In this document: positions 1-64,000 of the stretch, one piece after another
Numbering within the stretch: position 1 is the first letter of the stretch
Layout of the letters: each line of letters opens with the position of its first letter
Notes under the pieces: generated by a model
Seen by the model: only the letters and a program-made list of their open reading frames with translations
What the model was told of the DNA's origin: nothing
Databases searched by the model: none
Position numbers and translations under genes: made by a program
Assembly: GCA_965113315.1 (NCBI GenBank)
Contig: OZ220363.1
Reading direction: 5' to 3' (one strand)
Source: Podarcis vaucheri
Taxonomy: Eukaryota
DNA: 64,000 bases

Positions 1-1383
1 ATGTACTTGGAAACAAGTCCTTTTAATTTCAATATGATTTAAAAACAAATAAGTATGTATAGGCCTGGTTTGGTTTTGGTTGTTTTTATATATTAAAAAA
101 AAACTGAAAGTATTTGTAAACAGTATAAATCAATATATAGAAATTCTATCTCTAGAAATACTTAAGTATATATAAATATAATCAAAAGCACAGACTTTTG
201 TTTTAAGTGGTCTGGTTGGTTAAAAATGTTCATTGTAATATTTGTTAAATCAGGCAAAAATGAATAACTTAAGGACCAAATGTCAAAGTAACAACTTTTA
301 AGTACCTCATGTTGGGAATCCAACCTGTTACTAACACAGTTGTCAAAACATATTTCAACTATTAATTTTAATTTGTACTTTTGATGTTAGCACAGTTTCT
401 AATTATGGCTTGGATCCTGAATTTGCTTTTGCTGCTGGAAGAATCTCACGAACGGTGTTTTTCTAATGGTATGCTCCCACCGGTGAATGAGGGGATGATT
501 TTGGTTGATTTTCCTATCCCTATGCAGCCCCATCCATAAAAATTGGGTCCAGATGGTTGGAGGACCCCCTAGAACAACAGCAGGGCTTCAGGGAGAAGAA
601 ACTGGTAAAAGATTGCCTCATTCCCTCTGCAATTCCTTGTTGGATCTAACATCTTCCATGAACAGAAGGAGTCCTTCGGTCTGCAGAAGGCATACTTAAC
701 CCTATATGTTTAAATATTTGCTTTTCTGAATTCTTCCATAGACAAAAAGGGGAAAAAATAGTAATGAAAACAGAATGATTTGATTACAAATTCAATCCAG
801 ATTCAAATGATTTAAGGAGCTAATGTTCACTATAAACATTTTATGTGTCTCTGTGTGTATTTGACTGTTCACTGTTTTAAAGAAGTCTACCAATTATTGT
901 TCTTTCCAATAGAGACATTTGTTTACATGTAAACACAGTCCAGTAACTTTGGTGCACTGCTAATGGGAGATAAGCCAAAGGCACAATTCAAGAGGTGCTC
1001 CCCACTGCTGATGTAACCTTTCCCACCAACACAAAGCAGCTGAGCAGTAGTAACGCTAGACTAATTTTTGATTTCAGTATCTCACACCCCATAATCTGTT
1101 GCCATGTGGCCATAAAAATTGCCTGGCTTTTCTTTGCCTCTGTAACACAGCAGACTGATATGCAGAAATTAGTAGGTGAAGCTTTTCATGACACAAAAAG
1201 TACACATTACTAAACTGCTGCAAATCAAATAGCTGTTAAGGCCAACTACAGAACAGTTCAAAAGTTGACAGCTCTTGCCATGACATTTACCCTGATAATA
1301 TCTTGTTCCTTGTTGGGAGCTTTTGCAACTGTTCTAGAATAAACATCTCCCAGTGAAACATGGGTTAGTTCCAGTGCCATGAC

Positions 1384-1487
1384 CAGTGCTATTTTCCTAG
1401 GAAAAGAGGTGGCAGAACTCACCATGAATACTTCCTTTGTTATATTATAATGGCACCTGCCTGAGAGGGGCTGGAACAAAAGCCCTG
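1384..1487. mobile_element. hAT-type MITE
   Basis: Termini CAGTGCT...AGCCCTG; perfect 8-bp TSD GCCATGAC (1376-1383, 1488-1495). Confidence 0.8.
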
Positions 1488-4171
1488 GCCATGACTTTTG
1501 GCCTTGCGGTAAGATATGCCTGGGGTTTGCTTAAGTATCAGATGCCTGTGCAGTATGGGGGAGCAAGGGAGGTAAAAAAGGGTCATTACAGCAAAATAAA
1601 GTGTATTTGTAGATTACACTACATGTCCCCAATATATCTAAGCACATGAGACATCTTTCCTTGTCAAGCAAGCAGATAATTGAACACAATCCATTGAGCC
1701 TCTATGTGCAAGTCTATGGATGTGTACAGCATATGCACAGAAAGGCCTTTCCCTTTGGGCAGAATCCAGCCATGTTAAGCACTTTGAACCCCATTGATTT
1801 AAATGGAAGTTTTAAACACAGCTTTAAAGCATTTGTAAGTTGGCCTGAATCATTCCTTCCTTTTCCGAATAGCAGCTCCAAGATGTTGCTGTCTTTCAGA
1901 AAACCCAGTGTGCAGTGAATCATGCAATGTTGGTTTGCAAATTAAAATGCTATCTCAAAAAATGATCTTTCTGTGGTCTCCTCTCCATCTCTGCAGTTAG
2001 CACAACAAATGCCACAAACAAGCCATGAGCTTCTAGTTACCTAGCATAACATATTCAACTTACGCTGATGTCAGTTACGAAGTTTATACTACTTATTATA
2101 GTATAGCAACCTAGAAATACTTAATTGTTTCTTTTAGATGGAAAGACTTATGCAACCATGCAAATAATATCAAATATTTTGGAGACATTACAATCATTAA
2201 TATTTTAGTAGGCTACAAAGGTTAATATTTGTTGTGGAAGGGTGTATATGCCACTTAATCAATAAACTTAATCAGTAAACTTAAACATATTTAAAAGTGT
2301 TACATATTTTGGATCATCTTTGCTTGTTGTAATGCCTTTCTGTTGTTGGTCTCCATCTGTCTCAAGAGACCACCGAGTGTGCCTGTGGAAACTAAGTCAA
2401 AGTACTGTGTTAACAGCACCAACTGACCTCATAGGGGCACAAATACTGGGGCACATTCCTGTTATATTTTTAGTTTCTTTACAACAACTTTACACACCCT
2501 GAGTGACCTTAATGGGACTCTGTGCAAATGAAAACCTGACTTTTGGCTTCAACTACTTTTCACTTCACTGATTTTAAATGCCCTTTAAACCATGCATTCA
2601 ATTAAGACCCACTATCTAAAAATGAAGTTAATGCTATCAGTATTTAGGATCTTGCTGACAATGAAGATGCGGGCATCTCTGCTAGAAGGTCACATTAGAG
2701 GGTCAGTACTTGTTAAAGGATAAAACAGGTGTTTTGTGAACACTGAAATTATGCCTGTGCCTTCCTCCATCTTGAACGGCCATCATGATACCGATGCATT
2801 ACAGCTTTAGGCCTGTGTTAATTACTTCTATCTTAATAAAACTTATTTTTTTAAAAATAGTTGAAATGAGATAGAAAACATTTCAAAATATTTTCACCTG
2901 TTTCCCCCCTTTGTCTTCCTGGCTCAGTGACAACCCCTCCCCCCCCAGACAAATTAACCATTTGTCGCCTAGTAAAATTTGAAAAGTGTATTAATATCAT
3001 TCAGATATGATTTTTTTTTTCAAACTGTCAGTCATCAAATTCTAGCATGTTACTTCATTATTCTCCCTTACCCCCATTATTATTTCATCTAGTGCAATCA
3101 AGTTGTAGACACAGGCACCATTCTCCAGAATAAAACTGTTCAAAAGAAGCATAAAGCCTGTTTGAAGGAAGCAGGCATTAAATCTTACTAATTCAGCTGG
3201 GAGATATAATTTTTAAGGCACAACACACAAACACGCAAATATTTTTATTTCTGAAGGTAACATAAACAGAAGTGGGCAATAATCATCTATCAAAGCAATT
3301 AAAAATAAATATAATAAACCTTCTAGAGTGTTAGCCATGTTAGTTTGTTGCAGAAAACAACAGCAAAGCATTGTGTGGCATATTTAAAGACTAACAGATT
3401 TATTGCACTATTTTAGGATGTGAGCTGAGGATCGTGAAAGCTCATACCGTGATAAATACGTTAGTCTTTAAGGAGATACAAAGTTCTTAGTTATTTTTTA
3501 AAAAACTATCTACACTGGAAATTCAGGAACTTATTTAATAAACTGTAATATTGATGTCTTAGAAGATCCTTTTATTTATGTGTATAATATTCCACACAGT
3601 TTTCATTGTTATATAAAAAAGTGACATCTCAAGTGGAGGCAGCATATTGAGTCATTGTATCTATACTTACCACGAGTAAACAAAGACAAGCAAAACCTTT
3701 TGTATTCCTGAAATTTTAAGTGTATTGTGTGTGTATATATGCACAATTATAGTTCTCTGTTACCAGACCTAATAGGGAAATCAACACAAAATCCTCACAT
3801 TTGTGTTCATCTATATTCTTGTAACATTAGAATAAAATGTAATCACAATGGGTTTTATCCAACTGATGCTCTTACATGAGTGCAGGAACTTTTGATCCAG
3901 CAGGAAGCATCCATTAATGGAGAACAAGAGCAAATTATTTTTTAAAAAAATTAATTCTCCCTCTACCCTGCAGCCTCCAGCATTTTCTTCAAATGTCCTG
4001 GGCAATCTCCCATCAACCCAGAACTGGTTTATTTTATAGGATTCATAAAGTACTACAGCATTCATAATCTAAAAACCAATATTAACAATATTTAAAGCCA
4101 AAAAATAAACTAAGCACTGCTGAATTCAGACACACACTTTCCAGCCATATGACACATAATATTTCACTCTA

Positions 4172-4758
4172 TGTCAGTAGCAAGCATTACCTCTTTATTA
4201 GCAACAATGTGGTCTGTACCAATTTGGCCAAGAGTCAAGCCTAATGAGCACAGCAGCTCATCCCCAGTAGGTCTTGCCCCATGGCTCAGTGGCCGAGACT
4301 GTAAGTTCCTACCTCCCCACAGCTGTACAACTTCCCTCCTTTCCAGGGCTTTTCCAAGCAATCAGATACTGTGCCTGTGTGAAATCAACCTCTCCTCTCC
4401 CCCCCCCATTTCATGTCTCTTCTGGCTCTGGGAGGCCAGCGGGGACGGGAGCTTGTCATAGCAGGAGGGGGAGACACCTGTGATTCTTCACCAACCTGAC
4501 TCATCCCTGCCTCTTGGCATCCCTCCTCCCCTGCTTAGGCTTCTGCCTCTGATTCTGAACTTCTCTCTTCCATAGATTCCCCCAGCTTACTAAAGTCCTT
4601 TTACCTCATTAGATTCTGACATCTCCTCTTCCCAGTCTTCTCCCTCTGACCACTCATTGTTGTCCCACCACCACTCCCCAGGGTTTCAGACCTCTTCCCT
4701 TGGTGGTTCTCCAGCTGCCTCTTCCCACCATTCCTCTGCATCCAACTAATCCATGACA
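4172..4758 (-). mobile_element. Old gypsy-type solo LTR with decayed U3 ORF
   Basis: Minus strand begins TGTCATGG and has AATAAA shortly before a TGACA end; degenerate acidic/Trp-rich frame from LTR base 2; TSD not cleanly resolved. Confidence 0.6.
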
Positions 4759-5907
4759 CTATTCAGTTCATTAAAGACACATAGACATAATGCCCACGGC
4801 AGCAACTTAGTCCTGAAAGTTCCTCAGGCTGGAGGTGGGACAGCACAGGTGAAACCAACCACCCCATGATAACAGATTAAGTCTCTTCTTCTGGAAACAC
4901 CTCCGTTATGAAGGCTGCTAGGGTTGGAGGCTAAAGCAAAGCAGGTGGAAATGTTTGTTGTTCACTGGAGATTCCTTGTCTAGAATTTCAAGTGCTTCCA
5001 ATACTAGCGTGAGACTAGTTTCAACCTGAGTGCATTCACCAAGTTTATGATGGACTTGGAGGATCATTTTCAGTTCAGTTCTAGTTCTAAGCTGAATTTA
5101 TCACTCAGTATGGGAAATGGGGTGCTCCTTGCATCCTGATATCAGTTTATGTAAGTCATGCCTTCTTGATCACGACAGTCAGGAATGGCCTAAGACATTT
5201 TGTTGCCCGAGGTGAATGATTTATTTATTTATAAAAACATTTATATGCCACTCTTTCATAAAAATTGAAAACAAAAGCAGAAAACAATTTCTTTTGTTGC
5301 TACGTAATTTCTAAAGAACTTATCTATAGAATATGGTTATAAAATGTCCATTTTTTACTTTCTATCATACAAGAAACTTCATTTTGGGTGGGTGCATATT
5401 AAGTATTGAAAATATGTAACCTTTAGAAATTTCCTATATATTCTATATTTATTTACTTACTTACTTACCTACTTACTATATTTTACCAAGTAGGCCCAAA
5501 GTAAGGTGGGACTCAATGTCATAGAAATGTGGCTCACTTTAATTCTAAACTTTGTTTCAAACATACTGTGGTAAAATCTATTACATTTTAATTTCACATT
5601 GGTTTTTTTTCAATGATATTGGCCTGAATATTGTATGATCTTTACAATTGCTTTCTCCTATTTTTCATTTCCTGAACTATATTTATAATTATTAGGTAGG
5701 GGGTTATCTTATTTGATCATCATTTAGAATATTGTTTTATTTAATATTTTAATAAAATACTGAAGACTTGTATATATGACTGCTATTTAGCAATTTCTGA
5801 AAACATTCCATTCCAAAAATACAGTGGTTATTTTGTTTTTCATTAAAAAAAGGATGATAGGGGAAGAAGGGTACAATCAAACATTAAAGTGTTGAACAAA
5901 AGTTTAC

Positions 5908-6032
5908 CTTTCTCACGTCCTCTATTGAAGACTTTCACTTCCTTCAAGTTTATTCCAAGACCTGTCCTCATGGATACAGCCTCTGTGGCATCATTTTTGT
6001 GGCCTCGTCTGATGGACCCATTTGCATGAGCT
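5908..6032 (-). CDS. LRP1B: LRP1B coding exon (~exon 40), not in ORF track
   Basis: 125 nt, CAG/GTAAA; [41 protein letters not shown]. Confidence 0.95.
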
Positions 6033-6281
6033 CTGCCAAAAAAATAATAAGAAAAGGAAATATCTGATCCACAAATCTCAACTAATTAAAATAAATTAAG
6101 TCATTAAAATGCAGGAGACATCTGGCCTAGCAGAAGGTGAAAAAGCATACTTTTGACTGTGATGTTGATATGGTTTAGCTTTGAATATCGAAAAGTGCCT
6201 TTTCTCTGGAAATTACATAGCTTTGTGAGATCCTTTCAGTGACCTTGCTAAAGAATGGCTAATCCTACAAGGGTGAAGCAT

Positions 6282-6413
6282 NNNNNNNNNNNNNNNNNNN
6301 NNNNNNNNNNNNNNNNNNNNNNNNNNNNNNNNNNNNNNNNNNNNNNNNNNNNNNNNNNNNNNNNNNNNNNNNNNNNNNNNNNNNNNNNNNNNNNNNNNNN
6401 NNNNNNNNNNNNN
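6282..6413. other. Assembly gap (132 N)
   Basis: Run of N. Confidence 1.
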
Positions 6414-6486
6414 GATTCCTTCCACTCTCAAGGTCGATTCTTTCTATCTTGTCCATTCGAGCATCACACCAGTATAATTTATTTTC
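6414..6486 (-). CDS. LRP1B: LRP1B coding exon (~exon 39), partial; 3' part lost in N gap
   Basis: TAG acceptor, then ENKLYWCDARMDKIERIDLESGRN running into Ns at 6413; donor not visible. Confidence 0.9.
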
Positions 6487-6631
6487 CTATGGATCAATTG
6501 AAAGGTAAGCTCCAAATACTTTTATCCTAGCTTTTATTAGGTAAATAAAATAATGAATGTTATGTGGTGTAAATGTTTTAGCATCTCATAGCATTAAATG
6601 GACTTTATTTGGAAGAAGGCACAAAACCAAC

Positions 6632-6758
6632 CTCATGGTCTACAGAAATTCCATTAGGCCATGTAATTCCAGTGCCAACAAGAACCATCTTCTCTGATCC
6701 ATCTAAACGTGCCTTGCCTATGCAGGGTGCCTGTCCCCATTCTGTCCAGAATAAATAT
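6632..6758 (-). CDS. LRP1B: LRP1B coding exon (~exon 38), not in ORF track
   Basis: 127 nt, TAG/GTTGG; [42 protein letters not shown]. Confidence 0.95.
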
Positions 6759-7495
6759 CTATAACATGGGAAAAAATAGGATAAAATCTATGTTTATTGA
6801 AATTGATCACGGGGCAAGTTCTTGAGTACTATGAGCATTAGAAGGTTTGGGAAAGTTCTCATCATTGCCTGTTCACTGCATCTCTCACTTATGTTTCTGA
6901 TAGTCAGAGGGTATAATGGATGAATGGTGTGGGATAGGGAATAAGGGGCTACTATAGGAGGTAAAAATTGGCAAAAATCAGACAGAAGCACCTTGTGCAA
7001 GAATGATAAACTTAGTATATTAAGAGGTAGGTGTACAATATATATATTCTTAATTAAAGGTTTTGTTTGCTAAATTTGCTAACTTGCAATATGTTACTTT
7101 GTTCACATACGCTTCTGTATACACAGATGTGCTCCATGAGATATGAAAATTATTAAGAATTTTTGCTAGTACCCACTCCTTAATGGCATCACATCATAGG
7201 TCTGCATACTGGATTCCCAGCACTGGCCCAAAGGGACTATGAACTATGGCCCAAATCCAAATTATTAAACAGTTAGTTCTGCATACTTATGTAAGCTTTT
7301 GGCTTGAACAGCTGCCCTTTGTTCCACATGGGAAACATCTCCATTACTGATAGGAGACTACGGCTGAGAGAATTACATTTTGATAAGATTGCCAAAGAAA
7401 TTGAGGGCTAAATTGAGAGTTAAACTGGGAACACAAATACTTAACCACTATTTCAATAATTTGGTTCAAATGCATGCATATAAATTTTCAAGTTA

Positions 7496-7648
<153 letters not shown>

Positions 7649-8329
7649 TCAGTTATGGTGATATAAGCCTTTAAGAATGCTTATACTAACATGGCTATTA
7701 ATGTAAGTTTTATGCCTGACTTATTACTTATTAATAAACAAAATCAACAGTTATATCGTATTTGTAATGGTCAAATGATATTATAGTATACTTGTTACAA
7801 ATTCATACCTAACAATTCTAAGAGGATGTTTAAAATAAATCTTCAGGGAAAGGCCACAAGTAACAACAATCTGCCCCCCCCCAGTAAACAGAGTACATCA
7901 GAGCTTCTTACTGAGTTAATAAAACAAATACATCCAGAATAATATTTAAAAAAATGTGGCTAGTTCTAGACTCCCCATGCGTGGAGTAGAGATGTCCTCT
8001 GCAGAAAGGGAGTCAAGGTGATTTTCACAGATTTGTCGCTCCTCCAGCAGCCCACACTGTCCCATGAGAAGCTGCTATGGAGGATTGAGCACTTTCTAGA
8101 ACAGCATGGAAGGTAATGTTGGAGGATGAAGGGGGAAGGAATATTATGGGTCTCTTACCCCACTTTCATTGGACCTGATGCCTTTTCCATGAGTGGAAGG
8201 AGTCATAGATTCATGGAAATGTAGAGTTGGAAGGGACCCTGAGTCCTTCCAGTCCTATGCTTGCATCCATCCCACTGAATATTGAAAAGGAAACTGAAAG
8301 ATGCAAGCATAGCTAACCTACTATTTTCC

Positions 8330-8960
8330 CCTTGGTTACAAAGTAAACATGATTTGAAATCATGACTAGTATAATTGTTTTTAAAAGCATTTGATAGCAT
8401 TGAATGGAGTTATTTATATCAGATGTTAAATTTAGCTTTGGAGATAAATTTATCAAATGGATTAAATGGATCTATCCAACCTCCCTGGCATTTGTTACAG
8501 TATCAAGGGATGAGTTCTGATACTCTCCATCTTTATAGAGGATGTATCAGAGCTTCCCTATCTCTGTTAGTATTTACTTTATCCAGTGCTTTTTTCTGGG
8601 GGGACGCAGGGGTAAATATTTTGTGAATCTTAAGTTTGGCCTCATTGAGGGGCAGTGTTTCAATATGAGTAGGAAAATGAGAGTACCCCCTAAACATTTT
8701 TTAAGGGGGGGGGAGCACTGGCTTTATCAATCAAGAATTTCAAAGAGTTTATCTATGTTCAGAACTAAAAGGGGTTAACATTTTTAAAAAGTGCAGGGTA
8801 AGACTATATGCAGATGATATCGAATTAACTTTGCTTGACCCAGCAGAGGGGTTTGAGAATGGGATAAAAATACACTCAGAATTTGCATTATTATCAGGTC
8901 ATAAGGTCAATATGAACAAATCAGAATGGTTAGGATTTAACGTTGGGAGAAAAGAAAAAG
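8330..8960 (+). mobile_element. Degenerate L1/Tx1 LINE ORF2 reverse-transcriptase fragment
   Basis: KAFDSIEWSYLYQML and YADDI motifs with frameshifts; interrupted by a hAT MITE; ends approximate. Confidence 0.7.
8584..8720. mobile_element. hAT-type MITE nested in the L1 fragment
   Basis: CAGTGCT...AGCACTG TIRs; 8-bp TSD ACTTTATC/GCTTTATC. Confidence 0.8.
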
Positions 8961-9267
8961 ACATGATAGCCACAGACTATTAAATTCGAGGGGGGGGGAC
9001 ACCAATTCAGTACTTGAAAACATGGATAAATGCAAAATCATCATCTGCTGTGGCAGAACAATCCAAACCATCAATGTGTGCGGATTGGATGGAAGTGCAC
9101 CTCTACTGAGCTCTGCCACCTAAGCCAGCCTTCAGTCAACCAACGACAATGGAGTGATCAGTGTAGCACTTTCCTAGGTGGGCAGTAGGATACCTACCAA
9201 CAGCAATGTGGCAGGGAATGGGAGGTTCTAAGCTGGTCCAGGAGCTGTTGGTTCTTGAAATGGTTTC

Positions 9268-9555
9268 TGTGGAGTTTGGAGTTTACAGGGTTAAAACTCC
9301 TTGGTGTCCTGTATCTGGGGAGGGGCCTGATGCAGGGCCGTATGTCACAGGCTTTGTCTGTGAAAGTTGGTTTCACTTTAGACTGAGAGACGCTGCAAAA
9401 GAAGCTGGGTGTGCTCTAAGCACTGGAGAGATGCCGGAAAGTTCTGATGAATTTATTGCTGTGTAAATAAACACTTTTAGAGATAGCAACGAACTGTCTC
9501 TGGACTTGATTTATCCCTCTATCTCACACAGACAGCAGGACTGCTGCGACTCTGT
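9268..9555 (+). repeat. Copia 5' LTR, 3'-truncated
   Basis: Starts TGT; matches 12270-12550 with 8 substitutions and one 7-bp duplication. Confidence 0.92.
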
Positions 9556-12210
9556 CAAGCTTGTAAAAAATTGAAGGTCACGACATGCACATATCCCAGG
9601 TCAGAAAGGAGGACCAGCAAACCCTTTGAGCTGGTTCATGCAGATTTATGTGGTCCGATGCAGGTAGCTTCTTTAAGTGGATCGAAGCATGTTTTGGTTC
9701 TGATTGATGATTTTTCGAGACACACCTGGCTGTTTGCACTTAAACACAAGTGGGAGGCGGCTGCACTGATCAGTGGAGGCGGTGGAGCTGCGTTTCTCTG
9801 CCAGGGTGGTTTCCTTTCAATCTGATTGAGGGGCGGAGTTCACAGGTTCTGCGCTGCAATCTTTCTTCAGGCAGAAAGGTATCAGTCATCGATTGACTGC
9901 CCCCTACAGTTCGCAACAGAAAACACCGCACCCTACAGGAAGCAGCGAATGCTATGCTGGCAGCCTCGGGTCTGCCACAGCGCTTTTGGACCGAGAGTTA
10001 TAAGACGGCATGCTTTGTTCAGAACAGGGTGTTCAATTCAAGTGTGGGAGACACGCCCTACTTTCTGCTGCATGGGAAAAACCCTAAAGTGGATTTCTTG
10101 CGTGTGTTTGGCTGCGAGGCATGGGTCCTCATTCCAAAGGCCACTCGCAGAAAGGGTGAACCAAGATCTAGGAAAATGATATTTGTTGGCTATGAGCCGG
10201 GCTCAAAGGCGTGGCGTTTCGCATACCCTACTGGCAACCAGTCTAAGCTGCTTATTAGCGTCAGTGCTGAGTTTTGTGAGCAGAGTGGGTGGAAACGTCT
10301 TCACGGGAACCTGGATGTTCTGTTTGACTCAGATGAGGAAGAGGAGGAGGATGAAGCTGAACCTGTTGCTGAGGTGCACAGTCCACAGCCACAGAGTCCA
10401 GAACCAGAATCTCCAAGGCAGAGGCTCCGAACCTCTCCAAAGGGGAGTCCCAAGACCCCTCCACAGGTCTCTGTCAAGTCTGAGCCAAGGAGTGAGCCAT
10501 CCTCGCCTGCAGACCCAGCTGTAAAGCTTAAAAGGTGCAGCAGGTCAGAGGGGGAGATTTCTGACACAGAGGATGGTGTGGCTGGCCCAAGTGAATCAGG
10601 CGCAGTTCCAGAGTTCACGCTGAGGAGATCAGCAAGGTCAACCAAGGGAAAGCCACCAGAAAGGTACGAAGCCACTAGCGTGTGGGTAAGTGTGGCTAGA
10701 TGTGAACCTGAATCCTTTGAGGATGTTCAGAAGTTGCCTCAGGAAGAAGCTAGCAAATGGCGTGAGGCGATGCAGAAAGAGATGAACTCAATGGAGTCTC
10801 TTAGTGTGTTTTTACTCACACAGCTGCCGGCTGGCAAGCAGGCTGTGAGTTGCAGGTGGGTTTACCATCTTAAACCCACAGAAGCTGGAGAACCACAGTA
10901 TAAAGTTAGGTTAGTAGCTCGTGGATTCACACAGAAGAAGGGAGTCCACTTCACGGAGGTCTCTTCGCCAACCTCGAGGGCCGAGACTTTGAGGACACTT
11001 TTAGCAGTTGCTGCAGAGAGGTTGGAAGGTGAACCATTTTGATGTGGATGTTGCCTACCTGAACTCAGACCTCCAGGAGGAGCTGTACATGCTTCCTCCT
11101 CCAAGGTTTGAAGTCAGTGTGCCAGGCATCGTGTGGCGGTTGCACAAATCCATCTATGGATTACGCCAATCTGCCAGAAATTGGAACATGTGTCTGAATG
11201 AAGCCTTAGAAGAGCTAGGTTTCAGGAGAAGTGTTGCGGACAGCTGTCTTTACCTTAGAGGTTCAGGTAAGATGCAGCAAGCTGCTCAGATTTTTGTTGA
11301 TGATATCTTGATCATGACACAGACAGGTAAACAAGTGGAGAAGTTTGCTAAGGAGCTTGGAAAATGGTTCAAGCTCAAGCACCTTGGAGACGTCAAGTCG
11401 TATCTAGGTGTAGAGATAACGAGAGCAAGAGATGGAAGCTTTTTGCTCAGCCAGAAAGGTAAGATTGAACAGTTGCTTGAGAAGTTCAGAATGTCTGAGT
11501 GTGCAGGTGCCAAAACACCCATGGGGGCTGGTTACGTGAAAGAATGTCAGCAAGTAGAACGCGTTGTGTTCGAAAATACTGAACTCTTTCAATCAGCTCT
11601 GGGCAGTCTGCTGTATCTGTCACAGTGAAGCAGACCAGACATAGCGTTTGCTGTCAATCTGCTCAGTAGAGAGGCTTCAAGTCCTAGTGTGCAGGCCTGG
11701 AATGGTATTAAATGGGTGCTACGTTACCTGCAAGATACCAAAGATTTTTGCCTCAAGATGTCAGCTGAGGGTAGTATCAAGCTGACTGCATGGGTGGATT
11801 CAGATTAGGCTAACCTTGAGGACCGCAAATCAGTGTCAGGACTAGTGGTGAAGTTTGGGAACTCAGTAGTTGGGTGGAGGTCCCGGAAGCAAAGTCTCAT
11901 AGCGCTTTCATCTACTGAGGCTGAGTTCAGTGCGCTATCTGAGGTTTGCAGAGAGCTGGAGTTCTATGTGTGTTTGGTCCAGGAACTCTGTGGAGAGCAT
12001 TGTCTTCCCATCGTGGTGCATGAAGACAATCAACCGTGTCTCAAATTGGCCGAGACGGCGCAATTCAACACCAGGACCAAACATTTGGACATACGTTTTC
12101 AGAATGTGTGTCAGAGCGTTCGGAGGGCTCTAAAATACTGTCCCTCAACCAAGAACCTCGCTGATGGTTTCACAAAACCATTAACCTTCCAGAAGCATGA
12201 GGAGTTCTGT
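9553..12210 (+). pseudogene. Copia pol remnant (integrase, RT, RNase H)
   Basis: CQAC..PFELVHADLCGPM, FVGYEPGSKAWR, KVRLVARGFTQ, KSIYGLRQS, FVDD, SSTEAEF, RTKHLDIRF, ADGFTKPL; stops at 9827, 11626 and 11806, plus frameshifts. Confidence 0.93.
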
Positions 12211-12269
12211 GAAGGTGTGTTTGGGGTGAGCATTGTTGCTTATTTCCCCAGATGCAGGGCAAGAGGGGG

Positions 12270-12624
12270 TGTGGAGTTTGCAGGGTTAAAACTCCTTGGT
12301 GTCCTGTATCTGGGGAGGGGCCTGACGCAGGGCCGTATGTCACAGGCTTTGTCTGTGAAAGTTGGTTTCACTTTAGACTAAGAGACGCTGCAAAAGAAGC
12401 TGCGTGTGCTCTAAGCACCGGAGAGATGCTGGAAAGTTCTGATGGATTTATTGCTGTGTAAATAAACACTTTTAGAGATAGCAAAGAACTGTCTCTGGAC
12501 TTGATTTATCCCTCTATCTCACACAGACAGCAGGACTGCTGCGACTCTGTTTTCCTGCCCAGGACAGCCCCAAGCAGAACTATGCAGGGAAGCGCTGACT
12601 GGACGGCAGGATTTAATGGCCAAA
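12270..12624 (+). repeat. Copia 3' LTR (355 bp)
   Basis: TG directly after the PPT, contains AATAAA, ends ...GGCCAAA next to the TSD (terminal CA imperfect). Confidence 0.9.
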
Positions 12625-13248
12625 GTTTCACTGCTATCACATGCAGCATCAAGTCAAATATAGGCTGCCACAGCAATCTACCTTCCATCCACTTTCTGCC
12701 AAGGCCACCAAACATAGCAGGGCTGTGAGGTCAGTGGTGGCTATGCTGCTTCGTACAGTCTCATCAAACAAAATTGTGCTTAGTCATCCATTTAAATAAC
12801 ATGATAATACCAGATGACAGATAAATGATAGTAACATTTATTAATGGCAGCACATTAGCTGTTGCCAACAGATGGAAAACAATTAACCCACACTCGTATG
12901 CATGAAAACATTGGATATAGTTTATATGGTCAACTTCACCAACGTGACAAAAGAAAGAGAGAACAAAATGATCGGTTCATACTAAAGAGCGTCTTTCTCT
13001 CTTCAGTACTGGAATGACAAAGTGCAAACATGCTCTTGCTCTTCTCTTGTGCAATCTTATTAATCTACTTTTACTATCATTTGTTTCATATATATAAATT
13101 GCCACAGTACTATTCTATTTATTGTTCCTGGGGGGCGGATGTGAAATGAGACTGATGTTTTTCATATGAAAGGTAATAAGAAAAGGAAAAGTCAAGCAAA
13201 ACCTAAATGAACCCGAATAAAGAATTAAAAATGAAGAACTGGTGTTAC

Positions 13249-13383
13249 CCGCTATCCAATCCACTGCAATGCCTTCTACTCTTCCCAAACCATTTGTAAT
13301 GATGTCTTCCTTCCATGTCTGGTCCCTTCTAGCTCTGCTTATTTTGTTGAACCCCATGTCTGTCCAGTAGATTGTATCATTTC
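13249..13383 (-). CDS. LRP1B: LRP1B coding exon (~exon 36)
   Basis: 135 nt, TAG/GTAAC; [45 protein letters not shown]. Confidence 0.95.
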
Positions 13384-14168
13384 CTACAAAAGAAATATTA
13401 AAAATTAGCAATTATCAAAAATACAACCTTAAATCTGTAATAAATGAATCAACTTAAAACAAGATCTTGCGGGATGGGCTCAGTCTAATGGCGGCCTCTT
13501 CTTAGCACCTCAAGTGCATGGAGATGCCATTGATGAGAAACAGTGCCTCCATCATAGCTGCGTACATAGCTGCATACATAGCTGTGTACATAGCTGCTGT
13601 GATTTATGTAACTCTGCAAGACTGGGGGGGGGGGATGTTGGTACATATAAGCAGTGTACTTCATGAGCCGTCTTATTGACAGAAGTGTGAATACACATGG
13701 CAGTTCACCTTTTCTGTGAGCAAGAAAAGAATAGGTTTCCATTTTTACTGTTCATAAAAGGTTGAGCTATTTATCAAATGAGAAGATATGATGTTGTATA
13801 AGTTTGGTCCTCCAGGCAGTGTTGCCCTCCTTGGGATTGGGGGCACTGGGTTGGTGGCATTACACCCACCCCCACTCCCATGAGCCACTGTATTAAGTTT
13901 TTATGCACACTTGCCTTCCCCTTGTCCCTTCTAACAGTAACATAAGCATTCGTCTTTCAAATGTTTAGTTAGTATGGACATAATCTAGGTTGGCAAGTAT
14001 AGATCAACTCTGATAAAAGGTTTCATGTTCAGTTGCATCAAATATTCAGGACTTCTGCTCCCACCTTGAACTCACAAGTCGCTTCCAAAAAAGATTATGG
14101 TGACAATATTCCGTAACTGCTCAAGATGTTAAAATATGTGTAAAATAAAGATAAATATTTGTATTCAC

Positions 14169-14300
14169 CTGCATGAAAATCTATGCCCACAGCAAATGAG
14201 GCTCCTGATATAGGCATTAATGCATCTGTCTTATCATTTGGATCAAGAGGAACTCCTCTGATTCCTTCATGAACAGAATACATCAGGAATGATTCTATGC
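14169..14300 (-). CDS. LRP1B: LRP1B coding exon (~exon 35)
   Basis: 132 nt, TAG/GTGAA; [44 protein letters not shown]. Confidence 0.95.
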
Positions 14301-15837
14301 CTAAAGAAAACACACAGGCACAGAAACAGTAAAGATTAAAACCATTATGAATATCAGCAACTGGGGTGGATGGTGGGGTCTTCAAGGGACATTGGAAGGG
14401 AAAGAGGAATCAACATCAAACCTCATTAATAGCCTAATAGCTGTTTTGGGGATCTTATCTGATTAATGGTAGAACATATAAATGGAACACAAAAGTTCAT
14501 ACAAAAAAGTTGTATGAAAAAATAAGCACCTAATGCTACAATTCTATATCCATTTACCTAGGAATAAGTCTGAGGCAAATGGTTTCCTTTGGAACCAATC
14601 TGGTGTTTCTCCCAGTTCATGTGCACCATGACCACCTCCCTGGCCCCTCAACCCTTCCCTTCTCCCCCATGATAACTGACTGACTTGCTGGAAACCTAGC
14701 ATAGGGGCTACACCCCAGCTGGTGAGCTACTTCTAAATAGCACTATAATTCAATTACTCCAGTACCTTTGCATTCATTGGACAAAACTAAAGCTGAGCCA
14801 AAAACAAAACAAAGAAACAACATTTTTTTTTACAACATTTCTAAAATGTTAATTTCCACACACCCCCCCCAAAGAAACCCCTGTGGTGGCTGACATTTTC
14901 TCCATTTTGAGAGGCCATTTCCACATGGCTTTAAACAGAAAACGGCAAGGTGGGGGGAATTTTACTCTTACTAAGCACTTGGGCAGAATATTGCCTTCAC
15001 GTTTCCCCTTATATCTGCAAATATTAAAAGGATATATGGTTTCTTTCTATAAAATAAAATAAAAGCTTGATTTTCAAGGAAACTCCTGGAACATTGGGTA
15101 GTTTGTATGGTTTGCCCTGTGAAACGTCTACAAATATTGATTACTTTGAGCCAATGGTTTTCAAACTTTCTAAACTCAGAGAACATTTCCCACATTAACT
15201 TTCTTGCCTTGTAGAGGATTATGTGAACCGAGAATGAATCAAACATTAAAGAGGAACATCAATAATAGCAGACAAGCTGTCTTTCAAGAAACCATGTCCT
15301 TTCTTATAAAGAACCTCCTAATAAGCTTCCACGGAAACCTAGTGTTCCCAAGAACATAATTTAAAAGTGCTGTTTCAAGCAATTATTTCAGGGCATGTGT
15401 ACAACTTACTAACACACTGATATATTGCTGATGGAAAAGTTTGAAAATGCACAAAGAGAGAGTGAAATCAACTGTTACAATTTCTTTGGGCCTTTTGCAT
15501 ATTTCCATTTGTTTTTTTAGAAGCAACATGTCAGAAGGCTCCGAAATCACTAATTCTGAAACTGCAAGAACTAGCTTTCTGTTATCAACATCAAAATGCA
15601 GAGATTGGAATTACAACAAATCCCCATATTAGTTAATTTTGTAAATTCTATAAAGTTAGTATAGGAAAACCTGTAATAGCAATAACGTACCAAAAATACA
15701 CTCGGAAGGATCCAGAGTAACAATAGTCATTTTATTTCCCGACTATGAAGCAGTAGGAAATTACTCCAGTGCTTTTTATTTATTTCCTTTACTATGCATT
15801 ATTATTTTATTTTATTTTGGTAATAGTGAAGCTGTAC

Positions 15838-15963
15838 CTTGACACGACATACGGTTTTTCCGAAGGTTATAGCCTACAGTACACAAGCATGTCCGGGTTG
15901 ATTCTGAGGTTGGTAAGCAAAGTTGGGAACATCCTCCATTATTGTGTTGACATGAATTGCTAC
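15838..15963 (-). CDS. LRP1B: LRP1B coding exon (~exon 34): EGF repeat
   Basis: 126 nt, TAG/GTACA; [42 protein letters not shown]. Confidence 0.95.
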
Positions 15964-16822
15964 CTATAATACAATGGAGTTGGGGAGGGGGATGAAATAG
16001 AAAACAATGTAACAATTATGTGTGGAATACAAATACGTAAAGGCTAAACTACATGTGACCTTAATTGCTTAATTCTGCCCTTGAGTATAGGTTCTGTTCC
16101 ACAATAGCAGAGTAAAAGCTTTGATCCACATCGGTGCCCTAAAATTCACTTTAACCATTAGCCCCCATTGAAGTTCCAATCTGGGTTGGCTACCCACACC
16201 TACAGTTTGCATTGCAAAAACATTTTATTGTATCACTGTGGAGCAATTAAAACACCTTATGCACCACTCTAGGATCTTGACCCAGATTGGGCCTCCAGCA
16301 CTGGCAATCGGGGGACCAAAGGAACGCACTTCGAAGTAGACAAGTAGGACTATGCTTTTAGTCATGTAATGCTGACACGAATTTAAAACATATTTATATA
16401 GTATTTCAATTAAAAAGTAGGATTATATTTTTTTGGAAAATATTGCAGTGGCAAAATAATCATCAAATTCATTTAATTATGAAATGCAAGTTTTCTGTTT
16501 TCAGTCAATCATAATTGTATTTCAAATTTATGTACTTTTAAAGTCTTCAAACCATGAGGTTTTCAATATTTTACAGAGAAAAGTTATTAAAACCTTCTCT
16601 AATAAAATATTTTAACCACATGGCCGCTTTCCAAACTATTTGGCATTCCCCTCCCTTTAACTCTAATTATAAGTCAAGAAGTTTGTATTCTAGTAATGAA
16701 AGCTGCCACCCAGGGCAGAGTACACTTAAGCCCCATTCCCTTGACACTCTGGGGCCAACTGTGCCAGAGTGGGTGAGCAGCCAATAATTACCCAATATTA
16801 CCACATTTTTGCCAATTATGCA

Positions 16823-17257
16823 TGTAATGGGAATTGGGGTTGCTTGTGCGTAAACTGCAAACTGCTCCAAGCTGGTTGTATAGCTAAACCTTTCCCTGGT
16901 TTGACAGCCCTTACAACGCGACTGTCTCAGTCACTGGCAGAATCCGTCAGTGGGCGTTTCCTAAACTTCTTCCAACATAAAAATTCCTTGACTCCAAGTC
17001 TCCTCCTAGATTCTCTGGGCGGAAGCTTTCTGCGCAGCGTAGGCATGCCAAGCGGAGGTCCTGTGCTCTCTCCGCTGATCTCACTGGAAGAGTCTCGGAG
17101 CCTCCCCTCCGCAGTACTCTCAGCCTCCCCTTTCTCCCTGGTGTCCCCTGGATTTCCTTCCCCAGCGGAAGCTCTCTCTCTCTCCTTGCTAGTTCCCTCC
17201 CCTGCATCATTGGAGAGTCTTACCTCTCCTCTTGCCTCTGATGGCAGTTCCCTGACA
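16823..17257 (-). mobile_element. Gypsy solo LTR (435 bp) related to the LTR at 62477
   Basis: Minus strand TGTCAGGGAACTG...TTACA; perfect 5-bp TSD ATGCA (16818-16822, 17258-17262). Confidence 0.93.
16927..17256 (-). CDS. LTR-encoded ATG-less ORF (109 codons), putative C-terminal extension of the retrotransposon polyprotein
   Basis: Open from LTR base 2; C-terminus LRRKLPPRESRRRLGVKEFLCWKKFRKRPLTDSASD* conserved with 62478-62825. Confidence 0.65.
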   Translation of the reverse strand, partial: VRELPSEARGEVRLSNDAGEGTSKERERASAGEGNPGDTREKGEAESTAEGRLRDSSSEISGESTGPPLGMPTLRRKLPPRESRRRLGVKEFLCWKKFRKRPLTDSASD

Positions 17258-18069
17258 ATGCAGATAACAATTAATATCAAAATAGTTCCAATTAATTCTA
17301 TATTTATACAATTTAATCAAAGTGGTTTCCCGTGCTCCTTGATCAATGTTTATTTGTCCAGTTCTTATATTGCTGTGTTTCATTTTTTCCCCTTAACTTC
17401 TAATTACATTTCAGTTGGTATATTAATCGTTAAGGTAACAGCTACATTTTAAGTGAATACTATTCGAGTTATTACATTATCTAACTTTTCATAGGATTTC
17501 AAAAGAGGTGCTCTAATTATTTTCCTTTTCTCTGTCTGAATATATCCAGTTATAAAGTCCTTGGCCTTTGTTCACTGTCCCATTCTTGAAATTCCTCCAA
17601 ATGCTTTTGTCTCTCAGCGTAGCTGGGGTGGGGCTATAATCTTGGAGAATTCTCAGAATATCTCATTAGCTCCCTCCCATCGTGCTCTCATCTTGCTCAA
17701 TGTTTCTGGACAACAACATACTCCAACAGTCCACTCTTTCTCACTACTCAGTCAAGAGTGTTGAAGTTTCCACAGCCTGAGAAAAAGGGATCCGACTTCC
17801 ACCACAGGACATCTTGCAGTACTTCATTTTAATTAATCACCATCAGCGTCTTCATGCCTCCCTCGTCTGCTGCCCCTAATCTTTATGACTGCATTTTGGC
17901 CAAAGTCCACTTGAGTTATATCTCTTTTCTGTTGTTCTTAAGGGTGGTAGAGGTGGTATCTGCTCTAATTTCCCAAGATAATCCATTCCAGCCGTAGAGC
18001 TCTCTTCTCCTTCTATTTCTTTAAACCACATGCAGATAACTGTTGTTTTAATCACAGGCTTTATTCCAT

Positions 18070-18261
18070 TTGTTGGTGTTTAGTCGTTTAGTCGTGTCTG
18101 ACTCTTCTTGACCCCATGGACCAGAGCACGCCAGGCACTCCTGTCTTCCACTGCCTCCCTCAGTTTGGTCAAACTCATACTGGTAGCTTCGAGAACACTA
18201 TCCAACCATCCCATCCTCTGTTGTCCCCTTCTCCTTGTGCCCTCCATCTTTCCCAGCATCC
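18070..18261 (-). mobile_element. Bov-B (RTE LINE) 3' fragment
   Basis: GTTTAGTCGTGTCTGACTC...TCCCAGCATC Bov-B 3' signature; 15-bp TSD CAGGCTTTATTCCAT. Confidence 0.88.
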
Positions 18262-19471
18262 CAGGCTTTATTCCATACTGCAGACCAACTTCATTTTATA
18301 TCTTTAAGATTTTGCATCTGGAAAGGGTTGCCAAATCATTCATAAAGAAACTCAAAGTAAACAGGAAACCAGAGGCTCTCCTCTTTGCCATCCACCGCCC
18401 ACACCAAATAAAATATTTTCCCAGTTCCAAACCTCAGATCAATGCAGCTGGGTAATTCCACAGTTCTGATGACAACAGCTTCTCTTGGAGTGTGCCTGAC
18501 TTTAAAGCCAGTTAGAAATCCAATTTAACAGGAGAACTTCTGCTTCTTAATGGCGGCATAGGAGGGTTTTGCCAGGCAAAGTGCTTTTTGCACTCAGAGC
18601 CTTCCTGCCGCCCTCATTCCATGCCAGAGTGAGAACTGTAAGTGAAGCCTGCTCCTCCCTTCCCTGAGAGGAATTTCCAAGAATAATTGACCCTCTACCA
18701 TTCTTTTCTTCCTTCGCTTTCTACCCCCACGGTCTTGTGGGGGCTACCTCCATTAAGGCAGACAGGTACCGGGAACCAGAATTATAAAATTTTAGAGCTG
18801 GAAGGAACTGCTTGTAGTATATGAAATCCAGCTGGTGAATTAGGCAAAGTTGTAGTTACAATGTTTGTAAAATGGAAAAAAAGAGGAGAATCGTTAGACT
18901 TCAATACATAATAAAGGAGTTGGGGTCCTTTAGACCTTCCATTCAAGGGCAACAGGCTCAATGAAGAACAGACAGGAGTTCTTATTGAGGCCTTATCTGC
19001 AGATAATTGATGCTAAATGAAGTTTTTGCTTTTATTAAATTCAAAGTTGATATAAAGTTATGATGTTGCCTTTATTAAACCCAAGCAATGTGTGGTGTCT
19101 CCTCCTTTTCATTAGTGGTTCGGGTTACAAATACTAGTATGGAAATAGTTATATTCCATTTATTTGGTACTAATACAACTGATCTATCATCAAGAGCAGA
19201 TGTCCTAAGTTGAGCTTCCTTCAATGAAAGTACTTCTGCCATTCAATGGATGGGGATTCAATTCAGTGAAGAGGAGACACAGTATTTATTGATTCTCCTG
19301 CACTCTCTGCCCCACCTTTTAGGCTGCTCCAGAGGGCTTCTGAACCCTTTGGAGAGAAAAATTCAGGGGACACAAGGAAATAATAGCAGGAAAGAATAAC
19401 TGGTGAAAATAACTTCTTTGATTCTATTTGTGAGAGAAGAGTGGAGCAAACCATTCAACTGATCATAATCA

Positions 19472-19720
<249 letters not shown>

Positions 19721-20169
19721 TTATTTATGAAGTAAAATGTTTTTAATATATTATTTTATTTTTAAAAATGCCTCTCTCTGCACCTAAGCATTTTTAATGA
19801 ACAATAAATAATATCATGTGGGTGGTTGGATTTATTTATTTGATATACCACCCTTCATCCGAAGATCACAAAGCAGTTTACAACATAAACACACCAAAAA
19901 ACCCACAAAATACATAGCCAAATAGCAAAAACAATACCACCCATCCAATGCATTAAAATAAGACCTATGAACAATGACAGTTCTATAACGTTACAGTGTT
20001 AAAAATGGCAAAGATTTGTCAAATACCTAAAGCCTCTTTTTTTTTTACAATTCTCTGTCACCCTATTAATAATAATTAAGATAAATAACAATTAGAAAGT
20101 ACCGGTAATACTGTTTAATTAAGCGCAATGCATGATGCTGTATGAGCAGCACCACAGCTAGAAATACGA

Positions 20170-20703
20170 AGCAAAATACCATACCTTAGAGTTCCGGAAA
20201 CAGTTTTGATGGTTTTTTTGTTCAGAATCAAAACTATTCCAGGAACTCTAAGGGACCAAATTTGTCTATTATGTCTAGAAGAAAGGCATTATATTATAAC
20301 ACTGGGTACCAGGCTCTCAGCACAAGTGGCGGTTCACCCCCTAGCTCCAGCATTAAAATATAGCCAACCCACTCAAAAAGCCCCAAAAGATTGGCTGTCG
20401 GTAAGAGATTACATGAAAAAACCGCATTGTTTTCAAACTATATCCTGGTTATGTTTTGACTAAATCTTGTAAAGAGTATTATTGAAAGAGAAAGAATTGG
20501 GAGACTTAAAACAAAATGACACAGTGAGGGGGAAAAATTGCAAAAGGAAAGCCGCAGTGAGGTGGTAGGAAGTCACGGGTGGGAAAAGATTTGTATGGGT
20601 AGATGTATAATGTATTAATTTAAGGAATTATTTTGTAATTCCTCAAGAATATATGTATATGTACAATCTATACTCAATAAAAACTAAACTTTAAACAAAT
20701 AAA
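20170..20703 (+). mobile_element. Probable L1 3'-end remnant
   Basis: Degenerate sequence ending in AATAAA and an A-rich tail; family call by resemblance only. Confidence 0.4.
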
Positions 20704-21666
20704 TAGTCCCATCTGCTGTTGAAAATCATTGTAACTGGACAAGTGCGGCTCAAAAGCTGGTATATTATACAGAATCATCATGCAAGTTGCCTTTTAAAAA
20801 CACAGAGCAGGCCAGCACTATCAATGGCTCCAGAACTAATTCCTGGGAGTTATGAGACCAGTCCCAGCAACCTATGACAACTTGTGCTTGTAAAATGGCT
20901 GGTAAGGGGAAAAGCAAGAAGGAGCAGAGACTTTAGAGGACATGTCTACTGCTGTTGCTTTTTCGTTTTTTGAAAGGGGAACTCTTTATGAAGGCAAATG
21001 CCAGACAATCAAATAAGTTCACCACCAAAGCTATGACTCAGGCACCTACTTTCTCACCATGTATTTATTTATCTTACTAAATAATTTCTACCACAAACTT
21101 CAAGATCAGGTTTCCGGGCAGTTTACAAATAAAATGATAAAACTCTATCATTACAAAAATGCAACCAAATGCAGTTAAAAGCAGTATTATTATTATTTTT
21201 AAAAAACACCCCAAAACCACAGTGTAAAAGTCCTTCACAGCACAGACTTATACATACATACTCTTTAAGTAAGAACAATTGAGTTCCCTGGTAAATGTGC
21301 ATAGGATCACAGGCTTAGGACTAATTTCTTAGTTCTTACTAAAAAGCCCAAACATTTTTAAAAGCCTAGAATAAAAAAGGGTCCAGAACACACATGTGAA
21401 GGAAGTGGATTTTGCTATCCTGGATTGACCATAGGTCAATACTTGTAGGTATTGTTGCATAATTTACATGTATGGGAAAATATGTCTTTCTCATATGGAC
21501 TGTTGCATCTTGTATGGGGGCGCATATTTTTACCTGTCTGTTCATTTGGGAGATTGTCATGTTAATGTGGACTTCCCCCTTTATAATGGGACTTCCTTTC
21601 GCTCTCCTATCCTCATACCTCATGCCCCTCAAATCTCCTAGGAAAGGCTGGAGGAACCAGGAAGTA

Positions 21667-21925
21667 CCGTATATTTTGCTCTATAAGACTCACTTTTTCC
21701 CTCCTAAAAAGTAAGTGGAAATGTGTGTGCGTCTTAGGGAGCGAATGCAGGCTGCACAGCTATCCCAGAAGCCAGAACAGGAAGCGGGATCGCTGCTTTC
21801 ACTGCACAGTGATCCCTCTTGCTGTTCTGGCTTCTGGGATTCAGAATATTTTTTTTCTTGTTTTCCTCCTCCCAAAACTAGGTGCGTCTTATGGTCTGGT
21901 GCGTCTTATGGAATGAAAAATACGG
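21667..21925. mobile_element. Tc1/mariner-pogo MITE
   Basis: TA|CCGTAT...ATACGG|TA; long internal hairpin; inverse copy at 55945. Confidence 0.85.
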
Positions 21926-22284
21926 TATTTAAGCAAATACTTCCTGGAAAAAAGTTCTTGCACTAATGGGATGACTTTGTTGGATAAAACCCTTTGTTCT
22001 CTTACTGTGGTCTGCTTTGTATAACTTATATTCTGTTTTATGTAATTGTCTAAGTTTTTTTTAAAAAAATTAATTGATTGTTATAAATTGCCTTAGAGAT
22101 CATATGGTCAAAAAGTGGGATGTAATTAAATAATGCATACATTAAATAAACATTAATAAAATAGGTAAATTGAATTAATATTTTCTCTTGCTGAAAAAAG
22201 CTCATTATTTTCAATCAGAAAACACAGTATCATCAGTATGTTATTGAAGGGTTCACACAGGAATTCTAAATATGAATAATAATC

Positions 22285-23345
22285 AACTGACAGCTGTGAA
22301 AAAGGCAAATTCCATACTTGGGATCATTAGTAAAGGAACTGAAAATAAAACTACCTCTATCATCAGTAGTACAGAGATGTTTGGACAAACAAGGTGACTC
22401 CAAGCAGGGGAGTAGGAAGGGGGCGGGGGGGGCAATTATACAAATCTATGGTGCAACTGCATTTGGAATAATGTGCACAGTTCTGGTTGTCTCATATCAA
22501 AAAGGATATTCTTGAGTTGGAGAAAGATTTTGAAATGGGCAATGAAAACAATCAAGGGGCTGGAACAATTCTCCTGTGAGGAAAGATTTCAGCATGAATG
22601 GCTTTTTGGTTTAGAGGAAAGGTAAGAGGTGACGTGACAGAAGTTTATAATATGATGCATGGCATGGAGAAAGTGGATACAGAATTTTTTTCCTCCTCCC
22701 TCTCTCATGACACTAGAACTCATGTGAAGCTGTATGTTGAAAGATCCAGTTCTTCAGCACGCAGAACACAGGTAAACTCATAGCAGGGAGCAACAGCCAC
22801 TAATTTAGATGGGTTTCTAAGAAAGGGTTAGACAAATTCTCAGAAGATAATTTTATCGGTAGCTAGTACCATAACTGAAGGGACATGGGTGGCGCTGTGG
22901 GTTAAACCACAGAGCCTAGGACTTGCCGATCAGAAGGTTGGCGGTTCGAATCCCCACAATGGGGTGAGCTCCCGCTGCCCTTTCCCTGCTCCTGCCAACC
23001 TAGCAGTTCAAAAGCAAGTCAAAGTGCAAGTAGATAAATAGGTACCACTCTGGCGGGAAAGTAAACGGCGTTTCCATGCACTGCTCTGGTTCGCCAGAAG
23101 TGGCTTAGTCCTGCTGGCCACATGACCCAGAAGCTGTACACCGGCTCCCTCGGCCAGTAAAGCGAGATGAGCGCCGCAACCCCAGAGTTGGTCATGACTG
23201 GACCTTTACCTTTAGTACCATAACTATGCTGTGCTGCCACGGTCAGAGGCAATATGCTTCTGAATATCACTCGCTGTAAACCACAGGAGGGGAGGGTGTT
23301 CTTGTGCTTGTGGGTTTCACACAGGCATCTGGTTGGCAGTGTGCC
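22285..23345 (+). mobile_element. CR1 LINE 3' fragment interrupted by a Sauria SINE
   Basis: Degenerate KKANSILGII and YKSMV.LHLE.CAQFW ORF2 C-terminus plus 3' UTR; ends approximate. Confidence 0.75.
22877..23212 (+). mobile_element. Sauria SINE
   Basis: GGGACATGGGTGGCGCTGTGG head, GGTTCGAATCC B-box, ACCTTT tail; 13-bp TSD TAGTACCATAACT. Confidence 0.92.
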
Positions 23346-25457
23346 CCTTACAAGGCCTGCCCCACTCCATACCTCCCATTGCTCAGAACCATTGCAAGTG
23401 GAGTCCTCCACTGCTCTCCCCAGCTCCCCTCTTCCAAGGCACATCCTACCTCCCTTAATTAAAGGCAACCCCCCCAATTAAAACACACAAATATTAAAAA
23501 GCAGTTAAAACAACTTTAAACCTTTTAAACAATATGGGCAAGGCTATCCCCAGGGAATATGATGTTATGGGGGCGGCCCTTGCCCTTGCCTCCCTCCAAA
23601 GCCATTCCCCCGAAAAAGGAGACCTCGTCAGCCCAGGTCTCGTTATAGCCTCGCTCCCCTAGCAGATTGAGGCAATGTGGGCTCTCAACCAGTCAGTCTG
23701 CAGGGGGTGGGGCAGGCATCTCTCTGCTGGCCAAAGGTGCAAAATGGCAGGCTTCCTGAAGAGGAAGCAGTTAGGTCTCATAAGGTCTTATTAAGATGCT
23801 GCCTCTTGACATATCTGCTTAAGTGCCGTGTAATGAGGCAACAAACACGTGTCATTAATAACAAATAGCAAAGTCATTTGTCATCACAAGTCCTAGCTAT
23901 TAGAAGCGTTCTTTATTGTTTGCTGAATTGCCTGACAGCCAATAAGCCCTTATCACTAATTAACATTGCAAAAATATGCTCTCAGAACATCAGGTCAGTA
24001 CCTTCACCCTGGTCTACCTAGTGATATGCTAATGTCCCCAAGGGGATAGAGTCCTGTTTCATCATAGAATGTCTTAGGTCAGCTTTCCACAGAGAACAAC
24101 AAAGTCTAAACAGTTCCCTAATTCCACTTTTAATTAATTTACAACTCAATAGCCCAACAACCTATAATACTCAGCCTCCTTTCTCCAGGCTCTCACACAA
24201 AACACACAACCTCACCCAAGGTTTCATCTCCTCCCCACTCTCCACTTTTGTGCTTTTATTGAATCAACCAAGAAAAAAGTAATTTCTGGGGCTGAACCAA
24301 AGTTCACAAATGAGAACATTTGGCTCAAATTTTAGGAGGGGGCAAAAATCACTCTCCTGAAAATAGGTATGACTTGAAGGGTTAAAATTCTTTTAAAAAA
24401 TTTTCAGGAGGCTTATCCTTGGTGGTGGTGATGCAGCAGTCCTTGCCATTCCCTCCCCCTTTCTTTATTCTAACTCTGCCAACCATGGGAGTGACAGAGC
24501 TGCTCTCGGCAGCCAAATCTGCCCCTCCCCTGCAAATGGCCTGTTGTAGTACAACTCGAGGACATTATGGGGACATCAGTGGCACCCACCCACTCCTATT
24601 GAAGCCAATTCCCTTTTAATTCCTCTTCAATTGCTTTTTAAATTTAGAAGACACTATATTGCAATAGTGCAATAAAGCGGTCTGCTGATCCCATATATAT
24701 TTGATATTTTGTAAATCAGGCATATCTACATATAATTAATTTACTTTAAAAAAATACTCTTCAAGCAAACATGAGAACAGAAAAGCAAAGCAGCTATGAT
24801 TAACAGAAAATCAAAGCAGCTAAGATTAACAGAACAAACTTAAACATGTCTACGCAGCAATATTTCCCGCTGCACTCGTGGAAGGGGTGGCCTTTTGATC
24901 CAACAGACATGTCTACTGCTGAAAGGGGAGGAGAGTATTGTCATTTTGTCTTTCCCCCTCCCCCTATGTCACCCTCTTATGGAAAATCACCCAATTTTTG
25001 AAGTTGGTTTTCAGAGGATGCAGGGTTGAGGGGGAATCAGTAAAATATGCCTCCCCTCTTTTTCTGTCAGAGGCATAAGGGCATCAAAAGGATCCCAGTC
25101 ATTGAGTTCAATGGGGGTTATCACCCGGCAAGTAGGTATAGGATTGGAGCCCAAATATATGTATCACGTCATCTCATATATACCAATGGCTTAGACTCGT
25201 TCTTTTCTTACTCATAATGCATAGAAATTCAAAGTGTTTATTAAAAATCTATACAGATGCTTTGTGCATACATTGTGAATGCCTCACTGAACCACAGTAA
25301 TAATGAATGCATTTCCCCCCTAACACTTTAAACAGATCTACAGGTTAATTAAATTCAAATGTGATGGTATCCACTTCCTGTGCAATATGATAAATTTATA
25401 AAATGATAATGGCATCTCCTAAAGCAATGATTCTGTGGAAAGATTGCTCTATACACA

Positions 25458-25468
25458 TTATTATTATT

Positions 25469-25514
<46 letters not shown>
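25458..25514. repeat. Compound (TTA)n(TTG)n microsatellite
   Basis: Directly visible. Confidence 0.95.
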
Positions 25515-25515
<1 letters not shown>

Positions 25516-25931
25516 AAATGTTCCTGAAGAGGTACAATGAATGTGCTTTTACAGCCACTGGCATGGACATAAGATGGGGACAGCAACAGCATTAAATAAA
25601 ACAATGGATCTATGAAAGAGAATTTCTAATTATGGGACAGATCATCAAACCTGTCCCAGTTCTGTTAGATGGATATAGAACAACAACATGCAAATTGAGA
25701 AAAAGTTAGGCAACACTATCCTCTGCTGTTCACTCCAGCTTTGTTGATTTAAGACAAGGTGTTACCTAAACTTTCAACAAGGACTCCCTGCTTGGTCAAT
25801 TCCAATGTGGTTTGTCTTGTCTATGAGTGAAGCTCTTGTGAGTCTCCAGTACTAAGGCAAATTCTATTCACTATAACAAACACTTTCACCCTTCCTACGT
25901 TATTTATGATTGATCAAAACTCACAGTACTG

Positions 25932-25932
<1 letters not shown>

Positions 25933-25968
<36 letters not shown>
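25933..25968. repeat. (ATTG)9 microsatellite
   Basis: Directly visible. Confidence 0.95.
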
Positions 25969-27684
25969 CATGCCTAGGCTACCCATGTATAAATGTTGTA
26001 ATGGGAACCCAAAATCCATGCAATGAGAGACTATGTTTGCTGCAGTCAGTATCACTGCTAGATATTGTTTAGGATGTTAGCCATACCCTTCACTGTTCCA
26101 GCATTGCAAAAGTGAGGCAATCAGGAGTCAGACTCTTCCGACTTCAATCATACAAAGAAGTGTTCAAATAGTAGCTCCCTATGCAATTAATAAGCGGAAT
26201 ATTCACAGTACCGTTCAACTAATGGGCCTAACAAAATTATTGCTCCTTGTCAAGTCCTATACCAGGTAACTCCGCAACCGGGAGCTTCCCTGTGCAATCT
26301 GAGCAACATGTCTTCTTCAGTTCAGCATACCCCAAAGGAACATGTCATGGTAAGGCTCTTCTGCCTATTGCACTACTAATTAAGATAGTTGCTATTTGCA
26401 TAAATAGTAAATAGTCTCTAGTCCACCTACCTCTCCTGCTAATTCCAATCATGTAATTAGACAATCCTGTTATCTTTGTTCTCAGATCACAGAATCATTT
26501 TTTTCACAACAGACATTAGAATTAGAAGACAATTCAGCACAGGGTTATCTCATCACTAGCCCTTAGAGTATTGGCCTTCTTTGCAGTCTCCTGCACCTAT
26601 ACAATTAAAAAAAATTCAAAAAATCAAAACAGAATTCTCAAAAATAGCCACATGCTGTTATCTTGTTTTCATCTTTGCAGTGACAATGGCTAAAATCCTT
26701 CTTAGGCTGCATAAATCCCATTAAAATCTAACTGTGAGCCAATGTCATTTCCTTTGTACAACTATTCTTTAATTACAGCAGAAGTTGTAATTTCATCATA
26801 TTGGGGAAAACCATTAGTAAATTTGACTAAGCTCAGGAACTAAAAGTTCCAGTCACACAAAGGCTAGGCAATCAACTACATTTTGAGGAACTAGGAAGAC
26901 TTGACATTTCAATGTAAAATAAAGAAGTAAAGAAATAAAAGAGCCTAGTTATTCAAAAGGAGATTTTCTATGCTCACCTGCCAAATACATAACCTTAAGC
27001 TGAAGAGCAATGTTTGTTCCCATTCAGTTGGAACAGAGAAAACACAGAAGAACACAGTTTAAGTTCCATCTATTATGTACAGGCAGCAAGTGTGCTATGT
27101 AAGCAGAAAACTTGTATACTTTTTAAGCGTCCTTCACACATTCTTAAGCACTAACATTTGTTTTCACTTAAATAGTTGATTAACTGCATAATATTAAAGT
27201 GTATCAATATTAGAATAGATGGATCAAATTAAAATACCTACCTGTGCTATTCACATACTATTTTATTTTACTATTTTAAGTATTATTTTACATTTAAAAA
27301 TATGTAATCAATTTATGCCAACAGTGTTTTCCAGTAGCTAATTATAAACTTATTACTGTAGTTGGTTTATAATGATATAGAGGTGTGTGTATATATATAC
27401 CTGTGTGTATGAGAGCGCGCACACAAAAATACACAGACACACACACACAAATATATATACAGTAACACTTCTGTACTTAGTGATACATCTTTTCCTTCAA
27501 GAGTTGAAACAATACTTTGAATACAGATTCCGATGGGGCATTAATTTTCATTAACGATTGTTTAAATCCTTAAGAGATGACAACCATATACTGTACTTAA
27601 AACTGGACAAATTGCCCAGATATATTTCATTTATCACTGCTAATGTGCTTAAGAATATTGTGGCAGTTAGAAAATTTAGGTGTA

Positions 27685-27850
27685 CAGTGGTACCCCTGGT
27701 TGCGGACAGGATCCATTCTGGAGCTGCGGTTGAGTCCTGAGGTTTCCACAACTGGAGGGACTGCTTCTGCATACGCACAAGCGGCGGTAGAATGCTTCTG
27801 CGCATTTGCATGCAGCAAAAACCCAAAAATATACTTCTGGGTTTGCCGTT
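27685..27850. mobile_element. Truncated Tc1/Tigger-like MITE
   Basis: TA|CAGTGGTACC TIR at the left end only. Confidence 0.6.
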
Positions 27851-27951
27851 TATAACATTTGTTATAGTGAATATTGCCTGTCATTATAACCAGTTCAAGA
27901 CTCATTGAATTGTTAAAGAGTATGTAGATCGATATCTGTTTAGGGGAAGTG

Positions 27952-28012
27952 TAATATAATATAATATAATATAATATAATATAATATAATATAATATAAT
28001 TAATATAATATA
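27952..28012. repeat. (TAATA)n microsatellite
   Basis: Directly visible. Confidence 0.95.
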
Positions 28013-29272
28013 AGTGTATGCATCAGTTAATTTAAAATGTAAGCTACAACTTTCTACATTTCTATACTGTGTGAAATAAATACAACACTTCAGGTATTCA
28101 AAGTATTTGTCATTTGTTTGCCTCTGTATTCAATAAAAATGTATGTTAATGTATACATACATTAACATGTATGTATGTATACATTAATTTATTGGTTATC
28201 AAATCCTATGACAGTCTTAATTATTGGTTATCAAATCCTATGACAATTTTGCTAGGATGCATGCATATCCTGGTGCATATACAAAACAAACATGAAGAGT
28301 TTGAAAGGAACTTTTTTGCCTTCGGCCATGGTTATCACAGAAAATGAGATGGAGGAAAACAGGGGACCTTTCCATTAAATCTTTGTTAAAATCAGCATGG
28401 TACACAATGAAAACAATTTTACATTATATAAGAGTATATAAAAGCGCACAGCTGATATGTGCATTTCAGAAAGTTTGACTACTATAACAATACTTAATTC
28501 TAATTTGCACGGTCAGTATCATATTTTATCAATTATGTACCTAGTTTATTTGTTCAAATATATTATATTGATCACTTAAGTAACAGAAAGCTTGTTTGAC
28601 ATATTTACGTTAATTTTTAGTCACAAGTGAGATGGGCTTGAACAAGACTAAAGGACATCTCCAAAGAAGCCCCCCCTGCCCCTTGCAAATCCACTGTGAC
28701 CTGCATTCATTTTGCACACCTCACAATGACTCACTGTTCACCAAATGTAGATTGTCTAAGAAAATCCAAATCAATGCCTAAATCAAGGTCTTTCTAAGGA
28801 AGAAGGGTGTTGGTTCTCAACTTTATTGCTACTTGCTAACAAATGCAATGTCTGAAGTGGAGCTTTTTTTAGTTGGGGGGGTGGAACTGAAGGGAACTGC
28901 CCCAGGACTCACATATGAGAGGGGCGCATCAACACTGGCCTTGCAGCATTGTTGCCAAGGCTCAGGAAAAACAGAGAGTGAATCATCCTATCTCCACTCA
29001 TTGCTGATTTCACTAACTGGGCTGGGGTCTTCCTCTCTGCATACAGAGGCCATCTGCTCTCCTGCCCTGTCCCCACGCTGGCCCTGCATGCAAAAGTGAT
29101 GCTGCTGCCAAGAGACTAGATCTGCAATGCTGCCCCTCGCCATGGATACTCCTGATCACCCATAACAGGTAAAGTGGGGCAAGCCATGCTAATTGTTCTT
29201 CAGTGATGATATATTTGTGAGAAGAAAAATCCCTTAAAGATAGTGCTAGCCCCCATCTTTCTCCAGGAAATC

Positions 29273-29327
<55 letters not shown>

Positions 29328-30270
29328 TTTCATTTATACCCCGCCCTCCCCGGCCAGAGCCAGGCTCAGGGCGGATAATGCCAGTAAAATCACAATAAAA
29401 ACATAATGGGGGGAGGAGGGGGAATTTAAAATAAAGGTTAAAATGCAGCCTCATTTTAAAAGTATGCCCACGGATCAAAACCATAAGGGAGGGAAAACAT
29501 AAGGGTCAGACTGAGTCCAAACCAAAGGCCAGGTGGAACAGCTCTGTCTTGCAGGCCCTGCAGAAAGGTGTCAAGTCCCTCAGGGCCCTAGTCTCTTGTG
29601 ACAGAGCGTTCCACCAAGTTGGGGCCAGTACTGAAAAGGCCCTGGCCCTAGTTGAGACCAATTGAACCACTTTGTGACTTGGAACCTCCAAGGTGTTGTC
29701 ATTTGTGGACCTTAAGGTCCTCCGCGGGGCATACCAGGAGAGGCAGTCCCGTAGGTACGTGGATCCTAGGCCGCGTAGGGCTTTAAAGGTCAAAACCAGC
29801 ACCTTTAACCTGACCCTGTACTCCACTGGGAGCCAGTAAAGCATTGGATTAATGTGATCCTGCGGCAAGGACCCCGTAAGGAGCCTCGCTGCGGCATTCT
29901 GCACCCGCCGGGGTTTCTGGGTCAGCTTCAAGGGCATCCCAATGTAGAGTGAGTTACAATAATCAAGCCTGGAGGTGACCGTCACATGGATCACTGTGGC
30001 CAGATCAGGGCGAGAAAGGTAAGGGACCAACAGACCAAAATGCCACCTTTGCTGTGGTTGCAACCTGTGCCTCCATGGAAAGGGAGGCGTCTAAGGTTAC
30101 ACCCAAGCTCTTGACAGAAGGCGCTGGCACTAATTGAGCCTCCTCAAGAGATGGGAGTTGGCCGCCCAACCCCATGTCGCCCCGACCCAGCCAGAGGACC
30201 TGCGTCTTCAAAGGATTTAACTTCAACCGGCTCCCACGCAGCCACCCAGCCACAGCTTCCAAGCATCTGG
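29273..30270 (-). mobile_element. L2 LINE, 5'-truncated, with (TTA)n tail
   Basis: LKLNPLKTQVL, VKSLGVTLD, SRLDYCNSL, VQNAAARLL, WLPV ORF2 motifs; microsatellite tail 29273-29327. Confidence 0.9.
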
Positions 30271-31664
30271 GAAGAGGAGTTTGATTTGGGCAAAGGGTGC
30301 ATGAGGGGAGGCTGTTCTCCTTACAAAAAAAATGGGCAGCAGAATGCACAATAATTTTTAGGGCTAAGTGGGCACTTCTGAATATGTAGATGCAGTTTCA
30401 CCATTTGACTTAGTAAGCGACAGAAACGGTAGCTACTGAAACATCTATTGGGGGGATATGAATTTAATTAGCTGCTTAGACTTAGTTGAGCCATTAATTT
30501 GCCTAGCACAGTGCTGCCCTATTCTGTCTGGCAACTACGTTTCTGGCATGCAGTCCTCCTACCATTTATGCTCTTTAACTGGTAATGCTGACAATGGAAC
30601 TTGAGACCATTCCCCCTGCACAAACACCATCGGAGTACCCTTCACAATTTGCAGGGCCAGTGCCAAACATCAAGGGGTCTTCAATCCAGGGATCCCCAGC
30701 CACCACCAATCCTACTTCTTACAGTGGCATAGCTGTCTATCCTCCTCCTCAAACACATACACATTCTTCACCAGCAGCCCCCTAGGCACTTGGGCTCTCA
30801 ACAAGAGCCAAAGGAACCCTCCTTCTCATAGAGCCAGGCATTGTGAATTGCTGCAGAATTGTTTTTTTTAAAACTTGAAAAAATACCCTAAGTTTTAAAA
30901 GCATTTCCAGCTCCCATGACAACAAGTATTAATCATTATTAATTTAAAATAGTTCAGTTTTTGATCCTGCCTCTTTGGCAGTGCCAACGTCAGGCTCATA
31001 TGTGCCCATAGTGCTGGAAAACCAAACGGGTCTGGTAGTGGTGCAGGCAGAGTCTGGTAGTTGGCACCAGCAGCACTGCCTGTTTGAGTTCTCTGCTCCC
31101 CCAAAATTAAAACACACCCTCACTGATGCAGGCAGAAGAAACTAAACACAGCAGCAACAGACTCTCCCCCTACCACCACCACCTCTGAGGCTGGCAATAT
31201 TAGCAGTTGGAGTAAGTAGTAGAGCACAGTCTGGGAACACTGACTAGGCAACAGATCACAGTTTGACAACCCTGATTAAAACCAAATACCCAAACTCTGA
31301 ACATTTCCAGTTTCACATTTTTAACTAACTAAAAAAATAGTGATTTGCTTTTACTGCCCTGTCTGTCAGCTCCAGTCAGGGAAGCACAACCCATTGCACT
31401 TGAGATTAACAAGTATATCCTCGTGATCCCTTTCCCCATCTCTCCTGTAATGCGAAGGATCACTTACACTATGATGTTGTGACATCACCTCATTGTTTTC
31501 CTAATCCTGTCAGTGGTTGCCAGTAAGCTACATTAGAGCTGGGAAAATGTGCTATGTGATGACATCATGGTACAGGGTCCTTCATAGTACAATGAAGAAC
31601 ACGACATGGCTATGTCATTTTCAGTTGCAGCACATGAGGAGAGTTGCCTTGTGGATACAGGGAA

Positions 31665-31800
31665 CTGGCTTCCTCAACCTCAGCCCTCCAGATGTTTTTG
31701 GCCTACAACTCCCATGATCCCTAGTTAGCAGGACCCGTGGTCAGGAATGATGGGAATTGTAGTCTCAAAACATCTGGAGGGCCGAGGTTGAGGAAGCCTG
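31665..31800. mobile_element. Palindromic hAT-type MITE
   Basis: Long TIRs (GGCTTCCTCAACCT...AGGTTGAGGAAGCC); same family as 46339-46474. Confidence 0.8.
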
Positions 31801-32276
31801 ATTTAGTCTAAGCAGCATTCTACAAGTTCCTCAAACTCCATGAATAACAGAAAACAAAAGATAAACTTGGCTCAGACCTCTAACTTTGTATGAATAAATC
31901 TCATAAGGCAGATTGGTTTCATCAGTGGATCACTGCAATGCCATACAAAAGCACACATAGTTATTCTTAATAAGAGTAATGGATCCTTTCCTGGTGTTGT
32001 TTTTAAATCCGCTCCAATACTGCTGGTCATTGTCAATTCCAGATACTACAGAGCATTACATTGTAAGATGCAGGTGGGGTTAAAATAATATGTCACATGT
32101 GATTACTCCTCAGAAGCACCAATTTTACTGGCCAAAGCACCACAAATTATACATACTTCATTACTAATTGCTATAAATAATTGCATGGGTCTTCGCATTA
32201 GATATAAATGCCCAAGCTACAAAACCTTTTGTTTAAAAATTATGTCAGTTTGACCCTCCTTTACTGTATCTGCAGC

Positions 32277-32792
32277 TGTGACACCTAGTTATGGCCTAAC
32301 CAGTCCAATTAAATGACCATCCCTGACTTGTTTATTTCCACTCCCAAAGTGCAGAACAGGCAATGAGGCGAACCACTGACACCCCTGACACCAACATGCC
32401 CCCAAACCCGACTTGCTACAAACCCAGCAGCCAGCTATCCTGCATTCTCCTACAGAAGATGAGGTAGGAAAGTTGCACAATGTTCAGAACATCCTTTGTC
32501 CCCGTCACAGCCGCACATGCAGAGTCCTTGTATTCAGAGTCCCTGAAAAGCAGCAGCTCTAAGGAAATGGACCTACTCCCTGGTCCATCCAACATAGACC
32601 TACCAGCACCAGATCCCTCACCAAGCCAAGCCCTGCAAATCCTAAGGATTTACCTTGGACTACAGATATCAAGGAGTGGGCTACCCGCTCTTCTGAGCTT
32701 TAAGAAATGCCTGCAGCACCTCCAGTGAACCAGCAGCAATTTATCATGTGGCTACACCAGCTAAAGCCATGGTTACTAACAAGGGTGCCACA
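32277..32792 (+). mobile_element. Possible old solo LTR
   Basis: TGTGACACC...GGTGCCACA inverted termini, GC-rich interior, no clear TSD. Confidence 0.35.
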
Positions 32793-33252
32793 TTGCCAGG
32801 ATTTGTAATGAGGATTTGAAATTCATTTGAAGCATACCATGGTGTTATAGTCTCCTCCTTAATAACAAAAAAACCCCAAAACTTGTTATTACTTGTTTAA
32901 AAAATTGTGTGCTTGTGTGGTGGGGTGTCTGTGTTTCTGGGGCTGGATCTACACTCACCATTTAAACATTATTAGAACAGTATTAGAAATATCATTCTAA
33001 AAGATCAAGACAGAAAAAGTCCCATTCGGTTTCCTTTGGCTTCCTTTCCACAAGGTCTACCTAGTTTATGATAGCTAGTTGCTCTGCAGAGCGCTCTGGT
33101 GTCACATTTTAAAAACACATTATTAAAAAGAACATCATAGGGCTATATGGTTATCAGAACCATTCCTTAACTTTTTTTTTTTAGCGATAAACATGAATGT
33201 AGATCCGCCCTCAGTTTTGTTCAGAGCAGTATTTATATCAAGCAATTTGCAA

Positions 33253-33395
33253 GAATCATAGAATGCTAGCATTGGAAAAGACCATGAGGGTCATCTAGTC
33301 CAACCCCCTACAATGCAGGGATCTTTTGCCCAATGTGGAGTTTGAACCCACAGACCTAAGTTTAAGAGTGTAATGCTCTACCGACTGAACTGTCC
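33253..33395 (-). mobile_element. tRNA-Lys-derived SINE with CR1 tail
   Basis: Reverse complement has a tRNA-Lys(CTT)-like head and a CR1-type ...TTCTATGATTC tail. Confidence 0.8.
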
Positions 33396-33909
33396 TAGGT
33401 TCTTCCACCTCTGGTCCCTGTCCTTAATGGATGAGGCATGGTATACCTGTACCAGTCCTAAACTAGCAATTCTAGAAAGTGATCTTGGTTTTTTAATAGC
33501 AGCCCTGACTTACTTGCACAGCTAAATACTAAAAGCTGCATATTCCACAATACCAAAAAGGGAGGTATGGAAAGGTCTGTTACAAAAATGGAAAAGGGGC
33601 TATAACTGATAATGTTATATTCACTATGGAGCAGAGAGACTCCCATGGATAAAAATAATGCACTCCCCAAATCACCTGACTTCCAAAGTTTCTAAAACCA
33701 TCTAGTTTAAAAGAAGATTTCTATACTATAGCTCAATGGAAATTTATCCATCAAACAATAGTTTAAACCAAAAAATTAAAACAAAAGAGGCTAACTTCAA
33801 AAAATTATACTAAGAAAGTACTTTCAGAGCAACGTGGGAGTTACTTTGAAAGGCTGACAGGAAAATGAAATGCTGAATATCAAACATGCTTATTTAGCTG
33901 TTTACTTAC

Positions 33910-34059
33910 CCATAATGGTTAAGGCTGTAGCTTTCGTTAGTTCTTCTTTCATTGAGTCTATTACTTCAAAACTGCCACCATCTAAATTGCATCGGTTTAT
34001 GGTTCCATTTCCTGAACTGATCCAATAAAGCCTGTTTTCTGCATAATCTATAGATAAAC
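33910..34059 (-). CDS. LRP1B: LRP1B coding exon (~exon 32), not in ORF track
   Basis: 150 nt, CAG/GTAAG; [50 protein letters not shown]. Confidence 0.95.
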
Positions 34060-34224
34060 CTGAAAAAAATACAGTAAATGAAGCATATTTGAAACAATTT
34101 AAAACTTATGCATTTTTTTTATTGCTTACACAATAGCAAAATTTATCCACAAATTTTAAGTCATCTAAAAAGTAAAGAGCTGTTTGTGGCAAACAGCAAG
34201 CTAAGTTTTCATTTGGCTGAATAG

Positions 34225-34715
34225 TGTTGTGAGTTTGTGAGTGCTAGACCTCTAAATTCCTGGATCCTTTTAAGTGCTAGAATTTAATCAAGGCTTGAGG
34301 TGCCAAACTGAATGCCAGACACTTCTAATTCCTGGATCCAACAAATGCTAATAGCCAATTGGAACAACAAAGTATCAAAGGGCTCGTGCTAGATGGCAAG
34401 TGGGTGGAGCCCCCTCCCTCAACAGATAAAGCCATAGTTGAGAGGAGTTATATGAGCTAGAAGCTGGATGCAAAAAGCTGCAGGATGGAAAGGCAAAGAG
34501 ACAAGAGATCCATGGCTGATTTCTGCTTGAATCCAAGGCTATGGCTATGGGAGAAAGAAAGACCGTATGGGGTGTTGATGCTGTGAATCATATATCTTAA
34601 AGACACCACAGTCTCTGCTGTGCCTCATTTCTAAAAGGAAACAGGAACCCAGGGTGATCGCCTAGAACCCCTGGATTCTTGTATCGCTCTGAGACTGGGG
34701 TAGAGTGTCATAATA
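34225..34715 (+). mobile_element. Probable solo LTR
   Basis: Starts TGTTG, internal repeats AATTCCTGGATCC, CCAAT and TATAT motifs; right end uncertain. Confidence 0.5.
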
Positions 34716-36850
34716 TGTTGTCTACTGTTCTGAGAAAACACATGGTCACCATACAATTATTTCTAGAAAAGGTACTTAATAGGATTGCTTAGTATTAATT
34801 ACTGTTGCTGTGTTCTAGATTAGCATTTTTAGGAGGGGGAAATGGAGAGTGGAATACTAAGCAGGCCGCAGGTTTATAGAAAACATGATATAAAAGCATA
34901 TTTTGACAGTAGCAGTATAATTACACTTTAGGATAAGAACCTGATAGTACTATGCAAGCATTCTGTATAGCAGCCTTCACTACATGGGTGCTCTCCCAGA
35001 TGTTTTGATGCTGGCTAGAGCTAAAAAGAGTTGTAATCAAAAATACTGGGAGGGTGCCAAGTTTGTGAAGGCTGATGTATAAGGTTCTTCTCAGTTCTAC
35101 ATTTGTCTCACACAAGCACAGAGCATGGGGGGGTATTTCTTTCCTTTCTCCCTTCCTTGACAACCAGATCAGAAATATGTGGGAAATTCATTATGGGTCA
35201 GTCAGTCAGATGGAGGCTTAGCAATACTGCCATCGTAGGACTACCAAAGGATAGCTCCTTACTCTTCTCCACTGCTAGCAGGTAATAGGTGCTTGTCCCT
35301 TCTGTGAATGGAAGGGCTCCAGAGACTGATATTCAGTGGAGGCTCAGTGCAGTAGTAAGGGGAAGGAGGATCATCCCCTTGTAGACCTGTGTGCCATAGA
35401 CTACACTGATTCATCTTCATGGAGGCACATTTTCAGGAAACTGTAGGGGAGAAAGAATGGGCGAAAACTGACCCCTTCTTCCTACAGTGGAATTGGCCTA
35501 TGGCCACAGTCCTGCTCATGAGAACTCTGGACCCTATCCATAGAATAACTTATTTCAAAAAAGCAAATATATATGAAATTGATTACTTTGAATTTGTGGT
35601 ATTAGGTTAAATAACTTCATTTTTATTGCCACAGAATTTTGGTCTATGCCAGTATTTTTGCATTCTATGCACCACTACGGTCACTCTATATCATAAAGAG
35701 TGCACAGTGTAAGAAATATACATAGTGGAAGATTGAGATGTGTGAGGGAAGATACATGTTTATTTGAAAACAGATTTTACGGGGGCAGGGGGACTCACAA
35801 CAGGAAAGGGAAATATAAACTGGAAAATACTTTTAATTAATGACTCCAACCACATACTTCTAATTAATGAGTTCATTTAATTAATGAATAAAGCTTTTGC
35901 TCTTAATACTTCTGAAATCAAGCAATAAATCTAAATTAGGAATATTAAACAATGGATTAGCTTTGAATTTTTATTTTTATTTAAGAGGAGCAAAATTCAT
36001 TCAGCCGAAACTGCCTGAAGGCTGCAATTATTCACTCAGTACCAGTACTCACTCATAGAATGCAAGATGGGTGTTCTGACAAGATTATGATGCACTTGTA
36101 TTTCAAAATTTGCTTATGATTATAAGGTCTGGCAAAGTAAGTAAGATTTTAAAAACCAACAAGAAAAACATAAACCACTCAATTATTGAACACTTTCTTT
36201 CTCAAAACAAAAATCAATCCAGTGAACTCTAATAAAAGAAAGATTTCATATTAAATAAATTATTGTTTCTTTACAATTCTAGATTTTGAGGCTTTACTAA
36301 CACTATTAGAAAGCTCATCTTCGTACAATAGGGCAAGGTAACAAACATTCTATGCTGCTCTTTCAAGCAGCTCCTTTTTGGATCTTGCTTTTTGTTACCC
36401 ACTTAAAATCATAGCAAAAACATTCTGTACCAAATATAGCTTGCCCACCATTTTCAAGGGTAGTCCTATGTAGAATGCATCATAGCAGACCAATTGATTG
36501 TAATGTTTCAGGGACAAGGATTACTGAAGCTATAGTGGTCCAGGGTTACTACATTTATTGCTGAGGCTACCCTAATCTATGAATGGTCATAGCTGTTGAG
36601 CCCACAGGAGATAAAAATAGTCACTCCTAGCCATAGAAGCCACCAGGGCCTTAAGTGACAAGACTGGATCCAGGGGGATCCCCAAAATATGTAATTGATC
36701 CTTTAAGGGAAATGCAACCCCATCAAGAACTGAAAATCTTCCAGTTTACTGGACACAGAAGCAATCTACCCACAGCACCTCAAAGTCACAACTCTAATAC
36801 ACCAGGAACATTTATGAGCAAGTGGGTAAGGAAATATTTACGCCAGGATT

Positions 36851-37434
36851 TGTGGGATGTAAACACAGGAGCAGTCAATGACAACATTCCTAGAGTGTAC
36901 ATGTTACAACATGGGGTGGGATGTCTGTCCAGCAAGCAGGTAAACTTCCTGGGGACGGACTTCCTCTGCATGTGACCAGAGGTGGGTGTGGCCTCACCTG
37001 TGCAGGTAATGACAAAAGCACAGGGCAGGCAGCCATCTCTCTCTCTCTGCCATCACCTTTCGGATAAGCAAGATGCCCTCTTGGCTCTCAGCCAAGAGAG
37101 GAGAGGGCTATCTTCCTATAAGATAGATTCTAAGTATATGTAACCTTTTTAAGCCTGTCTGCCGTCTGGGATCATATTGTGAACAGATCGTGAGTAAACT
37201 CTTTTATACTTTTATAAAGACTGTGTTGTGTCTTATATTTTAAGAGGGAACAAAGGGGAAACTACCAGAGTAATTATTATAGAGGTTCTAGCGAACCTGT
37301 GCACACGTTACCGTTGCGAACTTAAAGGGGAATGTCTATAAACTCTGCTGATATTTTGGGAACTTGTTAGCACAAGTTGGATAAGGATATAATTAGTCAA
37401 TATATCCTCTCCTGCACCCCAGAACATTCCCACA
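36851..37434 (+). mobile_element. Solo LTR (584 bp)
   Basis: TGTGGGA...TCCCACA inverted termini; perfect 5-bp TSD GGATT. Confidence 0.85.
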
Positions 37435-38430
37435 GGATTTAGGCATAGAACCGAACTGAATGCAGATAAAGATCTTGCCAAGATTAATATTGGATGACAT
37501 TAAAGAAAACTATTTTAGAACCCTATCCCCGTGGTATTTAACTCCATACAGAATAAGTAAAATATATGGAACAGAGCAATGTAACTGCTGATGGTGTAAT
37601 ACACCTTGGGCAGATTTCAGTCTTGCATTTCAGAACTGCCAGATAATACAGTACAGATCTACTTGATTTTGTAACCAGTGCATCTGATACAGTATTAGTA
37701 TCATATGTACTCTGGTTTCCTAACAGCCAGCAGCAACCAAGTGGCAGCATTCTGAATCTGTTCGAGTTTTTAAACTGTCTTAAAAGGCAGCCCCACATAG
37801 ACTAACCAGGATGTGACTAATCAGTGCATTACCAAGGCTGACATAGGGTCATCTATGAACCTGCGAAGAAATCCTGTTTATTCAAAACTGTGTTTTAATG
37901 GGTATTGTGTAATGTATTCTGTTATTGTATTGCACTGTGCTTGGTGGGTGAAGTCTTCTGTCTGGTCAGATGGAAGTCAGTTTAACTGTCCCTGGGGACA
38001 TCAACTGACAACTGAGGAGGGGTTGGAAATAGAACTGCCAGTATGCAAAAGAAGGAACAAAGGTGTGCATATTCTGATTGGCGGTTGCAGGTTTAGAATT
38101 CTTAGTTAGGCACAGTGATTGGCTAGGGCTTGTCTAGACTGGCCAGAAGAAGTGAATATAAGTCTGGGTGCTAGTCAGACAGAGGTCAGTCAGTGTTGGT
38201 TGCTGCTTGGTGTTCCTGGTAGGTAGCCAAAAGAAGAAGACAGCAGAGGAAAAGGAGGGAGGAAAACAAAGGCCTGAAAGGAAGGCAGAGTGGCTCGGTG
38301 GCCCCAAAACTTGCTGGGGTAATATGGCACCCTGAATGAGAACAAAATTTGGATCCCCCCCCCCTAAATATTCCTCATTTTCACAATAATTCCTTTTGGT
38401 ACAGTTGCTTTTTAATGAATTTTCTCAGTA

Positions 38431-38783
38431 AAAAGGTAAAGGGACCCCTGACCATTAGGTCCAGTCGTGGCCGATTCTGGGGTTGTGGCGCTCATCTCAC
38501 TTTATTGGCCGAGGGAGCTGGCATACAGCTTCCGGGTCATGTGGCCAGCATGACTAAGCCGCTTCTGGCAAACCAGAGCAGTGCACGGAAACGCCGTTTA
38601 CCTTCCCGCTGGAGCGGTACCTATTTATCTACTTGCACTTTGACGTGCTTTCGAACTGCTAGGTGGGCAGGAGCAGGGACAGAGCAACGGGAGCTCACCC
38701 CGTCGTGGGGATTTGAACCACCGACTTTCTGATTGGCAAGTCCTAGGCTCTGTGATTTAACCCACAGCGCCACCTGCATCCCA
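38431..38783 (-). mobile_element. Sauria SINE
   Basis: Reverse complement of a Sauria SINE; 13-bp TSD AATTTTCTCAGTA. Confidence 0.92.
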
Positions 38784-38957
38784 AATTTTCTCAGTAGGAA
38801 CACATAAATATAGAGTAGTAGTAGTAATAATAATAATAATAATAATGCACACCTTTGGCTCGGTGCCCTGTGCACCTGCACTGCCCTAAATCCAGAGTTG
38901 GAGGTAACTAAATTACTTGTTTTAAGCTGAAGAGAGGAGAGGAGAACCTATCTATGG

Positions 38958-39795
38958 TGCTGAGGGACAAGGAGTGATAGGCAGCTGGGAAATTGTGTCC
39001 TCCCTAAGAGAGGGCACATGTTGCGGTGAGACCTGGAGACTGACCTCTTGGTTGTGGGTGGGTCTACTGGATAGCCACAACACCCAATTGGTAGGTCCCT
39101 CATTGCAGGGTGTAATCTGGCCAATGGGGTGCAGTCTAAATGGATCGAGGGACCCATATAAACCCATGCACGTATCCCAGAGCTTCCTCTTTTGGCTCGT
39201 GCATCGGAACACCCGTCCACCTCTCCTTAATTTTAGGGCCTTTTGCAATTGAACTTGCTATGCCGTCTTGTGTCATCTGTCATAGCAAGGTCAATCGCAG
39301 GGGCACGGCAGGAATTTCCCCCACTTGGCTGGTTGGCTGTTGCCATTTGGGTTTCACCTGCCGCGTAGCAAATCAACACAACTTGTAAGGTTGTGGATAG
39401 GCACTGGTTCAGGTGATAGGGATGGGAGAACGGTCTCGCCATCCCTATGTGAAGGGTATTCCGTTAAAGGAATGCAGGGACTCAACTTGGTTTGGTCAAC
39501 CCCTGAAAGGGGGTTGTGCCTGTGCCTGAGTCAAGAGGAGCATCTGGGGAGTGAACAGAGTCTGCTCCCAGGCTTTTCACCTGCCTCAGGTGTTCACCCT
39601 TGGCTGACCCATTTTAGAGCTCTGGGTCAGCGCTACCTGCAAGAGTGTAGGGAGCTAGTCGAACCAGAGCCTATGCAACCACTCACTTTTCTGTAATCAA
39701 TAAAGTTGTGGCCTAAATTCTGCCAAAAACCAAACCTAAATTTGAGTCAAATATGTCTTTATTTAAGGGGGAGGTCTCTGGGTCTGAACATGCAA
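38958..39795 (+). mobile_element. LTR-like terminal repeat remnant, possibly DIRS/Ngaro type
   Basis: GC-rich block with AATAAAGTTGTGGCC near the 3' end; family by resemblance only. Confidence 0.4.
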
Positions 39796-40089
39796 TGCTA
39801 GGCTGTGGTGTTTGGTAAGAGAGCCAGAGGAAGATTCCAGGATAGCAAAACCAGACATGTGCTTCAATAGGTCAATAGGAGTTGAAACAGAGACTTCAAT
39901 GAAAGACCGCAGTGACAGTGTTCATGAGGCTTAGCTGGATGGAGTAAACAGAAGGGCAATCTGGAAAAAGAGTTTTTAAAAGGTTCCACAAAACTGTCTT
40001 GGTGTAGTAATAGTAGCATTAAATAAGCGGTATTTAAGTAACAAGTTAGCAAAGTAGATTCCAATTTAAAGAGACAATGCTATATTAAA

Positions 40090-40421
40090 GTATACCTGAA
40101 GGAGCGTCTCCACCCCCATCATCCAGTCTGGGCACTGAGGTCCAGCACTGAGGGCCTTCTGGTGGTTCTCACACTGCGAGAAGCGAAGTTACAGGGAACC
40201 AGGCAGAAGGTCTTCTTGGTAGTGGCACCCGCCCTGTGGAACGCCCTCCCACCAAATGTCAAAGAAATAAACAACTATCTGATGTTTAGAAGACATCTGA
40301 AGGCAGCTCTGTTTAGGGAAGTTTTTAATGACTGATGTTTTAATGTATTTTTAATATTTTGTTGGAAGCCGACCAGAATGGCTGGGGAAACCCAGCCAGA
40401 TGAGTGGGGTATAAATAATAA

Positions 40422-40469
<48 letters not shown>
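40090..40469 (+). mobile_element. L2 LINE 3' end with (TTA)n tail
   Basis: YLKERL...ALRSS...VVAPALWNALP; tail 40423-40469. Confidence 0.85.
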
Positions 40470-41847
40470 TAACTGCATAAGCTTGTGCGCTACATACTCT
40501 TGCAATAAACATTAATATCTTATTAAAAACACTAACTTGCTAGCCAAACCCCTACCATTCCCCTGCAGTAATCGAGTATCCCATTCCCATCCCACACTAC
40601 TACTAAGCTCACTTTTCACCTTCCCAACTTAGATTTCATGATTTTATTCTACCTCCTGCACATAAAACAGACAGCATAATGCAGATAAGAATTGTTAAAA
40701 AACCCAACGTATTAGTCTGCACTGGGTACAATTTGAAATGTCGTAATCAAGAAATGCTCTGATTATGTCTTGGTTAAAATTTCAATGTTGCTGACCCTTT
40801 TATCTCTGTGTGAATAATGAGCCACTGTTTCTTTTATCATTCATGTATCACCAGACCATGGAAAGAATGAGCGTCATTAAAATAACTCTAAGTGATATAG
40901 ATCACAAGTGAATATTTTAGGACTTAGCAATAAAAAGTCAATTAAACTATCTCCCAAAAACAGACATTTAGAAATAATTTATCATTTTGTGTTCCTAGAA
41001 CTCTGAGAACATTCAAAGAGATTATCTGGTACTTCTCAGACTCAAAAGCACATTATATTTACGATAATCTTGTTAATTACGTGCCGTGCTTGTCAAACAT
41101 GATGCTATAAAGCAATAATTAATGATGAGATGAAGAAATGAAGAATGCTATAATGTTAAGTTTCTAGAAGAAAACAAATCTGACCTTGTATCATACAATT
41201 GGAAGAGTACATGACAATATGAATAATTTTCAGCATTCAGGAGAAAGTTATTAGAACTACATAATGATAAAATGTTTGAGCGGTAGCCGCTAGTAACAAC
41301 ATATATATTAATCAAAAACCATGGATACATCAATCTAGAAACACGAGAGAGAAATTTTCCTTCATCTCTTTTTGTCGCTGGCTACAGAATGGCAAGAGCT
41401 GAAATCAATGCTATCAGTCTGGCAAGAATGATTTACTGGATAGAGAATTTTAAACTTGGTCTGTAGTTTGGATTCAGGACACTGAAAAGATACTACTGTG
41501 AAACTAAGGTGACATGGCACATGAGCAGGCTTCCACTCGTGCAGCATGACTTCCCCAGGCTCTTCCACCACCTCCTACACCTCTGGAGTAGTTTTTGGAG
41601 CTGCATGTGGGGCTGCAGGGGCGAAGAGGTATCCATTCTGTAAATGGTGTCCATTGCATTAACAGACAGACACCACTGCTTTTCACCCATAGTGCTGTGT
41701 ACTTGCTTCTGTACTGCCCTCCCTCCCTGATTAGCCACTTAACTTGTTCCTTTCAGAACGGAACTCACATGCTACTTGGAGTATCTCCACAACTCATACA
41801 GCAATTCTAACAATACAATAGTAAATTGAAATCTGGAAGCCAGATTA

Positions 41848-42099
<252 letters not shown>

Positions 42100-42996
42100 T
42101 TACAAAGCAAGACAAAAAAAATTGCATTAAAAAAGATTAAGCTGCAATCCTATTCTGTTTTGCATTATCATATTGGAAATAAAATTGGCATGAATTCAGA
42201 GTGTCTCTGTATAGATTCTACAATATTCTTTTTTGACCACATTCTTCCCTTAGTTAAATAAATAAGTATGGTAACATTATATACTGAGCATGCCACAGGG
42301 TTACAATATAGACTGGTGAAAAAGCAACACAGAACCTCCCCCCTCAAACAAATAACATCCCCATCAGAGATGAATGCATGGAGTCCCCATTTCTGATTTC
42401 TTCTTCCACTCTCCCCCCTCCCTGCTTTTGGCAGGTGTGGAATTCTGAAAATTGTGATCTATACACAACTAGTAGATTTCATGGGGACTCCAACTCCCAC
42501 AATGGGTTATCTATATTAGGAAGCTGGCAATGCACAAGAAACAGAGGCATCACTTCATAACTTAATTTATTAGTTAGTACAAGCAGAGCTCATCTTACAT
42601 GGATTTCACTTATGTGATTGCAGCTATATGCAAACCACCCCAAAATCAATAAGCAAGTAGAGCACGAGGGCAGGAAGAAAATGGCCAGCAATCCCATCAG
42701 CTACTGGGAGAACACTTGGGTATGGATGGAGAGTTGGTGGAGTGTAGAGAGAGATTGGAGGCAGTTGGAGAGAGATCAGAAGAGGCTGGAGAGGTTGCGG
42801 AAAAGGTTGGCAAGTCACCAGAGAAAGTTGGAGGGATTTGCTGGGTTTTTAGGGTTTCCTGTGGAGTGTTCTGGCGTTAAGTGATTTTGCTTATACACAC
42901 AATAGGCAAGAACGTAACCCTTGTGTAATATGAGATCAACCTGCATTTCACCTGAAAGACGATTGCAAAAATATTTGTGTAAATAATCATACTTTA

Positions 42997-43182
<186 letters not shown>

Positions 43183-44314
43183 TCAAACAGCAAATAAGTT
43201 GCCTAATCAGCTCTACCAAGAAGTTTTCACTCATTATAGGAAGGCTTTAAATATCACTGAAATTGTAAACAGGAAGACCAAAACACAGGTAATGGGATGG
43301 ATGCATTTGCCATTTTGTAATTAGAAAGAATTTTTCAATTAATGGAAGGGACAGAGATCTAGCAGAGGCTCCTACTGGTAGAAGGAAGGGTGAGGCAATT
43401 TTGGGTGATTTCACCCTGCAGCTTGCAGAGAGATCTCCCATACTGTTTCAGAGGGTCCCATGCTTCTCCAGAGCAGCTTTCTTCAATGGAGGCACAGGGA
43501 GATATAGGGGAAGTCAATGAAATCTCCTCCTTCCCTCCAGTGGAAGAGTTCTATGGACCGTGAATGGCCCACATCTTTCCATATCTTTCTGCGTTTAGAA
43601 AGGCATTGTTCACACACCTGTGAAAACTGTGTTGGTTGCAAAATATCAGTGGAGAATGTGTGAAAGGGTCCCATACAATACAAATTTAAGTATTATTTTT
43701 TCATAGATTGGTAGCAGTATCTACTTTTCTTTCTTTTTTAAAAAAATGCCCTTAAACTATGAATCTGTCCCTTCAATGCTGAATTTCATGGTGAGAAAAT
43801 TGAACTTAAGAACTTAAGAAATGGTTTGTTGGACCAGACTGACATGCTTCTAGCTCAGCCTTCTAATCTATTATCAAAAGTGGCCAGATGTCTCCTGCAG
43901 CTCACAAGCTGGTTATGAAATCAATGGCCTTTATCTGCTTATTACAAATAAGATTCTGCCCCTGAAGCATCTTTGAAGGATTGTTTGTTCTAATTTCCCT
44001 TAGACTGAAACTGAATTCACTTAGCAAGACCACTAAATGTGGGTCCTAAAGTTTATATTATATACCGACTGCCTTAGCTATTCCATGATGACTCTCCAAC
44101 ATAACATCGTTAATGATGCAGGGCAGAAGGATTAGAACTTGAGAATTACTTACAAAATCCCAGTGCTGCATCAATGGTTTCTTATTATTTGACAAACATG
44201 AAACTGCTGCTATGGTATGTATCATTAAGAGCGAATTCAAAATGCTTAAATTCCATATCCTCCTGGGAACTTGTTTGAAGGCTTTAAAAAGGCGGCAGAA
44301 TTAAATTAAAATGG

Positions 44315-45000
44315 TGGTTGTGGAAAAAAGGTGAATTCCATGTTAGGTATTGTTAGGGAAAAGATTTAATTTAAACGGCTCATATCACAGTGTTGTTACA
44401 CAGACCCATAGAGTAGCTGCACTTGTAAAGTTCTAGATATAGCAAAACTAGAAAAGGTACAAAAAGAGAAAGCTGTAATGATCAAGGGGCTGGAGCAACA
44501 CCCCTATGAGTACAGGTTATTTAACATTTGGGTTTTCTTTGTTTGGGGGGAAAAGGCAGGGGACATGCTGTCAGAAATATATAAAATTATGCATTGTGTG
44601 GAGAAAATGTGTTGAGTTTTTCTCCCTCAAGAATCTTGGATTATCCTATGAAGCTAAATCAGGAGTTAAATAAGGAGTACTACTTAACTCAGTACATAGT
44701 TGAACTGTGGGATTAATTGCCACAGGATGTAATGGTGGCCACTAACTTGAATGGCTTTAAAAAGAAGTTAGAGAAAATCATGAAGGATGAGGCTACAAAG
44801 GAACACTAGTCACAATGACTGTGTAAAACATCCAGTATGTTATGTCTCTGAACACCAGTTGCTGGGGACGCAAGTGGGATTAGTGTATTGCTCATGTTCT
44901 GCTGGTGGGCTTCCTGTAAGCATCTGTTTAGCCGCTGCAAGAACAGGATGCTGGACTAGATGGAGCATTGGCCTCATCCAGCAGGGCTCTTGAGGAACAC
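44315..45000 (+). mobile_element. CR1 LINE 3' fragment
   Basis: Degenerate ORF2 C-terminus (LEKVQKR..MIKGLEQ.PYE.RL) plus 3' UTR; homologous to 22285-23345. Confidence 0.75.
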
Positions 45001-45429
45001 AGGATGCTCTTTGACACTGCATCAGACCCATTGGTCCATCTCCATCCAGCTCAGTGTTTACACTTGACTGGCAGCGGTTTCCCAGGCTTTCGGCCAAGAG
45101 TCTGTCTCAAATCTACGTGATTTAATCCGAGGCTTTCTCTGTGCAAGGCACATATTCCACCAGAGATCTACAGCCCTTCCTGCTCTTATAACGCAGTTAC
45201 TCAACAACACCATTTCGAACCTGAAAAAATATTTCTCAGTATAGTCTTAGGAGGCTGAATGATTCAAACTAGATCAGATATGTGCATTATGTAATAATTG
45301 ACAAGTGTCTTGTATTGTACCAAATAACCTAAGATTAGTTTTGCACATTAAACATCACAACAAGATGTTTTTAGGCATAAGAGTGCTGCTATTAAAAGTG
45401 TTGTCAGATCTTCACAGTTCAGTTTGTTA

Positions 45430-45717
<288 letters not shown>

Positions 45718-45983
45718 TTAGGTATGCCATTTATTAGATGCAGATCAATGGAATATTATTACAATCTATATTTTGTTTTAATGATTATCTAAATTATACA
45801 TTTATATATTATAATAATCTGGTATTCATGCATAATTTAGTACAAAGCAGGTAAGCACATTCATCTGGTCATTAGTAGAAGATCACATTGTCCCATGATA
45901 AGTAAAAAGTCAGCCATGTTTGTTTTTAAACAGATAAAAAACTAAGAAATCGTTTAAAATCCAAGTATCTGTTTTTCAGAATA

Positions 45984-46225
45984 CAGTGTTACCTCAGGTT
46001 ACATACGCTTCAGGTTACATACGCTTCAGGTTACTGACTCCGCTAACCCAGAAATAGTGCTTCAGGTTAAGAACTTTGCTTCAGGATGAGAATAGAAATC
46101 GTGCTCCGGCGGCATGGCAGCAGCAGGAGGCCCCATTAGCTAAAGCGGTGCTTCAGGTTAAGAACAGTTTCAGGTTAAGAACGGACCTCCGGAACGAATT
46201 AAGTACTTAACCCGAGGTACCACTG
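45984..46225. mobile_element. Tc1/Tigger-like MITE
   Basis: TA|CAGTGTTACCTC...GAGGTACCACTG|TA; inverse copy at 57357. Confidence 0.88.
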
Positions 46226-46338
46226 TATTTTTAAAAGACATAACATTATTTGGTAATTCTAAATGGCAATAGCAGGCAGTGTGCTGGGGAGGTGGTGCTT
46301 ACCTGACCTCCAATCAGCTGCATCAGATTGGCTTACTA

Positions 46339-46474
46339 CAGGTATAGGCAAACTCAGCCATCCAGATGTTTTGGGACTACAACCCCCATGATCCCTAGCT
46401 AACAGGACCAGTGGTCAGGGATGATGGGAACTGTAGTCCCAAAACATCTGGAGGGCCAAGTTTGCCTATGCCTG
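46339..46474. mobile_element. Palindromic hAT MITE
   Basis: CAGGTATAGGCAAACT...AGTTTGCCTATGCCTG; perfect 8-bp TSD GCTTACTA. Confidence 0.9.
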
Positions 46475-46947
46475 GCTTACTAGGATATAATGGGGAAGGT
46501 GTGAGATAGCAGTGAGGCACCAGCAAATGCACCAGCAAAATCAATATGCTGTTCCTGCCAATGTATTTGCATCATAATGCATCACTATAGTTTTAAAGTA
46601 TTTCTTCTTAGAAGCTGCTTTCTGAGCTAAGACTCCGAAAGTGATATCAAGACCATTTCAGATGAGTACACTGAGATTAAAAACTGTTAAGTACTTTTTT
46701 TCATTCTGCACTTTACCTGCCTCATCATTTTCTGATGATGCCCTTTCTGCTTGCCAACCTCCCTGTTCTGCAGAGATAAGTTCGGTGAATGTACTAGACA
46801 CATCCACAACAAAAAAGCGAAAGTAATAAATATCAAAGCTTGACAAGCCAAATACATTTGGGAATCTTGTTGGTTCACGTGAGGCAAGAGTTACCCTCAA
46901 AGTTATCAGTGAACAACATGTCCTCTACTCTGAAATTTAAGTAGTTA

Positions 46948-47175
<228 letters not shown>

Positions 47176-47845
47176 CTAGTCATACATATATATGTATTCT
47201 GCAGGAGACCAATGAAGGCTGACAATGGGGGGAAAATATATTAGAAGAGGAGAGAGGAAGAGAATGGCAAACAAATCTACTCCATAGTAATAGTTCGCCA
47301 CTGATGGACTCTTCTTCATTGGATGTTTTTAAGCAGTGGGTGGATGGCTATCTATCACGGATGCTTCAGTTGAGATTCCTGGATTGCAGGGGGTTGGTCT
47401 AGATGACCCTCAGGGTCCCTTCCAACTCCAATTCTGTGAGAATGCTGCTGCACTCAGGTCCTTCTTGCAGCATAGGCATCTGGTTAGCTACTGCGAGAAC
47501 AGAATGTTGGACTAGATGAGCCACCAGCCTGATCTGGCAAGCTCTTCTTATGTTCTGAATTGTGTGCTCACTCACGTGGGTCGGAAGACATTGGGATCCT
47601 GTGGAGGCTCCTCAAAGTTAAGCAGTTTTCAAAAATTTGCCCCTGAAAACCCTACATTGACTCCACACTGCTCTGGAGCATCCCCAAACCCCTGGAGCAG
47701 CTTATCAGAGGGAAATGGGGGGGGGGGTGTAAGAGGGATGAGAAAGAGGATATTCCTTTCTTCTACTGTATTCTGTTTACGGTAATTTTGAATTCAAGCC
47801 ATCAAAGCTTCAGAATAACCTCTTCAGAATTATCTCCCTAGTAAG

Positions 47846-47980
47846 CAGGGCTTTTTGAAAGCCGGAACTCCCTAGAATTCAGTTCCAGCACCTCTCAGGT
47901 GGGTGTCATTGCCATTCTAAGAGAACAATGGAGGTGTTTGTGGTGAGTTACGGTCTCTCTTTTCTAGAAAAATAGCACTG
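47846..47980. mobile_element. hAT-type MITE, same family as 1384
   Basis: CAGGGCTTTTT...AATAGCACTG; TSD CTAGTAAG/CTGGTAAG; a further decayed copy at ~49919-50037. Confidence 0.8.
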
Positions 47981-48633
47981 CTGGTAAGTGATCTGTTTCT
48001 GTATAGATGCAAAATAATTCTACATATATTTTTATAATCTGAAGACTTGTAATTTGGATGGCATGCTAAGAGATGCCTTTTTGAACTGCAATTATTGACA
48101 GCAGAGGCTTATAAAAAGGAAGCAGATACTTGTGATCCCTTCCCCTGCCTCAAATCACAAGAGGTGTTCCTGCTGCCGTAGTCCTTATAAACCACAGGAA
48201 AAAGTAGCTGTTAACATTTGCCCCCATTCCATACTGATCTATTAAAAATAATGGCAACATGAGAAGGTTCCCAGGTCAATGCCGTATACAATATACCAAC
48301 ACAGCCTAAAATAATATTTGTTATGGTTCTGACCTGGGGCTAAAAAAATCTAACCACTCTCTCCCATTTCCAGCCAATTGCTGGTAATACTTCACTGAAG
48401 CAGATGCAAAGGGCTGTTAACTCAATGTTTATGATTTCTTTAGTGCTCTTAATATTGCTAAAGTTTTAAGATGTCATTTAGCCAACAATAATGCTGCTCA
48501 GAAATGCTCCTTTTATTTATATAAGCAGCACAAAACAGGAAGCATTAAAAAGAATTTGAAGTGGTACTCACATAATGTTAATTTAACAAGTCAGTCATAT
48601 AAATAATAATAGTTATTAGCTAAGAGATATTCA

Positions 48634-49001
48634 GGGGATGCAGGTGGTGCTGTGGTCTAAACCACTGAGCCTAGGACTTGCCGATCAGACAGTCGGTGGT
48701 TTGAATCCCCGTGACAGGGTGAGCTCCCGTTGCTCGGTCCCAGCTCCTACCAACCTAGCAGTTTGAAAGCACATCAAAGTGCAAGTAGATAAACAGGTCC
48801 CGCTCTGGCGGGAAGGTAAATGGCATTTCTGTGCGCTGCTCTGGTTTCGCCAGAAAAAGCTTAGTCATGCTGGCCACATGACCCAGAAAAACTGTCTGCA
48901 GACAAATGTTGGCTCCCTCAGCCAGTAAAGCGAGAGGCCGCCACAGCCCCAGAGTCATTTGCGACTGGACTTAACTATCAGGGGTCCTTTACCTTTACCT
49001 T
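48634..49001 (+). mobile_element. Sauria SINE
   Basis: Head GGGGATGCAGGTGGTGCTGTGG, (ACCTTT)n tail; 13-bp TSD TAAGAGATATTCA. Confidence 0.92.
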
Positions 49002-49064
49002 TAAGAGATATTCATTCATATTGCTGGTATGTAATGTAGAATCTGACTATGAACAAAAAGACTA

Positions 49065-49451
<387 letters not shown>

Positions 49452-50575
49452 TCAAATGTTTGGCAAAGGATCATAGCCCAGTGATTCAATCCTTGGCATC
49501 TCCAGGAACAACTGGGGAGGGTGGGCAGGGTGGGAGGGGGGCTGCCTGAATCCTTAGAGAGCAGCTGCTAGTCAGTGCACACAATACTGAACTAAAGCAG
49601 GAATGAGTGGCTAATCAGCAGTCATCCAGATGTCATTGGGTTTCAACTCACTTCAGTCCCAGCCAGCATTGTTTATAGTTAGGGATGATGAAAGTTTAAT
49701 CTAGCAGTATCTGGAAGGCGATATGGTTCCCAACCCTGGACTAAGAAATCTGACATGGTGAAGGCAGCTAGCTTCCTTAACTGACGTGCCTCTAGTCAAT
49801 TCACCGAGACTGTAAGTGGAAGCGTTGGATAGGCAGTGAGGTTGGAGAAGTGCAATAATGTCAGTGGGGCCAATTCTGCACTCCTTCCGATGCATTTACA
49901 TTACACCAGCCCCACCAACAAGGCTTTTTTCAGCTGGAGCTCACAGGAGTTCAGGTGGGCACCATTGCCATTCTAAGAGAACAAGGGAGAAGCTTATGGT
50001 GAGCTCTGGCTCCTCTTTTTCTAGAAAAATAACACCAGCCACCACCAGTTAGCTCCTCCCCCTCTTTGGTTTTGATATGCAACAGAGATCAGCTGGTGGG
50101 GGTTGTAAGCAGCACAGCCTCACTGCTGCCTGAGAGAGGTAATATGAAAGGGGAGCTACTGTTGGGTTCTGGGAGTCTGAACACAACGAGTGGCTTGACT
50201 TTATGCCACCATAGAAGTGCCTGGTGTCTGTTGTGCACATGGCTTAGTGAACAGCTGAAGACGTGCATAGATAGATCATCTGACTGATCTGGTCCTTGGA
50301 CACAGGGTGGAATTACTCATGCCAGGTTGAGAGTGGGAGAGGAAGAATCCCAGCTCTCACATAAAGTGGAGGGGGCCTGCACTGAAGGGTTGTTAGCTTG
50401 TTGCTAACCTGTCTCCTTATGACGAGAATCTGGCAAAAATTAATAGAGCTGTTCCCATTCATCCCCAAACACTTCTTGTGTCTTCATTCCTACTTGCAGG
50501 GGTGGGAAGACAAAGAATAAAAGCAGCTCTGCAACTTTTCTTTTTCTCATACAAAAAGCACAGGGAACATTGTTA

Positions 50576-50782
<207 letters not shown>

Positions 50783-50973
50783 CTAAAAGATGAAACAAAT
50801 AATATATACAGGTGTGTGTGTTTTTAATACCATCATCTTAGCAAATCTGGGCTAGTTATTCTAAGTAGAATACATTTCTGACATTGCCAAAACAGCTATA
50901 AAGTTTTAATCATGGAGTTCCATAACCTTCTAACACAATGAAACTATTCTGAAAGGAAATGAAACTATTCTCA

Positions 50974-51121
50974 GGATAGCTCAGTGAACAGAGCATGAGG
51001 CTCCTAATCTCGGGGTCATGGGTCTGAGCTCCATGTTGGGCAGAAGATTCCTGCACTGTAGGAGGTTGGACTTGATGACTCGCGTGGGCCCTTCCAAATC
51101 TACAATTCTGTGATTCTATGA
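50974..51121 (+). mobile_element. tRNA-Lys-derived SINE with CR1 tail
   Basis: GGATAGCTCAGT..AGAGCATGAG..CTAATCTC.GGGTC.TGGG...TTGGGC head; ATTCTGTGATTCTATGA tail. Confidence 0.85.
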
Positions 51122-52251
51122 AGTTGAGCAAATAGCCCATTTATATTAGAAACCCAATTCTACCCTATTTCCTATGGCCTCAGCAGCTGTGACACATGCT
51201 CAAAACAATATCTCAGTCCCTCCTTGCCACCAGCATGTCCTTGTCATTTACGATAGCGAAGCGAAATAAGGAGTGTGCCAGAAAGGACTGGAAGGCATAG
51301 ATACATTTTCATTCAGCCTAGACTCCAGATGGTGTTTGGGTGTGCTCAGAACTGATCTTACTCCAACATCCACTGGAGGACAGTAATAATATGTCAAGGG
51401 GCGGGGAATAACATTTTAGAGTTGCATAGGAGGGATGCAAAAGATCCTAACCAGGAATTCTCCATTTTGAAGCACTGATAAGACTGATTTTCTCCCTACC
51501 TGATTTTCTTCCCTGCAGTGCGCCCTTATTCCCTCTTCTAATATTGCATACGGATAGAATTTTGAGACAGGTGCTTTACATTCCAGTGTCAAGATAAGTG
51601 CGAGTAATGTTAAGGCATAATCAATGCTAATTGGATGTAGACCTGATAGGCTATGGGCATTTGATTGCATTTGGACGTATAATTGCAACACATTTGAGGA
51701 GTGGTAGAAAGTAATGATCATGCTCTAAATCTATAAAGGGTATGTCTGATTGTGAAAGAGGTTCAACTTGGGAATTAACTGCCCATTTCCCCAAATGTAA
51801 GGGAACATGGCTGCTCTGCCTTCAGATACATTAAACTGGTATGAAGCAATCTTTGCAATCTGTGTCACTGAGAAAATGGGATGAAGGGGGAACAATATAT
51901 ATAGCTGATAAAGTCTATTACACAGGCTATTTTGGCAATTATACTATTTAATTTTCCTCCTTAAATATCCTACTTGATTTAATTAACATGTTGCTCTGAC
52001 AGTACACCACTACCACCTGTAGAAACATGGGAAATGAAAATGAATGTGTGTATTATTTTTATTAACATTATTATCAACATTATTCATTATTAACATTAAT
52101 TATTATTATTAACATTATTATTATCATCCCCACATAACTTGTTTCATAGTAGGGTCATGCTAAGGACAAATGAAAAACAACATCTCACAATACCTATGAA
52201 AAACATTTGCACAGTTTTGTTGTAAATAATCATTACAAATACATTTAATTA

Positions 52252-52497
<246 letters not shown>

Positions 52498-54562
52498 TTA
52501 AGTTTAAACTTGCACAAAGTAGACACTGCAACAGAAGAACTACTTACTTTTAAAATAATGATACTGTAAAACATTAGAAAAATTAATATATTAGAAAAAT
52601 TAATATATAGTACCATAAGGCATTATAAAATAGTAGGTTTATGCCACATGTAGCCCATTCACAATTTTGCAATTATGGAGAAAACTGAGAAGTTTACTAA
52701 TTTCAGAATGGTGAGCTATCTTTGCAACAACGTTTACCTTTTTAAAAAATAAATAAATTGCCTTGTGTTAGTGGGACTTGCTCCCAGTAATGTGTAATGT
52801 GTGTAACCCTATACACACATTACTGGGAGCAAGTCCCACTGAATTCAATGATGCTTACTTCCCAGTAGACATGTATAGGATTGCACTTTGAGACACTTTC
52901 TGTGGAACAGGAATTATCATTATCAATCCTCTAATATGCAAATTACCACACTAGGCACAGTATGACACGGAAACTATTAGGATTTACTAATATTATTTTC
53001 TTACTATAAAATACATTTTTGGCGTGCATCGTAGCAAGGGTGGCGCAGTGTCAACTATTAAGGCTGAGCAGAATTTGGCCACAATCCTGCACACTGTGTG
53101 CATGGAGAGCATGGTATGGATGGAGTTCATGTGTCCTCTCCCCGCCCCCACCTGTCGCCTCTGTTCATGAGCCTTCTACTATTCTAAGAGCCATCCTGTG
53201 ACTCAACAAGGCCATTTGCACTTGCAGCTGAGACCCTCCCCCATCTTACCTTCAAGCATTTGGAGCCTGCTCTTCCCCAGGCCCATGGTGTGCAGGCTAC
53301 TCCCAGCAGAAGCAGGAGTGGAGACACGTGCAGGGGCCTGGTGGGAGAGGGGAGGTTATACTAGAGCCCTACGGGAAAAACTTCACACTCTGTTCTCTGT
53401 GCAAGCAGCATGCAGGATTTCGGCCTGTGGAAATTTGTGTGTGTGTTTAAAAAAACCATAAATCATATGTATTGCATCATTCGTTCTACTGGTGGTAGGC
53501 TTTCCTTCCAGAGGAGAAAGAAGAAATGCTGGGAGCAGAAGCTCCCGTATGTTAATTGCAACTAAGAGTAGATATGGAGACTGAAATAAAGCAATCTGAG
53601 TAAACCTACTTACTCAGAAAGAAGCCCATTGTATGTGCTGTAATGTATCCATAATGCACATTTCAAAAGGCCACAAAATGCATGTATTTGGATACAGAGG
53701 AATCCTGTGTATGCCTACTCAGAAGCAGTTCCCATTGAGCTCAATGAAACTTACACCCAGGTAAGTGAATATAGGCTTGCAGCCTCTGCAGTCTGGCAGG
53801 GAAGAGTCTGCCATTCTGCCTACTTCCAAATGGTCTCTTTCTCAAAAACACCATGTCCTTTGTAAGTGTATTGTGCCCCCCGGTGGGACCTCCCCATATT
53901 CTGAGAACCACTTTCTGAACAGCTCCATATTCTAGGCTTGAGGTGTATTATGTTCAAACAACAACCATACTAATAACCCTACTGGATCCATCTAGTCCAG
54001 AACTCTGTTTTCCACAGCAACCAGGTGAGCTTATATGAGGGTCTTATAATAGTTCTCCCTCACTACTGCCTCTCAGTAAACTGTATTCAATGGCATACTG
54101 CCCCTAAACATAGAGGTTCAAGTTTGCCTAGGAAGCTTAGTTTGGTCAGAATTGAGGGTATACACTTCCAGAGTTTATGCTAACTACATTACTTCTGGTA
54201 AAATGAGCCACCATAACCATTAGAGGGCCGTGAAAATTTGTGTCTCAGGCTTTTTACCCATGTACTGTCTGAAACCAAAGGGGCACATTGCCTGCCAGAT
54301 GGATATTTTTTTCCAGGTTTCCTACCCCACTAGTACCGCAAGCAAAAGGTGACAATCAAAAAAGTTTGGAGAACGTTAAACAAGGGGGAAATAGTATCAC
54401 ATTATAAGAGCCATTTTGGACTGTATTCTGTAATAGCATGTGGGAGAAATAATTTCCCCAGAATTTCATGGATTCAACATAATTTCACCAGTTTTCTCCA
54501 GTTGGCTTTTCCCAAGATCATTAAAAATAAATAATTCTTCATTAAAAATAAATAAAACTTCA

Positions 54563-54841
<279 letters not shown>

Positions 54842-55944
54842 TCATTAGACTAACTCTGACAGAATATTATAACCGTAAAATACTTATGCATTACATTTCT
54901 TGTAGTATTTTTTTCTAAAATACACATTGCCACTTAAATCTAACCTTTATTCAGCTACAACAATATTGATCTGACACTGCAAAAATGAAAATTAGATTCA
55001 ACAAACTAACTGTGGTCTGAAGTTCTAGTAGCAGAAATTTATCATTGGTGACAGCTCAGAAATATTCACAGCAGAATCCTGTACATGTCTACTCAAAAGT
55101 AAAACCAACTGTGACCAATTGTGCTTTCTCTCATGTAAGATGTGCAGCCTGGCAGGGGAATCCACCACCTCAAGACAAGGGAAGGAAGCAATACAGTTTT
55201 CATTTTGCTCTCTCAAGAACCTTCCCCTGTGCTTTGCTATCTAGCCCTGAAGGACTGAGCACTTGATTGATTTATAGTAGAAAGTGTGGGGCAATTCTTC
55301 TATTGTGGGAAAGGAAAAACATGTCCTTTTATCCTCCTGCAACTTCACTGCATTTGCAGATGAGATTTTAGAAAGCACTTCATGGCACTTATCCATTCTA
55401 TCCCACTACCTCCAGATGTCTAGGGCTCATTTCACACCTTTTACTTCTCTCCCCTTCCCATAATTTACACCTTCAACATCCCATGTTTCCTGGAGGCTAC
55501 TAAGCATGTTCAGTCCTTGCTTATCTTCATTTTATGAACTAACACTTAAGCTCATTAGTCAGAGACTTCTGCATAACTTGGGTATACATGTATGCAGAAA
55601 ACATGACCTTATCCATGGGTGGGTTCATTTCACCGACAAACCGACACACACATACAATGAACAAATGGGGATTCTTTACAACATTTGATTTCTCTTTATA
55701 GAAAAAGAGTAAAAATAGCAAGCAACAACAACAATGGGGAGCCACAGCAAAATGCTGTGGTGCATCCCCTGCTACTAACAGACAAACTTCTGTTCAATAC
55801 TCTAGGCAGAATGGAAACAGTGTTCTAGAAACTTCATATATGTCAACATATCTTCAGGCTCAGCAACAACCTTACCCAGGTTTACCAAAAAACAGGAGAA
55901 CAAAATAGGATAAATAAAAATTGTATTACTTTTATTTGTAAGTA

Positions 55945-56202
55945 CCGTATTTTTCGCTCTATAAGACGCACCAGACAACAAGACGCACCTAGTTTTTGAA
56001 GGAGGAAAACAAGGAAAAAATAATTCTGAATCTCAGAAGCCAGAACAGCAAGAGGGATCGCTGCGCACTGAAAGCAGCAATCCCTCTTGCTGTTCTGGCT
56101 TCTGTGATAGCTGCGCAGCCTCATTCGCTCCATAAGACGCACACACATTTCCCCTTACTTTTTAGGAGGGAAAAAGTGAGTCTTATAGAGCAAAAAATAC
56201 GG
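55945..56202. mobile_element. Tc1/mariner-pogo MITE
   Basis: TA|CCGTATTTTT...AAAAATACGG|TA with internal hairpin. Confidence 0.88.
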
Positions 56203-56888
56203 TAATCACCCATCTAAATTCAACATCCATTTGGAATGAGAGGAAAATTGGAGATGAATTATATGTACAGTATATTACAGTGTTAGATGCCTAATGGCAG
56301 CAGCTTCAAACCCCCAACACTAGCCCTGAAGTTGTGAATCATAAACCCCTTTCCTCAGTACAGATGTAAATATATGGGGTTCTTTGGTGTAATCTAGGCC
56401 AAAGGAACTGTTGGCTTAATCATGTATGGATGTCTGAGGGTAGATGTTGCTTGCGGTCTGTAAAAGATGGTGTGCTGTTATAAGAGTTGTAAACAATTCT
56501 GTTTTATTTTGTAAAAAAAAGAGAAAGTTTATAAATGTTAAAAGGAGGTAGACCGACTATGTTAATCCAGTGTTCCGCTCATTACTACTCAATAGGGCAG
56601 TTACTCCCATGTGGTCAGAAGAAAGATTATATAATCCCCCCATGTGAAAAATACAAGTATAAATAATCAGATCTGTATGTCAAGCTTTGTTAATTGAATG
56701 GCAATTTGTAAATCTCTACAATTTGTGAATAAACATTCAAAACCCTTTTAATCTAGGTGTTTAAGAGTTAAAGATGAAACAACCAGTGACATACTGCTTC
56801 TCCAAAGTGAATAGGCCTTATTTTGGTTACCCTATATTTTCATAAATGGAGTTCTACAGTAGTGAATAGTCTGTAAATGTCAACTTAC

Positions 56889-57134
56889 CGATATTAGCAC
56901 AGCTTTCTCCATCTTTATTGAGCTTCCAACCTTCATAACAGGAGCACTTAACGGTATTTTTATGCTGTTCACACACTTGGCTGCACTTCTGGTGTTTGGC
57001 ACAATAATCTATGAATTCACAGGTTTTATTGTCTGAGCTCAGGTACAATCCTGGTGAGCATGAACACACAATTCTACCTCCAGGAACTATTGAGCACTGG
57101 TGGCTGCAACCGCCATTGTTAAGCAAGCATTCAT
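56889..57134 (-). CDS. LRP1B: LRP1B coding exon (~exon 23): two EGF-like repeats
   Basis: 246 nt, CAG/GTAAG; [15 protein letters not shown]...[19 protein letters not shown]. Confidence 0.95.
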
Positions 57135-57356
57135 CTGCAATTGAAGAAAACAAAACAGAAGTTGGTGTTTTTCAGACATAAAATGCAGACTAAAAGAAGG
57201 CTACCAGATCTGTAGTAAATTGTACTGGATTGAGACTAGAGAAAATTAATGTATAGAACTTTTCAGGAATCATTATAAATAAATTTCACTGCATCTTTTA
57301 TTAGTGTTGGAAGGAAAAGTGGAGTATGTTACTACACATAAGGATTTTTGCTTATA

Positions 57357-57617
57357 CAGTGGTACCTCTGGTTACCAACGTAATTCGTTCCAAAGGTCCG
57401 TTCTTAACCTGAAACAGTTCTTAACCTGAGGTATCACTTTAGCTAAGGGGCCTCCCGCTGCTCCGCATGATTTCTGTTCACATCCTGAAGCAAAGTTCTT
57501 AACCCGAGGTACTATTTCTGGGTTAGCGGAGTCTGTAACCCGAAGTGTTTGTAACCTGAGGTGTTTGTAACCTGAGGTGTTTGTAACCTGAGGTGTTTGT
57601 AACCCAAGGTACCACTG
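57357..57617. mobile_element. Tc1/Tigger-like MITE with 16-bp subterminal tandem repeats
   Basis: TA|CAGTGGTACCT...AGGTACCACTG|TA; about four copies of TGTAACCTGAGGTGTT. Confidence 0.88.
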
Positions 57618-58063
57618 TAAAAGGTACATTGGGTGCCATTCTAGGTCAGAATAAAATGAATACAATAGGACCAAGTGCAACATCACAGTGCAAAAAGCCT
57701 ACCCTCTAAATGGTTGTCTACAATGGTAGGGATCACAAATGGTCTAGAGAACATGCATAGGTCATGGCAGGACTTGCCTCTCTAATCCCTTCACTGTATC
57801 ACTTTGACAGTGTGAAAATTATCACTGAATGCAGAGTTTGGAAGTCTGCTACAACCATCTAGAACTGGGAAGACAAAAATTGTGCAGATCCATTTCAGTG
57901 AAATGTTGTGCAATTTCAAGTGTAACAAGGAAAGGGATAATGAAAAGCTCAAGTGATAATGCACAAAGCTTTCACAATATTAATGTTTCCAAAGGGCAGA
58001 TGCAAGTATACACGATAAATCTGATAAAGGGAACTTTTTAATATAGGAAAGAGCAAGAAGTAC

Positions 58064-58264
58064 CACAAAGGACATCTTCATCAGATCCATCCGGGCAATC
58101 TCTTATCCCATTGCAGAGCTTCTCCGGCTGTAAGCAGATGGAAGTTTCATTTGCGCAGGGGTATTTTGGTGGTCCGCACATATACCCTTCACAATGATCT
58201 TCATCAGAGCGATCCTCACAGTCAATGTCCCCATCACACAGCCATGCTTTGCTAATGCATCTCC
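58064..58264 (-). CDS. LRP1B: LRP1B coding exon (~exon 22): two LDL-receptor class A repeats
   Basis: 201 nt, AAG acceptor and GTAC donor; [25 protein letters not shown]...[11 protein letters not shown]; phase 1 to 1. Confidence 0.95.
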
Positions 58265-59704
58265 CTTGAAAAAAGAAAAATAAACACACAGAATCAGACC
58301 AAAAGCAAATGCAGGAAAATATTCTGAACAAAAATGTTCGGAAAAACTTTGCCTTGTATTTTAAAATAACACCTACAACAAAGTTGAGAACAGCCATTTC
58401 CTGCCCCAATGTCAAATTTAAAAAGCGTTTGATGGAACAAAAGTGCACGGAAGTAATTCAACATTTTATCTGTCCAAGGAGAGTATATAGAGAAAATGTG
58501 TGTGTGCGCGCACAGTGTTATTAAAAACATGAGCTTTGTTCCTCTTCCTCTTTAGTGCATTTTTAAATGCAAAGGAGGGGGAAATTTTATGGGAACAGTT
58601 ACACTTTGCAATGTGACTAGGTAAAAACAGAATTCTGAATAAGAATAGAAGTGGTAACAAAGTATCCACCCCCCACCCATCCCCAATCCAAGATGAATCT
58701 GAAACAAATTTGTGAAGGATAATAATTTTTGAATAATCATAAATAAAAAGGGGTAATCTATGATCAGTTATTTGTTTAGATAGAATACTTATAAGCAGCT
58801 TCATATCTCTGAGACACTCTCAAATAGGGTTGCCATGTTTCAAAAAGTTACCACAATATCTGGTATCAAGTGCAGAAAGGCCCTACAGGGATATGCTTAT
58901 TCAGGTGACATTTTCTGCCTTCAGCCTTTGCTATTTTTTCTTTTATTTCCCCAACTGCCATTTTTGTTTAAGGAATATTAAAATATAGATCTGAATTATT
59001 GAGATTAAAGGCAAATATTGAGAGTTATTATGCTCCTAAATTTATTTCAAGTCAATTGAACTGCCGAAGCCCTGATTTTGTTTTAATCGCCCTTCCGTGA
59101 TCATTTTGTAGTTAGCTGTATCTCAATCCCGGTTCAAACACGAACAGTGGCACTGGGGAATCTGATGTTTGGCACCATTACACTATGGCTTACTATGTCA
59201 ACATGTGGACTCTTGGAGGGGTTCTTACAGTGGCTTTGCCATTGCCTCAATCTGCCTTACTCCTCTATCATGCTGAGCTAGGCCAAGGATTGGCTTAGAG
59301 TATGGTCTGAACCCAGGATCATGGTTAAGTTCTCTCCACAATGACCACAAACTGTAGCCAAGAAACTCAAGGCAACTGCATGTGTCCTGTTGTTGTACAT
59401 GAACTAACTGCACATGTGCCCATTTCTCTGCCTGTATCCATGCTTTCTTCACATGCTATTCATGAAAATCCTTTTGCTGTGAGTTTAACTATCTTGTAGG
59501 TACTAATAGTAAAAGGACAGTAAATAAAAAACTGGAAAAACAGGACCCCCAAAGCAGAAATTCTAGCCATCCATGACAGGTAACTTTGCTTCAATGACTC
59601 TAACAATCTCCCAGTTTTAACACATAATCTGTAAGGTATAATTAATTTAATAATATTGACTGACATAGTAAATAGTATACAACTGCACTTACTGCTAACT
59701 AATG

Positions 59705-59945
59705 CAGTGGTACCTTGGTTCTTGAATATATTCTGTTCCGGAAGACCGTTTGTGTTCTGAAACATTTGAAAACTGAGGCGCAAATAGCTATCTGTAAATT
59801 CAACTGAGAAAACTGAAAAACACAAAGCGGAAGCTGTTCGACTTCCGAGGCGCGTTTGAAAACGGAAGCATTTACTTCCGGCTTTTCGTCATTTGGGTTC
59901 TGAAACGTTCGTCAACGGAGACGTTTGAGAACCGAGGAGCCACAG
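59705..59945. mobile_element. Tc1/Tigger-like MITE
   Basis: CAGTGGTACCTTGGTTCT...AGAACCGAGGAGCCACAG imperfect TIRs. Confidence 0.75.
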
Positions 59946-62476
59946 TAATATACAATCATAAACTCAAAAAAACTTAATGATATATTTAATGGTGCTAAAA
60001 AAAACCCTATTCTAACATTGGACAGATTCCATTTCATATGAAAATAATTATCCAGAATACTCCCACTTTGCCTCCATTAATTTAAGCACTTCTGTAATCT
60101 TCCTTTTCCTTTTCTCATGTTGTCTACATCATTCCCATTAGCTGATCCATGCCCGATGCTCTGAGTATAGTACTATTGGCCCTTATTCAACTGCAAATGT
60201 GCAGGTCTGTCAGATAAGTAATTAGGGATGGACAAATAGGTTGATTTCAGTTCTCTGTTTCTTAAATTCAGTTCTTACATTTCCACGGCAATTTGTGTGT
60301 TTGTGTGTGTGTGTTTAAAAAATTCCTCATGAGAACTCATCAGCATTTTAGTGCTAATTTCTCTCAACGCACAAAAATGCAGTTTTGACTACTATACAGA
60401 CTTTTTCAATCAATTTCCCCTAATATTATTAAGCATCTTTGTGTGCCATTTTCATTAATATATGCATTTATATGCTCATTTTACCTTGCTAAATGCATTT
60501 TCTTCATTGCATGGTTGGAGAACTGCACTGCAAAACTAAGAGAAGTGCAATTTGCTGGATGGGTGCATTTCTTCTCTATCTCTAGTAGTAATTATACCTA
60601 GAAGTTATTTAACAGAAAGGAAGTATAGGGGGAAGGAACCCTCCTAAACAGCTGATATGTATGTGCTCTTTCTTGTAGGGGCTATAAACTTCTAGCCCCA
60701 GTTCCTGCATCATGTTGCAGAAACCGTGTGTGCAGCATAAATTGGCATGTGCAAGTCTTTATTGAGCTAGGGCAGAAATGGGGAACCTGTGGTTTTCAAG
60801 CTGTTACTACACTCAAATGCCCATAACCCTTCACCATGTTACCGAGGGAGCTTGAGTCCAACAATTTCTGATGAGCCATTGGTTCCCCATCCCTGAGTCA
60901 GGGGGACCTTTCTTGGGTATATCTACATCTACATCCTAAGCTGGGCCATGATGATTACATTCCAGAAAAATACGTAACATTCCTTTAATACAAAACCACC
61001 CGCCTGTGAATTTGGCACCATAGGCCTCCCCGATAAAATGTTTTTTGGGAGGGGGGAGGTCACGGAGGCGGCCCTGGGCCAGTGGCAATGGGAGGAGGAG
61101 GAGACTGGGCACCAGAGAGGAGGAGTTGCCAGCCATTGACACCATCCTGATGCCTCATTTGGCTCCACTCTCTAGCTCCTAGCATCCCTGTTTCACACAT
61201 ACATCATGTGTGCATCATCACCCCCTCAATCTTCTACTTAAGTTGGCACTTCTGGAGAGCCTAATCTTTCCATTTCAGTTTCTCTTAGCTTCCTATTTTT
61301 CTGTTCATCAATTTCCATATCAGTTTGCAATATATATTTTTAACATAAAAGCATTTTAGTGTAATATACACACCTTTGTACACAATCTTCCAGAATATAC
61401 ACATTTTTGTGAGAACATTTCCATAATAAAATGCATTTTGGTATATTGTTTTTATTAATATATGCAATCTTATGCACACTTTCCCCAAATACACACTTTT
61501 TTGTTGGAGAACTGCATCATAAAATTCAGAGAAGTGTGTATTTTGAAAGCTAGCTGTGTTTTGCTTCAGGTGTTGTTCTAGGAAGTATGAATTCCTCCCC
61601 ATCCCTACTCAGTGGCAGAAAAGTTCCCCAGATCTGCAAAGGAACAGCAGCTGTTGTCTCTCACTAACTTTTATAGCTGCCAACAGGCCCCATATTTTCT
61701 ATTTCTAAGAGGATTACATTCAACTTTCCCTGCTACATCCCTCTTCTAATTTTTCCCCTTGTTTAACCCCCCCCCCAATATTCACAGGTCTCATCCAACA
61801 TCTCACAATTGTTAATTTTTCAAAGTTGTTCGTATTTCCTCCTCTGTTCTCTTCAAGTCTGTTGCCTTGTTGGCCCAACATGAGGTTTTTATTTAATTGC
61901 CCAGTCTAGGCCAACAGAGAGCTAATGGAAGCCACTGATGCCAAGTAAATTGGAAATAACCCAAAGTAAATTGAGTTTGCTTCCATAATAACACACTGCC
62001 TCAATTCTGTTTTATAGATATATACACTTTTAGAATAAGTCTACTTCCTTGACTTCTTTTTCACTTTTCCCCTATAATTTATATAAAGATGACAAAATGA
62101 CATTGGTGACCCCTATTCTCTCAAAATTTCCAGGCAGGACTTCCGAATGGTATCTGGTCTAACTTTTGACAGGTGTGAACAGATTATTAACAGAGATTGT
62201 GGATGGATATTTCCTTCTGGCTATAAAAACACAAATATCCATTAATTAAACCAGCTGCTGTTACAATTTTTAATCGGTTAAGGACTTTTTTTAAAAAACA
62301 AACAAACTTACCTTAAAATATGTAAGTTAAAGGTATTAGACATGTTTTAAGTATTCCTGACATCATATAGCATATATGTAGTACAACCCATTTTAATGTA
62401 CTTAGCATGTTGTGATATTTTACTTGTATGGTTGTTGATTTAATTTTGTTCAGGTTTGTGACCACATAATAGATAT

Positions 62477-62929
62477 TGTCAGGGAACTGACATCAGAGGA
62501 AAGGGAGTTGGTAGGGCTCCCAGAGACTGGGAGAGAGTCAGCAGCTAAAGCAGGGACAAGGAGGGGGAGCGAGGGGTCTCTGGAGGAGGAGCTCAGTAAT
62601 GCTGAGAGAGACGCAGCAGCCCAGGCAGGAAACAGCAGGGGAGAGAAAGGGGTGAGAGACACTTCCAGCGAAAATAGCGGGGAGGTGTCAGAAGCAACTG
62701 CAGGGAGACCCATGCTTCGCCGGAAGCTGCCACGTCGTGAGTCCAGGAGACGCGTTTCCGTTAAGGAACTTCTTTGCTGGAAGCGCTTCCGCAGGCAGCC
62801 ACTGTCAGACTCTACTAGTGACTAGAGCAGACATGTCTGAGGAGCTCTGTCACACACAGAGGTTTGTGGGGCCGCACAAACTCTGAAGGGGCACAATTTT
62901 AAGCACAAGCAGCTAATCATCCCCTGACA
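62477..62929 (+). repeat. Gypsy 5' LTR (453 bp)
   Basis: TGTCAGGG...CCCTGACA 8-bp inverted termini; both ends align with the solo LTR at 16823-17257. Confidence 0.9.
62478..62825 (+). CDS. LTR-encoded ATG-less ORF (115 codons)
   Basis: VRELTSEE...LRRKLPRRESRRRVSVKELLCWKRFRRQPLSDSTSD*; codon-level conservation with 16927-17256. Confidence 0.65.
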   Translation, partial: VRELTSEERELVGLPETGRESAAKAGTRRGSEGSLEEELSNAERDAAAQAGNSRGEKGVRDTSSENSGEVSEATAGRPMLRRKLPRRESRRRVSVKELLCWKRFRRQPLSDSTSD

Positions 62930-62931
62930 GC

Positions 62932-62942
62932 AGTCTGACAGT
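62932..62942 (+). promoter_or_regulatory. Self-priming primer-binding site
   Basis: AGTCTGACAGT is the exact reverse complement of ACTGTCAGACT at 62801-62811; no TGG tRNA-type PBS. Confidence 0.75.
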
Positions 62943-62974
62943 CTTTGTACGCTGCCTGTGCAGGAGAAAGCATC

Positions 62975-63988
62975 ATGAGCAACCCAGCCGGAACCGGAGA
63001 GGCAGGGGTTGGAGCTGGTCCAAGCTTGGAAGAAAGGTATCAAGCTCTGGAGGTCCAACTTGCGCTGCAGACGGCGAGGCTCGAGGAGAGAAGGGCTCAG
63101 GATGCTGACAAAAAGGGGAGAACCACTCAGTTCCCCAGAAAGGTACCAGGATTGGTGCAGAAGTTTGGGGGGGACCCCAAGGATTACCATGCCTTTAGGA
63201 CCGAGATGCAATATGCCCTGAATGTGCAGTTTGATGAGTTCCCTGATGAGGAATCGCGAGTTGCTTTCGTAATTGGGCATCTTGAGAAGGGGGCGCGGGA
63301 CTGGGTTCGACCCCTGATGGCAAAGCACAACGATATCCTAAAGGACACTATGAAATTCTTTCGTGCAATGGATATCATGTTTTCCAGCGATATTGAGGAA
63401 GGGGTGGTGCGCAGACAGTTAATGGCTTGCAAGCAGGGAAGCAGATCTGTCCGTGAGTACTGGACTGAATTTACCATGCTGATTCACAGATTGGGGTGGG
63501 ATTTATCGGCAGCACCCATTCAGATGCTATTTGAAGAAGGTCTTTCTTCAGCTGTGAAAGACGAGCTGGCCAAGAGCCCCAGGGCGGTGTCTATGGATCA
63601 GCTGACCAAATCTGCGCTGACCATTGGAGCGCGCCAGGAGGCAAGAGCCTTGGAGAGGCGGGAAGGGAGAGGGGAACGTTGGAAGGAGTTACGCATTCCA
63701 GACATTCCTGAGCCAGCTTTCCCGCCGGCAGAGCCGATGGAAATCGGAACAGCCCGCGCGCGCGCAGTTTCAAAGCCCAGTGAGGGGGCGAAGAAGGAGG
63801 GAAAGGGAGCCCGGAAATGCTATCTCTGCCAACAGCCAGGCCACTTTGCCAAAGTCTGCCCCCAGAGGAAGGAATGGCAAGGGATGGTGGGAGCAGTTGA
63901 GGGGGAAGAGCAGGGAGAAACGGAGCAGGTAAAAGCCAACGCCTGGTTGCCAACGTCAGGGCACTGCAGCCAGGCCAAAGAGCAGTGA
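62975..63988 (+). CDS. gag: Retrotransposon Gag (capsid and CCHC nucleocapsid), 337 aa
   Basis: ATG at 62975; QGSRSVREYWTEF major-homology-like motif, EPMEIG, CYLCQQPGHFAKVC zinc knuckle; no stops or frameshifts. Confidence 0.93.
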   Translation: MSNPAGTGEAGVGAGPSLEERYQALEVQLALQTARLEERRAQDADKKGRTTQFPRKVPGLVQKFGGDPKDYHAFRTEMQYALNVQFDEFPDEESRVAFVIGHLEKGARDWVRPLMAKHNDILKDTMKFFRAMDIMFSSDIEEGVVRRQLMACKQGSRSVREYWTEFTMLIHRLGWDLSAAPIQMLFEEGLSSAVKDELAKSPRAVSMDQLTKSALTIGARQEARALERREGRGERWKELRIPDIPEPAFPPAEPMEIGTARARAVSKPSEGAKKEGKGARKCYLCQQPGHFAKVCPQRKEWQGMVGAVEGEEQGETEQVKANAWLPTSGHCSQAKEQ

Positions 63989-63996
63989 AAGTGCCC
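63928..63996 (+). promoter_or_regulatory. -1 programmed ribosomal frameshift signal (gag-pol)
   Basis: G_GTA_AAA in the gag frame, 6-nt spacer, H-type pseudoknot; -1 frame open to the window end. Confidence 0.78.
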
Positions 63997-64000
63997 GTGC

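Follow-up and report, generated by a model that had tools for sequence, protein, structure and literature searches.

A lizard chromodomain Ty3/gypsy retrotransposon that very probably primes reverse transcription with the 5′ end of its own RNA

The window, that is, the whole 64,000-nucleotide stretch of Podarcis vaucheri DNA that was analysed, holds the 5′ end of a full-length chromodomain Ty3/gypsy element of 5,560 bp with two identical long terminal repeats (LTRs) (Table 1). Because the 3′ copy is identical and the GATAT target-site duplication is present, the limits of the 5′ LTR are fixed at 62477–62929, and its ends match the motifs TGTYANR...CNTNACA given for Sushi LTRs. Judged by the reading-frame layout alone, pol overlaps gag in the −1 frame. 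Within this overlap (63928–63975) lies a candidate −1 frameshift signal whose slippery site is atypical: a GGTAAAA heptamer, in phase with gag, and a 10-bp stem 6 nt further on. The pol ORF of 1343 codons contains Pfam domains in the order PR-RT-RH-IN, followed by SH3 and chromodomain, which is the Ty3/gypsy domain order; the chromodomain lies at the integrase's C-terminus (PF00385, E 1.5e-11, residues 1095–1144). In a PDB search the best match was Ty3 RT, and nothing more specific was returned.

The element of the window belongs to a family designated A, which is young and large: 40 of 40 scored matches were identical across 301 bases, and the pattern of the junction between LTR and primer-binding site (PBS) was found at 797 places in the genome. 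The corresponding pattern of clade E was found at 2456 places, and the search for family G gave one match. A looser PBS pattern returned mostly chance hits, only 5 of the 30 loci examined resembling LTR junctions, and was rejected. Sister family B is represented in the window by a solo LTR; 42 of its 55 LTR-PBS junctions, together with many Gag hits, lie on contig C41 of the genome (G000), which has a length of 41.3 Mb (~2.6% of the genome) and may be the W or another non-recombining chromosome. The window also contains a copia-type LTR element (9271–12550) with 285-nt repeats that are 96% alike and with frameshifted pieces of pol. The repeat pair 9271/12266 flanks this element and was set aside as not related to the finding described below.

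Table 1. Positions in the window of the features of the element and of the related solo LTR.
Feature	Position	Strand	Remarks
Solo LTR, sister family B	16823..17257	-	ATGCA duplication on both sides; aligns to the window LTR; primer-equivalent site 16941-16951
Left target-site duplication GATAT	62472..62476	+	same 5 bases after the 3′ LTR in neighbouring stretch L031
5′ LTR, 453 nt, TG...CA	62477..62929	+	100% identical to the 3′ LTR at L031:5285-5737
LTR part encoding the Pol C-terminal tail (in the 3′ copy)	62477..62825	+	1343-codon ORF ends at LTR position 349; stop TAG 62823-62825
Predicted self-primer (first 11 nt of predicted transcript)	62801..62811	+	exact complement of the PBS, covaries; start site predicted
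U5 arm of predicted U5-leader stem	62903..62913	+	10/11 pairs with 62951-62961; compensated counterparts in sister families
2-nt spacer GC, predicted terminal dinucleotide of cDNA	62930..62931	+	best pairing at spacer 2; trimming inferred
PBS, not tRNA-type	62932..62942	+	exact reverse complement of 62801-62811
C directly 3′ of the duplex, putatively copied from the 5′ cap G	62943..62943	+	
Leader arm of predicted U5-leader stem	62951..62961	+	pairs with 62903-62913
gag (capsid, CCHC knuckle)	62975..63988	+	Pfam Retrotrans_gag, Ty3_capsid, zf-CCHC
pol frame start, -1 relative to gag, running past the window end	63901..64000	+	

The initial annotation of this DNA, made from the letters alone, had placed 2 nt (GC) past the LTR end an 11-nt PBS complementary to the element's own LTR. 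Both the coordinates and the complementarity proved exact, the LTR site reading ACTGTCAGACT and the PBS its reverse complement AGTCTGACAGT. It had also stated that a TGG-starting tRNA PBS is absent, and indeed the PBS has no TGG and cannot pair with a tRNA CCA end. Among the 1060 11-mers downstream of the LTR, this is the sole one with a perfect complement inside the LTR, and such a match at any spacer of 0–4 nt arose in 44 of 20000 resampled LTRs; the primer/PBS match exceeds chance. On the side of the first primer base the pairing stops at the site and does not extend beyond it. Pairing was best at a spacer of 2 nt in the window element and in 17 of 17 other full elements, spacer 1 being equally good in one of them.

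As for the covariation of the two sites, it had been predicted that the PBS of the sister family would change along with its LTR, and family B does have the predicted PBS, AATCCGTCAGT. The search with this predicted PBS as the query, a pattern which itself demanded it, matched 55 places, 54 of them exactly and the other with one change. When 30 of these 55 loci were examined, 23 paired at 11 of 11 positions at the normal distance, in one the partner site was displaced to 380 nt, and six had one mismatch (a G-U in three), so that pairing was imperfect in 7 of the 30 copies; among 30 loci chosen by the LTR alone, one had an internal region, and its pairing was 10/11. In family A, the first 50 junctions listed included 46 perfect pairs, 14 of them with a compensated variant, while in clade E perfect pairs numbered 38 among the first 50 of 2456 and 9 of the other 12 had a mismatch at primer position 1. 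The search patterns fixed PBS positions 1–4 (family A) and 1–3 (clade E), leaving most PBS bases unselected. Moreover, when the LTR site was anchored without the PBS, primer positions 2–10 were fully paired in 49 of 49 copies of family A (one of the 50 was not anchorable and was dropped) and in 47 of 50 copies of clade E. Permuted pairing gave means of 29.0 (A) and 17.3 (E) and maxima of 41 (A) and 29 (E); the copies are related, so these permutations and the pairing counts overstate independence.

Full elements found by their Gag gave the same picture. Among 17 of them, 14 paired at 11/11 and 3 at 10/11 positions, always with the 2-nt spacer; three of the 20 stretches fetched for this set were skipped (two without a usable LTR end and one without an LTR pair), and in a further batch of 20 stretches 7 were without an LTR pair. 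Altogether, the fetched loci of the families of this genome contain 15 distinct, perfectly paired primer/PBS sequences. In clade F the primer/PBS duplex is 10 nt long. This clade (L203–L217) is a separate, chromovirus-like one with single gag-pol ORFs of ~1,560 codons, a self-complementary PBS of 10 nt and an R/U5 of variable length (179–293 nt).

With the exact pairing, the covariation as predicted and the lack of a tRNA match in a partial tRNA set, the self-priming reading of the initial annotation is supported, and we consider it very probable that these 11 LTR bases, forming the capped 5′ end of the element's RNA, serve it as the primer of reverse transcription.

Such priming would place the start of transcription at 62801, and the upstream sequences of the related families are informative in this respect. 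In clade E, 49 of 50 copies carry TATTAA at −31 from the primer site, a GATAAA stands near −30 in clade F, and family B has a T-rich, TATA-like stretch at the corresponding upstream position, whereas family A has no TATA box and shows CTTCTTTG at −33 to −24 instead. Downstream, examples of E and G carry AATAAA at +70 to +75; unlike these, families A, B and C lack AATAAA from the predicted start to the end of the LTR (62801–62929 in the window). With both the TATA box and AATAAA missing from family A, its predicted start rests on homology (a common TGG at −23) and on the pattern after the duplex described below. The initiator consensus BBCA(+1)BW, which had been recognised at 62801, does match there, but it carries little weight, because BBCABW occurs 8 times in this LTR, and it was dropped as evidence for the start site. 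Predicted folding gave the duplex a probability of 0.96–1.0 at positions 2–11 with the RNA starting at 62801 or at 62761 alike; that is to say, folding does not locate the start, because the duplex is equally stable with an RNA that begins 40 nt earlier. The fold of the whole region was not unusual (z −1.18) and was likewise rejected as evidence.

Tf1 of fission yeast is described in the accessible text of bioRxiv 10.1101/2022.12.06.519325 as requiring two more duplexes that flank the primer duplex, the three together forming a "pretzel". In the lizard families, a predicted stem between U5 and the leader is clear in A, with compensated forms in B, C and D. A duplex at the end of U5 stands out clearly in E; in A it is weak or ambiguous.

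A C stands directly 3′ of the duplex in nearly all copies: in family A in 48 of 50, in B in 30 of 30, in E in 49 of 50 and in F, where it comes one place earlier, in 42 of 44 distinct sequences. It follows both an 11-nt primer starting with A and a 10-nt primer starting with G. The LTR base ahead of the primer is C or T and not G, so this C is not templated by the genome. In clade E this C has mutation hotspots on both sides: with all columns used for the tree, 9, 1, 13, 11 and 8 changes fall on PBS+11 to +15, none of 300 background columns has more than 6, and ten copies with identical flanks carry 8 haplotypes there. The single change at +12 is not low when compared with the background mean of 1.31 and is distinct only against the neighbouring columns. 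The bases after the fixed C are a mixture of T, A and C. Family B shows 7 changes at +13 (1 of 312 columns is as high). In family A the hotspot is weak, with 3 changes at +14 (2 of 318 background columns are equally high); copy groups of 12 and 10 in this family have zero variation and one copy has a substitution. A nearest-neighbour profile and a tree without the test columns were rejected, having inflated the hotspot (6 changes at +14 of family A, which become 3 on the all-column tree). One family A copy, L288 (G000:C1:54537570-54537970), has an 11-nt tandem duplication at the LTR-PBS junction, TGACAG being present at the LTR end and in the PBS; the duplication looks like a slipped plus-strand transfer.

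Reverse transcriptases are able to place a C opposite the cap. As for Tf1, its cDNA retains a PBS copied from the primer and its reverse transcriptase adds non-templated bases, as reported in the accessible part of PMC11042837. We are therefore inclined, with some reserve, to regard the C and the hotspot as the copied 5′ cap plus non-templated additions, and thus as a genomic footprint of priming. It is also conceivable that self-priming holds and that the C has another origin, being ancestral, selected for structure or a cap-independent preference of the reverse transcriptase. Single invariant columns are common in these alignments, the hotspot of family A is slight, and some reverse transcriptases add C without a template, all of which would suit such an origin. 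However, the C follows the duplex in clades A–D, E, F and G and moves by one place with the 10-nt primer of F, and the next bases in E are mixed, so that only the first added base is fixed; we hold an origin other than the cap to be possible and somewhat doubtful.

A conserved RNA structure that serves packaging, translation or stability, with something else as the primer, would also explain a paired LTR and PBS. The second stem, between U5 and the leader, covaries as well in families A–D, so structure is selected here, and the duplex forms wherever the RNA begins. Nevertheless, the pairing falls exactly at the PBS position, with a fixed spacer of 2 nt and a length of 10–11 nt, in clades that are only ~30–35% identical in Gag; the element is without any other primer site; and the hotspot flanks the end of the duplex opposite the first base of the primer. 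A structure of this kind without a priming function is accordingly quite improbable. Still less credit can be given to a host tRNA fragment or other small RNA as the primer with the LTR match as a secondary matter: half-tRNA priming does exist in other LTR elements, according to the part of PMC6317226 available, and the host tRNAs compared were a partial set of 27 sequences and 10 anticodon types only (best internal match 8/11, best 3′-end match 6/11), but the PBS does not start with TGG, and each of 15 different PBS sequences has its match in its own LTR, which is a stronger argument than the partial tRNA set.

Priming from the element's own RNA may then be pictured as follows, the first steps by analogy with Tf1. 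Transcription would begin at 62801; nucleotides 1–11 would fold onto the PBS, aided by the U5-leader stem; an RNase H cut after nucleotide 11 would free the primer; and minus-strand synthesis would begin at the GC spacer. The spacer would later be trimmed by the integrase, as terminal dinucleotides are in retroviruses in general. We further propose that plus-strand synthesis would run to the capped end of the primer and copy it back into the PBS, and that a C would be placed opposite the cap, with untemplated bases sometimes added and then fixed at strand transfer. A PBS rewritten in each cycle would explain both the tight covariation and the hotspot. In general terms, self-primed elements would leave a copy of their transcript's 5′ end in the genome, the PBS being recopied in each cycle, the cap G becoming C and the next bases being randomised; opinion here leans only slightly towards this being so. 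If it is, the combination of PBS, C and hotspot would prove self-priming by sequence only and locate the start site to a single base in any genome; should it be a footprint of cap copying and strand transfer, self-priming could be tested from genome sequence alone in any candidate group.

The primer site has a second use in this element. It occupies LTR positions 325–335, ahead of the Pol stop at LTR position 349. The initial annotation had assigned the codons P-L-S-D-S overlapping the primer to an ORF of the LTR; these codons are there, but a separate LTR ORF is rejected, since the 1343-codon Pol ORF enters the 3′ LTR and ends there, so that they belong to the C-terminus of Pol. Its further claim that the same bases act as initiator, primer and codons is right about the overlap, with the correction that the codons are translated from the 3′ LTR and the primer comes from the 5′ copy. 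Comparison of the Pol tail with the sister LTR over 37 codons gives 16 synonymous codon changes and 9 non-synonymous ones, from which it follows that the reading frame in the LTR is under selection. The U3 of family B is open in the Pol phase in 22 of 25 copies and in the other two phases in 0 and 9. In 8 of 16 clade E elements the long ORF stops 22 nt inside the predicted R, and the codon phase of the primer is the same, while in the remaining ones the ORF ends elsewhere, mostly via breaks; in clade F, Pol reaches into U3 and stops before the primer site. Read from these frames, the predicted primer bases double as codons in A, B, C, E and G, taken from the other LTR. The tail past the chromodomain (L031:5285-5633 in the 3′ LTR) has ~200 amino acids, acidic first and with a basic motif at the end, in which a conserved Trp stands seven codons ahead of the primer codon in clades A–E and G. 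It is unusual for one sequence to be held by three constraints, as where promoter, primer and Pol tail overlap, and if the PBS is indeed recopied in each cycle, a codon change in the integrase tail would reach the primer site within two cycles in the lizard elements.

The closest proteins over this tail are three UniRef entries from Podarcis muralis. Two of them, named "Gypsy retrotransposon integrase-like protein 1" (P0002 and P0003), are 89% and 69% identical over the tail and end in the same PLSDSTSD, the comparison being one of protein records only. The accessible text of PMC3059260 describes plant chromoviruses of CRM group A in which the polyprotein also runs into the 3′ LTR. CRM elements differ from the lizard element in having a tRNA-Met primer and a CR motif encoded in the LTR, whereas in the lizard element the chromodomain precedes the LTR and it is an acidic, then basic, tail that passes the predicted start site. 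Our literature search found no report of Pol overlapping a self-primer, nor of a PBS followed by a cap-like C and a hotspot; the primary Tf1 papers lay outside this search, and both may already be known.

Self-priming as proposed for the lizard element adds a further, well-supported case to an existing proposal, and the mechanism is not new for the group. Butler et al. (2001) are reportedly the cited source for self-priming in the Tf1/sushi group. In the literature as far as it was accessible, self-priming is described as demonstrated for fission-yeast Tf1 and as predicted or implicated elsewhere, and the available parts of PMC6317226 and PMC4600332 already propose it for vertebrate members of Tf1/sushi; those of PMC5341516 and PMC5371799 contain nothing that changes this reading. 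What the lizard families, with their ~800 and ~2,450 junction matches, contribute is strong covariation evidence for self-priming in a vertebrate.

The features of the Tf1/sushi group found in the window element are the domain order, the chromodomain, a PBS that is not of tRNA type and matches the own LTR, and a CCHC Gag with pol in the −1 frame. With the Sushi chromoviruses of vertebrates it shares the CCHC Gag, the −1 gag-pol overlap and the LTR ends, for which the visible portion of PMC3601003 (Table 3) was used. In Tf1, the first 11 RNA bases show complementarity to the PBS, and RNase H cuts between bases 11 and 12 (PMC7175516, accessible part). Accordingly, the likeness to Tf1/Tf2 of Schizosaccharomyces pombe lies in the 11-base complementarity to the PBS, the chromodomain integrase and, in part and as predicted, the flanking duplexes of the "pretzel", to which would be added the copying of the PBS into cDNA with non-templated additions, reported for Tf1 (PMC11042837, in part) and proposed here for the lizard element. 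Tf1 has one ORF and no CCHC according to the available text of bioRxiv 10.1101/2022.12.06.519325, whereas the lizard element has a CCHC knuckle in Gag, pol in the −1 frame and a Pol that reads through the 3′ LTR over the primer. Self-priming has been shown by experiment in Tf1/Tf2, and in the lizard element it is inferred from sequence.

Follow-up and report, generated by a model that had tools for sequence, protein, structure and literature searches.

A long terminal repeat (LTR) near the end of a 64-kb stretch of Podarcis vaucheri DNA (64,000 nucleotides, here called the window) raises the question of why the repeat of a retrotransposon should be an open reading frame kept as protein, and to which protein that frame belongs. 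The LTR runs from T 62477 to 62929, with the ends TGTCAGGG...CCCCTGACA and an 8-bp terminal inverted repeat (TGTCAGGG/CCCTGACA), and it is a 5' LTR: gag lies downstream, and the body of the element runs past the end of the window. Contigs of four sequencing runs stack up beginning at 62462-62488, and the flank to the left carries almost none. From base 2 of the LTR a frame that lacks an initial ATG stays open for 115 codons; the coding share of the LTR is about 70% (the first three quarters). A second, solo LTR, flanked by a 5-bp target-site duplication (ATGCA at 16818-16822 and 17258-17262), is open in the same frame for 109 codons, and neither further copies of these LTRs nor pol fragments of the group were found elsewhere in the 64-kb window. 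The parts of the two LTRs are as follows, the coding parts being named in anticipation of the assignment argued below:

62477-62929, plus strand: 5' LTR of a Ty3/gypsy chromovirus-type element, 453 bp with TG...CA ends, as read in the sequence
62478-62822, plus strand: copy, within the LTR, of the 115 codons that close pol and encode the integrase tail; not translated from this 5' LTR
62823-62825, plus strand: pol stop codon TAG, 25 bases into the predicted R
62478-62651, plus strand: half of the tail that is acidic, rich in Gly and Ser and poorly conserved, with DNA-level conservation over the first 30 or so bases
62652-62822, plus strand: conserved block of 57 codons under purifying selection, from codon statistics and contig variants
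62715-62822, plus strand: basic core, consisting of an Arg-rich run, a predicted short helix VKELLCWKRFR and a Ser/Asp end
16823-17257, minus strand: 435-bp solo LTR belonging to a diverged sister family, with TG...CA ends
16930-17256, minus strand: fossil copy of the integrase tail in the solo LTR, 109 codons, with TGA at 16927-16929

The first-pass annotation, made from the letters of the window, had described both frames as we find them, open from LTR base 2 for 115 codons (62478-62822, then TAG) and for 109 codons (17256-16930, then TGA). It was also right to see an LTR here, which spans 62477-62929, but the end coordinate that it gave, 62825, is that of the stop codon only. Long open frames also lie antisense to both (62450-62713 on the minus strand, 16769-17452 on the plus strand), and the one with shared third positions contains no stop, with 29 of 56 residues identical in the block; these frames are most simply a by-product of the codon pattern on the sense strand.

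When the two LTR frames are compared, their last 57 codons align without a gap and share 37 residues; for 21 of these the codons differ, four of the changes being CGN/AGR swaps at arginine. Differences within the block number 19, 11 and 34 at codon positions 1, 2 and 3, and pS is 0.82, which is saturated, against a pN of 0.23. The coding frame retains 37 of 57 residues, the other five frames 13-29; random placement of the 64 differences leaves 20.5 +/- 2.6 identical residues and reached 37 in none of 20,000 trials. When the bases of each LTR were shuffled, an open frame of at least 109 codons from base 2 arose in 0.7% of trials for one LTR and 0.5% for the other. A chance open frame is rejected by the frame comparison, the random placement and the shuffle trials together. 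Searched with blastn and 7-base words, the LTRs are alike only over their first 31 bases (90%), whereas tblastn recovers the conserved block with E = 2e-15; this contrast, the saturated synonymous sites and the frame test reject conservation of the block at the level of DNA. Two types of conservation are thus present in one LTR: the tip is kept as DNA, as expected for an end that integrase recognises, and the C-terminal block is kept as protein.

The composition of the tail changes along its length. Its upstream part, rich in Gly and Ser, holds 17 D+E against 11 K+R, while the last 36 residues hold 13 K+R against 4 D+E and end in S-D-S-x-S-D. The first-pass annotation had claimed as much, namely an acidic and poorly conserved N-terminal half and a highly basic C-terminus, and the rest of its comparison stands as well: the 37 shared residues, 21 of them with different codons, the change of stop from TAG to TGA at the same place, and selection that acts on protein rather than on promoter DNA, now supported by the saturated pS and the frame comparison. 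Its block of 56 codons proves to be one of 57, its gap-free alignment and residue counts being right within one codon.

Variation in related species was read from Logan contigs of four runs, from four organisms, mapped on 62300-63100 at a likeness of at least 80% (3652, 1276, 791 and 23 contigs per run). These contigs are 70-120 bases long, too short to span the junction of pol and LTR, and among variants at the level of at least 5% none on 62300-63100 is an indel. Substitutions in frame, which mix decay after insertion with differences between lineages, fall 5, 6 and 15 times at codon positions 1, 2 and 3 (p = 0.009) among the best-supported 41 of the 68 variants. The same best-supported 41 of 68 are distributed along the tail as follows:

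62478-62651, acidic half: 3 synonymous, 10 non-synonymous
62652-62822, conserved block: 9 synonymous, 4 non-synonymous
62715-62822, last 36 codons: 6 synonymous, 0 non-synonymous

One diverged contig end, at 62791, retains the residues ...KRPLSDSASD by means of other codons. Loose contig ends before 62475 are few and mutually discordant.

These counts bear on the explanation that the conserved elements are DNA or RNA signals (promoter, enhancer, R hairpin, primer) and that a purine-rich composition keeps the frame open incidentally. It is true that the first 31 bases are conserved as DNA, that the P-L codons overlap both the self-primer described below and an initiator-like CCACTG, and that the antisense frame is open too, with its 29 of 56 identical residues. 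Yet synonymous sites are saturated while the residues are kept, and only the sense frame attains 37 of 57. The variants of the basic core, moreover, are synonymous in every case (six of six, among the best-supported 41 of 68), and further species encode the same residues with other codons. We consider a purely nucleic-acid explanation extremely improbable and take the block to be coding sequence selected as protein.

The identity of that protein is given by its relatives. A profile of the 58-residue block, run against 1.84 billion representative proteins, returned a single match, P0001, with E = 2e-19, and the match occupies residues 417-474 of 474, the last 58 of the protein. P0001 is one uninterrupted frame, composed of the end of an integrase core, SH3_Tf2-1 (E = 7e-20), Chromo (E = 3e-11), about 100 acidic residues, a Gly/Glu-rich run and then the LTR-type tail. 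At the junction it reads ...VD/VRELPSE... (the slash marks the boundary), with the same opening residues as both LTRs of the window, followed by 102 residues to the end of the basic block. Over 109 residues the tail of P0001 shares 55% identity with the frame of the solo LTR (E = 4e-23), and its identity to the frame of the 5' LTR is 47%. A word search restricted to the tail found P0001 and P0002 only. P0002, from Podarcis muralis, has the same SH3_Tf2-1 and Chromo domains, and both it and P0010 of the same species pass without a stop through the same ...G/E-rich-VD/VREL... junction after the chromodomain, as gene models that break off inside the tail. A further P. muralis gene model, P0009, bears the name 'vomeronasal type-2 receptor 26-like' and contains integrase domains that belong to this group; it is probably a model that has swallowed an insertion.

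Because P0001 carries the block at its C-terminus, continuous with the SH3 domain and the chromodomain, we read the frame of the 3' LTR as the tail of integrase. For the Tf1/sushi-type chromoviruses of this squamate group, we judge it very likely that pol reads by way of the polypurine tract into the 3' LTR; the continuity of the frame is read on the proteins of relatives, the 3' end of the present copy lying beyond base 64000. The first-pass annotation had offered this reading, an integrase C-terminus running through the polypurine tract, and P0001, P0002 and P0010 support it. It had also offered an accessory ORF of the nef type, which finds no support, the frame being continuous with integrase in these relatives.

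The accessory reading deserves a fuller statement, in which U3 would encode a separate protein from a spliced or internal start of its own. Retroviral ORFs that overlap U3 have precedents in the LTR-encoded superantigen (sag) of MMTV and in lentiviral nef, where, as in the lizard element, coding sequence shares its DNA with the U3 promoter and is translated from the 3' copy only. A Met also precedes the basic run in both copies, at residue 79 in the LTR at 62477 and two codons earlier in the solo LTR. Sag and nef, though, are separate genes with their own starts and spliced mRNAs, and the lizard frame is the end of pol: no start codon heads it, P0001 has Tyr rather than Met at the site in question, and P0001, P0002 and P0010 run stop-free from integrase and chromodomain into the LTR frame. 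On this continuity a stand-alone accessory ORF is rejected, a protein separate from integrase being very unlikely.

A piece of a host gene captured as the tail, or LTRs that are fragments of a domesticated host gene, would be scarcely credible. The idea was considered solely because the block bears the name of no known retroelement domain, and no support for it was found; its sole database match is a retroelement integrase, thousands of contigs lie on it in several species, and the solo copy is bounded by LTR ends and flanked by a target duplication. The tail is better read as retroelement integrase.

Tails of this kind extend beyond the closest relatives, although many other relatives end a few residues after the chromodomain. 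The distant relative P0006 has an ...EEGVD/VTETS junction and ends in ...GLLCWKRR... and a short acidic/Ser stretch (...EDSS). Two Podarcis proteins of a sister group, P0012 and P0016, continue for about 190-210 residues after ...GGMD/VRGSG, and the end of P0016, a basic run together with ...VLSWC...DSDGAS, may be a distant form of the same tail end. Anolis integrases extend about 100 residues past the chromodomain. The LTR boundaries in P0006, P0012, P0016 and the Anolis proteins are putative, placed by sequence pattern; if the pattern places that of P0012 and P0016 correctly, the tail encoded in their LTRs is longer still.

How one stretch of DNA would serve both as LTR and as the end of pol depends on where transcription begins, and the following features of the element bear on this:

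62477-62800, plus strand: predicted U3, in the open frame save its first base, T 62477
62801-62811, plus strand: predicted first 11 bases of the transcript (self-primer), within the codons for P-L-S-D-S
62932-62942, plus strand: self-priming primer-binding site, 2 bases past the end of the LTR
62975-63988, plus strand: gag, 337 aa plus stop (Retrotrans_gag, E = 3e-9; zf-CCHC, E = 1e-5)

The 11 bases at 62801-62811 are perfectly complementary to 62932-62942, and the minimum-energy fold of the RNA pairs the self-primer with the primer-binding site (z = -2.8). The site is of the Tf1 self-priming type and not a tRNA primer-binding site. Self-priming is known in the Tf1/sushi group, vertebrate members included (PMC6317226, citing Butler et al. 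2001). Other traits of the Tf1/sushi group seen here are the CCHC gag, the TG...CA LTRs and the short target duplication, and the chromodomain at the integrase C-terminus can be read in the tail-carrying relatives P0001 and P0002. On the model of Tf1-type priming, the transcript would start at 62801, where R would begin. Because the self-primer places the start there, U3 would be 62477-62800 and entirely coding, T 62477 itself being the third base of the upstream Asp codon.

We propose that the integrase frame does not stop after the chromodomain but would continue through an acidic stretch and then through the polypurine tract, which would be translated as Gly and Glu codons. It would cross the LTR boundary as GA/T GTC, that is Asp-Val, the TGTC tip giving the last base of the Asp codon and the codon for Val, and would then cover all of U3 and reach 25 bases into R. 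Only the 3' LTR would provide the translated copy, since its U3 alone is in the mRNA. Reverse transcription would copy U3 to the 5' end, where it would act as promoter and not be translated. As both ends receive U3, an untranslated copy of about 110 codons would be present in each 5' LTR and in each solo LTR. A single stretch of DNA would in this way be the end recognised by integrase, the promoter and coding sequence; in the particular element studied here the frame is presumably translated.

Several other features of the window are recorded here. At 9954-12381 on the plus strand, three adjacent ORFs resemble by eye a Ty1/copia-type pol (integrase end, reverse transcriptase with ...FVDDI..., RNase H), which would be a different retrotransposon. 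An ORF of 185 aa at 29506-30063 on the minus strand contains the motif ...LDYCNSLY..., which we take to be associated with the C-terminal part of ORF2 proteins of non-LTR retrotransposons. The ORF at 58038-58448, also on the minus strand, has two Cys-rich ...C-x-D-G-S-D-E... repeats like those of LDL-receptor class A and may represent a host-gene exon. The 132 consecutive N at 6282-6413 are an assembly gap or masked sequence.

What the tail may do was approached through its composition, its predicted structure and its relatives. A basic cluster, R-R-K-L-P-R-R-E-S-R-R-R, is conserved in it, and the pattern R-R-E-x-R-R-R ... L-C-W-K is invariant across three families. The AlphaFold model of the tail, built from three sequences, is of low confidence (pLDDT of 58) and mostly disordered, with one better-supported helix at residues 95-105 (VKELLCWKRFR). 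No named relative was found in Pfam, among the sequences of solved structures (E up to 10) or in the ESM Atlas clusters. On this model the tail looks like a disordered linker that leads into an Arg-rich run, then a short amphipathic helix and finally a Ser/Asp end, and its upstream half behaves as a spacer that needs only to stay open. By analogy with the integrase tails of Ty1, Ty5 and MLV and with the CR motif of plant CRM elements, the basic end may be an anchor of integrase for nuclear import, for chromatin or nucleic acid, or for both, acting alongside the chromodomain, a proposal that we rate at slightly below an even chance; the first-pass annotation, too, had suggested that the basic block could serve in nuclear localisation or chromatin tethering. 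The C-terminal tail of Ty1 integrase holds a bipartite NLS and contacts Pol III, that of Ty5 carries the Sir4 targeting domain and that of MLV binds BET proteins. The likeness to these tails lies in a short, disordered and often basic C-terminal end used for import or tethering; they differ in having no known sequence similarity to the lizard tail and in not being known to be encoded by an LTR.

Within the same architecture, the basic end could instead be a tether of the nucleosome or centromere type (an arginine anchor plus an aromatic residue) that directs integration rather than import. In plants there is precedent for an LTR-encoded integrase end as a putative targeting domain, the R-R-E-x-R-R-R ... 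L-C-W-K pattern is invariant across the three families, and the basic end may resemble arginine-anchor motifs; on the other side, it matches the sequence of no named motif in Pfam, the solved structures or the ESM Atlas. We consider this tether unlikely, and the broader reading of the basic end as an import and/or chromatin anchor is retained in what follows.

The relatives that carry the tail may have a second tethering device. Two FxGF motifs are present in each of P0001 (residues 295 and 341), P0002 (454 and 492) and P0010 (348 and 393), between the chromodomain and the LTR boundary and outside the window; P0003 ends with FRGF and has a variant, FEEF, at the place of the first motif. In P0001 each unit (residues 283-298 and 329-344) consists of a short hydrophobic stretch, a 9-residue acidic/Ser linker and FxGF. 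The TND-interacting motifs of LEDGF/HRP2 partners follow a grammar of helix, acidic linker and FxGF (PMC9987994), and the units upstream of the LTR are candidates for a second tether that fits this TND grammar. A stronger form of the idea, in which the basic end is an unnamed vertebrate integration-targeting module that, together with the chromodomain and the two FxGF motifs, chooses insertion sites, appears doubtful to us. If it were true, a promoter and a targeting peptide would be encoded together and must co-evolve in every lineage.

Reading of pol into the 3' LTR has been described in plants. In all group A CRM chromoviruses pol runs into the 3' LTR, where the CR motif is encoded (PMC3059260), and pol likewise enters the 3' LTR in Beetle7 and several Bingo elements of the Reina clade in Beta vulgaris (PMC3605345). 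The lizard element shares with these plant CRM and Bingo elements a Ty3/gypsy chromovirus frame that continues past the polypurine tract and an LTR that encodes the putative targeting end of integrase. It differs from CRM in several respects: the CR motif replaces the chromodomain, whereas the lizard element keeps a Pfam Chromo upstream of the polypurine tract and the LTR adds the tail; it lives in a vertebrate; its predicted U3 is coding throughout; and the block is an unnamed basic motif, in which no likeness to the CR motif was noticed, by inspection rather than formal comparison. With the vertebrate Tf1/sushi chromoviruses (V-clade) the element has in common the CCHC gag, SH3_Tf2-1 with chromodomain and the 11-base self-priming site, and it differs from that group in that pol enters the LTR for about 110 codons. 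Since pol is already described as entering the 3' LTR in CRM elements of plants and in some Reina chromoviruses, the novelty implied by the first-pass annotation is reduced; for vertebrate chromoviruses we found no description of such a frame in the literature covered, which did not extend to subscription papers on the sushi group.

Taken as a whole, the explanation that the LTR frame is the 3' end of pol, together with the proposed role of the tail, is in our view likely to be right. It means that the LTRs of an abundant group of vertebrate retrotransposons are not purely regulatory DNA, and that the end recognised by integrase, the polypurine tract, the promoter and a protein lie on the same bases, a compact case for the study of overlapping constraints. 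For annotation, solo LTRs of the group will give rise to spurious 'conserved ORFs', and pol models that end at the LTR boundary are truncated. The LTR-encoded tail of the lizard element parallels the CR motif of plant centromeric elements, and its basic end, together with the chromodomain and the FxGF motifs, provides a testable hypothesis for how these elements may enter the nucleus and choose chromatin in reptiles.
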